A stretch of DNA of 64,000 nucleotides, taken from the NCBI GenBank assembly GCA_041574955.1, contig JBFGNS010000004.1, forward strand, positions 6,707 to 70,706. The letters are read 5' to 3'. The notes beneath the pieces were generated by a model that did no database searches, was not told the DNA's origin, and saw only the letters and a list, made by a program, of their open reading frames with translations. Position 1 is the stretch's first letter. Each line of letters starts with the position of its first letter. The position numbers and the translations under genes are program-made. This stretch comes from Thermoanaerobaculia bacterium (GTDB lineage Bacteria > Acidobacteriota > Thermoanaerobaculia > Multivoradales > JAHEKO01). This document shows, in pieces, positions 1-64,000 of this stretch.

Positions 1-545
1 CGCGGCAGGAGGTGCTGGATCGCCAGCAGGCCGGCGCCGTTGTCGGCAAGCAACAGCTCGTGGTCGTCCCCGGCGACCTCCACGTCGATCCTCTCGACGC
101 CGTCTCCCGCCCGCGCGCGCGAGTCCAACCCGGCCAGCTCCAGCAGCTGGTTGGCGGCCAGCTCGACCGCCGCGATCTCGTCGAGGTCGGGGCGGGCCGC
201 GGAGCGCCGGGCGCGCGGCGCCCGCTCGCCGCGGGGCGACGCCTCCCGCTCACGACGAGGGGCCGGCGCGCGTGGAGCCGACACCTCGGCCGCCGGCGGG
301 ACCGGCGGCGAGCCCGGGGCGCCGGCGGCCGACGCCGGCGGCGGCTCCGCCTCGGCCCGCGGCTGGCCGGGCGGGCGGCGCGGGTTGTCGGGATCGACGT
401 CGATCACCACCGACCGGCGGGCGCGCAGGAAACCGTGCCGCTTCTCCACCCGCCGGTAGGCCAGCTCCTCGGGCTCCAGGCCGAAGTGCCGCGCCGCCGC
501 CATCACCGCCTGCTCGAGGCTCCTACCCGAGAAGAACCGTCGCAT
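1..545 (-). CDS. jag: Jag/KhpB-type RNA-binding protein, N-terminal part (gene runs off the left edge of the window)
   Basis: Own translation of the minus strand from ATG at 545-543: MRRFFSGRSLEQAVMAAARHFGLEPEELAYRRVEKRHGFLRARRSVVIDVD..., a Jag_N-like start. The frame stays open to position 1. It lies directly downstream of yidC, as in the conserved rpmH-rnpA-yidD-yidC-jag cluster. It is absent from the ORF track because no stop lies inside the window. Confidence 0.65.
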   Translation of the reverse strand, partial: MRRFFSGRSLEQAVMAAARHFGLEPEELAYRRVEKRHGFLRARRSVVIDVDPDNPRRPPGQPRAEAEPPPASAAGAPGSPPVPPAAEVSAPRAPAPRREREASPRGERAPRARRSAARPDLDEIAAVELAANQLLELAGLDSRARAGDGVERIDVEVAGDDHELLLADNGAGLLAIQHLLP

Positions 546-551
546 CGCTCT

Positions 552-2306
552 TCACTCCGACTTGCCGGGCTTGTCTGCGGCGCCCGCCGCCGCGGCCTTC
601 GCCGTCTTGAGTTTGAGGTAGATCGCCTGCTGGGCGATGCCCAGCAGGTTGTTGGTCAGCCAGTAGAGCACCAGCCCGCTCGGGAAGCCGAGGAACAGGA
701 CGGTGAAGAAGATCGGCATCAGCTGGAACAGGCGCCGCTGCATCGGGTCGGCCGCGCTGGGGGTCAGCTTCTGCTGCAGGAACTGGCTCGCCCCCATCAC
801 CACCGGCAGGACGTAGTAGGGATCGGGCGCCGAGAGGTCCTGGATCCAGCCCAGCCACGGCGCGTGGCGCAGCTCGATCGCCACCGACAGCAGGTTGTAG
901 AAGGCGAACAGCACCGGCAGCTGAAGCAGCAACGGCAGGCAGCCGCCCGCCGGGTTGACCCCCTCGCTCTTGTACAGCGCCATCACCTCTTCGTTCATCT
1001 TGCGCTGCGCTTCGACGTTCGGCCGGTTCTGCTTGTCCTTGAGCTTGCTGCGGTACTTCTGGCGGATCGCCTGGATCTTCGGGTTGAGCTCCTGCATCTT
1101 CTGCATCGAGACCGTGCTCTTGTGCATCAGCGGAAACAGCAGGAGCCGGATGGCGATGGTCATCAGGATGATCGCCCAACCGTAGTTGGCGACCATGTTG
1201 GCGTAGATCCAGCGCAGGCTCTTGAGCAGCGGCAGGGTGAGGAAGCGGAACCAGCCGAGCTCGACCGTCTCCTCGAGCCCGTACGGCAACGCCGCCAGGC
1301 GGTCGTACTCCTTGGCCCCCCAGTAGCTGTCGATCTCCACCGCACCCGAGCCGGCCTGCGCCACCAGCGCCAGCACCCGCGCCGCGCCCTCTTCCTCCTC
1401 GCGAGCCTCGACCTCGGCGCCCTCCGCGAACCGGCCGCCGTCGACCGGCAGGAACAACAGCGGCTTGACCAGCACCTGCTCGACACCGGCGAGCGGCACC
1501 AGGGCGTTGAGGAAGTAGGTGTCCTGGATGCCGATCCAGCGCAGCCCCGACACCGGGACCAGGGTGTCGACGTCGGTCTTCGCCGGGTCGAGCCTCTCGG
1601 TGTCGTCGACCTGGCGGTAGATCACCGCGCGGCGGGCGAACCGGTTGCTGGTCTCGTCCGCGGTCGGGTTGCGGATGCCGGGGCCCAGCAGCAGACCCCA
1701 GTCGGTGCGCCCGGGCACCTCGACCCGGATCCGCAGCAGGCCGTCCGGCTGCAGGGTGATCCGCTTGCTGGCCGTGCCGGCCGCCCCGGAGTAGCGGAAC
1801 TCGAGCGACTCACCGCCCGCCTGGTGCCGCACGCGCTCGACGGCGAACAGCGCGCGGTCGAAACCGGTCGACTGTCCGGCGCGGTCGGTGATCGCGAGCG
1901 GATACGGGAAGCCGCTGCGCTGGCGCACCAGGTCCACTTCGCCGCCGCCGGCGGCGGAGTGCTGCTTGAGCCTGAGCGACACCAGCACCGCGCCGCGGTT
2001 CGAGAAGACGGCCTGGTAGCTGTCGCTCTCGAGCGTCAACCGCTGCTCGCTCGCGGCCTCGATCGGCTCGGGCGCCGGCAGGGCCTCGGGCGCCGCCTCG
2101 GGCATGGCGGGTGCGACCGGCGGGGCCTCCTCGGGCGCCGCCGCCACTGGCCCTGCCGAAGGCTCGGCGGTCGGCGGAGCGGCGGCGGGCGCTTCGCTCA
2201 CCGGCGGCGGCGTGGGCGGGCGCTCGGGTGCCGGGAACAGCTGCTGCCACAGGATCAGCACCGCCACCGAGAGCAGCGTCGCCAGGAGGAGTCTTCGCGT
2301 ATCCAC
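552..2306 (-). CDS. yidC: Membrane protein insertase YidC
   Basis: 584-aa ORF with an N-terminal TM segment (LLLATLLSVAVLILW), a long periplasmic domain and the C-terminal insertase core (PLMHKSTVSMQKMQELNPKIQAIRQKY, GGCLPLLLQLPVLFAFY, WIQDLSAPDPYYVLPVVMG). GTG start. Conserved position after yidD. Confidence 0.95.
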   Translation of the reverse strand: MDTRRLLLATLLSVAVLILWQQLFPAPERPPTPPPVSEAPAAAPPTAEPSAGPVAAAPEEAPPVAPAMPEAAPEALPAPEPIEAASEQRLTLESDSYQAVFSNRGAVLVSLRLKQHSAAGGGEVDLVRQRSGFPYPLAITDRAGQSTGFDRALFAVERVRHQAGGESLEFRYSGAAGTASKRITLQPDGLLRIRVEVPGRTDWGLLLGPGIRNPTADETSNRFARRAVIYRQVDDTERLDPAKTDVDTLVPVSGLRWIGIQDTYFLNALVPLAGVEQVLVKPLLFLPVDGGRFAEGAEVEAREEEEGAARVLALVAQAGSGAVEIDSYWGAKEYDRLAALPYGLEETVELGWFRFLTLPLLKSLRWIYANMVANYGWAIILMTIAIRLLLFPLMHKSTVSMQKMQELNPKIQAIRQKYRSKLKDKQNRPNVEAQRKMNEEVMALYKSEGVNPAGGCLPLLLQLPVLFAFYNLLSVAIELRHAPWLGWIQDLSAPDPYYVLPVVMGASQFLQQKLTPSAADPMQRRLFQLMPIFFTVLFLGFPSGLVLYWLTNNLLGIAQQAIYLKLKTAKAAAAGAADKPGKSE

Positions 2307-2326
2307 GGTCGGTCAGGGGCTCTGCG

Positions 2327-2674
2327 TCAAGGCGGGTCGTAGCCGCCGGGGTGGAACGGGTGGCAGCGCAGCAGGCGGCCCACCGCCTTCAGCGAACCGC
2401 GCCAGGGTCCGTACTTGATCAGTGCGCCGCGCGCGTACTGCGAGCAGCTCGGCTCGAACCGGCAGGTGCGGGGCAGCAGCGGCGACAGGTAGCGCTTGTA
2501 CAGGTCGATCGCGGCGACCAGCAGGCCGGTCAGGCCTCGCGGCCGGGCTTCGGTCCCAGCCCCGCCAGCAGCCGTTCGAGCTCGCTCTCGATCGACCCGA
2601 AGCCCGCGCTTCCCGCCGGCGGCTTGAAGTGCACCACCAGGTCGACCGCCGGCAAGCTGCTGCGCCCCTGCCAT
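2327..2674 (-). CDS. yidD: Membrane protein insertion efficiency factor YidD (start uncertain; the longest ORF overlaps rnpA by about 145 nt, so the true start is probably further downstream)
   Basis: C-terminal 65 aa carry the YidD signature: [64 protein letters not shown]. Position between rnpA and yidC. Confidence 0.85.
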
Positions 2675-2919
2675 CGCCGGTAGATCTCCCGCGCCCGCCG
2701 TTTCAGGCGGTGCCGCACCACGGCCCGGCCGACCTTGCGGCTGGCCGTGATGCCGAGGCGTGGATGGCCCTCTCGGTTGGGGTGCACATAGAGGATGAGC
2801 AGCGAGCCGTGTCGCCGCCGGCCGTGGCGGTAGCAGCTCAGGTAGTCGCGCCTGCGCCGCAGCCGGTGTTGCCGCGGCAGGGATTCCCCCCGGGCCGGGC
2901 GAGCCGGCCGTTCGGCCAT
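2530..2919 (-). CDS. rnpA: Ribonuclease P protein component
   Basis: 129-aa basic protein with [22 protein letters not shown] and [27 protein letters not shown]. Lies immediately downstream of rpmH. Confidence 0.9.
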
Positions 2920-2922
2920 CGC

Positions 2923-3057
2923 TCAGGCGGAGAGGCTCTTGCGACCCTTGCGGCGCCGGCGCTTGAGGATTGCCCGCCCGGCGCGCGTTCGCATGCGCGA
3001 CCGAAAGCCATGGTTCTTCTTGCGCCGCCGGTTGTTGGGCTGAAAGGTGCGTTTCAT
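2923..3057 (-). CDS. rpmH: 50S ribosomal protein L34
   Basis: Hand translation of the minus strand: [44 protein letters not shown] plus stop (44 aa). Too short for the ORF track. This is the canonical L34 sequence and position. Confidence 0.95.
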
Positions 3058-3124
3058 GATCTGTCTCTCATCTGCCGCCAGGACGCCGCGAGGACCGCAG
3101 CCAGCGGGCTAGCGCAAACAACGT

Positions 3125-3154
3125 AATCTACCGGGTTCCGCGACGGCGGGTCAA
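3125..3154 (-). promoter_or_regulatory. Candidate sigma-70 promoter for rpmH-rnpA-yidD-yidC
   Basis: Minus strand reads TTGACC (3154-3149), an 18-nt spacer, then TAGATT (3130-3125), about 70 nt upstream of the rpmH ATG. Confidence 0.4.
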
Positions 3155-3214
3155 CCCTCACGGCCGGCGGGTAGTGCCCCAGGACACGACCGGCCGGCGG
3201 TGCGGCCTGGACGA

Positions 3215-3304
3215 TGGCGGAGAGGGTGGGATTCGAACCCACGGACCGCTTGCACGGTCAACGGTTTTCGAGACCGCCCCGTTCGACCACTCCGGCACCT
3301 CTCC
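3215..3304 (-). tRNA. tRNA-Ser (anticodon CGA), CCA encoded
   Basis: Minus-strand sequence GGAGAGGTGCCGGAGTGGTCGAACGGGGCGGTCTCGAAAACCGTTGACCGTGCAAGCGGTCCGTGGGTTCGAATCCCACCCTCTCCGCCA. It has a 7-bp acceptor stem, anticodon loop CT-CGA-AA, a long variable arm (class II) and a GTTCGAATC T-loop. Confidence 0.9.
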
Positions 3305-3345
3305 GTGAGGACGAGCGCCACCGCGGCGGTGCCCGTCCTGCGATC

Positions 3346-3438
<93 letters not shown>

Positions 3439-3450
3439 GGTTTCGCGCTC

Positions 3451-3918
3451 TCAAAGAACCGCCGGCCGCTCACGCAGCGCGGCGAAGAACCGCCGTAGCA
3501 TACGGGAAGATTCCTCCGCCGACACCCCCTCGGTGACCTCGAGACGATGGTTGAGCCGCTGGTCGGCCACCAGGTTCCCCAGGCTGCCGCAGAAGCCGGC
3601 CTTGGGGTCGCGGGCGCCGAACACCAGCCGCTCGACGCGCGCCAGCACCAGCGCGCCGGCGCACATGGCGCACGGCTCGAGGGTGACGTACATCGTCGTG
3701 CCAGCGAGCCGCCAGCCGCCGACCGCCGCCGCTGCCTGGCGCAGGGCGACGAGCTCGGCGTGCGCCAGCGGGTCGCCGTCGGCCTCGCGCCGGTTGTGGC
3801 CGCGGCCCACGATCTCGCCGCCGCGCACCACCACGGCGCCCACCGGCACCTCCCCAAGCTCCGCCGCGCGGCGCGCCAGCGCCAGCGCCTGCTCCATCCA
3901 GAGTTCGTCTCGTTCCAT
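3451..3918 (-). CDS. tadA: tRNA adenosine(34) deaminase TadA
   Basis: 155 aa. Cytidine/deoxycytidylate deaminase zinc motifs HAELVAL and TLEPCAMCAGAL. N-terminus MERDELWMEQALALARRA is typical of TadA. Confidence 0.9.
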   Translation of the reverse strand: MERDELWMEQALALARRAAELGEVPVGAVVVRGGEIVGRGHNRREADGDPLAHAELVALRQAAAAVGGWRLAGTTMYVTLEPCAMCAGALVLARVERLVFGARDPKAGFCGSLGNLVADQRLNHRLEVTEGVSAEESSRMLRRFFAALRERPAVL

Positions 3919-3998
3919 CGGCGCGCCCCGGGCGGTCCGCCCGCCACCCGATGATAGCCGCCGCCCGCCGCGGCGGCGGGCAGAGCGCGCGGCGCGCC

Positions 3999-4027
3999 TT
4001 TACATACCTCTCTGCCGCGCGTACCAT
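3999..4027 (+). promoter_or_regulatory. Candidate sigma-70 promoter for ffs(-dnaX)
   Basis: TTTACA (3999-4004), a 17-nt spacer, then TACCAT (4022-4027). It ends about 7 nt before the first base of the predicted SRP RNA helix. Confidence 0.4.
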
Positions 4028-4034
4028 CGTTTTC

Positions 4035-4167
4035 GGCAGCGGCGGGCGAAGGGTTCGGGTCCTGTGCACCGAACGGCTCCGAACCTCGTCAGGCCCGGAA
4101 GGGAGCAGCGATAAGGTGCCCGGCTCGGGTGCCGCAGATCAGCCGGAACCCTTCGTCGGCCGCTGCC
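4035..4167 (+). ncRNA. ffs: Signal recognition particle RNA (small/4.5S type)
   Basis: Contains the conserved domain IV motif GTCAGGCCCGGAAGGGAGCAGC (4088-4109; compare E. coli GUCAGGUCCGGAAGGAAGCAGC, with the GGAA tetraloop). A long closing helix is present: ggcagcggc...gggttc at the 5' end pairs with gaaccc...gccgctgcc at the 3' end. The location just upstream of dnaX is a common synteny. Confidence 0.8.
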
Positions 4168-4177
4168 TTCTGCCGTC

Positions 4178-6040
4178 ATGGCCTACCAGGTTCTCGCCCG
4201 CAAGTGGCGTCCGCAGGATTTCTCCGCCGTCGTCGGCCAGCAGTCCGTCGTGACGGCGCTGCGCAACGCGGTGGTCGAGAACCGCATCGCGCAGGCCTAC
4301 CTGTTCTCGGGCATCCGCGGGGTCGGCAAGACGAGCGTGGCGCGCATCTTCGCCAAGGCGCTCAACTGCCCCGAGCGCGACGGCGCCGACCCGTGCAACC
4401 GCTGCGGAGCCTGCGAGGAGATCACCCGCGGCGCCGATCTCGACGTCATCGAGGTCGACGCCGCCACCTACTCCAAGGTCGAGCAGGTGCGCGAGCTGGC
4501 CGAGAGCCTGCGCTACGGGCCGGCGCGCGACCGCTACAAGGTGGTGGTGATCGACGAGATCCACCGGCTGTCGCGCCAGGCGTTCGACGCCCTGCTCAAG
4601 ATCGTCGAGGAGCCGCCACCCCATCTGGTCTTCGTATTCGCCACCACCGAGGTCGAGGCGGTGCCGGCGACGATCCTCTCCCGCTGTCAGGAGTTCCGCT
4701 TCCGGCGGGTGCCGACGGCGACCCTGTCCGAGCACCTGCGCCGGATCTGCGACGGCGAGCAGATCACCGCCAGCGACGCGGCGCTCCGCCTGGTGTCGCG
4801 CGCCGGCGAGGGCAGCGTGCGCGACGCGGTCGCACTGCTCGACCAGCTGGCGACCTTCGGCTCGGGAACGGTCGCCGACGAGCAGGCGTCGCGCATCCTG
4901 GGCGGCGTGGGCGCGGCGTTCCACCTCGGCCTGCTGCGGGCCATCCTGGCCGGTGACAGCGGCACGGTCGCCGGCGCCGCGCGCCAGCTCGACGGCGAGG
5001 GGCGCGACCCGCGCCACGTCTACGCCGAGCTCCTGGCCTACTGCCGCGACGCCCTGCACCTCGCGCTCGGCGGCGACCCCGCCACCATAGACCTGCCCGG
5101 CGACGAGGCGGTCGCGCTGGCGGAGCTGGTCGCCGACCAGCGCTACGAGACCCTGCTGCGGCTGATCCACATGCTGCTGTCGGGCGAGCAGGCGGTGCGG
5201 CGCAGCGAGCAGGGCGCGCTGGCTCTCGAGATCGCCCTGCTACGCGCCGCCGAGCTGCCCAAGCTGACCCGGGTGGAGGAGCTGCTGGGCGGCGGCGGCC
5301 CGGCAAGCGAGGGTCCGGCAAGCGGCGGCCCGGGCGGCGGCGGCCCGAGCGGCGACGGCGAGCCCGCCCCGAAACGGCGCCGCCCGCCGGCGGCGCGCTC
5401 GCGCTCGGCGCCCGGGGCCGACCCCGATCCGGCCGCGGCGCGCCAGGCCGCCGCAGCGAGCGAGCCCGCGAACGACCCCCCGGAAGACCGCCCGAAAGAC
5501 CGCTCGAAAGACCCCCCGAACAAGGCCGCGAGCCGGGCGGCCGCTCCGCCGGACCCGCCCGCTTCCGCGCCCAACGAGCCCGCCGGCGAAGCCGGAAGCG
5601 CCGAGCTGCCCTCCGCCGCGGACCGGGCGGCCGCCGACGCCGGCGCGGAGGACAACGGCGACCAGGTGCGCCGGTTCCTAGACCAGGTGAGCCTGCGGCG
5701 CCAGCCGCTGGCGGCGCACCTGGCCGACGCCGAAGAGGTCCGCTTCGAAGACGGCCGGCTCAAGATCGTCGCCCCGGCCGACGACGACTGGCTGCCGAAG
5801 GCGCTGGCGCGCGAGAACAACCGGGCGGTGCTCGAGGAGTGCCTGCACGCGGTGTGGGGCGAGCGCGCCGACTGGCGGCTGGCGACCGGCAGCGCCGCCC
5901 GCGCGCCGCGGCGCCAGGCGCCCACCGAGCCGGCCGCCGCCCCGCCGAGCCACCCGGCAGCCGAGCACCCGGCGGTGCAGGCCGCGCTCGACATCTTCGG
6001 CGGCACCATCGAGACCATCGACAACAAAACGGAAGGCTGA
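4178..6040 (+). CDS. dnaX: DNA polymerase III subunits gamma/tau
   Basis: 620 aa. N-terminus MAYQVLARKWRPQDFSAVVGQ, Walker A GIRGVGKTS, zinc module CNRCGACEEI, DEIH box and SRC motif (ILSRCQEF), followed by a long Pro/Ala-rich linker and a tau C-terminal domain. Confidence 0.95.
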   Translation: MAYQVLARKWRPQDFSAVVGQQSVVTALRNAVVENRIAQAYLFSGIRGVGKTSVARIFAKALNCPERDGADPCNRCGACEEITRGADLDVIEVDAATYSKVEQVRELAESLRYGPARDRYKVVVIDEIHRLSRQAFDALLKIVEEPPPHLVFVFATTEVEAVPATILSRCQEFRFRRVPTATLSEHLRRICDGEQITASDAALRLVSRAGEGSVRDAVALLDQLATFGSGTVADEQASRILGGVGAAFHLGLLRAILAGDSGTVAGAARQLDGEGRDPRHVYAELLAYCRDALHLALGGDPATIDLPGDEAVALAELVADQRYETLLRLIHMLLSGEQAVRRSEQGALALEIALLRAAELPKLTRVEELLGGGGPASEGPASGGPGGGGPSGDGEPAPKRRRPPAARSRSAPGADPDPAAARQAAAASEPANDPPEDRPKDRSKDPPNKAASRAAAPPDPPASAPNEPAGEAGSAELPSAADRAAADAGAEDNGDQVRRFLDQVSLRRQPLAAHLADAEEVRFEDGRLKIVAPADDDWLPKALARENNRAVLEECLHAVWGERADWRLATGSAARAPRRQAPTEPAAAPPSHPAAEHPAVQAALDIFGGTIETIDNKTEG

Positions 6041-6044
6041 GCCC

Positions 6045-6341
6045 ATGAACCTCCAGAAGCTGATGCAGCAGGCGCAGCAGATGCAGGCCAAGCTGCAAAA
6101 GGAGATGCAGGAGACCGTCGTCGAGGCATCGATAGGCGGCGGCATGGTCACCGTCGAGATGAGCGGAGTCAAGAAGCTGGTCTCGGTCAAGATCGACCCC
6201 GAGGCCATGGACCCCGAAGACCCGTCGATGCTCGAGGACCTGGTGCTGGCGGCGGTCAACGAGGCGGCCCGCAAGGTCGACGAAGCGCTGCAGGCCAAGC
6301 TGGGCAGCGCGGCCAGCGGCCTGTCGACCGGCCTGGTCTGA
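6045..6341 (+). CDS. ybaB: Nucleoid-associated protein YbaB/EbfC
   Basis: 98 aa, MNLQKLMQQAQQMQAKLQKEMQE...GGGMVTVEMSG, in the conserved dnaX-ybaB-recR order. Confidence 0.9.
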   Translation: MNLQKLMQQAQQMQAKLQKEMQETVVEASIGGGMVTVEMSGVKKLVSVKIDPEAMDPEDPSMLEDLVLAAVNEAARKVDEALQAKLGSAASGLSTGLV

Positions 6342-6361
6342 CCGCCATCGCCGCCTCCGGC

Positions 6362-6946
6362 ATGAAGGATCCGCTGTCCCGGCTGGTCGACGAGCTGTCG
6401 CGTCTGCCCGGCATCGGGCCCAAGACGGCCAGCCGCCTCGCCTACCACCTGCTCAAGATGTCGCGCCAGGACGCGGCCGAGCTGGCCGGTGCGATCGTCG
6501 CGGTCAAGGACGAGCTGTTCGAGTGCTCGCGGTGCAACTCGATCACCGCCATCGACCCCTGCCGCTACTGCACCGACCCCCAGCGCGACGACGGGTTGCT
6601 GTGCGTCGTCGAGGAGCCGTTCAACATCCGTCCCATCGAGCGCACCGGCGAGTACCGCGGCCGCTACCACGTGCTGGGCGGCGCGCTGTCCCCCCAGCGC
6701 GGCATCGGTCCCGAGCAGCTGGCGGTGGCCGGGCTGATGACGCGGCTCGACGGCGTCGCCGAGGTCATCCTGGCCACCAACCCCGACGTCGAGGGTGAGG
6801 CCACCGCTCTCTACCTGGCGCGACAGCTCAAGGAGCGAGGGGTCACCGTCAGCCGGCTGGCGTTCGGCATGCCGGTCGGCGGCGACATCGAGTACACCGA
6901 CGAGGTGACCCTGGCGCGCTCGCTGAGCGGCCGGCGGGAGCTGTGA
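6362..6946 (+). CDS. recR: Recombination protein RecR
   Basis: 194 aa. LSRLPGIGPKTASRLAYHLL (HhH), C4 zinc finger CSRCNSITAIDPCRYC and a Toprim region (VVEEP, ATNPDVEGEATA). Confidence 0.95.
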   Translation: MKDPLSRLVDELSRLPGIGPKTASRLAYHLLKMSRQDAAELAGAIVAVKDELFECSRCNSITAIDPCRYCTDPQRDDGLLCVVEEPFNIRPIERTGEYRGRYHVLGGALSPQRGIGPEQLAVAGLMTRLDGVAEVILATNPDVEGEATALYLARQLKERGVTVSRLAFGMPVGGDIEYTDEVTLARSLSGRREL

Positions 6947-6992
6947 TCGGAAGCAGCCGCCGCCGCCGCGTCGTGCGACAATCGCCCCGGGC

Positions 6993-7562
6993 ATGGCCGA
7001 CGCGGGTAACTTCAAGCTGGCCTTCATCGGCAGCCACGGCGTCGGCAAGACGACGCTGTGCTACGGCCTGGCGGCTCGTCTCAAGGCGCGCGACGTCTCG
7101 CTCGAGGTGGTGCACGAGGTGGCGCGGCGCTGCCCGCTGCCGATCAACGAGGAGACCGGGGTCGCCGCGCAGTCGTGGATCCTGCACCACCAGCTGGGCG
7201 AGGAGCTGGTGGCCGGTGACCGCTACCCGGTAGTGCTGTGCGACCGCAGCGTCCTCGACAACTACGTCTACCTGCTGCTTGCCGCCGGCCGGCGACCAGA
7301 GCTCGAGCCGCTGATCGACAGCTGGATGAGGACCTACGACCTGCTGGTGCACGTGCCGATCGTGGCGGCGCCGGCGGCCGACGGCGTGCGCGCCACCGAC
7401 CCCGCGTTCCAGCTCGCTGTCGACCGGCGGCTGGCCGCCGAGCTCGAGCGCCGCGGACTGCCGGCGGTGGTGCTGGACCCGGCCGCCCGCACCGGCTGGC
7501 TCGAGAGCGTCGAGGCGCTGGTGTGGGAGCGGCTCCAGCCGCCCCAGCTGCGGCTGCTATGA
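6993..7562 (+). CDS. P-loop NTPase (AAA_28/NadR-like ATPase family), function unknown
   Basis: 189 aa with Walker A GSHGVGKTT near the N-terminus and a Walker B-like VVLCDRSVLD. No further recognisable domain. Confidence 0.6.
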   Translation: MADAGNFKLAFIGSHGVGKTTLCYGLAARLKARDVSLEVVHEVARRCPLPINEETGVAAQSWILHHQLGEELVAGDRYPVVLCDRSVLDNYVYLLLAAGRRPELEPLIDSWMRTYDLLVHVPIVAAPAADGVRATDPAFQLAVDRRLAAELERRGLPAVVLDPAARTGWLESVEALVWERLQPPQLRLL

Positions 7563-7566
7563 GCCG

Positions 7567-8223
7567 ATGAGCGGTCAGGCGGCGCTCTTCCTGCTGCTCG
7601 CGCTGCTGTTCGTGGCCGCCGTAGTGGTGACCGTGGCGGTGGTGCGGCACGCGCCCCGCAGCCGCGCGGCAGAGCTGGTCGACCGCGGTGATTTCGACGC
7701 CGCGCTGGCCGCCGGCGGGCGGCCCGAGGACCGTCGCGCCGCGGCCACCGCCAGCCGCCACCTGCTGCGGTTCGACGCGGCGGCTGCGCTGCTCGACGAC
7801 CTGCTCGACGACGAGCCGGACGACGGCGAGGCGTTGGTCGAGCGCGGTCTGGTGGCGGCCTACACCGGCCGCTTCGAGGACGCCCGCCGCTTCCTCGAGC
7901 GCGCGGCCCGGGTGCGCGCCGACCTCGCCGAGAGCATCACGCTGCACCGCGCCTGGCTCGAGCTGCGCGCCGGGCAGGAGGCGGCGGCGCGACGGCTGTT
8001 CGAGGAGATCGACGCTCCTCTCGAGTCCAAGCTGCGGGGCGACCTGGCGGGCGACCCGCTGTTCGCCGAGTGGTTCCTGCAGGCCGCCGAGCTGTGGCGC
8101 GCCACCGGCCGGGGCGAGCTGGCGCGTTGGGCGCTGGCGACCGGCCGGCGGGCGGCAGCCGGCAGCCGGCTGGCGGAGGTGGTGGGAGCCGCCGGCGAGG
8201 CGCCTCCGGCCGCACTACAATAG
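7567..8223 (+). CDS. Hypothetical membrane-anchored protein with helical-repeat (TPR-like) region
   Basis: 218 aa. N-terminal hydrophobic helix (AALFLLLALLFVAAVVVTVAVV), then Ala/Leu/Arg-rich helical repeats. Starts 4 nt after the preceding stop. Supported only by ORF length and context. Confidence 0.4.
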   Translation: MSGQAALFLLLALLFVAAVVVTVAVVRHAPRSRAAELVDRGDFDAALAAGGRPEDRRAAATASRHLLRFDAAAALLDDLLDDEPDDGEALVERGLVAAYTGRFEDARRFLERAARVRADLAESITLHRAWLELRAGQEAAARRLFEEIDAPLESKLRGDLAGDPLFAEWFLQAAELWRATGRGELARWALATGRRAAAGSRLAEVVGAAGEAPPAALQ

Positions 8224-9213
8224 GTGGCCGTGAGCGTCGCCGACCAGCTCGGGGCCATCGCCCTGTTCGCCCACTTCGAGGCCGACGATCTGGGCAGCCT
8301 GGCCGCCGCCACCAGCGCCCACCGGGCGGCGGCGGGCGGCCGGCTCGACGAGCTGGCCGACAGCGCCTTCCTGGTCGAGCGCGGCAGCGTCGAGCTGAGC
8401 CGCACGACGCCGTACGGACCGTTCGTGTTGCGCCGCGTCGGCGACGGCGCGCTGTTCGGGGAGGCGACGCTGCTCGGGTTCCAGGCCGGCGCCGACATGC
8501 TGGCCGCCGAAGCCGAGACCAGCGCCCTGGTGTTCGACCGTGACACCGTCGCCGCCCTTTCCGAGGCCAGCCAGCGGTTCCACCTCAGCCTGTTGTGGTC
8601 GCTGTGGAAGAGCCTGTCCGGCAAGCTGCGGCGAGCCAACGACCGGCTCACCGAGTTCTTCAACCCGGCGCTCGACGCGCCGCAGGGGGAGCCGCCGTCA
8701 CGCCCCGCGCCGGCGGCCGGCTTCCGCGTCGACATCGCCGCCAAGCGCGGCCTGTTCCAGGAGCAGCGGCTGTCGGGCCTCGAGATCAACTTCCTCACCA
8801 CGCTGTCGCGCGAAGAGCGCTACGCCGACGGCGAGGCCGTCTTTCACGAGGGCGAGCCGGCCGAGGCGATGTACGTGGTGCTCGACGGCAAGGTCCGGAT
8901 CAGCAAGCACATTCCCGGCGTCGGCGAGGAGGCGCTGTCGTTTCTCGAGCGCGGCGCCTACTTCGGCGAGATGGCGCTGATCGACAGCCAGGCGCGCTCG
9001 GCCAGCGCGGTGGCGCACGGCGGCGAGGCGGTGGTGCTGGCGATTCCGCGCGACGTGCTGGGCGGGCTGCTCGACATCCGGAAGACCTCCTCGCCTCGGC
9101 TGCTGCGCCTGCTGTGCGAGATGCTCTGCCGGCGGCTGCGCGAGCTCGACGACAAGCTGGTCGGCTGGCACATCCTGTCCGCCGGCTCGCCGCCGCACGC
9201 GGCGGCCGACTAG
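8224..9213 (+). CDS. Protein with two cyclic nucleotide-binding (cNMP/Crp-type) domains
   Basis: 329 aa. Two copies of the cNMP-binding pattern (LFGEATLL...; EAMYVVLDGKVRISK...YFGEMALIDSQARSASAVA). GTG start immediately after the upstream stop. Confidence 0.75.
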   Translation: MAVSVADQLGAIALFAHFEADDLGSLAAATSAHRAAAGGRLDELADSAFLVERGSVELSRTTPYGPFVLRRVGDGALFGEATLLGFQAGADMLAAEAETSALVFDRDTVAALSEASQRFHLSLLWSLWKSLSGKLRRANDRLTEFFNPALDAPQGEPPSRPAPAAGFRVDIAAKRGLFQEQRLSGLEINFLTTLSREERYADGEAVFHEGEPAEAMYVVLDGKVRISKHIPGVGEEALSFLERGAYFGEMALIDSQARSASAVAHGGEAVVLAIPRDVLGGLLDIRKTSSPRLLRLLCEMLCRRLRELDDKLVGWHILSAGSPPHAAAD

Positions 9214-9389
9214 CCTGGCCTACTCGCCGCCGCTCGGCGAGCGGCCGCAGGGGCCTGAAGATCCGCGACTTGCCGCCCGCGGGCACCGCAGGCGTACTCC
9301 AGACTACGTCGAGGATGCCCGGACAAGCGGAAGTCGCGCAGCTTCGGGTGCATCCGGACGCGCGACGGCGGCGCGGTGAGAAGGTCGGG

Positions 9390-10463
9390 CTAGCGGTCTT
9401 CGTCCGGCCGCGCGCGGCGGGCGGCGGCGAGCGCCTTGCGCGCCAGCCCGGCGAGCGGCATCTCGCTCAGCGCGGTGTCCCCGAACCAGCCCGCCTCGGC
9501 CGACTCGGCCACCCCTCCGGCGGCGCGCAGCTCGGCCCGCCACAGCTCGACCTCGAGCCGGCGGTTGGTGATGGCGTGGCGCAGGGTGGCGAGCGGCGCG
9601 GCCAGCCGCCAGCGGCCGCCGTAGCGCGCGGCCAGCGCGCGCTCGGCCTCGGCCGGCTCGCCGGCCGCCACCCACGGCAGCTCCCAGAGCCCGGCCAGCA
9701 GCTGCTCCGTCGGTGGCCGGCGGACCAGCAGCAGCCGGCCGCCCTGCCGCGCCAAGGCCGCGATCCGCCGCTCGCGCCGGGGCTCCGGCGACCGCCGCCG
9801 GGACGGTAGCCGCTGCTCCAGCCCGGCGGCAAGCGCGCCGCAGCCCGCGGCCAGCGGACAGCTCGGGCAGCGCGGACGGCGCGGCAGACAGACGGTCGCA
9901 CCGAGCTCCATGAGCGCCTGGTTGACGTCGCCCGGGCGTCCTTCCGCGCCGCCCACCAGCTCGGCGGCGTAGGTCTCGATCCGGCGGGCCACCGCCGCCC
10001 GGTGCACCTCGCGCCGCTCACCCAGCAGGCGGGTGACGACCCGCACGACGTTGCCGTCGACCGCCGGCACCGCCTCGCCGAAGGCGATGCTGGCCACCGC
10101 CGCGGCGGTGTAGCGCCCCACGCCGGGCAGGCGAAGCCACTCGGCGGCGGTGTGCGGCCAGCCGGCGCCGGCGGCCACCAGCGTCCGGGCGGCGGCGTGC
10201 AGCCGGCGGGCGCGCTGGTAGTAGCCGAGCCCCGACCAGGCGGCGAGCACCTGCTCCTCGTCGGCCGCCGCCAGGCTCTCGACGTCCGGAAAGCGCTCCA
10301 GGAAGCGCTGGTAGTAGGGGCCCGCGGTCTCGGCGCGCGTCTGCTGCAGCATCACCTCCGAAACCCACACCGCGTAGGGATCGGCGCTCCGCCGCCAGGG
10401 CAGCTGGCGCGCGTTGGCGTCGTACCAGGCGAGCAGCCGCGCGGCAGCGGCGGTGCGGCTCAA
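9390..10463 (-). CDS. mutY: A/G-specific adenine DNA glycosylase MutY (start placed at TTG 10463; the 673-aa ORF in the track is an upstream read-through)
   Basis: LLAWYDANARQLPWRRSADPYAVWVSEVMLQQTRAETAGPYYQRFLERFP (HhH-GPD), GLGYYQRARRLH, the 4Fe-4S loop CLPRRPRCPSCPLAAGC and a C-terminal NUDIX-like domain. A 357-aa product fits the family. Confidence 0.85.
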   Translation of the reverse strand: MSRTAAAARLLAWYDANARQLPWRRSADPYAVWVSEVMLQQTRAETAGPYYQRFLERFPDVESLAAADEEQVLAAWSGLGYYQRARRLHAAARTLVAAGAGWPHTAAEWLRLPGVGRYTAAAVASIAFGEAVPAVDGNVVRVVTRLLGERREVHRAAVARRIETYAAELVGGAEGRPGDVNQALMELGATVCLPRRPRCPSCPLAAGCGALAAGLEQRLPSRRRSPEPRRERRIAALARQGGRLLLVRRPPTEQLLAGLWELPWVAAGEPAEAERALAARYGGRWRLAAPLATLRHAITNRRLEVELWRAELRAAGGVAESAEAGWFGDTALSEMPLAGLARKALAAARRARPDEDR

Positions 10464-10832
10464 GGGCTGGGCGCGGGCCAGATTGGCCGGCGGGCCGACG
10501 AAACGGCACCGCCCCGACCGCGAGTGGCGGTCGGGGCGGTGTCGTTCGAGAGAAGAATGGAAAAGGGGGGAGGATTCGTTGGGTGGTCTGTTGACTATAC
10601 CCCTCGGCTCGGTAGATCGATCGAGGGGAACTGGGTGATGGGGTTTGGAGAAGTGCCGGACGGCTCGCGCCGCCCGAAGTTGGAAAGAATGTGTTGAGGG
10701 ACCTCCCCGTGAGTCCTTGTCCTTGCTGGCATTTCTTCTTGCAAGCCAGGTGCCAACACCCTCGTCCGCACCCCCGCGCAGCATTGCCGGCGGCCGGTTG
10801 CGGCCCCGTGCCGCATCTGGGAGAGTGGGCCG

Positions 10833-12542
10833 GTGCGAGCCCTGATCGTCGTCTTCCTGCTGCTGGTGGTGGTCGTGGTCGTCGTCGGGGTGGCGGCCGT
10901 CCTGCTGTCGGACGGCGCGGCCGCGGTCGGCAAGCCACGGGTGCTGACCGTGCGGCTGGACCGGCCGCTGCTCGATTATGCGCCGGTACCGGCGCTGCCG
11001 GTGTTCGACCTCGACCCCGGCGCCAGCCTCGCCACGCTCTACCGGGCGCTCGACCGGGCTCGGCACGAAAAGGAGATGGCCGGCGTCGCGGTCTACATCC
11101 AGAGCGCCCGCTTCGGGCTCGCCAAGGCGCACGAGCTGCGGCGGCTGCTGGCCTCGGTCGCCGAGGCCGGCAAGTTCGTCGACTGCTACCTCGAGACGGC
11201 GGGCGAGGGCACCAACGGCACCCTGGCGTACTTCGTGGCCACCGCCTGCGACCACATTTCGCTGGCCCCCGCCGGAGACGTCAACCTGCTCGGTCTGTAC
11301 GCCGACAGCCTGTTCCTGCGCGGCACCTTCGACAAGCTGAAGATCGAGCCCGACTTCCAGGCGGTGGGCGAGTACAAGAGTGCCGGCGAGGCGTTCACCC
11401 GGCACGATCATTCGCCGGCGGCGCGAGCCGCGCTGTCGGCGATCCTCGACGACCTGTACGGCCAGCTGGTGGACGCCGTCGCGACGGCGCGCGAGCTGGC
11501 GCCGGAGCGCGTCCGGGAGCTCGTCGACGGCGCGCCTTACAGCGCCGAGGAGGCGCTCGCCGCCGGGCTGGTCGACCAGCTCGCCTTCCCCGACGAGTTC
11601 GAGGACCGGCTCGCCGAGCTCGCCGGCGGCGAGCCCCTGCTGGTGAGCGCCAGCCGGTTCGGTGCCGGCGGTGAGCGCGGCCGCGGGCCGCTGGCGGTGG
11701 TCTTCGCCCAGGGTGTGATCGTGCGCGGCCGCGGCGGCATCGACGCCTGGACGCGCGATCTCTACGTCGGCTCGGACGACATGCGGCGGCTGCTGCGCGA
11801 GCTGGCCGAGAGCGACGCCGTCAAGGCGGTGGTGCTACGCATCGACAGCCCGGGCGGCTCGGCGCTCGCCTCCGATCTGATCCTGCGCGAGGTGGAACGG
11901 CTGCAGCGGGTCAAGCCGGTGGTCGTCTCGATGTCCGACCTGGCGGCCTCCGGCGGCTACTACATCGCCGCCAAGGCGGAGAAGATCGTCGCCGAGCCGG
12001 CGACGTTGACCGGCTCGATCGGTGTGGTGGCCGGCAAGCTGGTGACGCGGCGGTTCGAAGAGGAGCTGCTGGGGCTGACCCACGACACCCTGCAGCGCGG
12101 CTCGAACGCCGCCATCTACTCGCCGCTCGAGCCGATGACCGAGGTCCAGGCCGAGCAGTTCGGCCGCCTGATGCAGGGCGTCTACGACCGGTTCATCGGT
12201 CACGTCGCCAGCGGTCGCACGCTCGAACCGGCGGCGGTCGAGGAGGTCGCCGGCGGGCGGGTGTGGACCGGCGAGCGGGCCGTGGGCCTCGGGCTGGTGG
12301 ACGAGCTCGGCGGGCTCGACCGCGCGCTCGCGCTGGCGCGCGAGGCGGCAGGCATCGACGACGCCCGCGCCGGCTACCGCTACTATCCGCGGCCGCCCGG
12401 GCTGCTCGAGTTCTTCTTCGGCGACGACTCGGGTCTGCCGCCGCTCGGCGGCGCGCCGCTCGAGCGGCTGCTGGCGCCGCCGCGGCCGCCGGGACTGCTC
12501 GAGCTGCCGGCTCCCTGGCGCGCCTTGAACCGTCCGCTGTAG
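10833..12542 (+). CDS. sppA: Signal peptide peptidase SppA (67K, two-domain type)
   Basis: 569 aa. N-terminal TM (LIVVFLLLVVVVVVVGVAAVLL), two ClpP/crotonase-like halves and the catalytic Ser region SMSDLAASGGYYIAAKAEKIVAEPATLTGSIGVV. Confidence 0.85.
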   Translation: MRALIVVFLLLVVVVVVVGVAAVLLSDGAAAVGKPRVLTVRLDRPLLDYAPVPALPVFDLDPGASLATLYRALDRARHEKEMAGVAVYIQSARFGLAKAHELRRLLASVAEAGKFVDCYLETAGEGTNGTLAYFVATACDHISLAPAGDVNLLGLYADSLFLRGTFDKLKIEPDFQAVGEYKSAGEAFTRHDHSPAARAALSAILDDLYGQLVDAVATARELAPERVRELVDGAPYSAEEALAAGLVDQLAFPDEFEDRLAELAGGEPLLVSASRFGAGGERGRGPLAVVFAQGVIVRGRGGIDAWTRDLYVGSDDMRRLLRELAESDAVKAVVLRIDSPGGSALASDLILREVERLQRVKPVVVSMSDLAASGGYYIAAKAEKIVAEPATLTGSIGVVAGKLVTRRFEEELLGLTHDTLQRGSNAAIYSPLEPMTEVQAEQFGRLMQGVYDRFIGHVASGRTLEPAAVEEVAGGRVWTGERAVGLGLVDELGGLDRALALAREAAGIDDARAGYRYYPRPPGLLEFFFGDDSGLPPLGGAPLERLLAPPRPPGLLELPAPWRALNRPL

Positions 12543-12607
12543 GCGCTCAGCATGGGCACGCCCGGGGCCGCCGCGCGGGCCGCCCGCGCCGCCGGGTGGG
12601 ACCCCGG

Positions 12608-12635
12608 TTGCGCCGCCGAAGCCGTGTGCTATCAT
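12608..12635 (+). promoter_or_regulatory. Candidate dnaA promoter (extended -10)
   Basis: TTGCGC (12608-12613), a 16-nt spacer, then TGcTATCAT (-10 hexamer 12630-12635), about 100 nt upstream of the dnaA start. Confidence 0.45.
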
Positions 12636-12688
12636 CCCGCCGCTCCGCCGAAATCTGACCCTTTCAGGAGCAGCAAAGCTTCAACATT

Positions 12689-12709
12689 TTTTCCACAGCC
12701 TGTGGAAAA
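12689..12709. promoter_or_regulatory. Inverted pair of DnaA boxes between the dnaA promoter and the dnaA start
   Basis: TTTTCCACA (12689-12697) and TGTGGAAAA (12701-12709), each 8/9 to the TTATCCACA consensus, form the palindrome TTTTCCACAgccTGTGGAAAA in a locally AT-richer stretch. Confidence 0.6.
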
Positions 12710-12733
12710 CCGGCCGGGATTCTTGTTGCTCGA

Positions 12734-14011
<1,278 letters not shown>

Positions 14012-14273
14012 CGCCGGCGCGCAGCTCACGGGCTGTGGATGCCGGCTGCGGTCCGCCGGTGGAGAAGCTGTGGAAAGCGGCGCGGACGGCGCCCGGCTTC
14101 CGCAGCCGTCCACCGCTCGTCCACAACGCGGCCACAACTTTTTCCACTCGCCCGGCAGCCTCGCTCGCTCCCTCGGCGCCAACTCGCGAGCGTCGCTTTC
14201 CGCAGTTCCACAGCCGCCTACGGCTACTACTGCTGTGCTATATTGACTATTCTTCCAGACGGAGTCGCCTCCC
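14012..14273. other. Candidate replication origin (oriC) in the dnaA-dnaN spacer
   Basis: 262-bp non-coding spacer with five DnaA-box-like 9-mers sharing the (T)CCACA core. Four are 7/9: 14033-14041 (rev, GCATCCACA), 14068-14076 (rev, CTTTCCACA), 14117-14125 (TCGTCCACA) and 14140-14148 (TTTTCCACT). One is 6/9: 14204-14212 (AGTTCCACA). An AT-rich segment tgctatattgactattcttcc (14235-14256) sits next to dnaN. Confidence 0.6.
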
Positions 14274-15374
14274 ATGAAAATTCGTCTCAAGCGCTCCGAG
14301 TTCCTGAACGAGCTCGCCCCGATGCAAGGCATCGTCGAGCGACGCACCACCATTCCGGTGCTGTCGCACATCCTGCTGCGCGCCGGCGACGGCCGGCTGG
14401 ATCTGGCGGCGACCGATCTCGACGTGTCGCTCACCACCTGGTGCGAGGCCGAGGTCGAGGGCACTGGCGGCATCGCCGTCCAGGCGCGCAAGTTCCTCGA
14501 GATCGTCCGCTCGCTGCCGTCCGACGAGGTGCGGCTGGAGGTGGCGGACGAGAACCGGTTGCGCATCGCCGCCGGCAGCTCGCGCTTCACCATCAACGGT
14601 CTGTCGCCGGACGACTTTCCGACGCTGCCGACGGTGGACGAGAGCGAGGTCGTCGCGCTGCCGTTCGGCAGGTTCAAGGCGATGGTCGGCAAGGTGATCT
14701 TCGCGGTGTCGACCGAGGAGTCACGCTTCCAGCTCAACGGCGCGCTGGTCAAGCTGAAGGACGGCGGCCTCGAGCTGGTGGCCACCGACGGCCACCGCCT
14801 GGCGCTGGTCGAGAACGGTCTCGAGGGCGCCGCCGCCGCCGACGGCGTGCTGGTGCCGCGCAAGGCGCTGCTCGAGCTGCAGCGGTTCGAGGGGGGGGAC
14901 GGTGATCTGGGCTTCGCCAGGGGCGAGCACCACCTGTCGTTCCGGCTCGGGCGGCGGGAGCTGATCTGCCGCATCCTCGAGGGGACCTTCCCGGACTACG
15001 AGCGTGTGATCGCCAAGGACAACGACCGCGTCGGGGTGTTCGATCGGCGGCTGCTGTCGGAGGCGGTACAGCGCGTGGCGCTGCTCACCGGCGACCGGGC
15101 TCGAGCCGTTCGACTGGAGTTCTCCGACGACCGCATGAAGGTGTCGGCGGCCAACCCGGATCTCGGCGAGGCCAGCGAAGAGGTGGACTGCGAGTTCAGC
15201 GGTGACGGCCTCAGTCTCGGCCTGAACCCCGACTATCTGGCACAGTTCCTGGCCGCGGTCGACACCGCCAAGGTGCGGATCGAGCTCAAGGACGAGAACA
15301 CCCAGTGCATCGGCGTGCCGCTCGACGGCGAGGACCAGAGGTACCTCTGCGTCATCATGCCGATGCGCGTCTGA
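14274..15374 (+). CDS. dnaN: DNA polymerase III beta sliding clamp
   Basis: 366 aa. MKIRLKRSEFLNELAPMQGIVERRTTIPVLSHILL... with the three-domain clamp pattern and the canonical position after dnaA. Confidence 0.95.
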   Translation: MKIRLKRSEFLNELAPMQGIVERRTTIPVLSHILLRAGDGRLDLAATDLDVSLTTWCEAEVEGTGGIAVQARKFLEIVRSLPSDEVRLEVADENRLRIAAGSSRFTINGLSPDDFPTLPTVDESEVVALPFGRFKAMVGKVIFAVSTEESRFQLNGALVKLKDGGLELVATDGHRLALVENGLEGAAAADGVLVPRKALLELQRFEGGDGDLGFARGEHHLSFRLGRRELICRILEGTFPDYERVIAKDNDRVGVFDRRLLSEAVQRVALLTGDRARAVRLEFSDDRMKVSAANPDLGEASEEVDCEFSGDGLSLGLNPDYLAQFLAAVDTAKVRIELKDENTQCIGVPLDGEDQRYLCVIMPMRV

Positions 15375-15402
15375 CCGGCCGCCCGGCGCGCCGGCGACGG
15401 CG

Positions 15403-19124
<3,722 letters not shown>

Positions 19125-19128
19125 TCCC

Positions 19129-21648
<2,520 letters not shown>

Positions 21649-21706
21649 GCGGGTGGTCTGCTGCCTGCGCGGCGCCGGGGTGGGCGCGCGACGCGTCTCA
21701 TGTGCT

Positions 21707-21899
21707 GGCCCGGCCGGCTGGGAGTCGCGGGGGAGGGGGTCCCAGGGTACCGGCTCGCGCCGGTCGGGTTTTCTCGGGGGTGCGCTCGCCCGCACTCGGC
21801 TGGCGCGCGGCATCGGCGTCGGACTCCCGCCGGCGTTGCGCCGCGCTGGCCGAGAGCTACCCTGGAACCCCCTCCCCCGCAACTCCGACGCCGGCCTCC
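21707..21899 (+). repeat. Family-1 structured intergenic repeat, copy A (193 nt)
   Basis: Alignable end to end with 45597-45804, 47361-47553 and 62303-62495. Long self-complementary arms (gcgggggagggggtcccagggta / taccctggaaccccctcccccgc) enclose a conserved core (ccggctcgcgc...gcactcggctggcgcgcgg...ggcgtcggactcc...gcgctggccgagagc). Confidence 0.85.
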
Positions 21900-21938
21900 T
21901 TGGGAAGATGGCTCGGGGTCGTGGGGCCGCGTGCAGCG

Positions 21939-22547
21939 ATGTCTGAGCGAGAGCAGCGGCCCGCGGTGGCCGGGGAGGAACGGTCCGGGCCGGCGGCGCC
22001 GGCGCCGGGGCTGCTGTACAGGGTGGCCTGGGTGTTCTACCTGGTGCTGGCGATCGGCGGGGTGGTGTGGATCGGGGTGCGGCGGGGGACGATCCCGCTG
22101 GAGCTGTTCGTGGATCCGGCGGGCTGGTGGATCGACCTGGGGCTGGGCCTCGGGGCCGGCGGCCTGCTGCTCGGGCTGTGGCAGCTGGGGAGGCGGCTGC
22201 TGCCGTCGGCGAGGGCGCTCGAGGGCAAGCTGGGAGAGCTGCTGGCCGGGGTCGACGGCGCCGAGGTGGTGGCGCTGGCGCTGGTGTCGGGCTTCGCCGA
22301 GGAGCTGTTCTTTCGCGGCGCCATGCAGGCGGCCTGGGGCTGGCCGTTGGCCACCGCCCTGTTCGCCCTGCTGCACGTCGGCCCCGGGCGGGCCTACCGC
22401 TCCTGGACCGTCTTCGCCGCCGCCGCCGGCCTGCTGCTGGCCGGCCTGATGGAGTGGCGCGGCAACCTGCTCGCCCCGGTGGTGGCCCACGCCCTGGTCA
22501 ACGCGGTCAACCTGGGGCGGCTGGCGAGGAGAGGCGTGCGGGCTTGA
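21939..22547 (+). CDS. CPBP-family intramembrane glutamic endopeptidase (CAAX protease-like); start re-set to ATG 21939
   Basis: MSEREQRP... followed by several TM helices. CPBP motifs are present: GFAEELFFRG, FALLHV and APVVAHALVNAVN. The 79 aa upstream in the track ORF lie over the family-1 repeat and are rejected. Confidence 0.75.
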   Translation: MSEREQRPAVAGEERSGPAAPAPGLLYRVAWVFYLVLAIGGVVWIGVRRGTIPLELFVDPAGWWIDLGLGLGAGGLLLGLWQLGRRLLPSARALEGKLGELLAGVDGAEVVALALVSGFAEELFFRGAMQAAWGWPLATALFALLHVGPGRAYRSWTVFAAAAGLLLAGLMEWRGNLLAPVVAHALVNAVNLGRLARRGVRA

Positions 22548-22600
22548 GGGCCCGGGGGTTTGACGCGCGGGGCGAACCTCTCTGCGCATGCCAGGGTTGG

Positions 22601-22625
22601 TTCGCTGCGCTCAGGATGACAGCGA
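22601..22625. repeat. Short REP-like palindromic unit (complement reads GTCATCCTGAGCGCAGCGAA)
   Basis: ttcgctgcgctcaggatgacagcga, with tcgct/agcga able to pair. I recall the GTCATCCTGAGCG-type motif as a dispersed intergenic repeat in several GC-rich phyla. There is only one copy in this window. Confidence 0.4.
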
Positions 22626-22635
22626 GCTTCCGGCC

Positions 22636-22690
22636 GCGGCGTCGGACTCCAACCCCGAGCACTACCGCAGGGACCACCCTTCGAAGTGAC
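22636..22690 (+). repeat. Degenerate 3'-half remnant of the family-1 repeat
   Basis: gcggcgtcggactccaacccc...gagcactaccgcagggaccacccttcgaagtgac aligns with the 3' half of family 1 (ggcgtcggactccaccc...gagagctaccctgggaccctgtccccctcgcctctgac). It has an internal deletion and no 5' arm. Confidence 0.4.
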
Positions 22691-22704
22691 AGCAACGCCC
22701 GGGG

Positions 22705-22858
22705 CCATCGCCGGAGGCTGCGCCCGCCGGTTGGAGCCCGGGGCGGAGCGACATCACCCTCGCCTTTGGAGCGCAGCTCCGGGCTCCGGCCGGCCAGCGC
22801 AGCCGGCCCGAAGCTCCGGAGCCCCCAAGCCCCCAAGCCCCCAAGCCCTCGGGCCCTC
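22705..22858 (+). repeat. Family-2 hairpin repeat, copy a, with three tandem GCCCCCAA octamers
   Basis: Aligns with 62580-62721. The 16-bp stem gccggttggagcccgg (22726-22741) / ccgggctccggccggc (22779-22794) closes a 37-nt loop containing GGAGCGACATCACCCTCG. GCCCCCAA x3 lies at 22821-22844. Confidence 0.8.
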
Positions 22859-22909
22859 TACCCCCTCTGCTACACTCACCCGCCCGACCCAAGGAGGCGA
22901 TCACCCCCA

Positions 22910-24292
22910 ATGAGCGGCGACAGTCAGGCGGTCTTCGACCGCATCGAGCGCGAAAAAGAGCGCTACCTCGAGGAGCTCAAGGAGTACATCCGGATCCCGT
23001 CGGTGTCGACCGATCCCGACCACAAAGCCGACGTCCTGCGCTGCGGCGACTACCTGGCCGAGCGGCTCGGCGAGGCCGGTCTCGAGGTCGAGAAGATCGA
23101 CACCGAAGGCAACCCGCTGGTCTACGCCGAGTGGCTGGGCGCGCCGGGCAAGCCGACGGTGCTGTTCTACGGCCACTACGACGTCCAGCCGCCGGATCCG
23201 CTCGAGGAGTGGCGCAACCCGCCGTTCGAGCCGACCGTCGAGGGCGACGAGCTGGTGGCGCGCGGCGCGACCGACGACAAGGGCCAGTCGTACTGCCACG
23301 TCAAGGCGGTCGAGGCGGTGCTGGCCGAGCGCGGCGAGCTGCCGGTCAACGTCAAGTTCCTGGTCGAGGGCGAGGAGGAGATCGGCGGCGAGTCGATCGA
23401 CAAGTACGTGCGCGCCGACGCCGGCGGCAAGCTGGCGTGCGACGCGGTGGTGGTCTCCGACACCTCGATGTTCGGTCCCGGCCAGCCGTCGATCCTGTAC
23501 GGGCTCAAGGGCCTGAGCTACCAGGAGATCCGGGTCTACGGCCCGAACCGCGACCTGCATTCGGGCACCTTCGGTGGCGGCGTCGCCAACCCGGCCAACG
23601 CGCTGTGCCAGATCATCGCGCGGCTGCGCGACGCGGAGACCGGCAAGGTGATGATCCCGGGCTTCTACGACGCGGTGCGCCCGCTGGAAGAGTGGGAGCG
23701 CAAGGAGTTCGCGGCGCTGCCGTTCGACGACGACGCCTACCGCGCCGAGCTCGGCCTCGAGGCGGTGTTCGGCGAGCAGGGCTACACCACGCTCGAGCGG
23801 GTGTGGGCGCGCCCCACCTGCGACGTCAACGGCCTGTGGAGCGGCTACCAGGGCGCCGGAGCCAAGACCGTGCTGCCGGCCAAGGCCGGCGCCAAGGTCT
23901 CGATGCGTCTGGTACCCGACCAGGACCCCGATGAGATCGCCCGCCTGTTCGCCGACTACGTGCGCTCGATCGCGCCGCCCGGCGTGCGGGTCGAGGCCAC
24001 CAACCTGCACGGCGCCGAGCCGGTGCTGGTCGAGATCCAGGGGCCGCTGGCCGACGCCGGGATGGCGGCGCAGGAAGACGTCTGGGGCAAGCGCCCGGTG
24101 CGGGTGCGGGAGGGTGGCTCGATCCCGATCGTCGCCACCTTCTCGAAGGTGCTCGAGGTGCCGGTGCTGCTGCTCGGCTTCGGCCTGCCCGACGACCGCC
24201 TGCACTCGCCCAACGAGAAGTTCAACATCAGCCACTTCTACAACGGCATCCGCACGACCGTGCGGCTGCTCGACCGGATCGGAGCGGCCTAG
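22910..24292 (+). CDS. M20-family metallopeptidase (dipeptidase, ArgE/DapE/CPG2 family); start re-set to ATG 22910 after AAGGAGG
   Basis: MSGDSQAVFDRIEREKERYLEELKEYIRIPSVSTDP..., metal-binding motifs (FYGHYDVQP, ARGATDDKG, VEGEEEIGG) and HSPNEKF near the C-terminus. 460 aa. Confidence 0.85.
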   Translation: MSGDSQAVFDRIEREKERYLEELKEYIRIPSVSTDPDHKADVLRCGDYLAERLGEAGLEVEKIDTEGNPLVYAEWLGAPGKPTVLFYGHYDVQPPDPLEEWRNPPFEPTVEGDELVARGATDDKGQSYCHVKAVEAVLAERGELPVNVKFLVEGEEEIGGESIDKYVRADAGGKLACDAVVVSDTSMFGPGQPSILYGLKGLSYQEIRVYGPNRDLHSGTFGGGVANPANALCQIIARLRDAETGKVMIPGFYDAVRPLEEWERKEFAALPFDDDAYRAELGLEAVFGEQGYTTLERVWARPTCDVNGLWSGYQGAGAKTVLPAKAGAKVSMRLVPDQDPDEIARLFADYVRSIAPPGVRVEATNLHGAEPVLVEIQGPLADAGMAAQEDVWGKRPVRVREGGSIPIVATFSKVLEVPVLLLGFGLPDDRLHSPNEKFNISHFYNGIRTTVRLLDRIGAA

Positions 24293-24337
24293 CCGGCCGG
24301 CAGGCGCGGCCGAGCTCCCGGTGACGGCGGCAGCGAC

Positions 24338-24907
24338 ATGGTGCGAGCGGAGCGGGCGGTGACCAGCGACGGCGTCGAGCGCGAGCTCAAGTTCCCCTGC
24401 GACGATCTCGACGCGGTGCGCTCGCGGCTCGCCGAGCTGGGGGCGGAGCGCGAGTCGACCTCGGCGCTCGAGGACAACCTGGTGTTCGACCGCGACGGCG
24501 AGCTGGCGGCGGCCGGCTGCCTGCTGCGGCTGCGCTCCGACCAGCGCGGCGCGCGGCTGACCTTCAAGGGGCCGGCGAGCTTCGAGGGCACCACCAAGCT
24601 GCGGCAGGAGATCGAGACCGAGGTCGGCGGCGTCGAGCCGATGCACGAGCTGCTGCGCGGCCTCGGATACCGGCTGGCCTACCGCTACCAGAAGATGCGC
24701 GAGGAGTGGCGCCTGGGCGGCGTCGTGGTGTCGCTCGACCACACGCCGATCGGCGACTACGTCGAGTTCGAGGGCGGCGAGGCCGAACGGGTCGCCAGCC
24801 GCTGCCGGTTCGACCCGGCGCGCGCCGAGCCGCGCACCTACTACCGTCTGTACCACGACTACCGGCGGCAGCACCCCGAGGCGCCGCGCGAGATGCTGTT
24901 CGACTGA
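24338..24907 (+). CDS. CYTH-domain protein (class IV adenylate cyclase / triphosphatase family)
   Basis: 189 aa. N-terminal ExExK signature (VERELKF), RLRSDQRGARLTFKG and the size typical of CYTH. Confidence 0.75.
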   Translation: MVRAERAVTSDGVERELKFPCDDLDAVRSRLAELGAERESTSALEDNLVFDRDGELAAAGCLLRLRSDQRGARLTFKGPASFEGTTKLRQEIETEVGGVEPMHELLRGLGYRLAYRYQKMREEWRLGGVVVSLDHTPIGDYVEFEGGEAERVASRCRFDPARAEPRTYYRLYHDYRRQHPEAPREMLFD

Positions 24908-24938
24908 CGGCGCCGCGGCCCGGCGGCGCGAGCGCCAG

Positions 24939-25958
24939 ATGCGGATCAGGTTGCGAGCGGTGGTGCTGGCGGCCGGCTTCGGCACCCGCCTGCGGCCGCT
25001 CACCGAGCGCTGCCCCAAGCCGGCGCTGCCGGTGGCCGGCCGGCCGCTGGCCGCGCTCACGCTCGAGCGGCTGGCCGCCGCCGGCTGCGAGGCGGCGGCG
25101 GTCAACCTGCACTACCTCGGCGACCGGGTGCGGCGGGCGCTGGGCGAGGCGGTCGGCGGCATGCCGCTCACCTACTCCGTGGAGCGCCCGATCCAGGGCA
25201 CGCTGGGCGCGCTCACCGCCCTGCGGAGCTTTCTCGAGCCGGCCGATCTGGTGCTGGTGGTCAACGGCGACAGCCTCTGCCGCTGGCCGCTCGCGCGTCT
25301 GCTGCGCCGTCACCGCACGAGCGGCGCCGCCGCCACCCTGCTGCTGGCGGCCCGCGCCCGCCCCGCGGAGTTCGGCGGCGGCGTGGCGGTCGACCGCCAG
25401 GGGTGGATCGTCGCGCTGCGCGGCGGGGCACCGCGAGCGGCCGGCCGGGCGGTCTTCGCCGGCGCCCAGCTGCTCGAGCCGCGCCTCCTGGCCGGGCTCG
25501 AGGTCGGTCCGGCGGGGCTGGTCGAGGGGCTGTACGAGCCGCTGCTGGCCGCCGGTGAACGGCTGGCGGCGGTGACCACCCGCCGCCGCTGGTTCGACCT
25601 CGGCACCCCCGAGCGCTACCGCCGGGCGGTGCTCGCGTGGGTGCGGGGCGCCCGCCCGTGGGGCCGCAGCTGGCTGGCTCCGGGGGCCGAAGTCGACCCC
25701 TCGGCGCGTCTGCGGCGGGTGGTGGTGGAGGCCGGCGCGGCGATCGCGGGGCGGGCCGAGGTGAGCGGGTCCGTGCTGCTGCCCGGGGCGCGGGTCGGCC
25801 GCGGCGCCCGCCTCGAGCGGTGCGTCGTGGGCTTCGACGCGGAGGTGCCGGCGGGGGCCGAGCTGGCCGGCCGGCTGGTGACCCCGGCGGCACCCGCCGG
25901 CGCAGCGCCGGCGGCGGGCTCGCGGGTCGGCAACGCGGTCTTCACGCCGCTGGCGTAA
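24939..25958 (+). CDS. Sugar-phosphate nucleotidyltransferase with C-terminal left-handed beta-helix-like region
   Basis: 339 aa. N-terminal AVVLAAGFGTRLRPLTERCPKPALPVAGRPL, the NTP-transferase G-x-G-T-R-L motif. Confidence 0.8.
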   Translation: MRIRLRAVVLAAGFGTRLRPLTERCPKPALPVAGRPLAALTLERLAAAGCEAAAVNLHYLGDRVRRALGEAVGGMPLTYSVERPIQGTLGALTALRSFLEPADLVLVVNGDSLCRWPLARLLRRHRTSGAAATLLLAARARPAEFGGGVAVDRQGWIVALRGGAPRAAGRAVFAGAQLLEPRLLAGLEVGPAGLVEGLYEPLLAAGERLAAVTTRRRWFDLGTPERYRRAVLAWVRGARPWGRSWLAPGAEVDPSARLRRVVVEAGAAIAGRAEVSGSVLLPGARVGRGARLERCVVGFDAEVPAGAELAGRLVTPAAPAGAAPAAGSRVGNAVFTPLA

Positions 25959-26031
25959 GGGCGCCGGGGGCGGGGCGGCTGCTAGACTGCGCGCGCCGGC
26001 CGCGCCCTCATGTACTCCCCCGCCGTAACAG

Positions 26032-26712
26032 ATGCCCGCTGACCGCGGCTACCAGCTGGTCGTCTTCGACTGGGACGGCACGCTGCTCGACTCGGTGGCC
26101 AGCATCGTCGCCTGCACCGAGCACACGCTGGCCGAGCTGGAGCTGCCCCCGCCGGTGCCGGGAGCCATCCGGACCGCTCTCGGGCTCGGTTTGCGCGAGA
26201 CGGTGGAGGCGTTCTGCCCGGGCTGCGACCAGCACACCTTCGACCGCATCGTCGAGGTCTACCGCCGCCACTGGCTGACCGATTTCTGCCACCGCCCGGT
26301 GCTGTTCGACGGCGTCGAGCGCGCGCTGGTGGAGCTCGCCCGGAGCGGCCGGCTGCTGGCCGTGGCCACCGCCAAGGGCCGGCGCGGCCTCGACCTCGAC
26401 CTCGAGCGCACCGGCCTGGCCGACCGCTTCGCCGCCACCCGCACGGTGGACGAGGCCCGCTCCAAGCCCCACCCCGAGATGCTCCTCGGGCTGCTCGACG
26501 AGCTCGGCGTGGGCGCGAACGAGACGGTGATGGTGGGAGACACCACACACGATCTGATGATGGCGCACAACGCGGGCGTGGCGGCGGTGGCGGTCACCAC
26601 CGGCTCGCACGGCCGCGCGGCGCTCGACGCGGCGCGGCCGCTGGCCTGCCTGGAGGCGGTGACCGAGCTGCCCGGCTGGCTGGCCGGGCGGCCCGCGCCG
26701 GTCGGCGCCTGA
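26032..26712 (+). CDS. HAD-superfamily hydrolase (phosphoglycolate phosphatase-like)
   Basis: 226 aa. Motif I VVFDWDGTLLDS, motif II-like VATAK and motif IV VMVGDTTHDLMMAHNAG. Confidence 0.8.
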   Translation: MPADRGYQLVVFDWDGTLLDSVASIVACTEHTLAELELPPPVPGAIRTALGLGLRETVEAFCPGCDQHTFDRIVEVYRRHWLTDFCHRPVLFDGVERALVELARSGRLLAVATAKGRRGLDLDLERTGLADRFAATRTVDEARSKPHPEMLLGLLDELGVGANETVMVGDTTHDLMMAHNAGVAAVAVTTGSHGRAALDAARPLACLEAVTELPGWLAGRPAPVGA

Positions 26713-26719
26713 GCCGGCC

Positions 26720-27154
26720 GTGCCCGCCGCCGAGCACTTCCGCCGGCTCGAGCGGATGTACCGCTCGGCGCCGGTCAACGCCTACTACCGGCCGCGGCTG
26801 ACCGTCGGCGAGGCCGAGGCCGAGCTGCGCATAGCGGTCCGCCCGGAGTTCTTCCACGCCGCCGGCGCGGTGCACGGCGCGGTTTGCTTCAAGGCGCTCG
26901 ACGACGCCGCCTACTTCGCGGTCAGCTCGCTGGTCGAGGACGTCTTCATCCTCACCGTCGGCTTCCAGCTCCACTTCGTGCGTGCGGTGTCGGCCGGCGA
27001 GCTGGTGGCGCGCGGCCGCGTGGTCCACCGCTCCCGCCGGCTGTACCTGGCCGAGGCGGTGCTGACCGACGGCGACGGCCGTCAGCTGGCGCGCGGCGGC
27101 GGCAGCTTCATGCCCGGCACCACCCCGCTGGGGCCGGAGCTGGGCTACGCCTGA
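26720..27154 (+). CDS. PaaI/hotdog-fold thioesterase
   Basis: 144 aa. The pattern HAAGAVHGAVCFKALDDAAYFA followed by GRVVHRSRRLYLAEAVLTDGDGRQLA is typical of PaaI-type thioesterases. Confidence 0.65.
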   Translation: MPAAEHFRRLERMYRSAPVNAYYRPRLTVGEAEAELRIAVRPEFFHAAGAVHGAVCFKALDDAAYFAVSSLVEDVFILTVGFQLHFVRAVSAGELVARGRVVHRSRRLYLAEAVLTDGDGRQLARGGGSFMPGTTPLGPELGYA

Positions 27155-28290
27155 GGCGCCAGCTCGAAGACCAGCAGCTCGCCGGCGCGGCGCAGGGTCT
27201 CGGCCACCGCGTCGCGCTCGTCGCCGGCCACCACCAGATGGCCGACCTCCTGCCCGGTGCCGAGCCGCGGCTCGAGCCGGTCGCCGGGCCGGCGGGCCAG
27301 CACCAGCTCGACGGCGCCCGGCAGCGCTGCCACCGCCTCGGCTCCAGCGATGCCGGCCAGGGTGCCGGCACCCGGGTGGAACAGCCGCGTGCCGGCCCAG
27401 CGCGCGGCAGCGCCGGGCAGCCGCGGCTGGCGGCCGAGCTCGAGCTCGAGCCACGCGCGCCACGGGTCGAAGCCCCAGGCCAGCTCGATCAGCCGCAGCA
27501 GATGTCCGCCGGGCGGCCGCAGCGCCAGCTCGCCGAACACGGGGCCGGCGGCGGTCAGGAACAGCTCGAGGTGCACCAGGCCGCGGTCGACCGCGAGCGC
27601 CGCCAGCACGCGGTCGAGCAGCGCCGCGACCGCCGCCGCCGTGGCCGGCTGCAGCCGGTAGGGCACCAAGTTGACCCAACCGGGTTCGACGTACTCGGTG
27701 AAGTTGGTGAACAGCCGCCGGCCACCGGCGACCAGCGCCTCGACGCTCATCTCCTCGCCGTCGATGGCGCCCTCGGCGAGCATGCCCGGCGGCACGCCGT
27801 CGGGCACCGCCGCGGCGCGGTCGAGACGGCTGCTGCCGCGGCCGCCCGAGCCGCGGCGCTGCTTGAGGTAGATCGGCAGCCCCAGCCGGGCGACCAGGCC
27901 GGCGCGATCGAGACCGTCTTCGGCAGTGGCGAAGCGGGCGCACGGCAGGCCGGCCGCCGCCACCGCCCGCTTCATCAGCTGCTTGTCGGTGGCCCGCTCC
28001 GCCACCGCGGCCGGCGTGCCGGCCACCCCGAGAGCCTCCCGCAGCTCGGCGGCGGGCACCACCGCCGCCTCGGTCAGCGCCACCACCGCCGCCACCGGCG
28101 GACCGCCGGCGAGGGCGCGGCGGGCGGCCGCGACCCCCTCCCAGGGGAGGTGGCGCTCGGCGGGCACGCCGGCCGGGCGCCGGTCCGACCACACCACGGC
28201 GTCGAGCCCGAGCCGCTCGGCGGCGACCCTCGCCGCCCGCCGCCGGCCGACGAGCACCACCCGAGCGCCCCGTGGCGCGCCGCCCACCAC
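27145..28290 (-). CDS. ATP-grasp domain ligase, last gene of the arsM-arsS operon
   Basis: 381 aa. ATDKQLMKRAVAAAGLP, GLPIYLKQRRGSGGRGS and EEMSVEALV...HLELFL form an ATP-grasp pattern. The start lies 13 nt after the upstream stop. Confidence 0.7.
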   Translation of the reverse strand: MVGGAPRGARVVLVGRRRAARVAAERLGLDAVVWSDRRPAGVPAERHLPWEGVAAARRALAGGPPVAAVVALTEAAVVPAAELREALGVAGTPAAVAERATDKQLMKRAVAAAGLPCARFATAEDGLDRAGLVARLGLPIYLKQRRGSGGRGSSRLDRAAAVPDGVPPGMLAEGAIDGEEMSVEALVAGGRRLFTNFTEYVEPGWVNLVPYRLQPATAAAVAALLDRVLAALAVDRGLVHLELFLTAAGPVFGELALRPPGGHLLRLIELAWGFDPWRAWLELELGRQPRLPGAAARWAGTRLFHPGAGTLAGIAGAEAVAALPGAVELVLARRPGDRLEPRLGTGQEVGHLVVAGDERDAVAETLRRAGELLVFELAPQA

Positions 28291-28302
28291 CGCCCCGCCG
28301 CC

Positions 28303-29511
28303 CTAGCCGCCGGCGCCGCCGAGCAGCCCGAAGACCTCTTCGACCTGCTGCCAGCCGACGCGCATCAGGAAGGTGGTGTTGCGGCCGTACGACTTGGAGC
28401 CGAGCAGGAAGAAGCCGGGCTCGGGGTTGACCAGGGTGTCGGCGCCGTGGCTCTCCTGCTCCAGGCAGTCGGCGCTGTCCGCCCCCAGCAGCGCCGCCGC
28501 CAGCTTCATCGGGCCGGAGGTGGCGTAGCACTCGTGCACCTGGAGCTGCCGGTAGAGGCGGTGGTCGCCGACGTAGCCGGTGAGCGACAGCAGCCAGTCG
28601 ACCGCCAACGTCCGCTGCGAGCCGGCGGAGTGCCGCAGGGTGGCCTCGATCCGCCCGTCGCGGCGGGCGAGCGACTCCACCACCACGCCGGTCACGGTCT
28701 CGACCGTCGGCGAGCCTCCCCGGGCCAGCCGGTTGGCCCGCACCAGCAGCTGGGCGCGCTCGGGCAGCGGATCGTCCGGCTGGGGGTCGAAGGCCGGGGC
28801 GTCACGCCGCAGCGCCCAGTAGACGCGGCCGCCGGGCCGTCGCTCGGCGAGCGCGGCCAGCCCGGTCACCGCGGTCTGGGCCGAGTGCCCGGCGCCGACC
28901 ACCAGCACCGTCTTGCCGGCCCACAGCTCGGCCTCGGCCTCGAAGTCGGGGATGTGGCGCCGGATCGCGTCCTCCAGCTCGCGCTCGCCGGGCGCCGCGA
29001 TGCCGCCGTCGCCGGTGGCGTTGGGGTTGGAGTAGCTGCCGGTGCAGTCGAGCACCACGTCGGCGCTGGCTACACGCTCGCCGGCGGGACCGGCGAGCAG
29101 CAGCCGGAAACGGCGCTCGGCGCGGCGGCCGGTGCCGATCTCGTCGCTCTTGAGAAGCCCCTGGCGCCCCACCTCGAGCACCCGCGTGGCGGTCTCGACG
29201 TGTGGCCGCAGCTCCGGCAGGGCGGCCAACGGCGCCAGCAGCCGGGTCACCAGCTCGTCGCCGGTCGGGCAGTCGTCGCCCTCCGGCACCGCCTGTCCGG
29301 CGGCCTCGAGGTGGCGGCGCATGCGCGGCGAGACGTTGAGCGACCAGGGGGAGAACAGCCGCACGTGGCCCCAGCGGCGGACGTCGCCGGCGATTTGCTC
29401 GCCGGCCTCGTAGAGGGTGAACGGGTAGCCGTGGTCGACGGCCGCCAGGGCGGCCTCGAGGCCGGTCGGGCCGGCGCCGAGAATGGCGATGTGGGGGCGG
29501 GCTGCGGGCAT
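28303..29511 (-). CDS. FAD/NAD(P)-binding oxidoreductase (pyridine nucleotide-disulfide oxidoreductase-like); start re-set to ATG 29511
   Basis: MPAARPHIAILGAGPTGLEAALAA (first dinucleotide fold) and KTVLVVGAGHSAQTAV (second). 402 aa. The 1037-aa track ORF is an upstream read-through. Confidence 0.7.
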   Translation of the reverse strand: MPAARPHIAILGAGPTGLEAALAAVDHGYPFTLYEAGEQIAGDVRRWGHVRLFSPWSLNVSPRMRRHLEAAGQAVPEGDDCPTGDELVTRLLAPLAALPELRPHVETATRVLEVGRQGLLKSDEIGTGRRAERRFRLLLAGPAGERVASADVVLDCTGSYSNPNATGDGGIAAPGERELEDAIRRHIPDFEAEAELWAGKTVLVVGAGHSAQTAVTGLAALAERRPGGRVYWALRRDAPAFDPQPDDPLPERAQLLVRANRLARGGSPTVETVTGVVVESLARRDGRIEATLRHSAGSQRTLAVDWLLSLTGYVGDHRLYRQLQVHECYATSGPMKLAAALLGADSADCLEQESHGADTLVNPEPGFFLLGSKSYGRNTTFLMRVGWQQVEEVFGLLGGAGG

Positions 29512-29567
29512 TGTGGGATCTCTCCTGGAGCGGGCGCGGTGGGAGGGTGGCCGTGCGGGGTGGGGTG

Positions 29568-30575
29568 TCAGAAACGCGACGCGGCGCGCTCCTTGGCGGG
29601 CAGGATCTCGAGGCAGGTCGTCCACCAGCCGGTCTCCACCGTCTCGACGAACTCCTCGGGCAGCCGCTCGAGCCGCATCTCCGCGGCCAGCGAGCGGTGG
29701 TCGTAGGCCAGCCGGCGCAGCTCGACGCGCAGCTCGCCGTCGCGCTCCTCGACCAGCGCGTAGCGCACCCGCGGGTCGCCGTCGTTCGCCGGCCGGCCGA
29801 TCACCCCGACGTTCACCGCGTCGCGTCCCGAGGGCAGCCGGCGGTGCCAGGGCAGCCCGGTGTGGGTGCACAGCAGGCCATCGCACCGCTCCTGGCGGCA
29901 CAGCACCTCGAGAAACGGCGCCGGCGAGGTGGAGGCGAAGAGGAACTCGTTGATGCGCCGCGGCGAGCCGTGGACCAGCAGCAGCTCTCGGCCGCCGACC
30001 CGCACGCGCCGGCGGCGCGGCCAGCGGCCCATCCAGCGGCGGAACTCCGGCGAGCAGCGCTCGGTGGTGTAGCGGTAGGAGATCTCGGCGAACCGGTTGT
30101 CGCGCGGGTCGGTGTAGCCGCAGTTGCAGTCCTCGCGGCCGGCGGCGAGCGACTCCTCGTAGTTGCCCATGACGCCGGCCACGCCGCCCTGCTCGAGCAG
30201 CGGCCAGGTCTTCTCGGGCGACGGGCCGAAGCCGCCCAGATCGCCCAGGCAGTAGACCGCGTCGACCCCGAGCGTGGCGGTCTCGTCGAGCAGCGCGGTG
30301 AGCGCGTAGTGGTTGTTGTAGACGCCGCCGAACACCGCGATGCGGGCGAACGGCCCCTCCACCGCGACGCCGTCGTCGACCGGCGCCAGGTAGCCGTCGG
30401 TCGCCGCCTGCCGCCCGGCGGCGTTCAGCCGGCGTCCGGCGTCGCGCGCGGCGCGGCGAAACTCGCCCAGCGGCACCAGGCGCTCGCCCCAGGTGGCCAT
30501 GCCGCGGTGGGCGGTGAGCTTGGCGGCGGCCTGGCGGCGCTGCTCGTCGGTGTCGGTGGGCGGTCGGTGCGACAT
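29568..30575 (-). CDS. Metallophosphoesterase-family protein
   Basis: 335 aa. IAVFGGVYNNHYAL, YCLGDLGGFG, MGNYE and LLLVHGSP are calcineurin-like phosphoesterase motifs. From memory, an uncharacterised metallophosphoesterase family is a recurrent neighbour of arsS/arsM. Confidence 0.75.
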   Translation of the reverse strand: MSHRPPTDTDEQRRQAAAKLTAHRGMATWGERLVPLGEFRRAARDAGRRLNAAGRQAATDGYLAPVDDGVAVEGPFARIAVFGGVYNNHYALTALLDETATLGVDAVYCLGDLGGFGPSPEKTWPLLEQGGVAGVMGNYEESLAAGREDCNCGYTDPRDNRFAEISYRYTTERCSPEFRRWMGRWPRRRRVRVGGRELLLVHGSPRRINEFLFASTSPAPFLEVLCRQERCDGLLCTHTGLPWHRRLPSGRDAVNVGVIGRPANDGDPRVRYALVEERDGELRVELRRLAYDHRSLAAEMRLERLPEEFVETVETGWWTTCLEILPAKERAASRF

Positions 30576-30596
30576 GGCGCTTACGGGTGGCGGGCG

Positions 30597-31484
30597 TCAG
30601 GTCCGGCAGCTCACGCCGTAGGCGTGGCAGGTCCAGCACGCCGGGTGATCGAGCGCGAACGGCTCCAGGGTGTCGGCCAGCGCGCTGCCCATCTTGGCGC
30701 TCGGCTCGTTGACCAGGATCGGGCAGACCCAGACCCCCTGGTCGGTGACCATGCGGCAGGAGGAGCACTGCAGGTGGTTCCAGCCGTCCTCGGGCGCGTC
30801 GCCGTCGCGCAGCCGCTGCCAGCTCTCGTAGGCGCCGCCGCGCTCGGCCTCGGCGCCGATGCGGAACACCGGCAGGATCTTGAGCCGCGGCTTGGCGATG
30901 CCGAGCCGGGTGAGCAGCGCGAAGAACCGCCGCTTGCCGTCGGCGCTGGCGTTGTCGTCGTGCACCTCGGTGACGGTGATCACCGGGTTGAGCCCCGCCG
31001 CCACCAGGTTGCGGATGCCGCCCAGGATGCGCTCGAAGGTCCCTTCGCCGCGGATCGGGTCGTTCGAGGCGGCGTCGTAGCCATCGAGCGACACGCGGAG
31101 GTCGAGCGAGTAGTCGCCGGCCGCGTCGAGCGCCGCCAGCCGCCGGCAGCGCGCCGGGTCGAGCAGCAGCCCGTTGGTCAGCACGCTGGCCGGCCCGTAG
31201 GCCAGCGTGGCCTCGAGGATCGCCTCCATCTCGGGGTTCAGGAACGGCTCGCCGCCGGTGAAGTAGTACTCCTTGACGCCCAGCCCGGCGGCCTCCTCGA
31301 GGTGGCGCGCGACGCTCTCGAGGTCCATGAACTCGTGGGTGTGGTTGGTCGGCGAGCAGGAGACGAAGCAGTGGGTGCAGGCCAGGTTGCACACCGTGCC
31401 GCCGACCTGGAACCACAGCGTGTCGAGCGAGCGCAGCTCGACCCGCGGCACGCGGTCCACAGAGCGCTCGTGGAGCCGGCTCAC
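30597..31484 (-). CDS. arsS: Radical SAM protein with Cys-rich C-terminal domain, ArsS-like (arsenosugar-type organoarsenical biosynthesis); start placed at GTG 31484
   Basis: LWFQVGGTVCNLACTHCF (CxxxCxxC cluster), GGEPFLNPE and a C-terminal Cys-rich tail (LQCSSCRMVTDQGVWVCP...HPACWTCHAYGVSC). It starts 10 nt after the arsM stop. Confidence 0.8.
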   Translation of the reverse strand: MSRLHERSVDRVPRVELRSLDTLWFQVGGTVCNLACTHCFVSCSPTNHTHEFMDLESVARHLEEAAGLGVKEYYFTGGEPFLNPEMEAILEATLAYGPASVLTNGLLLDPARCRRLAALDAAGDYSLDLRVSLDGYDAASNDPIRGEGTFERILGGIRNLVAAGLNPVITVTEVHDDNASADGKRRFFALLTRLGIAKPRLKILPVFRIGAEAERGGAYESWQRLRDGDAPEDGWNHLQCSSCRMVTDQGVWVCPILVNEPSAKMGSALADTLEPFALDHPACWTCHAYGVSCRT

Positions 31485-31494
31485 GGCACCGCTC

Positions 31495-32649
31495 TCAGCA
31501 GCAGGCGTCTGGGCCGCAACACGGAACCTCTTCGGTGGTGACGTCGTACTCCTCGCCCTTGGTCTCGCGCGGGTGGCGCAGCGGCGTGCGCGAGCAGTCG
31601 AACGGCGGTGCCTCGTCGAGCGGTACCTCGACCAGCGGGTCGACGAAGTCGAACTGGCCGGCGTACGGCTCCTGGCGGTAGAGCTGGTAGGTCTTGTCGC
31701 ATACCGCGTAGCGGCGGCCACGCTCCATGCGGTGGCCGTCGTCGTCCAGCACCTCCTTGAACGGCCCGCGGTAGACGACGGCCTGCTTGCGCTCGAGGCA
31801 CGGCCCCTCCTTGCCGGTGAACGCCTCGACGGTGAGCGAGCGGAACTCGATGCCCTCCACCGTGCGCCACGGCCCGACCTGGCGCTCGAGCACCCGGATG
31901 CCGTGGAAGCCGGCCCGCTCGAAAGCCTCCAGAAAGCCGTGCTCGGTGAACGCGCCCGAGATGCAGCCGCTCCACAGCTCGCGGTCCCGCTGCATGGCGA
32001 GCGGCACCGGCTCGTCGCTGACGATGTCGGAGATCACCGCCCGCCCGCCGCGTCGCAGCACGCGGTGGATCTCGTCGAACAGCTGCCGCTTCTGGCTGTT
32101 GTCGACCAGGTTGAGAACGCAGTTGGAGACCACCACGTCGACCGCCCCGTCGGCCACCAGCGGCCGGTCGCGGCGCAGCTCGTCGCTCAGCTCGTGCACC
32201 GCCATCAGCTCCTCGACGTTGCGCACCGGGCGCTCGGCCAGGCGCTGCTCGAGCAGGTCGAGGTCGAGCGTCAGGTCCTGGATGCGGCCGCGACGGAACT
32301 CGACGTTGGCGTAGCCCAGCCGCCCGGCCACCCGCGGCGCGTTGCGGCGCGCCACCTCCAGCATCTCGGGCGTCATGTCGACGCCGATCACCCGCCCCGT
32401 CTCGCCGACCACCTGGGCGGCGATGAAGCAGATCTTGCCGGTGCCGCTGCCCAGGTCGAGAACCGTCTCGCCGGGCCGCAGGTGGCGGCTGGGATCGCCG
32501 CAGCCGTAGTCGCGCTCCAGCACCTCATCGGGGATCACCGCCAGGTAGCGCGGATCGTAGTCGGTCGGGCAACACAGGTCGGCGGCGCGCGCCTGCGCGC
32601 CTTCGGTGTAGCGGCTCTTGACGGCTTTCTCGACATCGGCAACGGACAT
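31495..32649 (-). CDS. arsM: Arsenite S-adenosylmethionine methyltransferase ArsM
   Basis: 384 aa. SAM motif VLDLGSGTG plus the ArsM cysteines in the expected contexts ([37 protein letters not shown]). Cys-rich C-terminus [14 protein letters not shown] lies 7 nt upstream of the ATG. Confidence 0.85.
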
Positions 32650-32746
32650 GGGGAGGCTCCTCGTCGTCTCTGCTGGGTGCCCGGACGCGGGTGACGGCTG
32701 GCGTCACCCGGGCCCGGCGGCGGCGCGGTGGTGGCGGCGGCGAGGC

Positions 32747-33496
32747 TCAGCCGGGCGGCGAGCGGCCGCGGGCGGCTCGCGCCGCGGCCGGCCGCAGGCG
32801 GCCGACGACCGGCGGCAGGGGCGGCCGGCACAGCCGCCGCAGCAGCCGGCGCAGGGCGTCCAGCCACGACAGCGGCAGCCGCCGCAGGCCGGCCAGCCAG
32901 CGGCCGAGGTCGGCCGCCCGGTCGAGATCGGCCAGCGGCTCGAGCAGCGTCACTTCGACGCCACCGGAGTGCGCCGCCGCCAGCAGGCTGGCGAGGGTGT
33001 CGGAGCGCCGCCAGGCCACCGCGGCCAGCAGATCGTCTACCGGCCGGTCGGCGGCCAGCAGGTAGAAGCCGCCGTCGGGCGAAGGGCCGACCACCAGCCG
33101 CCCCGGCGTGCGCGACAGCTCGGCCAGCGCGGCGGCCACCTGCCGGCGGCCCAGGCCCGGCGCGTCGGAGCCGACCACCACCAGCGGGCTCGTCGCCGAG
33201 GGTCGCTCGCCGGCCATCGCCCGTCGCAGCCGCTCGCCGAAGCCGCCGCCGGCCTGCGGCCGGTGCTCGACGTCCCCGGCCGGCGCCAGCCGGCGCGGCG
33301 AGCAGACCCGCAGCCGGCAGCCGTTGGCCCGGCCGGCGGCGAGCGCGGCCGCCAGGCAGTCGCGGTGGAGCGCCAGCTCCCACGCGGCCAGCCGGCTGGG
33401 CAGCAGGCGGCGCCGCGCGCGCTCGCGCCGCGGGCCGAGCGTGAACACGAGGAGTGTCGGGCGGCTGGCGGACGCCGAGCTGGTGGGGTCGGGCAT
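32747..33496 (-). CDS. DUF2064-family protein (glycosyltransferase-like fold, TIGR04282 type); start re-set to ATG 33496
   Basis: 249 aa. TLLVFTLGP..., VVVGSDAPGLGRRQVAAALAEL and LVVGPSPDGGFYLLAA match the DUF2064 pattern as I remember it. Confidence 0.7.
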   Translation of the reverse strand: MPDPTSSASASRPTLLVFTLGPRRERARRRLLPSRLAAWELALHRDCLAAALAAGRANGCRLRVCSPRRLAPAGDVEHRPQAGGGFGERLRRAMAGERPSATSPLVVVGSDAPGLGRRQVAAALAELSRTPGRLVVGPSPDGGFYLLAADRPVDDLLAAVAWRRSDTLASLLAAAHSGGVEVTLLEPLADLDRAADLGRWLAGLRRLPLSWLDALRRLLRRLCRPPLPPVVGRLRPAAARAARGRSPPG

Positions 33497-33631
33497 GCTC
33501 TCGTTGGCGGTATACGCCGCCCGGTGCAGAATCGGTTTCCCGAGCCGGGAGGCGGCCAGTCTACATGCCGGGCCGACGTATACTCGCGGGACCTTGCATC
33601 TCGCGCCACAGCCAGCGTCGGCGGGGCGCCG

Positions 33632-34681
33632 GTGAGGATCGCCTCCGTCGGCAAGGCGTTTCCTCGCCACTACTACGAGCAGGAGACGCTGCTGGCCGCC
33701 TTTCGCCGCCTGTGGGCGGATCGGTTCTTCAACCCCGAGAGGCTGGAGAGCCTCCACCGCAACGTACTGGTGGGTGGCCGCCACCTGGCCCTGCCGCTCG
33801 AGCGCTACGAGCAGCTGGCCGGCTGGGGCGAGGCCAACGACGCCTGGATCGAAGTGGCGCAGGAGGTCGGCGCGGCGGCGGTGAGCGATGCCCTGGAGCG
33901 CGCCGGGCTGGCGGTGGACCAGGTCGACGCCCTGCTGGCGGTGACCGTGACCGGCGTCGCCACGCCGTCGCTCGACGCGCTGCTGATCAACCGCCTCGGC
34001 CTGCCGTCGCGCACCCGACGCTACCCGATCTTCGGTCTCGGCTGTGTCGCCGGCGCCGCCGGCGTGGCGCGCGCCGCGGACTACGTCAAGGCGTACCCCG
34101 GACAGGTGGCGGTGCTGGTGTCGGTCGAGCTGTGCTCGCTGACCTTGCAGCGCGAGGACCTGTCGATCCCCAATCTGATCTCCTCGGGGCTGTTCGGCGA
34201 CGGCGCGGCCGCGGTCGTGGTGGTGGGTGACGAGCGCCGCGCCGCCGGGCCGCGGGTCGTAGCCAGCCGCTCGGTCTTCTACCCCGGAACCGAGGAGGTG
34301 ATGGGATGGCGCATCACCGAGCGCGGCTTCCAGGTGGTGCTGTCGGCCGAGGTGCCGGAGATGGTGCGGCGGCACCTGCGCGCCGATGTCGACCGCTTCC
34401 TGGCCGACCACGGCCTCGACCGGCGGCAGATCGCGAGCTGGGTCGCCCACCCCGGTGGGCCGCGGGTGCTGGAGGCGATGGCCGAGAGCCTGGAGCTGCC
34501 CGAAGAGGCGCTGGCGGTCACCTGGCGCAGCCTGCAGGAGGTGGGCAACCTGTCGTCCACCTCGGTGCTGCTGGTGCTCGACGAGACGCTGCGCGAGCAC
34601 CGGCCGCCGCCCGGCAGCCCGGGGATGATGCTGGCGATGGGGCCGGGCTTCTGCTCGGAGCTGGTGCTGCTCGAGTGGTAG
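33632..34681 (+). CDS. Type III polyketide synthase (chalcone/stilbene synthase family); start placed at GTG 33632
   Basis: 349 aa. Catalytic Cys (PIFGLGCVAGAAG), His (VAHPGGPRVL) and Asn (VGNLSSTSVL), with a GPGF C-terminal motif. Confidence 0.9.
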   Translation: MRIASVGKAFPRHYYEQETLLAAFRRLWADRFFNPERLESLHRNVLVGGRHLALPLERYEQLAGWGEANDAWIEVAQEVGAAAVSDALERAGLAVDQVDALLAVTVTGVATPSLDALLINRLGLPSRTRRYPIFGLGCVAGAAGVARAADYVKAYPGQVAVLVSVELCSLTLQREDLSIPNLISSGLFGDGAAAVVVVGDERRAAGPRVVASRSVFYPGTEEVMGWRITERGFQVVLSAEVPEMVRRHLRADVDRFLADHGLDRRQIASWVAHPGGPRVLEAMAESLELPEEALAVTWRSLQEVGNLSSTSVLLVLDETLREHRPPPGSPGMMLAMGPGFCSELVLLEW

Positions 34682-34715
34682 CGCCGCCGCCCCGCCCCGC
34701 CGCCCGGGAAGCGCC

Positions 34716-35237
34716 GTGGTGAGCCGCGTTCTCTACCTGGGGCTCGTCGGGCTGGTGGCGGTCCAGCGGCTGGCCGAGCTGCGGCTGGCCGGCCACAACA
34801 CCCGACGCCTGCTGGCAGCCGGTGCGGTAGAGCACGGTCGCGGCCACTACCCGGTGATGGTGGCGCTCCACACGCTCTTCCTCGTTGCCTGCCCGGCGGA
34901 GGTCTGGTTGCTCGAGCGACCGCTGGTGCCGCCCCTCGCCGGCGCCATGCTGCTCGCCCTGGCGGGCTCGACGGCGCTGCGCTACTGGGCGATCGCCAGC
35001 CTCGGCGAGCGCTGGACGACGCGAGTGCTGGTGCCGCCGGCGGCGCCGCGGTTGCGTCGCGGACCGTACCGCTACCTGCGTCACCCCAACTACCTGGCGG
35101 TGGTGGTCGAGATGGCCGCCCTGCCGCTGGTGCACACCGCCTGGCTCACCGCGCTCGTCTTCAGCCTCGCCAACGCGGCTCTGCTCGTGGTGCGCATCGG
35201 CTGCGAGGAGACCGCGCTGTCGCGGCCGGCCGGGTAG
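34716..35237 (+). CDS. Isoprenylcysteine carboxyl methyltransferase (ICMT)-family membrane methyltransferase
   Basis: 173 aa, multi-TM, with RGPYRYLRHPNYLAVVVEMAALPL. This is the same family as the methyltransferase partner of bacterial type III PKSs (B. subtilis BpsB/YpbQ type). Confidence 0.75.
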   Translation: MVSRVLYLGLVGLVAVQRLAELRLAGHNTRRLLAAGAVEHGRGHYPVMVALHTLFLVACPAEVWLLERPLVPPLAGAMLLALAGSTALRYWAIASLGERWTTRVLVPPAAPRLRRGPYRYLRHPNYLAVVVEMAALPLVHTAWLTALVFSLANAALLVVRIGCEETALSRPAG

Positions 35238-35250
35238 ACTGCGCCGGGGC

Positions 35251-35490
35251 ATGACCAGAGAGGAGATTCTCGCCGGCGTCGCTGAGCTCGCCCGCCGGGA
35301 GCTGGGCTGGAGCGGTCCGCTCGAGCCCGAGATGCGGCTGCTCGAGGAGCTGTCGCTCGACTCGCTGCGCCGGCTGACCCTGGCGGTGGCGGTGGAGAAC
35401 CGGTTCCGCATCCGGCTGTCGCCTGAAGACGAGGCCGCGCTCGAGACGGTGGCGGATCTGGTGGCGGTGATCGACCGGCGACGGCGGTGA
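35251..35490 (+). CDS. Acyl carrier protein
   Basis: 79 aa. MTREEILAGVAELARRELG...LEELSLDSLRRLTLAVAVE with the phosphopantetheine Ser in the LDSL motif. Found inside a longer spurious track ORF. Confidence 0.8.
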   Translation: MTREEILAGVAELARRELGWSGPLEPEMRLLEELSLDSLRRLTLAVAVENRFRIRLSPEDEAALETVADLVAVIDRRRR

Positions 35491-36866
35491 GCGGGGCGGC
35501 GTCAGGTCGGGGCTGGACGGTGCGGCTCGGGTCGCTGGTGGAGCCCGCCCCGCGGTCGCTCGACGAGCCCTCCTTCGTCCGCACGGTGGTGTGGGTGAGC
35601 CTGTGGACGGCGCTGGTGGGAGGGGCCCTGCTGGCCGGCAACGGCCTGGCGGAGGGCCGGCGGAACATCGCCGTCACCGCCGGCGCGTTCACCGCGATCG
35701 CGGCCGGCCTGCTGTGGCTCGGCCGCATCGGCCGGCTGCGGCTGGCCGGCGGCCTGCTCCCGTTGGTCTCGCTCGTCCTGCTGACGCTGGCGCTCGACCG
35801 CAACCTGGGCATTCACGACAGCGGCGTCCTGTGCTTGCCGGTGATCGTCATCTTCGCCGGCCTGACGCTCGGACGCCTCGGCGCGGTGGCGTTCGCGGCG
35901 CTGGCCAGCGGCGCCGCCTTCTGGCTGGTGCGGCCGGAGGGCCGGCGGCCGACGCCGGCGATGCTGGCGGCCGAGACCGGCGTCGGCGATGCGGTGGCGG
36001 TGACGATCCTGCTGGCCGTGACCACCGCCCTGCTGTGGGTGATCATCGCCGGCCTGCGCGGCAGCCTGCGACGGGCGCAGGCGAGCGCCCGAGCGCTAGC
36101 CGCGGACATCGAGGAGCGCCGCCGCGTCGAGGGTCAGCGCGAGGCGCTGATTGCCGAGCTCGAGTCCAAGAACGCCGAGCTCGAGCGGTTCAACTACACC
36201 GTGTCGCACGACCTGCGCAGCCCGCTGGTAACCATCTCGGCGTTCATCGACCTGGCGGAGCAGGACGCCCGACAGGGCAGCGAGGAGCGGCTGCACTCCG
36301 ACCTGTCGGTGGTGCGGCGCGCCGCGGCCACGATGCGGTTGCTGCTCGAGGACCTGCTCGAGCTGTCGCGCCTCGGCCGAACCCAGCTCAGGCTGCGCGA
36401 GGTGGAGGTGCGCCAGGTGGTCGAGGAGGCGTTGTCGGTGCTGGCCGGCCCGATCGCCGAGGGCCGGGTGGAGGTGACGATCCAGCAGGGGCTGCCCACC
36501 GTGCTGGCCGACCGGGCACGGCTGCTGCTGCTGCTGCAGAACCTGCTCGAGAACGCGATCAAGTTCCGTGACGCGCGGCAGCCGGAGGTCGAGGTCGGCT
36601 GCCAGCGGCGCTCCGGGCGGGAGGTACTGTACGTGCAGGACAACGGAGTCGGCATCGCGCCCGCCCTGCACGAGAAGGTGTTCGAGGTGTTCTCGCGGCT
36701 GGACTCCAGGATCGAGGGCACCGGGCTCGGGCTGGCGCTGGCGCGGCGGGTGGTGGAGCTTCACGGCGGCGAGATCTGGGTCGAGTCGGAGGGCGCCGGG
36801 CGCGGCGCCAGGTTCTGCTTCACGCTGGCGGCGGCCGCCCCGGAGCCGGTGGGGGCAGGGCGGTGA
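35487..36866 (+). CDS. Membrane sensor histidine kinase (no adjacent response regulator)
   Basis: 459 aa. About six N-terminal TM helices, a coiled coil, the HisKA H-box FNYTVSHDLRSPL, and HATPase N/G boxes (LLENAIKF, DNGVGI, GTGLGLA). Its GTG overlaps the ACP stop (GTGA). Confidence 0.85.
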   Translation: MSGAASGRGWTVRLGSLVEPAPRSLDEPSFVRTVVWVSLWTALVGGALLAGNGLAEGRRNIAVTAGAFTAIAAGLLWLGRIGRLRLAGGLLPLVSLVLLTLALDRNLGIHDSGVLCLPVIVIFAGLTLGRLGAVAFAALASGAAFWLVRPEGRRPTPAMLAAETGVGDAVAVTILLAVTTALLWVIIAGLRGSLRRAQASARALAADIEERRRVEGQREALIAELESKNAELERFNYTVSHDLRSPLVTISAFIDLAEQDARQGSEERLHSDLSVVRRAAATMRLLLEDLLELSRLGRTQLRLREVEVRQVVEEALSVLAGPIAEGRVEVTIQQGLPTVLADRARLLLLLQNLLENAIKFRDARQPEVEVGCQRRSGREVLYVQDNGVGIAPALHEKVFEVFSRLDSRIEGTGLGLALARRVVELHGGEIWVESEGAGRGARFCFTLAAAAPEPVGAGR

Positions 36867-38605
36867 CCGCCCGCACCCTCGGCGAGCTGCTTCTCGCCGC
36901 GGACGGCGTCACCGACAGCGGCTTGCGGCTGCTCGACGGCCGCGGACGGGCGACCCGGGTGAGCTGGGCGGAGCTCGTCCGGAGCGCGGGCCGGACGGCC
37001 GGGCGGCTGGCAGCGGCAGGGGTGGAGCCGGGCGACCGGGTGGCGCTGGTCTACCCCACCGGGCGCGGCTTCTTCGACGCCTTCTTCGGCTGCGTGATGG
37101 CCGGTGCCGTGCCGGTCCCGCTGTACCCGCCGGTGCGTCTCGGCAGGCTCGACGAGTACCACCGCCGTACCGCCGGCATGCTCGACGCGGTGGCCGTCCG
37201 GATGGTGCTGGCCGACCGGCGGATCCGCCGGCTGCTGGGCGAGACCGTTGCCCCGGCCGCTCCGCCGCTCGGCTGCCGGCAGCTGGCGGAGCTGCCCCGC
37301 GCCGAGCCGCTGGCGGTGGCGAGCGAGCCCGAGGCGCTGGCGCTGGTGCAGTTCTCCTCCGGCACCACTCTAGCGCCCAAGCCGGTGATGCTCAGCCATC
37401 GGGCGCTGCTCGCCCAGACCCGCCTGCTGAACGGCTTCTGGCCCGACCAGGGCGAGCTGCGCCACAGCGGAGTGTCGTGGCTGCCGCTCTACCACGACAT
37501 GGGGCTGATCGGCTGTGTGCTGCCGGCGCTCGAGCGCCGCACAGACCTGACGCTGATCGGCCCCGAGCGGTTTGTCGCCGAGCCGGCGGTGTGGCTGCGG
37601 GCCATCTCCCGCTACCGGGCGACGGTGTCGCCGGCGCCCAACTTCGCCTACGGGCTGTGCGTCGAGAAGATCCGCGACGAGCAGCTCGCAGGCGTCGACC
37701 TGAGCAGCTGGCGGGTCGCGCTCAACGGCGCCGAGGCGGTGTCGCCCGAGGTGCTGCGCCAGTTCGCCGAGCGGTTCGCGCCATGGGGTTTCCGGCGCCA
37801 GGCGTTGACTCCCGTCTACGGGCTGTCCGAAGCCGCCCTGGCGGTGACCTTCTCGGCGCTCGACGGGCCGTTCGTCGGCCGCCGGTTCGACCGCCAGGCG
37901 CTGTACGGCCGCGGCGAGGCGGTGGCCCGCGACGACGGCGTCGAGCTGGTCTCGGTCGGCCGGCCGCTGCCGGGCTTCGAGCTCTCGCTGCGAGCGCCTG
38001 ACGGCCAGCCGGTTGCCGACGGCCGCACCGGCCGGCTCTGGGTGCGCGGTCCGTCGCTGATGGCGGGCTACTTCGGCCGGCCCGACGACACCGCCGAGGT
38101 GCTCGTCGACGGCTGGCTGGACACCGGTGACCAGGGCTTTGTCGACGGCGGCGAGCTGTTTCTCACCGGCCGCGTCAAAGACCTGATCATCGTACGTGGG
38201 CGAAACCACGCGCCGGAGGAGATCGAGTACGCGGTCTACGGCCTGCCGGGGGTGCGCACCGGCTGCACGGCGGCGGTGGCCTACCTGCCAGAGGGCGGCG
38301 AGCGCGAGGAGCTGCTGCTGCTGGTCGAGCTGCGGCCGGCGGCAGACGGTGACCTGCGGCGCGAGCTGCCCGAGCTGTGCCGCCAGCGGGTGCTGGCCGC
38401 CGCCGGACTGGCGCTCGACCGCGTGGTGCTGCTCGAGCCCGGCACCCTGCCGCGCACCTCGTCGGGCAAGATCCGCCGCCAGGACGCGCTGCGCCGCTAC
38501 CGCGACGGCCGGCTGGCGCCGCCCGCGGCGGTCAACGTGGTGACCCTGGCGCGCGCCATGGTGCGTTCGCGGCGCGCCTTCGGCCGCACGAGGAGCAACG
38601 ACTGA
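36863..38605 (+). CDS. Fatty acyl-AMP ligase / AMP-dependent synthetase
   Basis: 580 aa. Adenylation motifs LVQFSSGTTLAPKPVMLSH, YGLSEA, DTGDQG and a late GKIRR-type motif (SSGKIRR). The start overlaps the kinase stop (GTGA). Confidence 0.8.
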   Translation: MTARTLGELLLAADGVTDSGLRLLDGRGRATRVSWAELVRSAGRTAGRLAAAGVEPGDRVALVYPTGRGFFDAFFGCVMAGAVPVPLYPPVRLGRLDEYHRRTAGMLDAVAVRMVLADRRIRRLLGETVAPAAPPLGCRQLAELPRAEPLAVASEPEALALVQFSSGTTLAPKPVMLSHRALLAQTRLLNGFWPDQGELRHSGVSWLPLYHDMGLIGCVLPALERRTDLTLIGPERFVAEPAVWLRAISRYRATVSPAPNFAYGLCVEKIRDEQLAGVDLSSWRVALNGAEAVSPEVLRQFAERFAPWGFRRQALTPVYGLSEAALAVTFSALDGPFVGRRFDRQALYGRGEAVARDDGVELVSVGRPLPGFELSLRAPDGQPVADGRTGRLWVRGPSLMAGYFGRPDDTAEVLVDGWLDTGDQGFVDGGELFLTGRVKDLIIVRGRNHAPEEIEYAVYGLPGVRTGCTAAVAYLPEGGEREELLLLVELRPAADGDLRRELPELCRQRVLAAAGLALDRVVLLEPGTLPRTSSGKIRRQDALRRYRDGRLAPPAAVNVVTLARAMVRSRRAFGRTRSND

Positions 38606-38606
38606 G

Positions 38607-39713
38607 ATGGCCCGGCCGGACCTGCTGGTGGTCGGTGGCGGCCCGGCCGGGCTGGCGACGGCGATCGCGGCCCGCTGCGCCGGGCTGAGCGCGACCGTGG
38701 TCGACCGCTCGCGGCCGCCGATCGACAAGGCGTGCGGCGAGGGAATCATGCCGGCCGGCGTCGGGCGGCTGGCCGAGCTCGGCGTGGAGCTCGACCCCGT
38801 CGCATGCCGGCCGTTCCGCGGCATCCGCTACCGCGATGGAGAGCTGTCGGCCGCCGCCGACTTTCCGGGCCGGCCGGGGCTGGGAGTCCGCCGCACCACC
38901 CTCCACCAGGCGCTGGCCAAGCGGGCGGCGGCGGCGGGTGTCGAGCTGGTGTGGGGGCGGGTTGTGCGGGCGCTCGAGGGCGGCACGGCCGTCACCGACG
39001 ACGGGCCGCTCGGGGGCCGCTGGATCGTCGGCGCCGACGGGCTGACCTCGCGAGTGCGGCGGTGGGCGGGGCTCGAGCGGCCGCTGCCGCGGCGGTTCCG
39101 CTTCGGCGTCAGGCGGCACTACCAGGTCGCGCCGTGGAGCCACCGGGTGGAGGTCTGGTGGGCGGACGGCTGCGAGGCGTACGTCACGCCGGTGTCGGCC
39201 GGTGAGGTCGGCGTGGCCCTGCTGTGGAGCGGCGGCAAGGCCGACTTCGACCGCCTGCTGGGCCGTTTCCCGGGCCTCGCCGAGCGGCTGGCGGGGGCGG
39301 CCAGCAGCTCGCGCGACCAGGGCGCCGGCCCGCTCCACCGCGAGCCGCGGGCGGTGTGGCGCGGCCGGGTGCTGCTGGCCGGCGACGCCGCCGGCTACTA
39401 CGACGCCATCACCGGCGAGGGGCTGGACCTCGCCTTCCACCAGGCGTTCGCCCTGGTCGACGCCGTGCGCCATGACGACCCGCGCCGCTACGCGCTCTTC
39501 TGCCGGCGAATGTACCGGCTGCCGTTCGCGCTCATCCGGCTGCTGCTCGTCGCCGAGCACCGGCCGTGGCTGCGCCGCCGGCTGATCCGCACGCTGGCCG
39601 AGGACCCGCGCCTGTTCGCCCGGCTGCTGGCCATCCACGCCCGTGAGCGGCCGCCGCGCAGCCTCGGACTGGCCGGCGTCTGGCGGCTGGCGCGCGGCCT
39701 GGCGCGGGCCTAG
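38607..39713 (+). CDS. FAD-dependent monooxygenase/oxidoreductase (geranylgeranyl reductase/aromatic hydroxylase family)
   Basis: 368 aa. DLLVVGGGPAGLATAIAAR (FAD fold), DKACGEG and LLAGDAAGYYDAITGEG. Starts 1 nt after the ligase stop. Confidence 0.8.
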   Translation: MARPDLLVVGGGPAGLATAIAARCAGLSATVVDRSRPPIDKACGEGIMPAGVGRLAELGVELDPVACRPFRGIRYRDGELSAAADFPGRPGLGVRRTTLHQALAKRAAAAGVELVWGRVVRALEGGTAVTDDGPLGGRWIVGADGLTSRVRRWAGLERPLPRRFRFGVRRHYQVAPWSHRVEVWWADGCEAYVTPVSAGEVGVALLWSGGKADFDRLLGRFPGLAERLAGAASSSRDQGAGPLHREPRAVWRGRVLLAGDAAGYYDAITGEGLDLAFHQAFALVDAVRHDDPRRYALFCRRMYRLPFALIRLLLVAEHRPWLRRRLIRTLAEDPRLFARLLAIHARERPPRSLGLAGVWRLARGLARA

Positions 39714-39847
39714 CCCGAGCTTCTGACCGAGCCGCCGCTGCGCGTCCGGATGCAGCTGGACCTTCACGACGTCTCTTGTTCGGTCTTCAGGCACCCGCGG
39801 CCGCTCGCCCAGCGGCTCGATGAGAAGGTCAGGCTAGCCGGCGGCCG

Positions 39848-40876
39848 TCAGGGGGTCGCCGAGCCGCCGCGGGCCCGCCCGCTGCGCACGCGGTAGGAGA
39901 CGAGCAGGCGCGCGTTCACCAGCGGCTCGTCACCGGCACCGGTAGCGGGCGGCCGCGCGACGTCGAGCGGGCTGTAGAACAGCTCTCCCACCAGCCGCAG
40001 CCGGGGAGACGGCGCGAACGCCAGACCGGCGGTCAGCGAGCCGGTGACGCCGTCGGTGACGAGCAGCGAGCGGTCCACCACCCCGGCGTAGCGCGCCCGC
40101 ACCTGGAACTCGAGATCCAGGTGGCTGACGGTGATCGCAACGTACGGTTCCGGGCGGCGGCCGGCACGCGGACGTCGGGCGGCGGCGAGCTCGACGCCGA
40201 CCGCCCGGACGGTCTGCTCGTCGGCGGACGGCTCGCGGCACAGGAACGGGTTGCGGGAGCGGTCGTCGCCGGCCGCGACGCTCTGCCGGTCGCAGGTGAG
40301 GTCACCACGGATCCGGCCCAGCTGGCCGAAGGCGCGCCACCCCAGCCGCCAGCGGCTGCCGGCGACCAGCGGACGGGCCACCGCGACGTCGGCGAGCGAG
40401 GCCTCGACCCCGTGGCGCTCCACCGGCGGCACCAGACCGACGCTCAGCGACAGCGAGCGCGGCAGGCCGACCACCAGCCGCGGGCGGAGCAGCAGCGAGC
40501 CGCGGTTGAGGGCTTCCGTCTTGGTGCCGTTGAAGCCGACGGTGCGCTCGGTCTCGCTGAGCGTCGGAATCCAACCGCCCTCGAGGGCGATCTCGACGGT
40601 CCCCGGGGCCAGATCGCGCGGCGGGCCGAAGCCGGTCGGCAGGCCGACCGACGCGAAATACTTCATCGCCCACGACTCGGGCCGGTCGAACGCCAGCGAG
40701 TCACGGACCTCGACCAGGACCTGCGCGGTGGCGGGTGCGGCGGCCAGGCAGACCGCGGCCAGCCGCGCAGCCAGCCGGGCAGCCAGCCGGGCAGGTGGAC
40801 GCGCGGCCGGCCGCCAGCGCCGCCGGCCCTCGGCCTCAGTAGCCCGGGCTCGGCGGCGGGGCGCTGTCGCCGACAC
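39848..40876 (-). CDS. Hypothetical secreted/outer-membrane-like protein (start uncertain)
   Basis: 342-aa ORF. Signal-like LAARLAAVCLAAAPATAQV, then a pattern rich in alternating residues and Gly/Arg ending in ...LLVSYRVR (beta-barrel-like). The longest ORF overlaps the upstream gene by 41 nt. Confidence 0.45.
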   Translation of the reverse strand: MSATAPRRRARATEAEGRRRWRPAARPPARLAARLAARLAAVCLAAAPATAQVLVEVRDSLAFDRPESWAMKYFASVGLPTGFGPPRDLAPGTVEIALEGGWIPTLSETERTVGFNGTKTEALNRGSLLLRPRLVVGLPRSLSLSVGLVPPVERHGVEASLADVAVARPLVAGSRWRLGWRAFGQLGRIRGDLTCDRQSVAAGDDRSRNPFLCREPSADEQTVRAVGVELAAARRPRAGRRPEPYVAITVSHLDLEFQVRARYAGVVDRSLLVTDGVTGSLTAGLAFAPSPRLRLVGELFYSPLDVARPPATGAGDEPLVNARLLVSYRVRSGRARGGSATP

Positions 40877-41249
40877 GGATCGAGCCCTTCATGCCGTGGG
40901 TGTCGGTGTGGGTCAGGCAGTCGTACTCGAACGTCTTGCCGCGGTCGGCCTCGGTGAAGGTGCGCTCGAACAACGCGCCCTGCTGGGTGAAGACGAAGCC
41001 GCTGTCGAAGGTGCCGTCCTTGGCGGTCACCGTATGGGTGAGGTCGCCGCCCCGCAGCACCCACCGGACGGTGGTGCCGGGCTGGATGGTGAGCGACATC
41101 GGGGTGTAGCGGAAGTCCTGAAGCTCGACCGTCGAGCCGGCGGGTGCAGGCGGCGCGGTGGGGCCGCCGTTGCCGCCGCCGCCACCGCTGCAGGTGCCGA
41201 CGGCCAGAGTCAGCAGCAAGGTCGCGACCAGCACGCAGGTTCGTTTCAT
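40836..41249 (-). CDS. Cupredoxin (plastocyanin/azurin-like) copper-binding protein, probable lipoprotein
   Basis: 137 aa. Signal peptide ending LAVGTC, a Gly-rich linker, and type-1 copper ligand spacing H...C..H....M (THTVTA...YDCLTHTDTHGMKGSIRV). Confidence 0.75.
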   Translation of the reverse strand: MKRTCVLVATLLLTLAVGTCSGGGGGNGGPTAPPAPAGSTVELQDFRYTPMSLTIQPGTTVRWVLRGGDLTHTVTAKDGTFDSGFVFTQQGALFERTFTEADRGKTFEYDCLTHTDTHGMKGSIRVGDSAPPPSPGY

Positions 41250-41333
41250 CTCACACCTCCTGGATTGGCGATCGGGCAGAGCGGGCGGGACGCCGCGCCC
41301 GTACCTTCTGTTTGTGAGTCCCGGCGGCAGGCC

Positions 41334-41367
41334 GAAAGGTTCACCGGCGAGCGGTTGAACCTTTCGC
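41334..41367. promoter_or_regulatory. 14-bp inverted repeat in the cupredoxin / ECF-sigma divergent region
   Basis: cgaaaggttcaccg (41334-41347) and cggttgaacctttcg (41353-41367) are near-perfect reverse complements, with one extra t. The right arm contains TGAACC, an ECF -35-like element, about 60 nt upstream of the sigma gene. Confidence 0.35.
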
Positions 41368-41422
41368 TCGCGGTGACGGACTCACCGGATAGACCCGCCA
41401 CCGGCGGGGCCGGAGACCCCAG

Positions 41423-42019
41423 GTGCGTCCAGAAGCCAGCGCCCGCGCCGCAGACGACGCGGCCGACCGCCACCTGCTCGAGCGGGTGGCGCGCCGCGAC
41501 CGTGCCGCCTTCGAGCGGCTGTACGAGCGCTATGCCGACCGCGTGGCGCGCTACCTGTTGCGCCTGGTGGGCCGCCGGGAGGTGGTGGAGGAGGCGCTCA
41601 ACGACGTGATGCTGGCGGTCTGGCGTGGCGCCGGGAGCTTCGCCGGGCACTCCCGGGTCTCCACCTGGATCCTGGGGATCGCCTACCGCAAGGGGGTCGA
41701 CGCGCTGCGCCGGCTGGTTAGGCAGCCGATCGCGGTGCCGGCGGAGAGCGCCGAGAACGGCGAGCCGCCGGGCGACGAGCTGACCGCGGAGCAGCTCCGG
41801 ATGTCGCTCGAGCGGGCGCTCGAGACGCTCTCGGCCGAGCAGCGGGCGGTGGTCGAGCTGACCTACTACTTCGGCTACTCGTACCGCGAGATCGCCGCCA
41901 TCACCGGCTGCCCGGTCAACACGGTCAAGACCCGCATGTTCTACGCCCGCAAGCGGCTGCAGGCGGCGTGGTCCGGCCGCGACAGCGCTGGGAGCGCCGC
42001 CGGGGAGGAACGCAGCTAG
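41423..42019 (+). CDS. ECF-type RNA polymerase sigma-70 family factor
   Basis: 198 aa. Region 2 (FERLYERYADRVARYLLRLVGRREVVEEALNDVMLAVW) and region 4 (LSAEQRAVVELTYYFGYSYREIAAITGCPVNTVKTRMFYARKRL). Confidence 0.85.
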   Translation: MRPEASARAADDAADRHLLERVARRDRAAFERLYERYADRVARYLLRLVGRREVVEEALNDVMLAVWRGAGSFAGHSRVSTWILGIAYRKGVDALRRLVRQPIAVPAESAENGEPPGDELTAEQLRMSLERALETLSAEQRAVVELTYYFGYSYREIAAITGCPVNTVKTRMFYARKRLQAAWSGRDSAGSAAGEERS

Positions 42020-42682
42020 ATGCACGACCCGACTCGCGACCAGGCCCTGAGTCATGCCGAGACCGCCGAGCTGCTGCCGTGGCTGGTCAACGGTAGCCTG
42101 GCGGACGACGATCTGCACCGCGTCGAGGCGCATCTCGAGCGGTGCGCCGACTGCCGGCGGGAGGCCGCGCGGCTCGAGCGGATGGCGCGCGCGCTCGCCG
42201 GGCGGGCGGAGCCGGTCGCCCCGCCCCGTCCCGACTTTGCCGCCGTGATGGCGCATATCGAGGCGGCGGAGTCGCCGGGCGACGGGGCCTCCGGGCGGCG
42301 CGCACGGCCGGCCTCCGGGCGCAGCTTCGCCTGGCTGCTGGCTGCCCAGGCGGCAGCCGTGGCGTTGCTGTCGGTGGTGCTGCTGTGGGCGTCGGCGCCC
42401 GGCGACGTCGGCGCCGGGTTCCGCACCCTGGCGCGACCGGCGGCGGCGCCGGCGCTCGCCTCGGCGCCGCGACTGCGCGTCGTCTTCGAGGAGCAGCTGA
42501 CCGAGGTCGAGCTGCGCGACCTCCTGCTGTCGGTGCGCGGCCGGGTGGTGGCCGGACCGACGCCGTTCGGCGTCTACACCGTGGAGCTGGCGTCGATCGA
42601 CAGCGGTGAGCTGGCCGGCGTGGTCGACAGGCTGCGGCGCAGCGGCAAGGTCCGGTTCGTCGAAACGGTGGTGGGCCAGTAG
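42020..42682 (+). CDS. Anti-sigma factor (zf-HC2 type) with one TM segment
   Basis: 220 aa. HLERCADCRREAARL matches the H-x3-C-x2-C motif. TM segment FAWLLAAQAAAVALLSVVLLW. Starts at the base after the sigma stop. Confidence 0.7.
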   Translation: MHDPTRDQALSHAETAELLPWLVNGSLADDDLHRVEAHLERCADCRREAARLERMARALAGRAEPVAPPRPDFAAVMAHIEAAESPGDGASGRRARPASGRSFAWLLAAQAAAVALLSVVLLWASAPGDVGAGFRTLARPAAAPALASAPRLRVVFEEQLTEVELRDLLLSVRGRVVAGPTPFGVYTVELASIDSGELAGVVDRLRRSGKVRFVETVVGQ

Positions 42683-43911
42683 TGCGAGCGCTCCGCCCGA
42701 GCGGCGCCCGCGCCGGGGCTGCGCTGCTGCTGGCGGTGGGCCTGGCGGCCGGCTCGCCGAGCGCCGCCGCGCACCGGGGACGCGACGCGCAAACCGCCGA
42801 AGAGCAGCGGCAAGAGCAGGTGATGGCCGTGCTCAAGCCGTCGCCGCCGACGCTGTGGAACCGGGACGCCCGCGCTCTGGCCCAGGCCTACGAGGCCGAG
42901 CTGGTGGTGGCCTGGACGCTGCGCTCGCTCGACGCGCCCTGCATAATCCTCGAGCCGCGGTCGGGGCGGTCGCTCGAGGCGGTCGTCGCGTCGCTCTCCG
43001 CCGACCACCGCGTGCAGTGGGCGCAGCCGGTGCAGTACTTCAGCCTGCTGACCGAGTACAACGACCCCCACTACCATCTGCAGCACGGAGCGCACGCCCT
43101 CGACCTCGGTCAGGCCCATGCCCATGCCACCGGCCGCGACGTCACGGTGGCCATCGTCGATACCGGGGTCGACGTCGCCCATCCGGATCTGCGCGACCGG
43201 GTGGCGGGCGCGCAGAGCCTGCTCGAGCGCGACCGCGGCGGCTTCACCGGCGACGTCCACGGCACCGCCGTGGCCGGCGTCATCGCGGCGCAGGCCAACA
43301 ACGAGGTCGGGATCGTCGGCGTGGCGCCGGACGCCAGGCTGCTGGCGCTCACGGCGTGCTGGCCGGTCGGTGACGCCGGCGGCGCGGCGTGCAACAGCTA
43401 CACCCTGGCGGGGGCGCTCGACGCCGCGATCCACCGCCGCGCCGAGGTGATCAACCTGAGCCTCACCGGGCCACGGGACCGGCTGGTCGAGACGCTGATT
43501 CTCGAGGCGGTCGCGCGGGGGACCACGGTGGTCGCCGCGGCCGACGAGGGCAGCGCCGACGGCGGCTTTCCGGCTTCCCTGCCGGCGGTGCTGGGCGTCG
43601 GTGCCGCCGGCGCCGGCGAGGCCGAGCCGGTGGCCGCGGCCGGCCGGGTGCTGGCTCCCGGCGAGGACATCCTGACCACCGTGCCGCGCGGCGCCTACGA
43701 CTTCCTGTCGGGCAGCTCGCTGGCCGCCGCGCACGCCTCCGGGGTCGTCGCGCTGCTGGTCCAGTGCCGCCCGGGCACGGCCCCGGCGGAGCTGCTGCGG
43801 ATCGTCGTCGAGACCGCCCGCCGAGACCCGGCCGCCGCGCGGCCCGGTACGATCGATGCCGCCGCGGCGCTGGGTCGGCTGACGGTCTCGGGACCGTGCG
43901 CCAGCCGTTAG
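42682..43911 (+). CDS. Secreted S8-family (subtilisin-like) serine peptidase
   Basis: 409 aa. Signal peptide, and catalytic triad contexts VAIVDTGVDVAHPDL (Asp), HGTAVAGVIAA (His) and SGSSLAAAHASGVVALL (Ser). The start overlaps the anti-sigma stop. Confidence 0.9.
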   Translation: MRALRPSGARAGAALLLAVGLAAGSPSAAAHRGRDAQTAEEQRQEQVMAVLKPSPPTLWNRDARALAQAYEAELVVAWTLRSLDAPCIILEPRSGRSLEAVVASLSADHRVQWAQPVQYFSLLTEYNDPHYHLQHGAHALDLGQAHAHATGRDVTVAIVDTGVDVAHPDLRDRVAGAQSLLERDRGGFTGDVHGTAVAGVIAAQANNEVGIVGVAPDARLLALTACWPVGDAGGAACNSYTLAGALDAAIHRRAEVINLSLTGPRDRLVETLILEAVARGTTVVAAADEGSADGGFPASLPAVLGVGAAGAGEAEPVAAAGRVLAPGEDILTTVPRGAYDFLSGSSLAAAHASGVVALLVQCRPGTAPAELLRIVVETARRDPAAARPGTIDAAAALGRLTVSGPCASR

Positions 43912-43966
43912 CCGGGCAGCTGTCGCGCCGACTCCCGCCGCGCTGCGGCTAGAATGGTCGGCTGCG

Positions 43967-45541
43967 ATGGCCGCCAGCACCAGCAGACGCCGCCCGCAGC
44001 AGTGGGCCAAGGTGCGCGCCGCCGAGCGCAGCCGGGTGACGTTCTCGCCGCACCGGCCCAACGCCCTGGCGCTGGCCTACGCCAACAGCTACCACGTCGG
44101 CATGTCGAGCCTGGCGGTGCAGCGGGTCTGGGAGCTGGTCAACACCACCCCAGAGTGGTCGTGCGAGCGGTTCTTCGCCGACGGCGACGGCCCGCCGCTG
44201 TCGGTCGAGACCGACTCGCCGCTCGCCGCTTTCGGCGCGGTGGCGTTCTCGATCTCGTTCGAGGAGGACTACGTCAACCTGCTCGAGATGCTCGGCCGCG
44301 CCGGCATCCCGGCGCGGCGGTGCGAGCGCGGCGCCGAGCACCCGCTGGTGCTGGTGGGCGGCTCGTGCGCCATGATCAACCCGCTCACCCTGTCGGAGTT
44401 CGTCGACGTCTTCCCGCTGGGCGCCGCCGAGAACCTGCTGCCCGATCTGCTGGCGGCGCTGGCGGGCGAGAGCCGGCGCGAGGCGGTGCTCGAGCGGCTG
44501 GCCGCGCAGCCCGGCTTCTACGTGCCGGCGCATCACCGGCCGGAGGGCGACGGCCTGTTCCACCGTCTGCACAAGCTCGAGCTGTCTGAGGAGCAGATGC
44601 GCCGGCCCGGCCACCTGCCGACCACCGCCATCGTCACCCCCCACACCGAGTTCGCCGACAAGTTCCTGGTCGAGATGTCGCGCGGCTGCCCGGAGAAGTG
44701 CCGCTACTGCTGGGCGACGTTCGGCATGGGCCGGTTCCGCTGGCACCCGACGGATTTCATCCTCGCGGCGATCGAGCGCGCCCGGCCGCTCACCGACCAG
44801 CTCGGCTTCGTCGCCACCGCGGTGGGCGACCACCCGGAGATCGAGCGCATCCTGGCCGAGGCCAACACCCTCGGGTTCCGCACCGCGGTGTCGTCGATCC
44901 GCATCCCGGCGGTGACCGATGGGGTGCTGGCGGCGCTCGCCGCCTCCGGCGACCGCTCGATCACGCTGGCGCCCGAGACCGGCAGCGACCGGCTGCGCGA
45001 GAGGCTCAACAAACCGGTTCCCAACCGGCTCCTGCTCGACAAGGTGCGGCTGATCTTCCGCCACGGCTTCACCGGGCTCAAGCTGTATTTCATCATCGGG
45101 CTGCCCGGCGAGACCGACGAGGACGTGCAGGCGATCCTCGACCTGGCCGCCGAATGCCGCGCCATCATGCTCGAGGAGCTGGCGCCCACCGGCGTCGTCG
45201 GCCAGATCGACCTCGGGGTCAACCTGCTGATCCCCAAGCCGTACACCGGCTACCAGCGTGAGCGGCTGGAGGAGCCGGCGGTGCTCAAGCGGCGCATCCG
45301 GCTGCTCCGCCGCGGCGTGGCGCGGCTGCCCAACGTCTCGCTCGGCACCATGTCGATCCGCCAGGCGATCTGGCAGACCTACATCACCAAGGCCGGCCCC
45401 GACGCTGCCGAGGCTCTGGAGGCGGCGGCCGCGGGGATGCCGGTGTCGGCGCTCTTGCGCGAGTACGCCGACCGCATCGAGCCCGAGGTGTTCGAGCGCG
45501 CCGACGGGCGGCTGCGGTGGCAGTTCCTGCGGACGGCCTAG
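43967..45541 (+). CDS. Radical SAM protein with N-terminal B12-binding-like domain, function unknown
   Basis: 524 aa. LALAYANSYHVGMSSLAVQRVWELV (N-terminal domain) and the cluster motif MSRGCPEKCRYCWATF. Resembles the uncharacterised radical SAM family I remember as TIGR03960-like. Confidence 0.8.
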   Translation: MAASTSRRRPQQWAKVRAAERSRVTFSPHRPNALALAYANSYHVGMSSLAVQRVWELVNTTPEWSCERFFADGDGPPLSVETDSPLAAFGAVAFSISFEEDYVNLLEMLGRAGIPARRCERGAEHPLVLVGGSCAMINPLTLSEFVDVFPLGAAENLLPDLLAALAGESRREAVLERLAAQPGFYVPAHHRPEGDGLFHRLHKLELSEEQMRRPGHLPTTAIVTPHTEFADKFLVEMSRGCPEKCRYCWATFGMGRFRWHPTDFILAAIERARPLTDQLGFVATAVGDHPEIERILAEANTLGFRTAVSSIRIPAVTDGVLAALAASGDRSITLAPETGSDRLRERLNKPVPNRLLLDKVRLIFRHGFTGLKLYFIIGLPGETDEDVQAILDLAAECRAIMLEELAPTGVVGQIDLGVNLLIPKPYTGYQRERLEEPAVLKRRIRLLRRGVARLPNVSLGTMSIRQAIWQTYITKAGPDAAEALEAAAAGMPVSALLREYADRIEPEVFERADGRLRWQFLRTA

Positions 45542-45596
45542 CGAAAGCGAGCCGGCTGGCTGGTTGCTCGTCGAGCCGGCGTACCGCCCTGGTGCT

Positions 45597-45804
45597 GGCC
45601 CGGCCGGCTTGGAGTCGGGGGGAGAGGGTCGGCCCAATAGGGACTACATCTCCGGCTCGCGCCAGTCGGACTCTGCTTAGGGGGTGCGCTCGCCCGCACT
45701 CGGCTGGCGCGCGGGCGTCGGCGTCTGACTCCCATCGGCGTTGCGTTGCGCTGGCCGAGAGCTACCTGTCGACCCCTCTCCCCTCGACTCTGACGCCGAC
45801 ACCC
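45597..45804 (+). repeat. Family-1 structured intergenic repeat, copy B (208 nt, most diverged)
   Basis: Same core as the other copies (ccggctcgcgcc...gcgctcgcccgcactcggctggcgcgcgg...gcgctggccgagagc). The stem sequence is different but still complementary (gtcggggggagagggtcg / cgacccctctcccctcgac). About 15 extra nt sit at the tip of the 5' arm. Confidence 0.8.
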
Positions 45805-45873
45805 GGTGGATCCGCTCAACAGCTGGCAGCTCTGGCCAAGAGGGCTGTCGGGGCGAGTGGGATCCGGATCGAC

Positions 45874-46128
45874 TCAGGCCTTGCTCTCCGGCGGCGTGAT
45901 GTCCTTGATCGGGGGCTTTTCCGGCGGCGGCTCGCCGCGCTCCTGGAGCGAGCCCAAGAGCAGGGTGAGCAGGCCGAGCAGGATCTCGTCGATGAACGGG
46001 ATCAGGTCGGGGATCAGCAGGTCGACGAAGAACAGCGTCGCGGCCACCGCGAACAGCTGCGGGAAGCGCAGCCGGGCGCCGAAGCGGCCGAGCAGAGAGC
46101 GGATGAGACCCTGGGGCGGCGTCGCCAT
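45874..46128 (-). CDS. Small hypothetical membrane protein
   Basis: 84 aa. Central hydrophobic stretch FPQLFAVAATLFFVDLLIPDLIPFIDEILLGLLTLLLG and a Pro/Glu/Lys tail. This is the only plausible ORF in the interval. Confidence 0.5.
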   Translation of the reverse strand: MATPPQGLIRSLLGRFGARLRFPQLFAVAATLFFVDLLIPDLIPFIDEILLGLLTLLLGSLQERGEPPPEKPPIKDITPPESKA

Positions 46129-46166
46129 GGCGGCCCATCATACGGGACCCGCCGACCGGTGGCCGG

Positions 46167-47078
46167 CTACTCCCGCGGGCCGAGCCCCGGCCGCCCCTCG
46201 AGCTCCTCGAGGGTGCGCGGCCAGTCGTCCTTGAGCAGCCGCGACAGCGCGCGGTCGGCGAGCAGACGACCGCCGGTCTGGCAGCCGGCGCAGTAGTTGG
46301 CCTCGTTCTCGGCGTAGACGATGCGCTGTACCGGCGCGCCGCAGTCGGGGCACGGCTGGCGGTGGCGGCCGTGTACAGCCATGCCGTCGCGGAAGGCGGT
46401 GACCTTGGCCGGGAAGCCTTTGCCGGCGTCGGCGACGAGCCGCTCGGCCCACTCGGCGAGCACCGCCCGCGCGGCGTCGTACAGGCGGTCCACCTCGCCG
46501 TCGTCGAGCCGGCCGGTGAGCTTGAACGGCGACAGCCGGGCGCGGTGGAGGATCTCGTCCGAGTAGGCGTTGCCGACGCCCGAGAAAAGCCGCGGATCGG
46601 TCAGGGCGCGCTTGAGCGTGTGGCTGGCCGAGCGCAGCCGGGCGGCGAACTCGGCGCGGCCGGCGGTGAGGATCTCGAGCCCGCCGGGGTCGTGCGCCGC
46701 CAGGGTCTCGGCGCCGGCGACGACGTAGAGCGACGCCCGCTGCTTCTTGCCGGCCTCGGTCACGACCAGGGTGCCGCGCGGGAAGTCGAGCGCCGCCAGG
46801 CCGATCCGCCCCGGCGGCCTGGCGCCGGGCGGCCGCCAGCGCAGCCGACCGGCGACCATCAGGTGGAGCACCAGGTAGAGCTCGCCGTCGAGCTCGAGGA
46901 CGATGCGCTTGCCGAGCCGCCGTACTCCGCGCACCCGCCGGCCCTCGGCGGCCGTCACCGGCGGCGCCACCGAGCGCAGCAGGAACGGGCTCCGGATCCG
47001 CACCCGCTCGAGCGGCTCGCCCACCACGCGGGGCGCGAGCGCGTGCAGATAGGCCTCGATGTCGGGCAGCTCGGGCAT
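46167..47078 (-). CDS. Fpg/Nei-family DNA glycosylase/AP lyase (start set to the ATG giving N-terminal MPELPD)
   Basis: MPELPDIEAYLHAL (catalytic N-terminal Pro after Met removal), H2TH region and the C-terminal zinc finger CPDCGAPVQRIVYAENEANYCAGCQ. Confidence 0.85.
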   Translation of the reverse strand: MPELPDIEAYLHALAPRVVGEPLERVRIRSPFLLRSVAPPVTAAEGRRVRGVRRLGKRIVLELDGELYLVLHLMVAGRLRWRPPGARPPGRIGLAALDFPRGTLVVTEAGKKQRASLYVVAGAETLAAHDPGGLEILTAGRAEFAARLRSASHTLKRALTDPRLFSGVGNAYSDEILHRARLSPFKLTGRLDDGEVDRLYDAARAVLAEWAERLVADAGKGFPAKVTAFRDGMAVHGRHRQPCPDCGAPVQRIVYAENEANYCAGCQTGGRLLADRALSRLLKDDWPRTLEELEGRPGLGPRE

Positions 47079-47220
47079 GGGAGTGCCGGTCATTCTAGGT
47101 CCGCGGTATCGACGGAGCGAGACAGGGATCCAAGGGGCGCTTCAACACAAAGCGAACGTTCGTTCTTTTGCGTTGATTGTCGGTGCGGTTTCACCCTTCG
47201 GAGGGACACCGGAGCCTGGG

Positions 47221-47286
47221 CCACCCCCGGGAAGGTGCGCCTGCCGGGGGCCCGGGGCGGAGCGACCTCCATCGCCCCTTTTGGAC
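47221..47286 (+). repeat. Family-2 repeat, truncated copy c1 (5' half only)
   Basis: ccacccccgggaaggtgcgcctgccgggggcccggggcggagcgacctccatcgccccttttggac aligns with the first half of 62580-62650. The 3' stem arm is missing and the sequence runs into a family-1 fragment. Confidence 0.6.
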
Positions 47287-47301
47287 ACCGGGATGCGTGC
47301 T

Positions 47302-47343
47302 GGCCCGGCCGGCTCGGAGTCGACGGGGACAAGGTCCCAGGTA
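47302..47343 (+). repeat. Extra, isolated 5' arm of the family-1 repeat
   Basis: ggcccggccggctcggagtcgacggggacaaggtcccaggta duplicates the first ~42 nt of family 1 with 3 substitutions and one missing g, 18 nt upstream of full copy C. Confidence 0.7.
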
Positions 47344-47360
47344 GCGGCGGGTCGGCGGTG

Positions 47361-47553
47361 GGCCCGGCCGGCTCGGAGTCGAGGGGGACAGGGTCCCAGG
47401 GTACCGGCTCGCGCGCAGTCGGACTTTCGAGCGGGGCGCTCGCCTGCACTCGGCTGGCGCGCGGCATCGGCGTCGGACTCCACCCGGCGTTGCGCTGCGC
47501 TGGCCGAGAGCTACCCTGGGACCCTGTCCCCCTCGCCTCTGACGCCGGCCTCC
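47361..47553 (+). repeat. Family-1 structured intergenic repeat, copy C (193 nt)
   Basis: Near-identical to copy D (62303-62495), with a perfect 24-bp stem cgagggggacagggtcccagggta / taccctgggaccctgtccccctcg. Confidence 0.85.
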
Positions 47554-47567
47554 GCGGGGCGAGGGGG

Positions 47568-47607
47568 GCCTCGAGGGCTCGGGGGCTCGAGGGCTCGAGG
47601 CTTGAGG
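47568..47607. repeat. Tandem octamer array (5 units, GGCTCGAG-like)
   Basis: gcctcgag ggctcggg ggctcgag ggctcgag gcttgagg. Its reverse complement resembles the GCCCCCAA / GCCCTTGA units that follow family-2 copies a and d. Confidence 0.7.
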
Positions 47608-47626
47608 CCTGGCGCTGCGTAAGCCG

Positions 47627-47682
47627 GCGGGGGCCCGGTCGGAGCGACATCACCCTCGTGTGGCCAAGCGACCGGGCCCCGC
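47627..47682 (+). repeat. Family-2 hairpin repeat, copy c2
   Basis: Stem gcgggggcccggtc (47627-47640) / gaccgggccccgc (47670-47682) closes a loop containing GGAGCGACATCACCCTCG. Confidence 0.7.
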
Positions 47683-47856
47683 GCCCAACGCGCTGGCCGG
47701 GGGCTCGGGGGGCTGCTGCTCGTCCTCGACGGGAGACAGGGCCGGGTACCGGAGGGTGCAGGGCGGTCGGGGCACTCGCGCCGAAAGCCCTTTGGCTACG
47801 GGGGACTGTGGCGCTGGCACGGATCCTGAAGCCCGGGGCCGGCGAGGAGGCCCGAG

Positions 47857-48570
47857 ATGATGCGACGGAATATGACTTTGGCACTGGCCGGCGGCGCGCT
47901 GGCGCTGGGGCTCATGGTGGCCGCGCCGGCCGAGGCGGGGCACGCCGGCTGGTCGTTCGGCGCCGGCTTCCGGGTCGGCGGCTTTGATTTCCAGATCGGC
48001 TTCCGCGACGGCGGGCGGTACGGTCCGGGCCCCTACTTCCACACCCGCGGCGCCCTGAGCTACCCTGGCCACCGCTGCGGCAGCTACTGCCTGCGCAGCG
48101 GCCGCGACTTCTACCACCACTACACCTGCCCGCTGGTCGGCCTCCACTTCAGCCGCTTCGGATACTCGTCGGGCTACTACCTCGATGCGTACCCGCCGCC
48201 GGGTTTCTTCTTCCGCGGTTACTACGGCGGCTACCACGACCGCCACTACCGGCACCGTGCGCCCAGCCGCCGGCACGGCTACTATCTCCACCGGGACCGC
48301 CACCGCGACCGCTGGTGGGACCACCGCGGCGACCGCTGGGACCGTCGTGACCAGCGGCGCGACCGCCGCCGCGACTGGCGGCGGGACCGGCGGCACGACC
48401 GGCGCGACGAACGGCGTGACTGGCGGCGCGACCGGCGGGATGACCGCCGCGACTGGCGCGAGGACCGGCGTCACGATCGGCGCCGTCACCGCCTGCGCGA
48501 TCGCGACGACCGCCGCCGCGACGACGACCGGCCGCGGGCCCGCCGCCGCGGCCGCCGGGGTCCCGGCTAG
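47857..48570 (+). CDS. Secreted hypothetical protein with Arg/Asp/Trp/His-rich repeat tail
   Basis: 237 aa. GAGGAGG lies 6 nt upstream of the ATG. Clear signal peptide MMRRNMTLALAGGALALGLMVAAPAEA. A Gly/Tyr/Phe-rich middle region with three Cys, then about 90 aa of DRRxDWRRDRR-type repeats. Confidence 0.6.
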   Translation: MMRRNMTLALAGGALALGLMVAAPAEAGHAGWSFGAGFRVGGFDFQIGFRDGGRYGPGPYFHTRGALSYPGHRCGSYCLRSGRDFYHHYTCPLVGLHFSRFGYSSGYYLDAYPPPGFFFRGYYGGYHDRHYRHRAPSRRHGYYLHRDRHRDRWWDHRGDRWDRRDQRRDRRRDWRRDRRHDRRDERRDWRRDRRDDRRDWREDRRHDRRRHRLRDRDDRRRDDDRPRARRRGRRGPG

Positions 48571-48587
48571 GGGCCCGGTCCCGGCTC

Positions 48588-49547
<960 letters not shown>

Positions 49548-49567
49548 CGCGGAATCCGGACGGCCGG

Positions 49568-50152
49568 TCAGGCCAGCAGCTTGGCGAGCGTGGCGGCCAG
49601 CTTCGCTCCCAGCTCTTGGACCGCCGCCTGCTGCTTGGCGTCCACCAGCGAGCCGTCGTCGGCGAACGCCTGATGGGCACGGCTCACCGCGCGCTGATCG
49701 GGCAGCACCAGGACGCCGAGGTTGGAGAGGATGGCGCGCACGTGCACCAGGCCACGCAGGCCGCCCAGCGAGCCGGGCGAGGCGCTCATCAGCACGGCCG
49801 CCTTGCCGCGGAACGCGACCAGCGGCGGCTCGTCGGGCTCGCTGCGGCGCGACGCCCAGTCGATGGCGTTCTTGAGCACGCCGGTGATCGAGGAGTTGTA
49901 CTCGGGCGAGGCGATCAGGAAGCCGTCGTGCTCGCGCATCAGCCGCTTGAGCTCGGCAGCGTTGGCCGGCATGCCCTCGGCGCGCTCGAGATCCTGATCG
50001 TAGAGCGGCATCGGCAGGTCGGCCAGATCGATGCGGGTGACCTCGGCGCCCGCCTTCCGCGCGCCGGCGACCGCCACCGCCAGCAGGCGCTTGTTGTACG
50101 AGCCGCGGCGCGTGCTGCCGGCGAAGGCGAGGATCCTGGGCTGGTCGGACAT
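49568..50152 (-). CDS. NADPH-dependent FMN reductase
   Basis: 194 aa. ILAFAGSTRRGSYNKRLL and SPEYNSSITGVLKNAIDWASR are flavodoxin-like FMN reductase motifs. Confidence 0.8.
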   Translation of the reverse strand: MSDQPRILAFAGSTRRGSYNKRLLAVAVAGARKAGAEVTRIDLADLPMPLYDQDLERAEGMPANAAELKRLMREHDGFLIASPEYNSSITGVLKNAIDWASRRSEPDEPPLVAFRGKAAVLMSASPGSLGGLRGLVHVRAILSNLGVLVLPDQRAVSRAHQAFADDGSLVDAKQQAAVQELGAKLAATLAKLLA

Positions 50153-50244
50153 CGGGAGCTGGGCGCGTCGCGGCCGCGGGCTGTCTGACGATCGGGCCGG
50201 GCCGGAGGGGTGGCGGCGTGGCCGGGCTGCCAGAGTCTACACGC

Positions 50245-50266
50245 GCCGCGACGAGACGGTCGCGGC
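50245..50266 (-). terminator. Terminator-like hairpin after the GGDEF-EAL gene (no U tract)
   Basis: gccgcgac (50245-50252) / gtcgcggc (50259-50266), an 8-bp stem with a 6-nt loop, about 50 nt downstream of the stop at 50319. Confidence 0.3.
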
Positions 50267-50318
50267 CCCGGGCCCGGCGCTCTCGGCGGCGCGCCGCGCC
50301 GGTCGCAGGCGGGCGCCG

Positions 50319-52151
50319 TCAGGCGATGGCGGCGGCGGCCGGGGCGCGAACGAGCTCGGCGACGCGCGCCGCCGGCAGCGGCCGGTGGAACAGGAAGCCC
50401 TGCAGCTCGTCGCACCCCTGGGAGCGCAGGAAGCCCGCCTGCGCCTCGGTCTCGACGCCCTCGGCGACCACCACCAGGTTCAGCTTGCGCGCCATCGCGA
50501 TGATGGCGGCGGCGATGGCGTCGTCGTCCTCGTCGCGCGTCAGGCCGACCACGAACGAGCGGTCGATCTTGATGACGTCGAACGGGAAGCGGCGCAGGTA
50601 GGTGAGCGAGGTCTGGCCGGTACCGAAGTCGTCGATCGCCAGCTGCACGCCGCCGTCTCGCAGCTCTTCGAGCTGGCCGAGCAGCCGGGGGTCGTCGCGC
50701 AGCACGGCACGCTCGCTCAGCTCGAGCTTGAGCAGCCCGGGCTCGGTGCCGTGCTCGGCGAGGACAGCGAGCACGCCGCGCGCGAAGTCCGGCTGCTCGA
50801 GCTGGCTCGAAGCGACGTTGACCGACACCGGCACCAGCTCGATGCCCTGCTCCCGCCAGCGGCCGAGCTGGCGGCAGGCCTCGCGCAGCACCCAGTCGCC
50901 GATCGGCACCATCAGACCGGTGTCCTCGGCGATCGGCACGAACTCGTCCGGCGCAAGCAGCCCGCGCTCGGGATGCTGCCAGCGCACCAGCGCCTCGAGG
51001 CCGGTGATCCCGCCGCCGGCGTCGACCAGCGGCTGGTAGTGGAGTACGAGCTGGTCCTCCTCGAGCGCTCGCCGCAGCCCGAGCTTGATCTCCAGCTTGT
51101 GGACCGCGGCGCTCTTCATCGAGCTGTCGAAGAACAGGCAGGTTCCCGGCCCCTTGGACTTGGCGTGGTACATGGCGGTCTCGGCGCGCTGCAGCAGGGC
51201 GTCCTCACCGCTGCCGTCCTCGGGCGCCAGCACGACGCCGATGCAGGAGGTCAGGTGGAGCTTCTTCTGCTGGATGGCGAACGGGCCGGCCATCGCTTCG
51301 ATCAGCCGGCGCCCCACCCGCTCGACGGCCGCGCGGTCGTTCACCTCGTTCATCAGGATGACGAACTCGTCGCCGCTCAGCCGCGCCACCGAGGTGGTGC
51401 CGTCGTCGCCGCCGCGCTCGCGGGCCAGCGTGTCGCCCGAGCGCAGGCTGCGCCGCAGACGTTTGCCGATCTGGCGCAGCAGCTCGTCGCCGCGCTGGCG
51501 GCCGAGTGTCTCGTTGATCTCCTTGAATCCGTCGATGTCGAGAAACAGCACCGCGATCTGCTTGCCGTCGCGCTCGGCGCGCGCCAGCGCCAGCCCCAGG
51601 AAGTCGGTGAACAGGGTGCGGTTCGGCAGCCCGGTCAGGTCGTCGTAGTGCTTCAGCCGCAGCATGGCGTCGCTGGCGGCGAGGGCGTTGCGCTTGGCCT
51701 CTTCGAGCGAGAAGCGGTCCTCGCGCAGCCGGTTGAGCAGCCGCCAGGTGCTGAGGCAGCGCGCCAGCCGCTGGGTCAGCAGCGTCCAGGAGATCGGTGG
51801 CGGTACGACGTCGGTGGCGCCGGCCTCGAAGGCGTCTTCCACTGCTCGCTGTCCGCCCTCGGAGAGCAGCACGAAGATCGGCAGCTCGGCGCCGTCGGCG
51901 GTGCGGCGCACCTCGCGGCACAGCGAAAGGCCGTTGCCCCCGGCCGCGTCGTCGAGCAGGATGGCGTCCGGCATCTCAGAGCGCAGCAGGGCGAGCAGCT
52001 CGCGCAGCGAGCCGGCGGGGGTGGTGCGGAAGCCGGCGCCGCGCAGCGCGGCGTGGGCCAGGGGCCGCAGCTCGCCGCCGAGCGCGTGCAGCACCAGGTG
52101 CTGCCGGTTGCCGGAAGCGCCGCGGGCCGGGAAGAAGCCGCCGGGGCTCAC
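50319..52151 (-). CDS. Receiver-like domain / GGDEF / EAL signalling protein (start placed at GTG 52151)
   Basis: About 610 aa. REC-like N-terminus (PDAILLDDAAGGNGLSLCREV), a GGDEF domain with the variant motif RLSGDEFVILM, and an EAL domain with EALVRWQHP, DDFGTG and KIDRSF. Confidence 0.85.
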   Translation of the reverse strand: MSPGGFFPARGASGNRQHLVLHALGGELRPLAHAALRGAGFRTTPAGSLRELLALLRSEMPDAILLDDAAGGNGLSLCREVRRTADGAELPIFVLLSEGGQRAVEDAFEAGATDVVPPPISWTLLTQRLARCLSTWRLLNRLREDRFSLEEAKRNALAASDAMLRLKHYDDLTGLPNRTLFTDFLGLALARAERDGKQIAVLFLDIDGFKEINETLGRQRGDELLRQIGKRLRRSLRSGDTLARERGGDDGTTSVARLSGDEFVILMNEVNDRAAVERVGRRLIEAMAGPFAIQQKKLHLTSCIGVVLAPEDGSGEDALLQRAETAMYHAKSKGPGTCLFFDSSMKSAAVHKLEIKLGLRRALEEDQLVLHYQPLVDAGGGITGLEALVRWQHPERGLLAPDEFVPIAEDTGLMVPIGDWVLREACRQLGRWREQGIELVPVSVNVASSQLEQPDFARGVLAVLAEHGTEPGLLKLELSERAVLRDDPRLLGQLEELRDGGVQLAIDDFGTGQTSLTYLRRFPFDVIKIDRSFVVGLTRDEDDDAIAAAIIAMARKLNLVVVAEGVETEAQAGFLRSQGCDELQGFLFHRPLPAARVAELVRAPAAAAIA

Positions 52152-52484
52152 TCCTGCTCCACCCAGCTGTTGACCGCCACCGTGCTCGCCGCCGCGTCGG
52201 CCCACGCCAGGCCGTCTGACCACGGGAAGCCATCGGACCGGCAGACAGCCACAGCGCAGAGCGCCGTCGTGTACCTTCGCTGCGAGCTCCAGCCGCCCAT
52301 AACCCAACCTCCGACCGCTGGAGCAGCAAGGGAAGTACCAGAGACCGACGTCGATGGATCGCGAGCGGCCCGGCACCGCAAGAGGTCAACCGGGGCAACA
52401 CTTTCCGGTGACAGCGCGCGGACGAGCCGGGGGGCTCGAGACGGCGGACCGGTAGCGCGGGCCGAAAGAAACGGCGGTGATCGT

Positions 52485-52510
52485 GGCGCCCGGTTGCAAG
52501 AACCGGCGCC
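52485..52510 (-). terminator. Terminator-like hairpin after the 5'-3' exonuclease gene (no U tract)
   Basis: ggcgcccggtt / aaccggcgcc, 10 bp with one bulge and a 5-nt loop, starting 11 nt downstream of the stop at 52521. Confidence 0.35.
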
Positions 52511-52520
52511 CCGCGCCGTC

Positions 52521-53396
52521 TCAGCGGGCCTCGACCCGGGCGGCAAGGCCGGCCAGGCCGAGCTCCTCGAGCACGCGGCGGGCTGCCCCGGCACCGGGGT
52601 CGCGCCGGGCGAGGCCGTCGAGCCCGGGCCAATCGATCGGCGCATCGGCGGCGAGAACCGCCAGCCGGCGCGACAGCAGGGCCCGTTCGCGGCCGGCCTC
52701 GAGACGCGCCGCGACCGAGCGGGCGCCGCGCAGCTCGAGCCCGGCGACCCGATCCAGATCGTCGTAGATCGCCGCCAGGTCGGGAAACTCGGCCAGCAGC
52801 GCGGCCGCGGTCTTGCGGCCGATGCCCGCGACGCCGGGGATGTTGTCCACCGGGTCGCCCGCCAGCGCCAGGAGATCCGGTATCTGCTCGGGCCGGACGC
52901 CGAACTTCCGCACCACCTGCCGGCGGCCGTAGCGCTCACCGCGCGCGAAGTCGAGCAGCTCGACGCCGTCGCCCACCAGCTGGCAGAGGTCCTTGTCGGA
53001 GCTGACGATCACGACGCGGAGCCCCTCGGCGCCGAGCTGCCGGCAGAGGGTGGCGAGGAGGTCGTCGGCCTCGTACCGGCGGTCGATGAAGGTGGCCCCG
53101 AACAGCCCGGCCAGCCGGCGGCAGGCGTCGAGCTGGGCCTCGAGCTCGGGCGGCGGCAGATCGCGCTGGGCCTTGTAGTCCGGGTAGATCTCGTTGCGAA
53201 AGCTGGTCGTGAGGCTGCCGTCGAACGCCACCGCCAGGTGGGTGGGCGCGAGCTCACGGACCAGCTTGAGCAGGAAGTCGGCGAAGCCGCGCAGCGCGTT
53301 GGCCGGCTGGCCCGCGGCGTCGGTGATCGAGTCCGGCAGCGAGAAGTAGGCGCGGAAGATGTACGGGCTGGCGTCGACCAGGCAGGCTTCGGGCAC
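52521..53396 (-). CDS. 5'-3' exonuclease / flap endonuclease (Pol I N-terminal domain family); start placed at GTG 53396
   Basis: 291 aa. LVDASPYIFRAYFSLP, FRNEIYPDYKAQR, YEADDLLATL and the H3TH region NIPGVAGIGRKTAAALL. Confidence 0.8.
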   Translation of the reverse strand: MPEACLVDASPYIFRAYFSLPDSITDAAGQPANALRGFADFLLKLVRELAPTHLAVAFDGSLTTSFRNEIYPDYKAQRDLPPPELEAQLDACRRLAGLFGATFIDRRYEADDLLATLCRQLGAEGLRVVIVSSDKDLCQLVGDGVELLDFARGERYGRRQVVRKFGVRPEQIPDLLALAGDPVDNIPGVAGIGRKTAAALLAEFPDLAAIYDDLDRVAGLELRGARSVAARLEAGRERALLSRRLAVLAADAPIDWPGLDGLARRDPGAGAARRVLEELGLAGLAARVEAR

Positions 53397-53412
53397 GGTG
53401 CTGCCTCGCGGG

Positions 53413-53832
53413 TCAGTCGAGCGGCGGCCGCCGGCGGTCGGCCTTGAGCCGGCTCCGGCGGCGCTTCTCTTCGAGCCGGCGCCGCGCTGCGGCGGCACCC
53501 GGCCGGGTGGCGACGCGCCGCCGCCGGCGCTCGAGCGCCCCCGCCACCAGCTCGACGAAGCGCGCCTCGGCGGCGGCGCGGTTGGCCGCCTGCGTGCGGT
53601 GCTTCTGACTCGTCACGCGCAGCACCCCGGACCGGTTGATCCGCGTCGCCAGCCGCTCGGCGAGGCGCTGCTTCTGGCCGGCAGTCAGGGTGGGCGAGCC
53701 GGCGACGTCGAACAGCAGAGTGACCCGGCTCTCGACCTTGTTGACGTTCTGGCCGCCGGGGCCCGAGCTGCGCGAGGTGACGAAGCTCAGCTCGTCGTCG
53801 GGGAGCGTCAGCCGTTCGTCGATCACCGGCAT
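53413..53832 (-). CDS. arfB: Alternative ribosome-rescue factor ArfB (peptidyl-tRNA hydrolase); start re-set to ATG 53832
   Basis: 139 aa. SRSSGPGGQNVNKVESRV (GGQ motif) and a basic C-terminal tail (RRRLEEKRRRSRLKADRRR). Confidence 0.9.
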   Translation of the reverse strand: MPVIDERLTLPDDELSFVTSRSSGPGGQNVNKVESRVTLLFDVAGSPTLTAGQKQRLAERLATRINRSGVLRVTSQKHRTQAANRAAAEARFVELVAGALERRRRRVATRPGAAAARRRLEEKRRRSRLKADRRRPPLD

Positions 53833-54260
53833 CAGCGGTAGGTCTCGCCGGCGTGGCGCAGCCAGCCACCCGGGCGGCGGCCGCCGGGGTCGTGGTGGGT
53901 CCAATGGATGACGCCGCCGCGCTCGTTCCACTCGTACTGGCCGCGGAAGCCCACCCGGTCGCCGGCGGCCAGCGGCGCGCGCGGCGCCAGGTCGATGTTG
54001 TGGCTCACCAGCACCGTCTGCCCCGAATCCAGGCGCAGGATGAAGCGCTGGTGGCGCGAGCCTTCCCGGTCGTCGGCGAGCAGCCGCTCGACCGTGCCCT
54101 CAGCTTCGACCACGACGCCCGAGCGGCGCTGCTCGAACGCCTGCTCGAGCAGGGCCTCGCCGCCGCCGGCCGCCGGCGCGGTGAGCTGGCGCCCGGCCCA
54201 CACCGCCACCACCAGGCCGGCGGCCAGCAGGATCCGGAGCTGTCGGCGCGTCAGCCGCAC
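53832..54260 (-). CDS. DUF3465-family protein
   Basis: 142 aa. N-terminal TM/signal, then SRHQRFILRLDSGQTVLVSHNIDLAPR...GDRVGFRGQYEWNERGGVIHWTHHDP, matching DUF3465 as I remember it. Its stop overlaps the arfB ATG by 1 nt. Confidence 0.7.
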   Translation of the reverse strand: MRLTRRQLRILLAAGLVVAVWAGRQLTAPAAGGGEALLEQAFEQRRSGVVVEAEGTVERLLADDREGSRHQRFILRLDSGQTVLVSHNIDLAPRAPLAAGDRVGFRGQYEWNERGGVIHWTHHDPGGRRPGGWLRHAGETYR

Positions 54261-54275
54261 GCCGTCATTGTAGGT

Positions 54276-54884
54276 CTAGCCGTCGGCGCGGACGGCGGTG
54301 AGCTCCAGGTTGCGGAACTCGGTGTCCTCGGGCAGCACCAGGCTGGTGGTGTAGACGTAGCGGTCGTCGTCTTCGATCGTGGTGACGGCGCGGATCTGGA
54401 ACTTGGTGCCAGTGGCCGGATCGGTCAGCTCGGCGGTGGTGGTGCGCTCGGCCCCCTCCTCGCTGCAGCTGCCCCGGTAGATCAGGGTGTAGGTCCCCTG
54501 GGTGTCGCGCCAGGTCCCGACGTACTGCTTGGCCTGGTTGTCGTAGCCGTCGGTCGACCAGCTCTCGTACGGCCGTCCCAGCAGCTCGCCGCGGTAGACG
54601 GTGTGCAGGAACCGGCCGCCGAGGATGGTGCGCGCCTCGGCCGTGCCGCTGGCCTCGACCGGCTCGCCGTCGGGCGTCAGCCAGACCTTGAGGGTGTAGC
54701 GCCAACGGCCGGCCAGGCGTGCCAGGTGCTGATGGTGGGTACCGGGCTGCGCCGGGTCGTCGAGCGCCGCGGCGGCTGCCGTCGCGTCGTCGCCGGCCGG
54801 CTCGTTCGCCGGCTCCTGGGCGCCGGCGGTGGCAGCGGCGAGAACGGCCAGGATCAGGGCTGGGACGGCGGTTCGGCGGTGCAT
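54276..54884 (-). CDS. DUF1579-family secreted protein; start re-set to ATG 54884
   Basis: 202 aa. Signal peptide MHRRTAVPALILAVLAAATAGA, then LAGRWRYTLKVW...ILGGRFLHTVYRGELLGRPYESWSTDGYDNQAKQYVGTWRDTQGT. Confidence 0.65.
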   Translation of the reverse strand: MHRRTAVPALILAVLAAATAGAQEPANEPAGDDATAAAAALDDPAQPGTHHQHLARLAGRWRYTLKVWLTPDGEPVEASGTAEARTILGGRFLHTVYRGELLGRPYESWSTDGYDNQAKQYVGTWRDTQGTYTLIYRGSCSEEGAERTTTAELTDPATGTKFQIRAVTTIEDDDRYVYTTSLVLPEDTEFRNLELTAVRADG

Positions 54885-54972
54885 GCGCGGGCTCCTCGCT
54901 GGACGGTTCGGTGCGCTCGGCCGCGCCCGGCGGCGCGGCGGCACCATCATAGCCCTGCGGTAGAGTCGCGCC

Positions 54973-55794
54973 GTGGCCGAGCCAACCCTGCCGGCGGACT
55001 CCTGGCGCGCACGGCTGCACGAGATCATCTTCGAGGCCGAGACGCCGGGCGGCAGGGCGTTCGATGTCGCCCTGCTGCTGGCCATCGTGCTGAGCGTGAT
55101 CGCCGTCTGCCTGGAGAGCGTCGGCTCGATCCGGGCCCAATACGGCGGGCCGCTGCGCGCTCTCGAGTGGCTGTTCACGCTGTTGTTCACCGTCGAGTAT
55201 GTCCTGCGCCTGCTGTCCGTCGGCCGGCCCTGGCGCTACGCCCTGAGCTTCTACGGCCTGGTCGATCTGCTGGCGGTGGCGCCCACCTACCTCAGCCTGC
55301 TGGTCGCCGGCACCCAGTCGCTGATCGTCATCCGGGCGCTGAGGCTGCTGCGCATCTTCCGCATCCTCAAACTGGCGCAGTTCGTCGGCGAGGCGCGCAT
55401 GCTGCACGCCGCGATGCGCGCCAGCAGCCGCAAGATCATCGTCTTCCTGGGCACGGTGCTCACCCTGGTGCTGATCATCGGCGCCCTGATGTACCTGATC
55501 GAAGGTGCAGACAACGGCTTCACCTCCATCCCGCAGTCGGTCTACTGGGCGATCGTCACCATGACCACGGTGGGCTACGGCGACGTCGCCCCCCAGTCGG
55601 TGCCGGGCAAGGTCCTGGCGTCGGCGGTGATGATCCTCGGCTACGGCATCATCGCCGTGCCCACCGGCATCGTCACCGTCGAGATGGCCAGCGCCCTCAA
55701 GCACTCGACGCGCACCGAAGCGTGCATGGAGTGCGGCGCCGAGGGCCACGCCGTCGATGCGGTCTACTGCAAGTACTGCGGCACGCGGCTGTAG
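54973..55794 (+). CDS. Voltage-gated-type K+ channel (6TM) with C-terminal zinc-ribbon
   Basis: 273 aa. S4 with Arg every third residue (VIRALRLLRIFRILKLAQF), selectivity filter TMTTVGYGDV and a C-terminal CMECGAEGHAVDAVYCKYCGTRL. Confidence 0.85.
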   Translation: MAEPTLPADSWRARLHEIIFEAETPGGRAFDVALLLAIVLSVIAVCLESVGSIRAQYGGPLRALEWLFTLLFTVEYVLRLLSVGRPWRYALSFYGLVDLLAVAPTYLSLLVAGTQSLIVIRALRLLRIFRILKLAQFVGEARMLHAAMRASSRKIIVFLGTVLTLVLIIGALMYLIEGADNGFTSIPQSVYWAIVTMTTVGYGDVAPQSVPGKVLASAVMILGYGIIAVPTGIVTVEMASALKHSTRTEACMECGAEGHAVDAVYCKYCGTRL

Positions 55795-55838
55795 CCCGGT
55801 GAGGCGCGCGTGACCTGCTGGCTGCCCGGAGCCGTCCG

Positions 55839-58541
55839 ATGAGCCGTCGCGGCGTCCTGTTCCCGGCCAAGGACGCGCCGTTGCGCGACGACGTGCGGCG
55901 GCTCGGCGCGCTGGTCGGCGAGATGCTGGCCGAGCAGGGCGGGCGCGAGCTGTTCGAGCAGGTGGAAGAGGTGCGGCAGGCGGCGATCCGCCGGCGGCGG
56001 CGCGGTGGCGAGGACGGCGGCGGCCTGGCGGATCGGCTGGCCGGCCTCGAGCCGCGGGTAGCGGCCGAGCTGGGACGCGCCTTCGCCGCCTACTTCCAGG
56101 TCGTCAACCTGGCGGAGAAGGTGCACCGCATCCGGCGCCGCCGCGCCCACCAGCGCCGCGGCCGGCCGCAGAGCGACGGCCTCGAGGAGGCGGCCCGCAG
56201 GCTGGTGGCGGCCGATCTCGGGGCGCGGCGGCTCGCCGAGCTGCTCGACCGGCTGAGCCTCGAGCCGGTGTTCACCGCCCATCCGAGCGAGGCCACCCGC
56301 CGCACGATTCTCGAGAAGGAGCAGCGCATCGCCCGCCGGCTGATCGAGCGGTTGGACCCTTCGCTGACGCCGCCCGAGAAGCGCGTGCTGTGGGCGCGCA
56401 TCCGCGCCGAGGTCACCGCCTCGTGGCAGACCGAGGAGCACCCCGAGCTGCGCCCAAGCGTCGGCGAGGAGCTGGAGCAGGTGCTGTTCTACCTGAGCGG
56501 CGTCATCTACGCGGTCGTGCCGATGCTGTACGAGACCCTCGAGGGCGCGCTCGACGAGGCGTTCGGCGAGGCGGCTGCCGGCCTCCGGTTGCCGACCCTG
56601 CTGCGCTTCGCCTCCTGGGTGGGCGGCGACATGGACGGCAACCCCAACGTCACCGCCGACACCTACCGGGCGACCCTGGCGCGCCACCGCCGGGTGATTC
56701 TGGCGCTGTACGACCGCGAGCTGGGGGACTTGGCCGGCAGGCTCAGCCAGGGCCGCTCACGGGCGGCGGTCGACGCGGCGGTGGAGCGGCGCCTGGCGGA
56801 GTACGGCGAGCGGTTCCCCGCCGCCCGCGAAGCGGTTCCCGAGCGTCACCGGGACATGCCGTACCGGGTGTTGCTCCACCTGATGCGGGCACGGCTCGAG
56901 GCGACCGTTTGCGACGAAGCGGCCGGCTACCGGGAGGCGGACGGGCTGTCGCGCGACCTCGAGCTGATCGCCGCCAGCCTGGCGCGCCACCGCGGCCGGC
57001 AGGCCGGGCTGTTCCGGGTCCAGCGCCTGCTGCGCAAGGTCGACTGCTTCGGCTTCCACCTGGCGCGCGTCGACCTGCGCCAGGACGCGCTGGTGCACCG
57101 CGCGGCTGCCGGCCGGCTGCTGGGCGAGGCCGACTGGCTGTCGCTCACCGCCGCCGAGCGGCAGCGGCGGCTGGCGCGTGCCCTCGACACGGGCGAGCGG
57201 CCGGCGGTCGACCCCGGCGACGAGGACCGGCGGGTGCTGGCGGTGTTCGAGACCGTCGCCGACTGTCGGCGCCGCTACGGCGGGGCGGCGATCGGCCCGC
57301 TCGTCATCAGCATGGCCGAGGGGGCCGACGACGTCCTGACGGTGCTGCTGCTGGCGCGCTGGGCGGGTCTCGAGCAGGACGGCCGGGTGCCGCTCGACGT
57401 GGCGCCGCTGTTCGAGACGGTGGGCGACCTGCGCGCCGCCCCCGAGGTGCTGGGCGAGCTGCTGGGGGATGCCCGCTACCGCCGGCATCTCGAGACCCGG
57501 CGCCACCGCCAGATGGTGATGGTGGGCTACTCGGACAGCGGCAAGGACGGCGGGCTGGCGGCGTCGCGCTGGGCGCTGCATCGGGCGCAGGAGTCGATGG
57601 CGGCGGTGCTCGACGAGGCGGGCGTCGAGCTGACCGTCTTCCACGGCCGTGGCGGTACGATCAGCCGCGGCGGCGGCAAGACCCACCGCGCCATCCTGGC
57701 GGCGCCGCCGTCGGCGGTGCGCGGGCGGCTGCGGTTGACCGAGCAGGGTGAGACCATCGACGCCAACTACGGGTTGCGCGCCATCGCCCTGCGCCACCTC
57801 GAGCGGGCCGCCGCGGCGACCCTGCTGGCGACTGCGCTGCCGGCCGAAGGCCCGGCCGGCGCCTGGGCGGAGGTGATGGACGAGATCGCCCGCGACAGCC
57901 GGGACGCCTACCGCGGCCTGGTCTATGCCGACGGCTTCGAGGGGTACTTCCGCGCCGCCACGCCGATCGACGTCATCGAGCGCATGCGCATCGGCTCGCG
58001 ACCGGCGGCGCGGCGCAGCCGGCGCGGCATCGAGAACCTGCGCGCCATCCCGTGGGTGTTCGCCTGGACCCAGAGCCGACACCTGCTGCCGGGCTGGTAC
58101 GGCCTGGGCACGGCGCTGGCGGAAGCCCGCCAGCGCCACGGCGCCCAGCTCCTGGCCGAGATGGCGGGCGGCTGGCCGTTCTTCGCCGCCCTGCTCGAGG
58201 ACGTCGAGATGGTGCTGGCCAAGGCCGACCTGGCGATCGCCGCGCGCTACGCCGGGCTCGCCGGCGAGGCGGGGAGCGCGACCTTCGCCGCCATCCGCGA
58301 GGAGTTCGAGCGCACCGTCGTCGAGCTCGGGCGGATCACCGGCAGCGAGGCCCTGCTGGAGCGCGACCCGGCGCTGAGGCGCTCGATCGTGCTGCGCAAC
58401 CCCTACGTCGATCCGATGAGCCTGCTGCAGGTCGACCTGCTGGCGCGCTGGCGCGCCGGCGGGCGGCGCGACGACGAGCTGCTGCGGGCGCTGCTGGTCA
58501 CCGTGCACGGCATCGCGCGCGGCCTGCAGAACACCGGCTGA
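55839..58541 (+). CDS. ppc: Phosphoenolpyruvate carboxylase
   Basis: 900 aa. VFTAHPSEATRRT, MVGYSDSGKDGG, FHGRGGTISRGGG and the C-terminal ...GLQNTG. Confidence 0.95.
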   Translation: MSRRGVLFPAKDAPLRDDVRRLGALVGEMLAEQGGRELFEQVEEVRQAAIRRRRRGGEDGGGLADRLAGLEPRVAAELGRAFAAYFQVVNLAEKVHRIRRRRAHQRRGRPQSDGLEEAARRLVAADLGARRLAELLDRLSLEPVFTAHPSEATRRTILEKEQRIARRLIERLDPSLTPPEKRVLWARIRAEVTASWQTEEHPELRPSVGEELEQVLFYLSGVIYAVVPMLYETLEGALDEAFGEAAAGLRLPTLLRFASWVGGDMDGNPNVTADTYRATLARHRRVILALYDRELGDLAGRLSQGRSRAAVDAAVERRLAEYGERFPAAREAVPERHRDMPYRVLLHLMRARLEATVCDEAAGYREADGLSRDLELIAASLARHRGRQAGLFRVQRLLRKVDCFGFHLARVDLRQDALVHRAAAGRLLGEADWLSLTAAERQRRLARALDTGERPAVDPGDEDRRVLAVFETVADCRRRYGGAAIGPLVISMAEGADDVLTVLLLARWAGLEQDGRVPLDVAPLFETVGDLRAAPEVLGELLGDARYRRHLETRRHRQMVMVGYSDSGKDGGLAASRWALHRAQESMAAVLDEAGVELTVFHGRGGTISRGGGKTHRAILAAPPSAVRGRLRLTEQGETIDANYGLRAIALRHLERAAAATLLATALPAEGPAGAWAEVMDEIARDSRDAYRGLVYADGFEGYFRAATPIDVIERMRIGSRPAARRSRRGIENLRAIPWVFAWTQSRHLLPGWYGLGTALAEARQRHGAQLLAEMAGGWPFFAALLEDVEMVLAKADLAIAARYAGLAGEAGSATFAAIREEFERTVVELGRITGSEALLERDPALRRSIVLRNPYVDPMSLLQVDLLARWRAGGRRDDELLRALLVTVHGIARGLQNTG

Positions 58542-58556
58542 AGGGGGCTGTCGGGC

Positions 58557-59438
58557 GTGGGCCTCGCACGGCTGTGGCGGCTGCTACCGCGGCGCAGCCG
58601 GGCCGCGGCCTGGCGGCTGCTCGACCGGCTGGGGCCGCTGCCGGTGCGGCTGGCCTACGGACCGGCGCGCGGCCGCTGGCTGCTGGCGCCGGCGAGCCGC
58701 CTGCTCGCCTACCGCGGCGGCCATCACGAGCGCGCGGTGCTCGACCTGGTGGCTGAACGGCTGGCAGCCGGCATGACCTTCGTCGACGGCGGCGCCTTCC
58801 TCGGCTATTTCACGCTGGCGGCGGCGGCGCGGGTCGGCGGCGGCGGGCGGGTGTGGGCGTTCGAGCCGCAGCCGGCGAGCCGCTCGACGCTCGAGCGCAC
58901 CGTCGAGCGCAACGGGCTGGCGCAGGTCACGGTGGTGCCGGCGGCGCTCGGCGAGACGCCGGGCGAGGCGCGGCTGCTGGACTCGTCCAACCCCTCGATG
59001 GCGCGGCTGGCGGCTGGCGGCGGCGCGGGCGGTCGGAGGGTGAAGGTGACAAGCCTCGACCGCTGGGCAGCCGATACCGGTGCCCGGCCCGACCTGGTCA
59101 AGCTCGACCTCGAGGGCGGCGAGCTGGCGGCGCTGCGCGGCGCCGCCGGCATGATCGCCCGCTGCCTTCCGACCCTGGTGGTCGAGCTCCATCGCCGGTC
59201 GGGCGCGGCCGACGCGCCGCGCGCGGTGGTGGAGTGGCTGTGGGGCGCCGGCTACGAGCTGGCGGTGCTGGCGGCCGAGGGGCGGCGGGCGGTGGCGCCG
59301 GCGCTCGGCCGGCTGGAGGCCGCCGACCCGGCGGCGGGCGAGGTGGTGGTCCTCCACCTGCTGGCCACGCCCGCCGGGGGCCGGATACGATCGACGCACC
59401 GTCAGAAGGGAGGGTCGAGTGTTCTGTCCCCAGTGTGA
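58557..59438 (+). CDS. FkbM-family methyltransferase
   Basis: 293 aa. FVDGGAFLGYFTLAAA, VWAFEPQPASRSTLERTV and DLVKLDLEGGELAAL. The 3' end overlaps the next ORF by 20 nt. Confidence 0.7.
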   Translation: MGLARLWRLLPRRSRAAAWRLLDRLGPLPVRLAYGPARGRWLLAPASRLLAYRGGHHERAVLDLVAERLAAGMTFVDGGAFLGYFTLAAAARVGGGGRVWAFEPQPASRSTLERTVERNGLAQVTVVPAALGETPGEARLLDSSNPSMARLAAGGGAGGRRVKVTSLDRWAADTGARPDLVKLDLEGGELAALRGAAGMIARCLPTLVVELHRRSGAADAPRAVVEWLWGAGYELAVLAAEGRRAVAPALGRLEAADPAAGEVVVLHLLATPAGGRIRSTHRQKGGSSVLSPV

Positions 59439-59817
59439 GGCCGAGTACCGAGAGGGAATCACCCAGTGCGTCGACTGCGAGGTGCCGCTGGTCGAGGGTC
59501 CGCTGCCGGGGGTCGAGCATCCCGAGCCCGACATGGTCGAGGTGCTCGAGACCTCGGATCCGTCGCTGCTGCCGGTGGTCGTTTCGCTGCTGCAGTCGGC
59601 CGGCATCGAGCCGGACGTGCAGGGCGACGAGGTGATGGGCGTGCTGCCGGTGGGCGAGTTCGGCGGCGCCGGCTGGACCAGCGACGGCCACGGGCTGCGC
59701 ACCGTGGTGCGGGTGCCGCGCGCGCGCGCTGCAGAGGCGCTTGAGCTGCTGGCCGGCGTCGAGGAGGAAAGCACGGAAGGCGACGGGGCGGAGGCGGAGG
59801 AGCCGTCGGCCGGCTAG
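59419..59817 (+). CDS. Hypothetical protein with N-terminal zinc ribbon and DUF2007-like domain
   Basis: 132 aa. MFCPQCEAEYREGITQCVDCEVPL, then VEVLETSDPSLLPVVVSLLQSAGIEPDVQGD, and an acidic tail. Confidence 0.5.
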   Translation: MFCPQCEAEYREGITQCVDCEVPLVEGPLPGVEHPEPDMVEVLETSDPSLLPVVVSLLQSAGIEPDVQGDEVMGVLPVGEFGGAGWTSDGHGLRTVVRVPRARAAEALELLAGVEEESTEGDGAEAEEPSAG

Positions 59818-59875
59818 CCGGGCGCGCCATCCGCGCCGGGCGCCGCGACCGTAGAAGCCGAGGAGGCGCCGGTAG

Positions 59876-62224
59876 ATGCCCGACGAGCGAGACCCGCTGG
59901 CGGCGGTGCGGCAGGACCGTCCGCTGCTGCCGTTCCTGCCGCTGATCTGGGTGGCGTGGGCGGACGGCGAGCTGGCCGCCGAGGAGGCGGCGGCGATCCG
60001 CGAGCGCATCACCGCCAGCCGGCTCGACGACGACTGCCGCCGCCGGCTCGGCCAGTGGCTGGATCCGGCCAGCCCGCCGCCGCCGCGCCAGCTGCAGGCG
60101 ATCCTGCGCACCGTGCGGCGCGCCGCCGCCGGCCTGGGAGACTCGGCGCGCGGCTCGCTGGCCGAGCTGGGCAGCGAGCTCACCCGGCAGGTGGCCGGCG
60201 AGGCCGAGCTGTCGGCGGCCGAGCGCGAGGCGCTGGTGGCGCTCGAGGAGGCGCTGGGAGTGGCCGGCGGCGAGCTGTCGCGCGAGCTGGTGAGCGAGCG
60301 GAGGCCGGCGGCGCCGGAGGCCGTGCCGGCGCCCGGCTTCGAGCCGGCGGCGCTCACCAGCTGGGCCGAAGGCGCGAGCCACGGCATGCGCCAGCGTGTC
60401 CGGGCGGTGCTGGCGCGGCCGGAGTTCCGCTACCGCTACGACCTCCAACGCGACGCCTACCGCGACCAGGTGCTGGCGTGGTGCCGGATCCTGGCCGACG
60501 AGGGCCTGGGTGCGCTGTCGATGCCGCCCGAGCACGGCGGCGAGGGCGACCTGGCGGGGTTCATCACCGCCTTCGAGACGCTGGCGATGTTCGACCAGAG
60601 CCTGCTGGTCAAGTTCGGCGTCCAGTTCGGGCTTTTCGGCGGCAGCATCGTCGGGCTCGGTACACATCGCCACCACGAGCGTTACCTGCGCGCCGTCGGA
60701 CGGCTCGAGCTGCCGGGCTGTTTCGCCATGTCCGAGACCGGCCACGGCTCGAACGTCGCGGACCTGGCCACCGTGGCGCGCTTCGACGCCGAGCGCGACG
60801 AGTTCGAGATCCACACTCCCGAACCGCTCGATCGCAAGGACTGGATCGGCGGCGCGGCGCGACACGCGCGGCTGGCGACGGTGTTCGCCCAGCTCGAGAT
60901 CGACGGCGAGCGCTACGGCGTGCACGCCCTGCTGGTGCCGATCCGCGACGCCGAGGGCCGGCCGCTGCCGGGTGTGGCGATCGAGGACTGTGGCGACAAG
61001 GAAGGGCTCAACGGCGTCGACAACGGGCGGCTGAGCTTCGACCGGGTGCGGGTGCCGCGCGACAACCTGCTCGACCGCTTCGGCCAGGTGGACGCCGACG
61101 GCACCTATTCGAGCCCCATAGCCAGCCCAGGCCGGCGGTTCTTCACCATGCTGGGGACCCTGGTGGGCGGCCGCATCAGCGTCGCCGGCGCGGCGCTGAC
61201 GGCGGCCCGCTCCGGCCTCGCGATCGCCATCCGCTACGGCGAGCGGCGGCGCCAGTTCGGTCCCGCCGGGCGCCCCGAGGTGCCCCTCATGGAGTACCGC
61301 ACGCACCAGAGGCGACTGCTGCCGCGGCTGGCCGCCTGCTACGCCGTCGGCTTCGCCCAACGGCACCTGGTGGAGCGGTTCGTGGCGCGTACCGAAGCCG
61401 ACGCGCGCGAGGTAGAGGGGCTGGCAGCCGGGCTCAAGGCCTACAGCTCGTGGCACACCGTGGCGACGCTCCAGACCTGCCGCGAGTGCTGCGGCGGCCA
61501 GGGCTACCTGCGGGTCAACCGCATCGCCCAGCTGATGGACGACACCGACGTCTACACCACCTTCGAGGGCGACAACACGGTGCTGCTGCAGCTGGTGGCC
61601 AAGGGGCTGCTGACCCGTTACCGCCACCAGTTCGAGGACCTGAGGCTGGGCGGTCTGGTGCGCTACCTGGCGTCGCGCGCGATGGCGGCGCTGGCCGACA
61701 TCAACCCGGTCTTCCCGCGCCGCACGGACGAGGCGCATCTGCGCAACCCCGAGTTCCATCTGCACGCCGTGCGCTACCGCGAGGAACGGCTCCTGGTGTC
61801 GGCGGCGCGGCGGCTCAAGGCGCTGATCGACGACGGCCGCGACTCGTTCGAGGCGCTCAACCTGTGCCAGGACCACCTGGTGACCCTGGCGCTGGCCTAC
61901 GTCGAGCGGGTGGTGGTCGAGCAGTTCCAGCAGGCGGTGGCCGGGCTCGAGGACGAGGCGCTGGCGCCGGTGATGACCCGGCTCTACGACCTGTGGGCGC
62001 TGTGGCGGATCGAGAGCGACCGGGGGTGGTTTCTCGAGAACGGCTATCTCGAGGGCTCGAAGGCCAAGGCCATCCGGTCGCTGGTCAACCGGCTGCTCGC
62101 CGAGGTGCGCCCCGACGCCCTCGGCCTGGTCGAGGCGTTCGGCATCCCCGACAACTGCCTGGCGGCCCCGATCGCCTTCGACCTGGCGCCGGACCTGGCC
62201 GGGGGCGGGTCGGAAACGGCCTGA
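59876..62224 (+). CDS. Acyl-CoA oxidase/dehydrogenase-family flavoenzyme with an N-terminal extension of about 170 aa
   Basis: 782 aa. FAMSETGHGSNV, GDKEGLNGVDNGRLSF, CCGGQGYL and TFEGDNTVL are acyl-CoA oxidase-type motifs. Confidence 0.85.
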   Translation: MPDERDPLAAVRQDRPLLPFLPLIWVAWADGELAAEEAAAIRERITASRLDDDCRRRLGQWLDPASPPPPRQLQAILRTVRRAAAGLGDSARGSLAELGSELTRQVAGEAELSAAEREALVALEEALGVAGGELSRELVSERRPAAPEAVPAPGFEPAALTSWAEGASHGMRQRVRAVLARPEFRYRYDLQRDAYRDQVLAWCRILADEGLGALSMPPEHGGEGDLAGFITAFETLAMFDQSLLVKFGVQFGLFGGSIVGLGTHRHHERYLRAVGRLELPGCFAMSETGHGSNVADLATVARFDAERDEFEIHTPEPLDRKDWIGGAARHARLATVFAQLEIDGERYGVHALLVPIRDAEGRPLPGVAIEDCGDKEGLNGVDNGRLSFDRVRVPRDNLLDRFGQVDADGTYSSPIASPGRRFFTMLGTLVGGRISVAGAALTAARSGLAIAIRYGERRRQFGPAGRPEVPLMEYRTHQRRLLPRLAACYAVGFAQRHLVERFVARTEADAREVEGLAAGLKAYSSWHTVATLQTCRECCGGQGYLRVNRIAQLMDDTDVYTTFEGDNTVLLQLVAKGLLTRYRHQFEDLRLGGLVRYLASRAMAALADINPVFPRRTDEAHLRNPEFHLHAVRYREERLLVSAARRLKALIDDGRDSFEALNLCQDHLVTLALAYVERVVVEQFQQAVAGLEDEALAPVMTRLYDLWALWRIESDRGWFLENGYLEGSKAKAIRSLVNRLLAEVRPDALGLVEAFGIPDNCLAAPIAFDLAPDLAGGGSETA

Positions 62225-62248
62225 AGAGTGTGTACTGGCGGTGCCGGT

Positions 62249-62291
62249 GTGCCCCGACCTGGGGAAGTGGCGGGAGAGGGTCGTGGGGCAC
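62249..62291 (+). repeat. GC-rich hairpin immediately upstream of family-1 copy D
   Basis: gtgccccgac (62249-62258) pairs with gtcgtggggcac (62280-62291), with a 2-nt bulge. It is followed by caccgggatgc, which also precedes the family-1 fragment at 47288-47298. Confidence 0.4.
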
Positions 62292-62302
62292 CGGGATGCA
62301 TG

Positions 62303-62495
62303 GGCCCGGCCGGCTCGGAGTCGAGGGGGACAGGGTCCCAGGGTACCGGCTCGCGCGCGGTCGGACTTTCGGGCGGGGCGCTCGCCTGCACTCGGCTGGC
62401 GCGCGGCATGGGCGTCGGACTCCACCCGGCGTTGCGCTGCGCTGGCCGAGAGCTACCCTGGGACCCTGTCCCCCTCGCCTCTGACGCCGGCCTCC
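62303..62495 (+). repeat. Family-1 structured intergenic repeat, copy D (193 nt)
   Basis: Perfect 24-bp stem 62322-62345 / 62454-62477, extended with one mismatch and one bulge to ggccggc / gccggcc. 108-nt conserved core. Confidence 0.85.
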
Positions 62496-62579
62496 GGTGA
62501 GAGCAGCGGGAATCGGCCGCCGGCTCCGCGCATCACCGGTCGCCAGTCAGCGCTCCTCGAAGCGAGAACAGCGCGGTAG

Positions 62580-62721
62580 CCATCCCCGGAGGGTGTGCCC
62601 GCCGGCTCGGGGCCCGGGGCGGAGCGACATCACCCTCGCCTTTGGAGCGTAGCGCCGGGCCCCGAGCCGGCCGCGCGCCCGGCCCGAAGCCGCAAACCCA
62701 GCCCCCAAGCCCTTGAGCCCC
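62580..62721 (+). repeat. Family-2 hairpin repeat, copy d
   Basis: Perfect 17-bp stem gccggctcggggcccgg (62601-62617) / ccgggccccgagccggc (62655-62671), with a 37-nt loop containing GGAGCGACATCACCCTCG. Followed by GCCCCCAA/GCCCTTGA units (62701-62721). Confidence 0.8.
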
Positions 62722-62741
62722 GTGAGATATGCTCCCCGCCG

Positions 62742-63869
62742 GTGCTCCCGCTACAGCGGTCGTTGTTGAAGGTGGCAGCCCTCGGGGCCTCGATGCTGGC
62801 GTCCGGCCTGGGAGGGCTGTCCTGGGCTCAGGAAGAAGGTCCGGTGGAGCCGCTCGAGGGGCTCGATCCGGTGCTGCTGGTCGAGGGCCGGGAGGTCCAG
62901 GGCGAGCCCGGGATTACGGTGGCGCGCGGGCGGTTCCGCTACTCGTTTGCCGGTGAGGAGACCCGGCGCCGGTTCGAGGCCGATCCCGAGCGGTACGAGA
63001 TCCGCTACGGCGGCGCCTGCGCGCGCATGCGCTCGGCCGACGGCAACCCCGACCTGTTCGCGGTGCACGACGGCGGGATCTACGTTTTCGGCAGCGCCGA
63101 GTGCTGGCGTGCCTTCCGCGCCGCGCCGACCGACTACCTGGACCGGCCGCCGGCGCCGCTGGGCGACGACCCGGCAGCCTCCGAGCGCGGCCGGCAGCTG
63201 ATCGAGCGGGCGGTCGCCGCGGTCGGCGGCGCGGCGGTGGTGGACGCCGTACGGGTGCTGCTCGAGAGCGGCACGATACCGCCGCCGGGCGGTAGCGAGG
63301 CCGAGCCGATCCCGGTCACCCTGAGCTTCGAGCTCGCCGGTCGGGCGCGTCAGGACGCGGTGCGCTCCTTCGGCCCGCTGTCGATGATCCTGAACGCCGA
63401 CGGTCTGTTCCAGGTGACCCGCTTCGGCGTCGAGCGGCGGCTCGACTACCACCGGCTGTTGTTCGAGCGCGAGCTGGCGCGCCACCCGCTGGCGCTGCTC
63501 GCCGCGCGCACCGGTGCCGGCTTCCGCGCCGTCGCACTGCCGCCGCCCGCCGGCGGGGGAACGGTCGAGCGCGTGGCCGTCGACACCGGCGGCCAGCGGC
63601 TGGTGCTGGCGCTCGACGCCGGCAGCGGTCTGCCGGCCAGCCTGGCGTTCGACGGCCAGGGACCCGACTGGCGGGTGGGCGAGGTGGAGGTCGTCTACTC
63701 GGACTACCGCGCGGTCGACGGCCTGCTGCTGCCGTTCCGCCGCGAGGGAAGGTACGGCGGCGGTCCGTTCCCGGCGCGGAGCTTCGTGGTCGAGTCGGCG
63801 CGGATCGACCCCGAGCTGCCGCCCGACCTGTTCGCACCGCCGCAGCCGGAGACGGGCGACAGCGGGTGA
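62742..63869 (+). CDS. Secreted hypothetical protein with N-terminal YHS-like domain (start uncertain; GTG 62742 chosen)
   Basis: Signal-like LLKVAALGASMLASGLGGLSWA. GLDPVLLVEGREVQGEPGITVARGRFRYSFAGEETRRRFEADPERY resembles YHS/TRASH-type domains. The 49 aa upstream in the track ORF lie over the family-2 repeat and are rejected. Confidence 0.55.
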   Translation: MLPLQRSLLKVAALGASMLASGLGGLSWAQEEGPVEPLEGLDPVLLVEGREVQGEPGITVARGRFRYSFAGEETRRRFEADPERYEIRYGGACARMRSADGNPDLFAVHDGGIYVFGSAECWRAFRAAPTDYLDRPPAPLGDDPAASERGRQLIERAVAAVGGAAVVDAVRVLLESGTIPPPGGSEAEPIPVTLSFELAGRARQDAVRSFGPLSMILNADGLFQVTRFGVERRLDYHRLLFERELARHPLALLAARTGAGFRAVALPPPAGGGTVERVAVDTGGQRLVLALDAGSGLPASLAFDGQGPDWRVGEVEVVYSDYRAVDGLLLPFRREGRYGGGPFPARSFVVESARIDPELPPDLFAPPQPETGDSG

Positions 63870-64000
63870 GGGCGGCGCTGGCCCTCGCCGCCTCGGTGCT
63901 GGCGCTCGCCGCGCCGGCGCCGGCCGGCGACTGGCCGCAGTGGGGCGGCCCGGGGCGCGACTTCCGGGTGCCCGACGAGGGGCTGGCGGCGAGCTGGCCG
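63866..64000 (+). CDS. PQQ-like beta-propeller repeat protein, N-terminal fragment (runs off the right edge)
   Basis: The GTG overlaps the upstream stop (GTGA). VRAALALAASVLALAAPAPAGDWPQWGGPGRDFRV is a signal peptide followed by the DWPxWGG start typical of PQQ/BamB-like propellers. Confidence 0.5.
   Translation, partial: MRAALALAASVLALAAPAPAGDWPQWGGPGRDFRVPDEGLAASWP

Follow-up and report, generated by a model that had tools for sequence, protein, structure and literature searches.

The intergenic region between an fpg/nei gene and the gene of a secreted RD-repeat protein in the genome of an uncultured acidobacterium is largely occupied by a cluster of non-coding, hairpin-forming interspersed repeats that are probably non-autonomous mobile DNA of the REPIN/MITE/BOX kind (positions 47194–47715 of the window, that is, of the whole 64,000-nucleotide stretch of DNA analyzed here). 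The repeat modules are dispersed across the genome and cluster according to a fixed grammar, the cluster contains a duplicated block, the modules are absent from orthologous sites in relatives, and their structure is conserved, with compensatory changes. The genome is a metagenome-assembled one (MAG; 89% complete, 4.49 Mb in 290 contigs) from a lineage of Thermoanaerobaculia with 72% G+C.

Repeat modules in the fpg–RD-protein gap

Measured from the ORF coordinates, the gap between the two genes spans 763 nt (47094–47856) rather than the 778 bp given in the preliminary description of this region, and about 520 nt of it are repetitive. In the copy-number profile of the 4.49-Mb assembly, the segment 47194–47660 has 3 to 45 other genomic copies (median per 20-nt bin), the copy number drops to 0–1 over 47691–47715, and the per-base profile across the whole assembly shows zero further copies of 47094–47193 and 47714–47856. 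The gene on the left encodes a protein of the formamidopyrimidine-DNA glycosylase family (PF01149, 1.9e-17; PF06831, 3.6e-13), and its orthologs in relatives, with full-length matches at 62–79% identity, adjoin a radical-SAM gene. The RD-repeat protein produced no match in the Pfam search, and no relative of it adjoins fpg in the related loci examined. In a congener, fpg has a different upstream neighbor, so that nothing appears to be conserved on the upstream side of this gene; the junction of fpg and the RD-protein gene, where the cluster is located, is a synteny break specific to the lineage. A scan of the gap for sigma-70-type promoters yielded no consensus match.

Table 1 Repeat modules, flanking genes and spacers in the window
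Feature	Coordinates	Strand	Basis or remarks
F1 copy in a tandem-gene spacer	21707..21899	+	Relatives' spacer near zero length
Sister mosaic	22540..22856	+	G-rich octamers, F3 (22601-22646), F2a (22713-22814), C-rich octamers
Diverged F1 in the convergent radical-SAM/fpg spacer	45597..45804	+	F1 match
fpg/nei (formamidopyrimidine-DNA glycosylase family), left gap border	46167..47093	-	ORF and Pfam
Unique fpg-proximal spacer, ~100 nt	47094..47193	.	Single-copy in the genome
F2a unit, decayed, 3'-truncated	47194..47285	+	Leader CCCTTCGGAGGGAC..., 5' stem, loop to ..CCTTTTGGA
F1 5' leader (CACCGGGATGCGTGCT)	47286..47301	+	Common to some other F1 copies
Extra F1 5'-arm unit, 59 nt	47302..47360	+	F1 positions 1 to ~45 plus a 14-nt junction
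Full F1	47361..47553	+	Covariance model R1, 205.8 bits, model positions 1-193
G-rich octamer array (GGGCTCGR-like)	47554..47610	+	Sequence; same array type in sister blocks
F2b unit lacking 28 internal nt	47611..47690	+	nhmmer F2 match 47616-47659
G-rich tail of the composite block (GGGGGCTCGGGGGGCTG)	47691..47715	+	Homologous to the C29 block tail
Unique spacer 5' of the RD-protein gene, ~140 nt	47716..47856	.	Single-copy in the genome
RD-repeat secreted-protein gene, right gap border	47857..48570	+	ORF, GC3 0.90
Sister mosaic	62303..62722	+	F1 (62303-62495), 92-nt spacer, F2a (62588-62690), C-rich octamers

All five modules listed in the preliminary description were found at or close to the positions given there. 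The covariance model matched the full family-1 copy at exactly the same coordinates, the isolated family-1 5' arm (47302–47343) turned out to be part of a 59-nt unit, the octamer run at 47568–47607 lies within a longer G-rich array, and the family-2 hairpin at 47627–47682 belongs to a subtype b unit (F2b) with an internal deletion. The truncated family-2 unit placed at 47221–47286 is present as well but begins further upstream and ends at 47285 (Table 1).

The truncated F2a unit is 77–83% identical to many F2a copies in BLAST comparisons, has a copy number of 7–28 and, folded alone, shows insignificant stability (z −0.9). It is followed by a leader, CACCGGGATGCGTGCT, that also lies 5' of the F1 copy at 62303 and of an F1 on C7. 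The extra arm unit, a member of repeat family D3 with a 59-nt period relative to the full F1 copy, does not fold on its own (z +0.3). The full F1 copy combines an outer stem of ~34–45 bp with a branched inner domain that contains a conserved core, and has a minimum free energy of −150 kcal/mol (z −7.7). With at least five G3+ tracts separated by 3–6-nt loops, the octamer array has the potential, judged from its sequence, to form a G-quadruplex. The F2b unit still has a 12–16-bp hairpin and the greater part of its conserved loop (z −1.9).

A composite block copied within the genome

Most of the cluster recurs elsewhere in the same genome. The composite block, from 47297 to about 47715, consists of one or more F1 5'-arm units, F1, octamers and F2b and matches contigs C29, C148 and C282 with 87–90% identity over 277–364 nt (gap positions 203–565). 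The homology starts exactly at the 5' end of F1; in the sister blocks, too, the octamer array lies 3' of F1 and 5' of F2b, and the 28-nt deletion in F2b is seen in the alignment with these copies. Blocks with one, two or more arm units occupy about four or five loci including the present one: elsewhere, the 59-nt arm-plus-junction unit was found 5' of F1 once on C29, twice on C148 (period 59 × 2.8 according to TRF) and at least twice on C48. Because the block is repeated at C29, C148 and C282, most of the mosaic was copied as a unit rather than assembled in place. The composite is thus propagated as a block in its own genome and adjoins an older F2a that lacks its 3' half. Recombination or replication slippage between modules, proposed earlier as the origin of the fragmentation and arm duplication, remains a suitable account of the tandem copy-number variation (the 59-nt arm, the octamers and the F2 arrays), which fits slippage or unequal recombination, but not of the greater part of the mosaic, which was block-copied.

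The modules also occur on dozens of contigs outside the window, and their recurrence within it, previously noted at 22596–22858 and 62249–62721, was confirmed; their order, described as different at these sites, is not free: adjacent modules are co-oriented and nearly constantly spaced.

Genome-wide distribution and grammar of the modules

A search of the 4.49-Mb assembly with the covariance model detected ~33 copies of F1 (~193 nt). F2 (~100 nt, subtypes a and b) produced 85 nhmmer matches, and a third abundant module that had escaped the preliminary inventory of two families and octamers, F3 (~30–55 nt), is present in ~97 copies. The modules have 72–76% G+C, and copies at unrelated loci are 96–99% identical. 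Octamer arrays, about 25 genome-wide with the consensus GGGGGCTT or CGAGGGCT, accompany F1, F2 and F3 alike. This whole-genome comparison shows modules that are dispersed yet strongly clustered, not a locus-specific conserved block: 159 of the 218 modules have a neighbor within 350 nt (26 ± 6.6 expected), and a module is present no more than 300 nt from 56 of the 580 contig ends (8.4 expected).

The spacing between co-oriented neighbors is characteristic of each pair, namely, 35–41 nt for F2b>F3, 64–74 nt for F3>F2a, 44 nt for F2a>F3, and 45–50 nt in four of the six F1>F2 cases. Since these spacings are fixed, the order of the modules is constrained. Tandem F2 or (F3-F2)n arrays have periods of 151–159 nt (~155) and 213 nt. 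Adjacent F1>F2, F3>F2 and F2>F3 modules are co-oriented; the only inverted adjacencies are F3-F3 pairs, with the two units 25–140 nt apart and 16 convergent pairs. The stem of F3 (CYGAG/CTCRG, core GGTCCTTCGCTGCGCTCAGGATGAC) covaries; an F3 doublet produced no relevant match in the Rfam search, and a literature search with the F3 sequence string returned unrelated primer matches only.

For F2, which is confined to the present species, RNAalifold detected covariation in only 3 of the 21 pairs, because the family is young and subtypes a and b are offset by one column. A 20-mer from the F2 loop has single-site matches in nine unrelated MAGs or genomes; the one inspected (L230) falls in an nrdJ-like coding stretch. 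An origin of the loop from nrdJ was considered and rejected: the nrdJ gene of the present genome lacks the 20-mer, so that the match is best attributed to chance.

Structure and spread of F1

F1 bears signs of selection on its structure. Arm complementarity is 0.87 within copies compared with 0.71 between copies, a value not reached in any of 2000 permutations. In an alignment of 37 copies from at least nine genera, 87.7% of the cells are paired, against 65.6% after shuffling and 39–46% after sliding, and double changes occur in 57 of the 64 pairs, including all 20 pairs of helix 2. The inner core, in which the unpaired motifs ACGGCnCG, CGCCTGCGCTC (CGCCUGCGCUC) and GAGAGC are conserved, is better conserved across genera than the termini; this is the opposite of what a classic MITE shows and would allow for a function at the RNA level.

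F1 is an old element, detected in 20 of the 45 genomes of the family, at 1–33 copies per genome, including a long-read assembly of a congener. Its arm sequences turn over while the element itself persists across at least nine genera, and the interior is subject to change as well: it is swapped or deleted in some copies, three or four copies carry F3 at an identical inner position, and an arms-only F1 of 61 nt exists. In congeners, there is a ~120-nt "mini" family (~15–19 copies) with F1 termini, which in F1 and the "mini" elements are inverted repeats common within the genus.

Nine of 20 F1 copies reside in convergent spacers, compared with a background of 17.5%; in tandem spacers, the orientation is unbiased (four in the same and six in the opposite direction). 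This location, together with the unbiased orientation, is what one would expect of selfish DNA that the host tolerates, not of a cis-regulator.

Absence of the modules from orthologous sites

Three module-bearing spacers of the window correspond to spacers of ~0–80 nt without modules in relatives. The orthologous spacer of 45597–45804 is ~80 nt long and free of F1 in L023 and L027, whereas in L024 and L026 it contains pairs of genes that resemble toxin-antitoxin systems; that of 22540–22856 is ~45–55 nt long in L115, L116 and L118. Sequence divergence prevents an alignment of the empty sites. Because the orthologous spacers carry no repeats, the modules evidently arrived by insertion. Both hallmarks of mobile repeats were observed: orthologous sites differ in whether they carry a module, and unrelated loci contain nearly identical copies.

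Selfish elements or functional RNA

Under the mobile-DNA explanation, each module would be a selfish element that, like REPINs, MITEs or BOX elements, is copied into new intergenic positions by an enzyme acting in trans, with a single-stranded hairpin as the intermediate. New copies would land, or survive, chiefly 3' of genes and beside earlier copies, and duplication of blocks, nesting and slippage might then enlarge the clusters, which would also change by nested insertion (such as F3 in F1), by deletion, and where tandem units recombine unequally or slip. The single-stranded intermediate, the trans-acting enzyme and any effect of the cluster on the expression of fpg or the RD-protein gene are inferred. 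A bolder version, unlikely in our estimate, is that F1 is more than a decaying MITE and belongs to an undescribed class of structured mobile elements spanning a bacterial family, with the branched, strand-specific inner domain as its functional heart. That domain might, as RNA or single-stranded DNA, recruit or guide an enzyme outside PF01797 or itself be catalytic; the interchangeable outer arms, F2 and the pan-phylum F3 would be accessory modules on the same machinery, and the GC-skew bias of F2 (see below) would reflect insertion at the replication fork.

The structural conservation of F1 also raises the possibility, an unlikely one on balance, that F1, and perhaps F2, is primarily a functional structured RNA, either a multi-copy small RNA or an element that acts in cis in a 3' or 5' UTR, for instance by attenuating transcription or stabilizing the mRNA; the mosaic would then be a series of RNA modules on the transcript of fpg or of the RD-protein gene. 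The branched fold, the strong covariation across genera and the conserved unpaired motifs are compatible with this possibility, and BOX and REP elements are indeed known to act on co-transcribed genes (PMC3049150). In the inner helices of F1, G.U pairs outnumber A.C pairs by 92 to 29 on the aligned strand, an excess that points to one specific strand, although these counts come from an alignment fitted to the model; over all helices, G.U exceeds A.C in 24 of the 37 sequences and falls below it in 5. A search of the gap against Rfam 15 yielded nothing at the gathering thresholds and only chance-level snoRNA and lncRNA matches at E ≤10, so F1 would be a new RNA family. However, F1 is oriented randomly with respect to neighboring genes, no promoter-like sequence was found as part of the F1 unit, 25 of the 45 genomes of the family lack F1 and the others vary widely in copy number, it is missing from orthologous sites, and elements with swapped, deleted or F3-interrupted interiors nevertheless multiply. 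Strand asymmetry of the folding energy was discarded as evidence for RNA: the sense strand is the more stable one in all 23 copies of G000, whereas in G001 this holds for just 5 of 16 copies, so that the asymmetry in G000 is inherited, not selected.

The search for a mobilizing enzyme

That the modules are true REP/BIME or REPIN elements, mobilized like those of E. coli and Pseudomonas by a RAYT (a Y1 HUH transposase), is improbable. Several features do recall such elements: F3 frequently forms inverted doublets and has a covarying stem, and the modules are extragenic, with compensated changes in the hairpin, as reported for REPINs (PMC3116915). In a search for PF01797 (Y1_Tnp) in the present genome and 40 relatives, the present genome yielded one match, a partial gene with an HxH motif at a contig edge; there is no F1, F2 or F3 on its 3' side, and its 5' side lies beyond the contig end. 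Across these draft genomes, the repeats and PF01797 show no association: G013 (99% complete) has 59 F3 and 8 F1 and G038 (96% complete, 6 contigs) has 82 F3, both with zero PF01797 matches, whereas G011 shows the reverse, with 17 PF01797 matches and neither F1 nor F3. Furthermore, F1 and F2 are 100–190 nt long and co-oriented in clusters instead of alternating, and the terminal GTAG or CGTC tag (cf. PMC3733652) is absent: F1 begins with GGCCCGGCCGGC... and ends with ...GCCGGCCTCC, and the tag is likewise absent from F3. The orientation of F2 follows the local GC skew (45 of 64 copies, Fisher p = 0.002), as would be expected of single-strand transposition at the replication fork, but this is one of eight orientation-association tests (twelve statistical tests with the same-contig concordance checks), and the association is absent for F1 and F3.

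Among G000, G001 and G002, including the long contigs of the congener, no pair of F1 termini was found to enclose a gene or transposase. The terminus search yielded only the "mini" elements, with 97–101 nt between the termini, and one copy with a 215-nt loop insert; with a permissive regular expression for the termini, GC-rich chance matches dominated. Given that the MAG is 89% complete and divided into 290 contigs, unassembled repeats could harbor an autonomous partner. Visual inspection of 21 pairs of flanks revealed no evident target-site duplication, the ends of the elements being fuzzy. A 197-aa ORF is located between G001 copies and shows no evident link to transposition.

The alternatives that the segment merely holds conserved regulatory sequence for divergent promoters of fpg and the RD-protein gene, or that it is an artifact of assembly or binning, can practically be dismissed: the intergenic region is indeed divergent and the assembly is fragmented, with repeats at contig ends, but the sequence is multicopy throughout 47194–47660, the upstream neighbor of fpg differs in the congener, F1 also occurs in the long-read assembly of the congener and in 19 further genomes from the family, and the copies of the block lie inside contigs, each with different unique flanks.

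Relationship to known mosaic repeats

The preliminary description likened the region to REP/BIME mosaics. The likeness holds for the kind of arrangement, that is, for how the cluster works, but not for membership, and BOX-type elements and the NIMEs of Neisseria are at least as close. In Streptococcus pneumoniae and S. suis, BOX elements have the structure boxA-boxB(n)-boxC, with S. suis modules of 115–133 nt (Croucher et al. 2011, PMC3049150). Like BOX, the present clusters are composite repeats of up to several hundred bp in which distinct modules occur in particular permutations, with one tandem module variable in number; they have strong predicted folds, are intergenic and have an uncertain mobilizer. 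The properties that define a BOX-type composite, namely, a constrained order, a variable tandem module and dispersal of the composites, are all observed here. Unlike BOX, which is not GC-rich (AT-rich or neutral), the present modules are strongly GC-rich, F1 and F2 each form a long hairpin whereas in BOX boxA pairs with boxC, and there is no sequence similarity between the two; the target-site duplications and terminal inverted repeats reported for BOX (PMC3049150) could not be demonstrated for the present modules.

BIMEs of E. coli and other enterobacteria are mosaics of REPs and linker motifs (Nunvar et al. 2010, PMC2817692), and the similarity extends to extragenic clusters of palindromic units with stereotyped linkers, in many copies and enriched at the 3' ends of genes. 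REPs are, however, palindromes of 20–40 nt in more than 100 copies, to which only F3 comes close, and they alternate in orientation; the present units are 55–193 nt long and co-oriented, and although the linkers are fixed, only F3-F3 pairs are inverted. REPs carry a conserved GTAG or CGTC tetranucleotide at one end (PMC3733652) and are tied to a REP-flanked RAYT gene, of which we found no counterpart for the present modules, with respect to either flanking repeats or co-occurrence in the draft genomes. REPINs are REP doublets that form hairpins (Bertels and Rainey 2011, PMC3116915): as in REPINs, the replicative unit is a long hairpin the arms of which are kept complementary by compensatory changes (demonstrated here for F1), the clusters are distinctively ordered, there are lineage-specific bursts, and the F3 doublets are REPIN-like. 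Unlike the unconstrained spacer of REPINs, the ~100-nt inner domain of F1 is conserved and branched; moreover, no associated RAYT was found, and F1 spans at least nine genera.

NIMEs consist of RS units with dRS3 repeats on either side (Bentley et al. 2007, PMC1797815). NIMEs and Correia elements resemble the present clusters in being intergenic mosaics of 50–150-bp units with short bounding repeats and in their association with rearrangement points. The dRS3 repeats are 20 bp long and are targets of recombinases or of phage integration. Apart from the octamer arrays, no short bounding repeats of this type were found here, and the phylum and base composition differ.

Most records of mosaic repeat clusters such as BIMEs, NIMEs and BOX come from a few cultured Proteobacteria and Firmicutes. 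The cluster described here is a GC-rich, long-unit counterpart of the mosaics of E. coli, Neisseria and pneumococcus, and the same architecture is now apparent in uncultured Acidobacteriota with 72% G+C, with longer structured units and a readable grammar. F1 provides researchers of mobile DNA and RNA with a well-supported new covariance model. The F3 hairpin is pan-phylum, its exact 25-mer arm being common to many phyla, and this conservation raises the question of which conserved machinery recognizes it. In practical terms, such repeats break short-read MAG assemblies and indicate where synteny is lost and where insertions concentrate. Gene prediction suffers as well, since the repeats give rise to spurious ORFs and misplaced gene starts; two crude gene calls spanned repeats in the present sequence.

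Composition of the fpg-RD intergenic region

Most of the region between the fpg/nei-type gene and the RD gene consists of a single copy of a composite block (F1, octamer array, F2b) lying beside a decayed F2a unit. Clusters of this sort, in which several modules of non-autonomous hairpin repeats lie together, number about 70 in this genome (assembly of 4.49 Mb in 290 contigs, 72.5% G+C; the window is C4:6707-70706). All five modules listed in the preliminary description (a truncated F2 unit, an extra F1 5' arm, a full F1 copy, octamers and an F2 hairpin) were recovered, although the gap, given there as 778 bp, spans 763 nt by the coordinates of the two flanking genes, and the F2 unit, which is indeed present, decayed and truncated at its 3' end, starts earlier than described. 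The BLAST copy-number profile over the whole assembly agrees with a gap built of repeat modules: each position from 47194 to about 47660 has 12–45 further copies in the genome, and positions 47094–47193 and 47714–47856 have zero other copies in the assembly.

Coordinates of the features (positions of the window unless a locus is named)
Feature	Position	Strand	Remarks
F1 in the radical-SAM/fpg spacer	45597-45804		convergent spacer 45542-46166
fpg/nei-type gene	46167-47093	-	PF01149 and PF06831
F2 unit (F2a)	47194-47285		decayed, 3'-truncated
Extra F1 5'-arm unit	47302-47360		59 nt
Full F1	47361-47553		span exactly that of the covariance-model match
G-rich octamer array	47554-47610
F2 hairpin (F2b)	47611-47690		28-nt internal deletion
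RD gene	47857-48570	+	signal-peptide protein with R/D-rich tail; no Pfam match
Mini elements, congener G001	L105:4774-4899; L106; L194
Mini element, congener G002	L007:1400-1526

The full F1 copy has a folding energy of -150 kcal/mol (z -7.7). Where F2a is intact, it folds into a hairpin with about 27 bp and a loop of 31 nt (z about -3); no significant fold was obtained for the truncated F2a or for the arm unit taken alone. The octamer array contains at least five runs of at least three G, 3–6 nt apart, and its plus strand, judged by sequence, fits the usual G-quadruplex motif. C-rich versions of the octamer adjoin F2a on its 3' side, so that F2 units often stand between octamer arrays in inverted orientation (for example, 22540–22558 and 22815–22856).

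Inventory and arrangement of the modules

Iterated nhmmer and covariance-model searches of the assembly yielded about 33 copies of F1; F2 has 85 matches in two subtypes, and F3, a family absent from the preliminary description, has 97, with the core CTGAGGTCCYTCGCTGCGCTCRGGATGAC...GTCGGA and a short covarying stem, CYGAG/CTCRG. About 25 octamer arrays (consensus GGGGGCTT or CGAGGGCT) accompany them. Modules lie within 300 nt of 56 of the 580 contig ends (8.4 expected), indicating that the repeats break the assembly and that the real copy numbers are higher. The window holds nine modules (21707–62722; four F1, one F3 and four F2, counting the truncated one), all of them on the plus strand.

Together, the 218 modules make up 129 clusters, of which 69 contain more than one module. 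Another module lies within 350 nt of 159 of them, compared with 26 ± 6.6 expected for random placement in non-coding space. Neighbouring modules keep stereotyped spacings and, mostly, the same orientation: F2b is followed by F3 at 35–41 nt (10 cases), F3 by F2a at 64–74 nt (8 cases), F2a by F3 at 44 nt (5 of 8), F3 by F2b at 27–30 nt (4 of 7), and F1 by F2 at 45–50 nt (4 of 6). There are, in addition, 16 inverted F3 doublets and tandem arrays of the arm unit (59-nt period), F2a (151–159 nt) and F2b-F3 (213 nt).

Recombination or replication slippage between modules had been proposed from their fragmentation and the arm duplication. Positions 203–565 of the gap align with contigs C29, C148 and C282 at 87–90% identity, with the homology beginning exactly at the F1 5' end, so the mosaic was mostly copied as a unit. 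The numbers of arms and octamers then changed locally; there is one extra arm unit here, one on C29, two on C148 and at least two on contig C48.

Insertion into spacers

Comparison of orthologous spacers, which had been suggested as a check, was performed, and three spacers in the window carry modules where the short spacers of relatives have none. The convergent radical-SAM/fpg spacer, which holds an F1 copy, is about 80 nt long and lacks F1 in two relatives (L023, L027), and in two others (L024, L026) contains differing two-gene insertions that resemble toxin-antitoxin pairs, judged by reading frames alone; this varied content marks an insertion hot spot. Within the conserved array g19129-g21939-g22910-g24338, two spacers of about 0 and 50 nt in relatives measure 290 nt, including F1, and 369 nt, including octamers, F3, F2a and octamers, in the window. 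By these comparisons, the modules arrived by insertion. The studied gap itself is a synteny break, because congener G001 has a different gene upstream of fpg. Among the 20 F1 placements examined, 9 are in convergent spacers (background 17.5%), and no copy other than the studied one lies in a divergent spacer; no orientation preference was found for F1 in tandem spacers.

Long open frames cross the repeat clusters (ORF calls at 22067–24292 and 62595–63869), so that naive ORF calling yields false N-terminal extensions; the true start of the gene downstream of the mosaic is likely to be 22910, after a GGAGG motif.

Structure and modularity of F1

In every F1 copy, the arms are near-perfect complements, and the arm sequences vary among copies: complementarity is 0.87 within a copy versus 0.71 between copies, a difference reached in 0 of 2000 permutations. 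RNAalifold predicted the same architecture separately for this genome and for G001. When 37 copies from at least nine genera were aligned to the F1 covariance model, 87.7% of the cells were paired, compared with 65.6% after shuffling (reached in 0 of 500) and 39–46% with partners slid by 1–3 columns; fitting the alignment to the model favours structure, but the margin is large. Two-sided changes occur in 57 of the 64 pairs, including the inner helices. The unpaired core motifs are kept across genera, unlike the arms and termini, which turn over. G.U is more frequent than A.C in the inner helices (92 vs 29; outer stem, 27 vs 40), which suggests strand-specific folding of the inner domain. A folding-energy strand asymmetry is seen in 23 of 23 copies from this genome and in 5 of 16 from G001, and the former result is therefore not independent evidence. 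The F1 core may have a functional RNA role.

F3 replaces the apical inner hairpin in three or four F1 copies, and one copy consists of arms only (61 nt). The congeners G001 and G002 contain a "mini" family of about 120 nt (approximately 15–19 and at least 8 copies, respectively) whose termini (GGCCCGGCCGGCTYGGAG ... CTCCCGGCCGGCCTCC) are those of F1 but whose interior is unrelated. These termini share 26 identical nucleotides with the F1 arm of this genome, and one such G001 copy carries a 215-nt insert in the loop.

Search for a mobilizing enzyme

The only match to PF01797 (Y1_Tnp) in the assembly is an incomplete gene cut off by a contig edge (C55:1-1300); it is of Y1_Tnp-like (HUH) type with the HxH motif NHAHLL. 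Downstream of it, an unrelated 34-nt unit (GCTCCCTCCGAGTTCGGTGGCACCTCTAGAGCGG), which does not occur dispersed through the genome, is repeated 4–5 times in tandem; no F1, F2 or F3 was found on that side. Genes of this type are multi-copy in relatives. In a profile search of the relatives, Y1 matches do not follow the repeats: G013 and G038, rich in repeats (59 and 82 copies of F3), have none, and G011 has 17 with zero F1 or F3. No pairs of F1 termini surround a transposase-like gene in G001. Visual inspection of 21 pairs of flanks revealed no evident target-site duplication, the element ends being uncertain.

F2 orientation correlates with the sign of the local GC skew in 45 of 64 clusters (Fisher p = 0.002). 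This was one among several tests, and neither F1 nor F3 showed such an association. F1 and F2 clusters on the same contig share orientation in 20 of 27 pairs (13.6 expected, p about 0.02). These suggestive orientation results, together with the plus-strand position of all nine modules of the window, are compatible with single-strand insertion at the replication fork.

Comparison with known repeat systems

The likeness to BIME/REP mosaics noted in the preliminary description does not amount to membership: the modules depart from REP/BIME elements (PMC2817692, PMC3733652) in the length of the units, which are mostly co-oriented instead of alternating, carry no GTAG/CGTC tag and showed no association with a RAYT. 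In REPINs, the arms stay complementary through compensatory change (PMC3116915), as they do in F1. The nearest analogy for the module grammar is the modular BOX family, comprising boxA, boxB in variable number and boxC (67–637 bp), with seven sub-sequences in particular permutations and modules of 115–133 nt in S. suis (PMC3049150); Neisseria NIMEs are a second analogy. The modules have no match in Rfam. The first reading of the locus is supported in part, its repeat observation being confirmed, and the locus newly adds a variant to an already described kind of genome feature, modular repeat clusters.

Age and spread of the families

Full-length F1 copies are found in 20 of the 45 genomes of the family and in 9 of 20 genera (1–33 copies each), and F1 is old. 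F2 is a species-specific burst (mean pairwise identity 0.87): its exact loop 20-mer is present at 63 sites in this genome (76 with at most two mismatches) and in 0 of 40 relatives. Its only other occurrences among 185,579 species representatives are nine single matches, none of which is otherwise similar to F2. These sites, identical to the 20-mer (GGAGCGACATCACCCTCGCC), are in nine unrelated MAGs or genomes (L227–L235). One of them (L230) falls within a reading frame that we take to resemble a class II ribonucleotide reductase (nrdJ-like); origin of the F2 loop from nrdJ was rejected and the match considered a coincidence, because nrdJ of this genome lacks the 20-mer.

F3 is patchy among relatives (49 copies in this genome, 59 in G013, 82 in G038, 30 in G040 and 0 in the two congeners), has no Rfam match, and no paper on it was found by a sequence-string search. 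That many phyla share one identical F3 hairpin arm implies that its recogniser is conserved or that transfer is frequent; this cross-phylum hairpin merits study of its own. The exact 25-mer of the core (GGTCCTTCGCTGCGCTCAGGATGAC; window copy, 22601–22646) is present in at least 120 stretches from many phyla (L236–L315, e.g., L242:6720-6819), the hosts among the matches listed including many Hymenobacter species, Acidobacteriaceae/Terriglobia, Gemmatimonadaceae, Chloroflexota, Planctomycetota, Verrucomicrobiota, Bdellovibrionales, Reyranella and Eubacteriales. It often occurs in inverted pairs 55–75 nt apart, forming perfect hairpins of about 100 nt.
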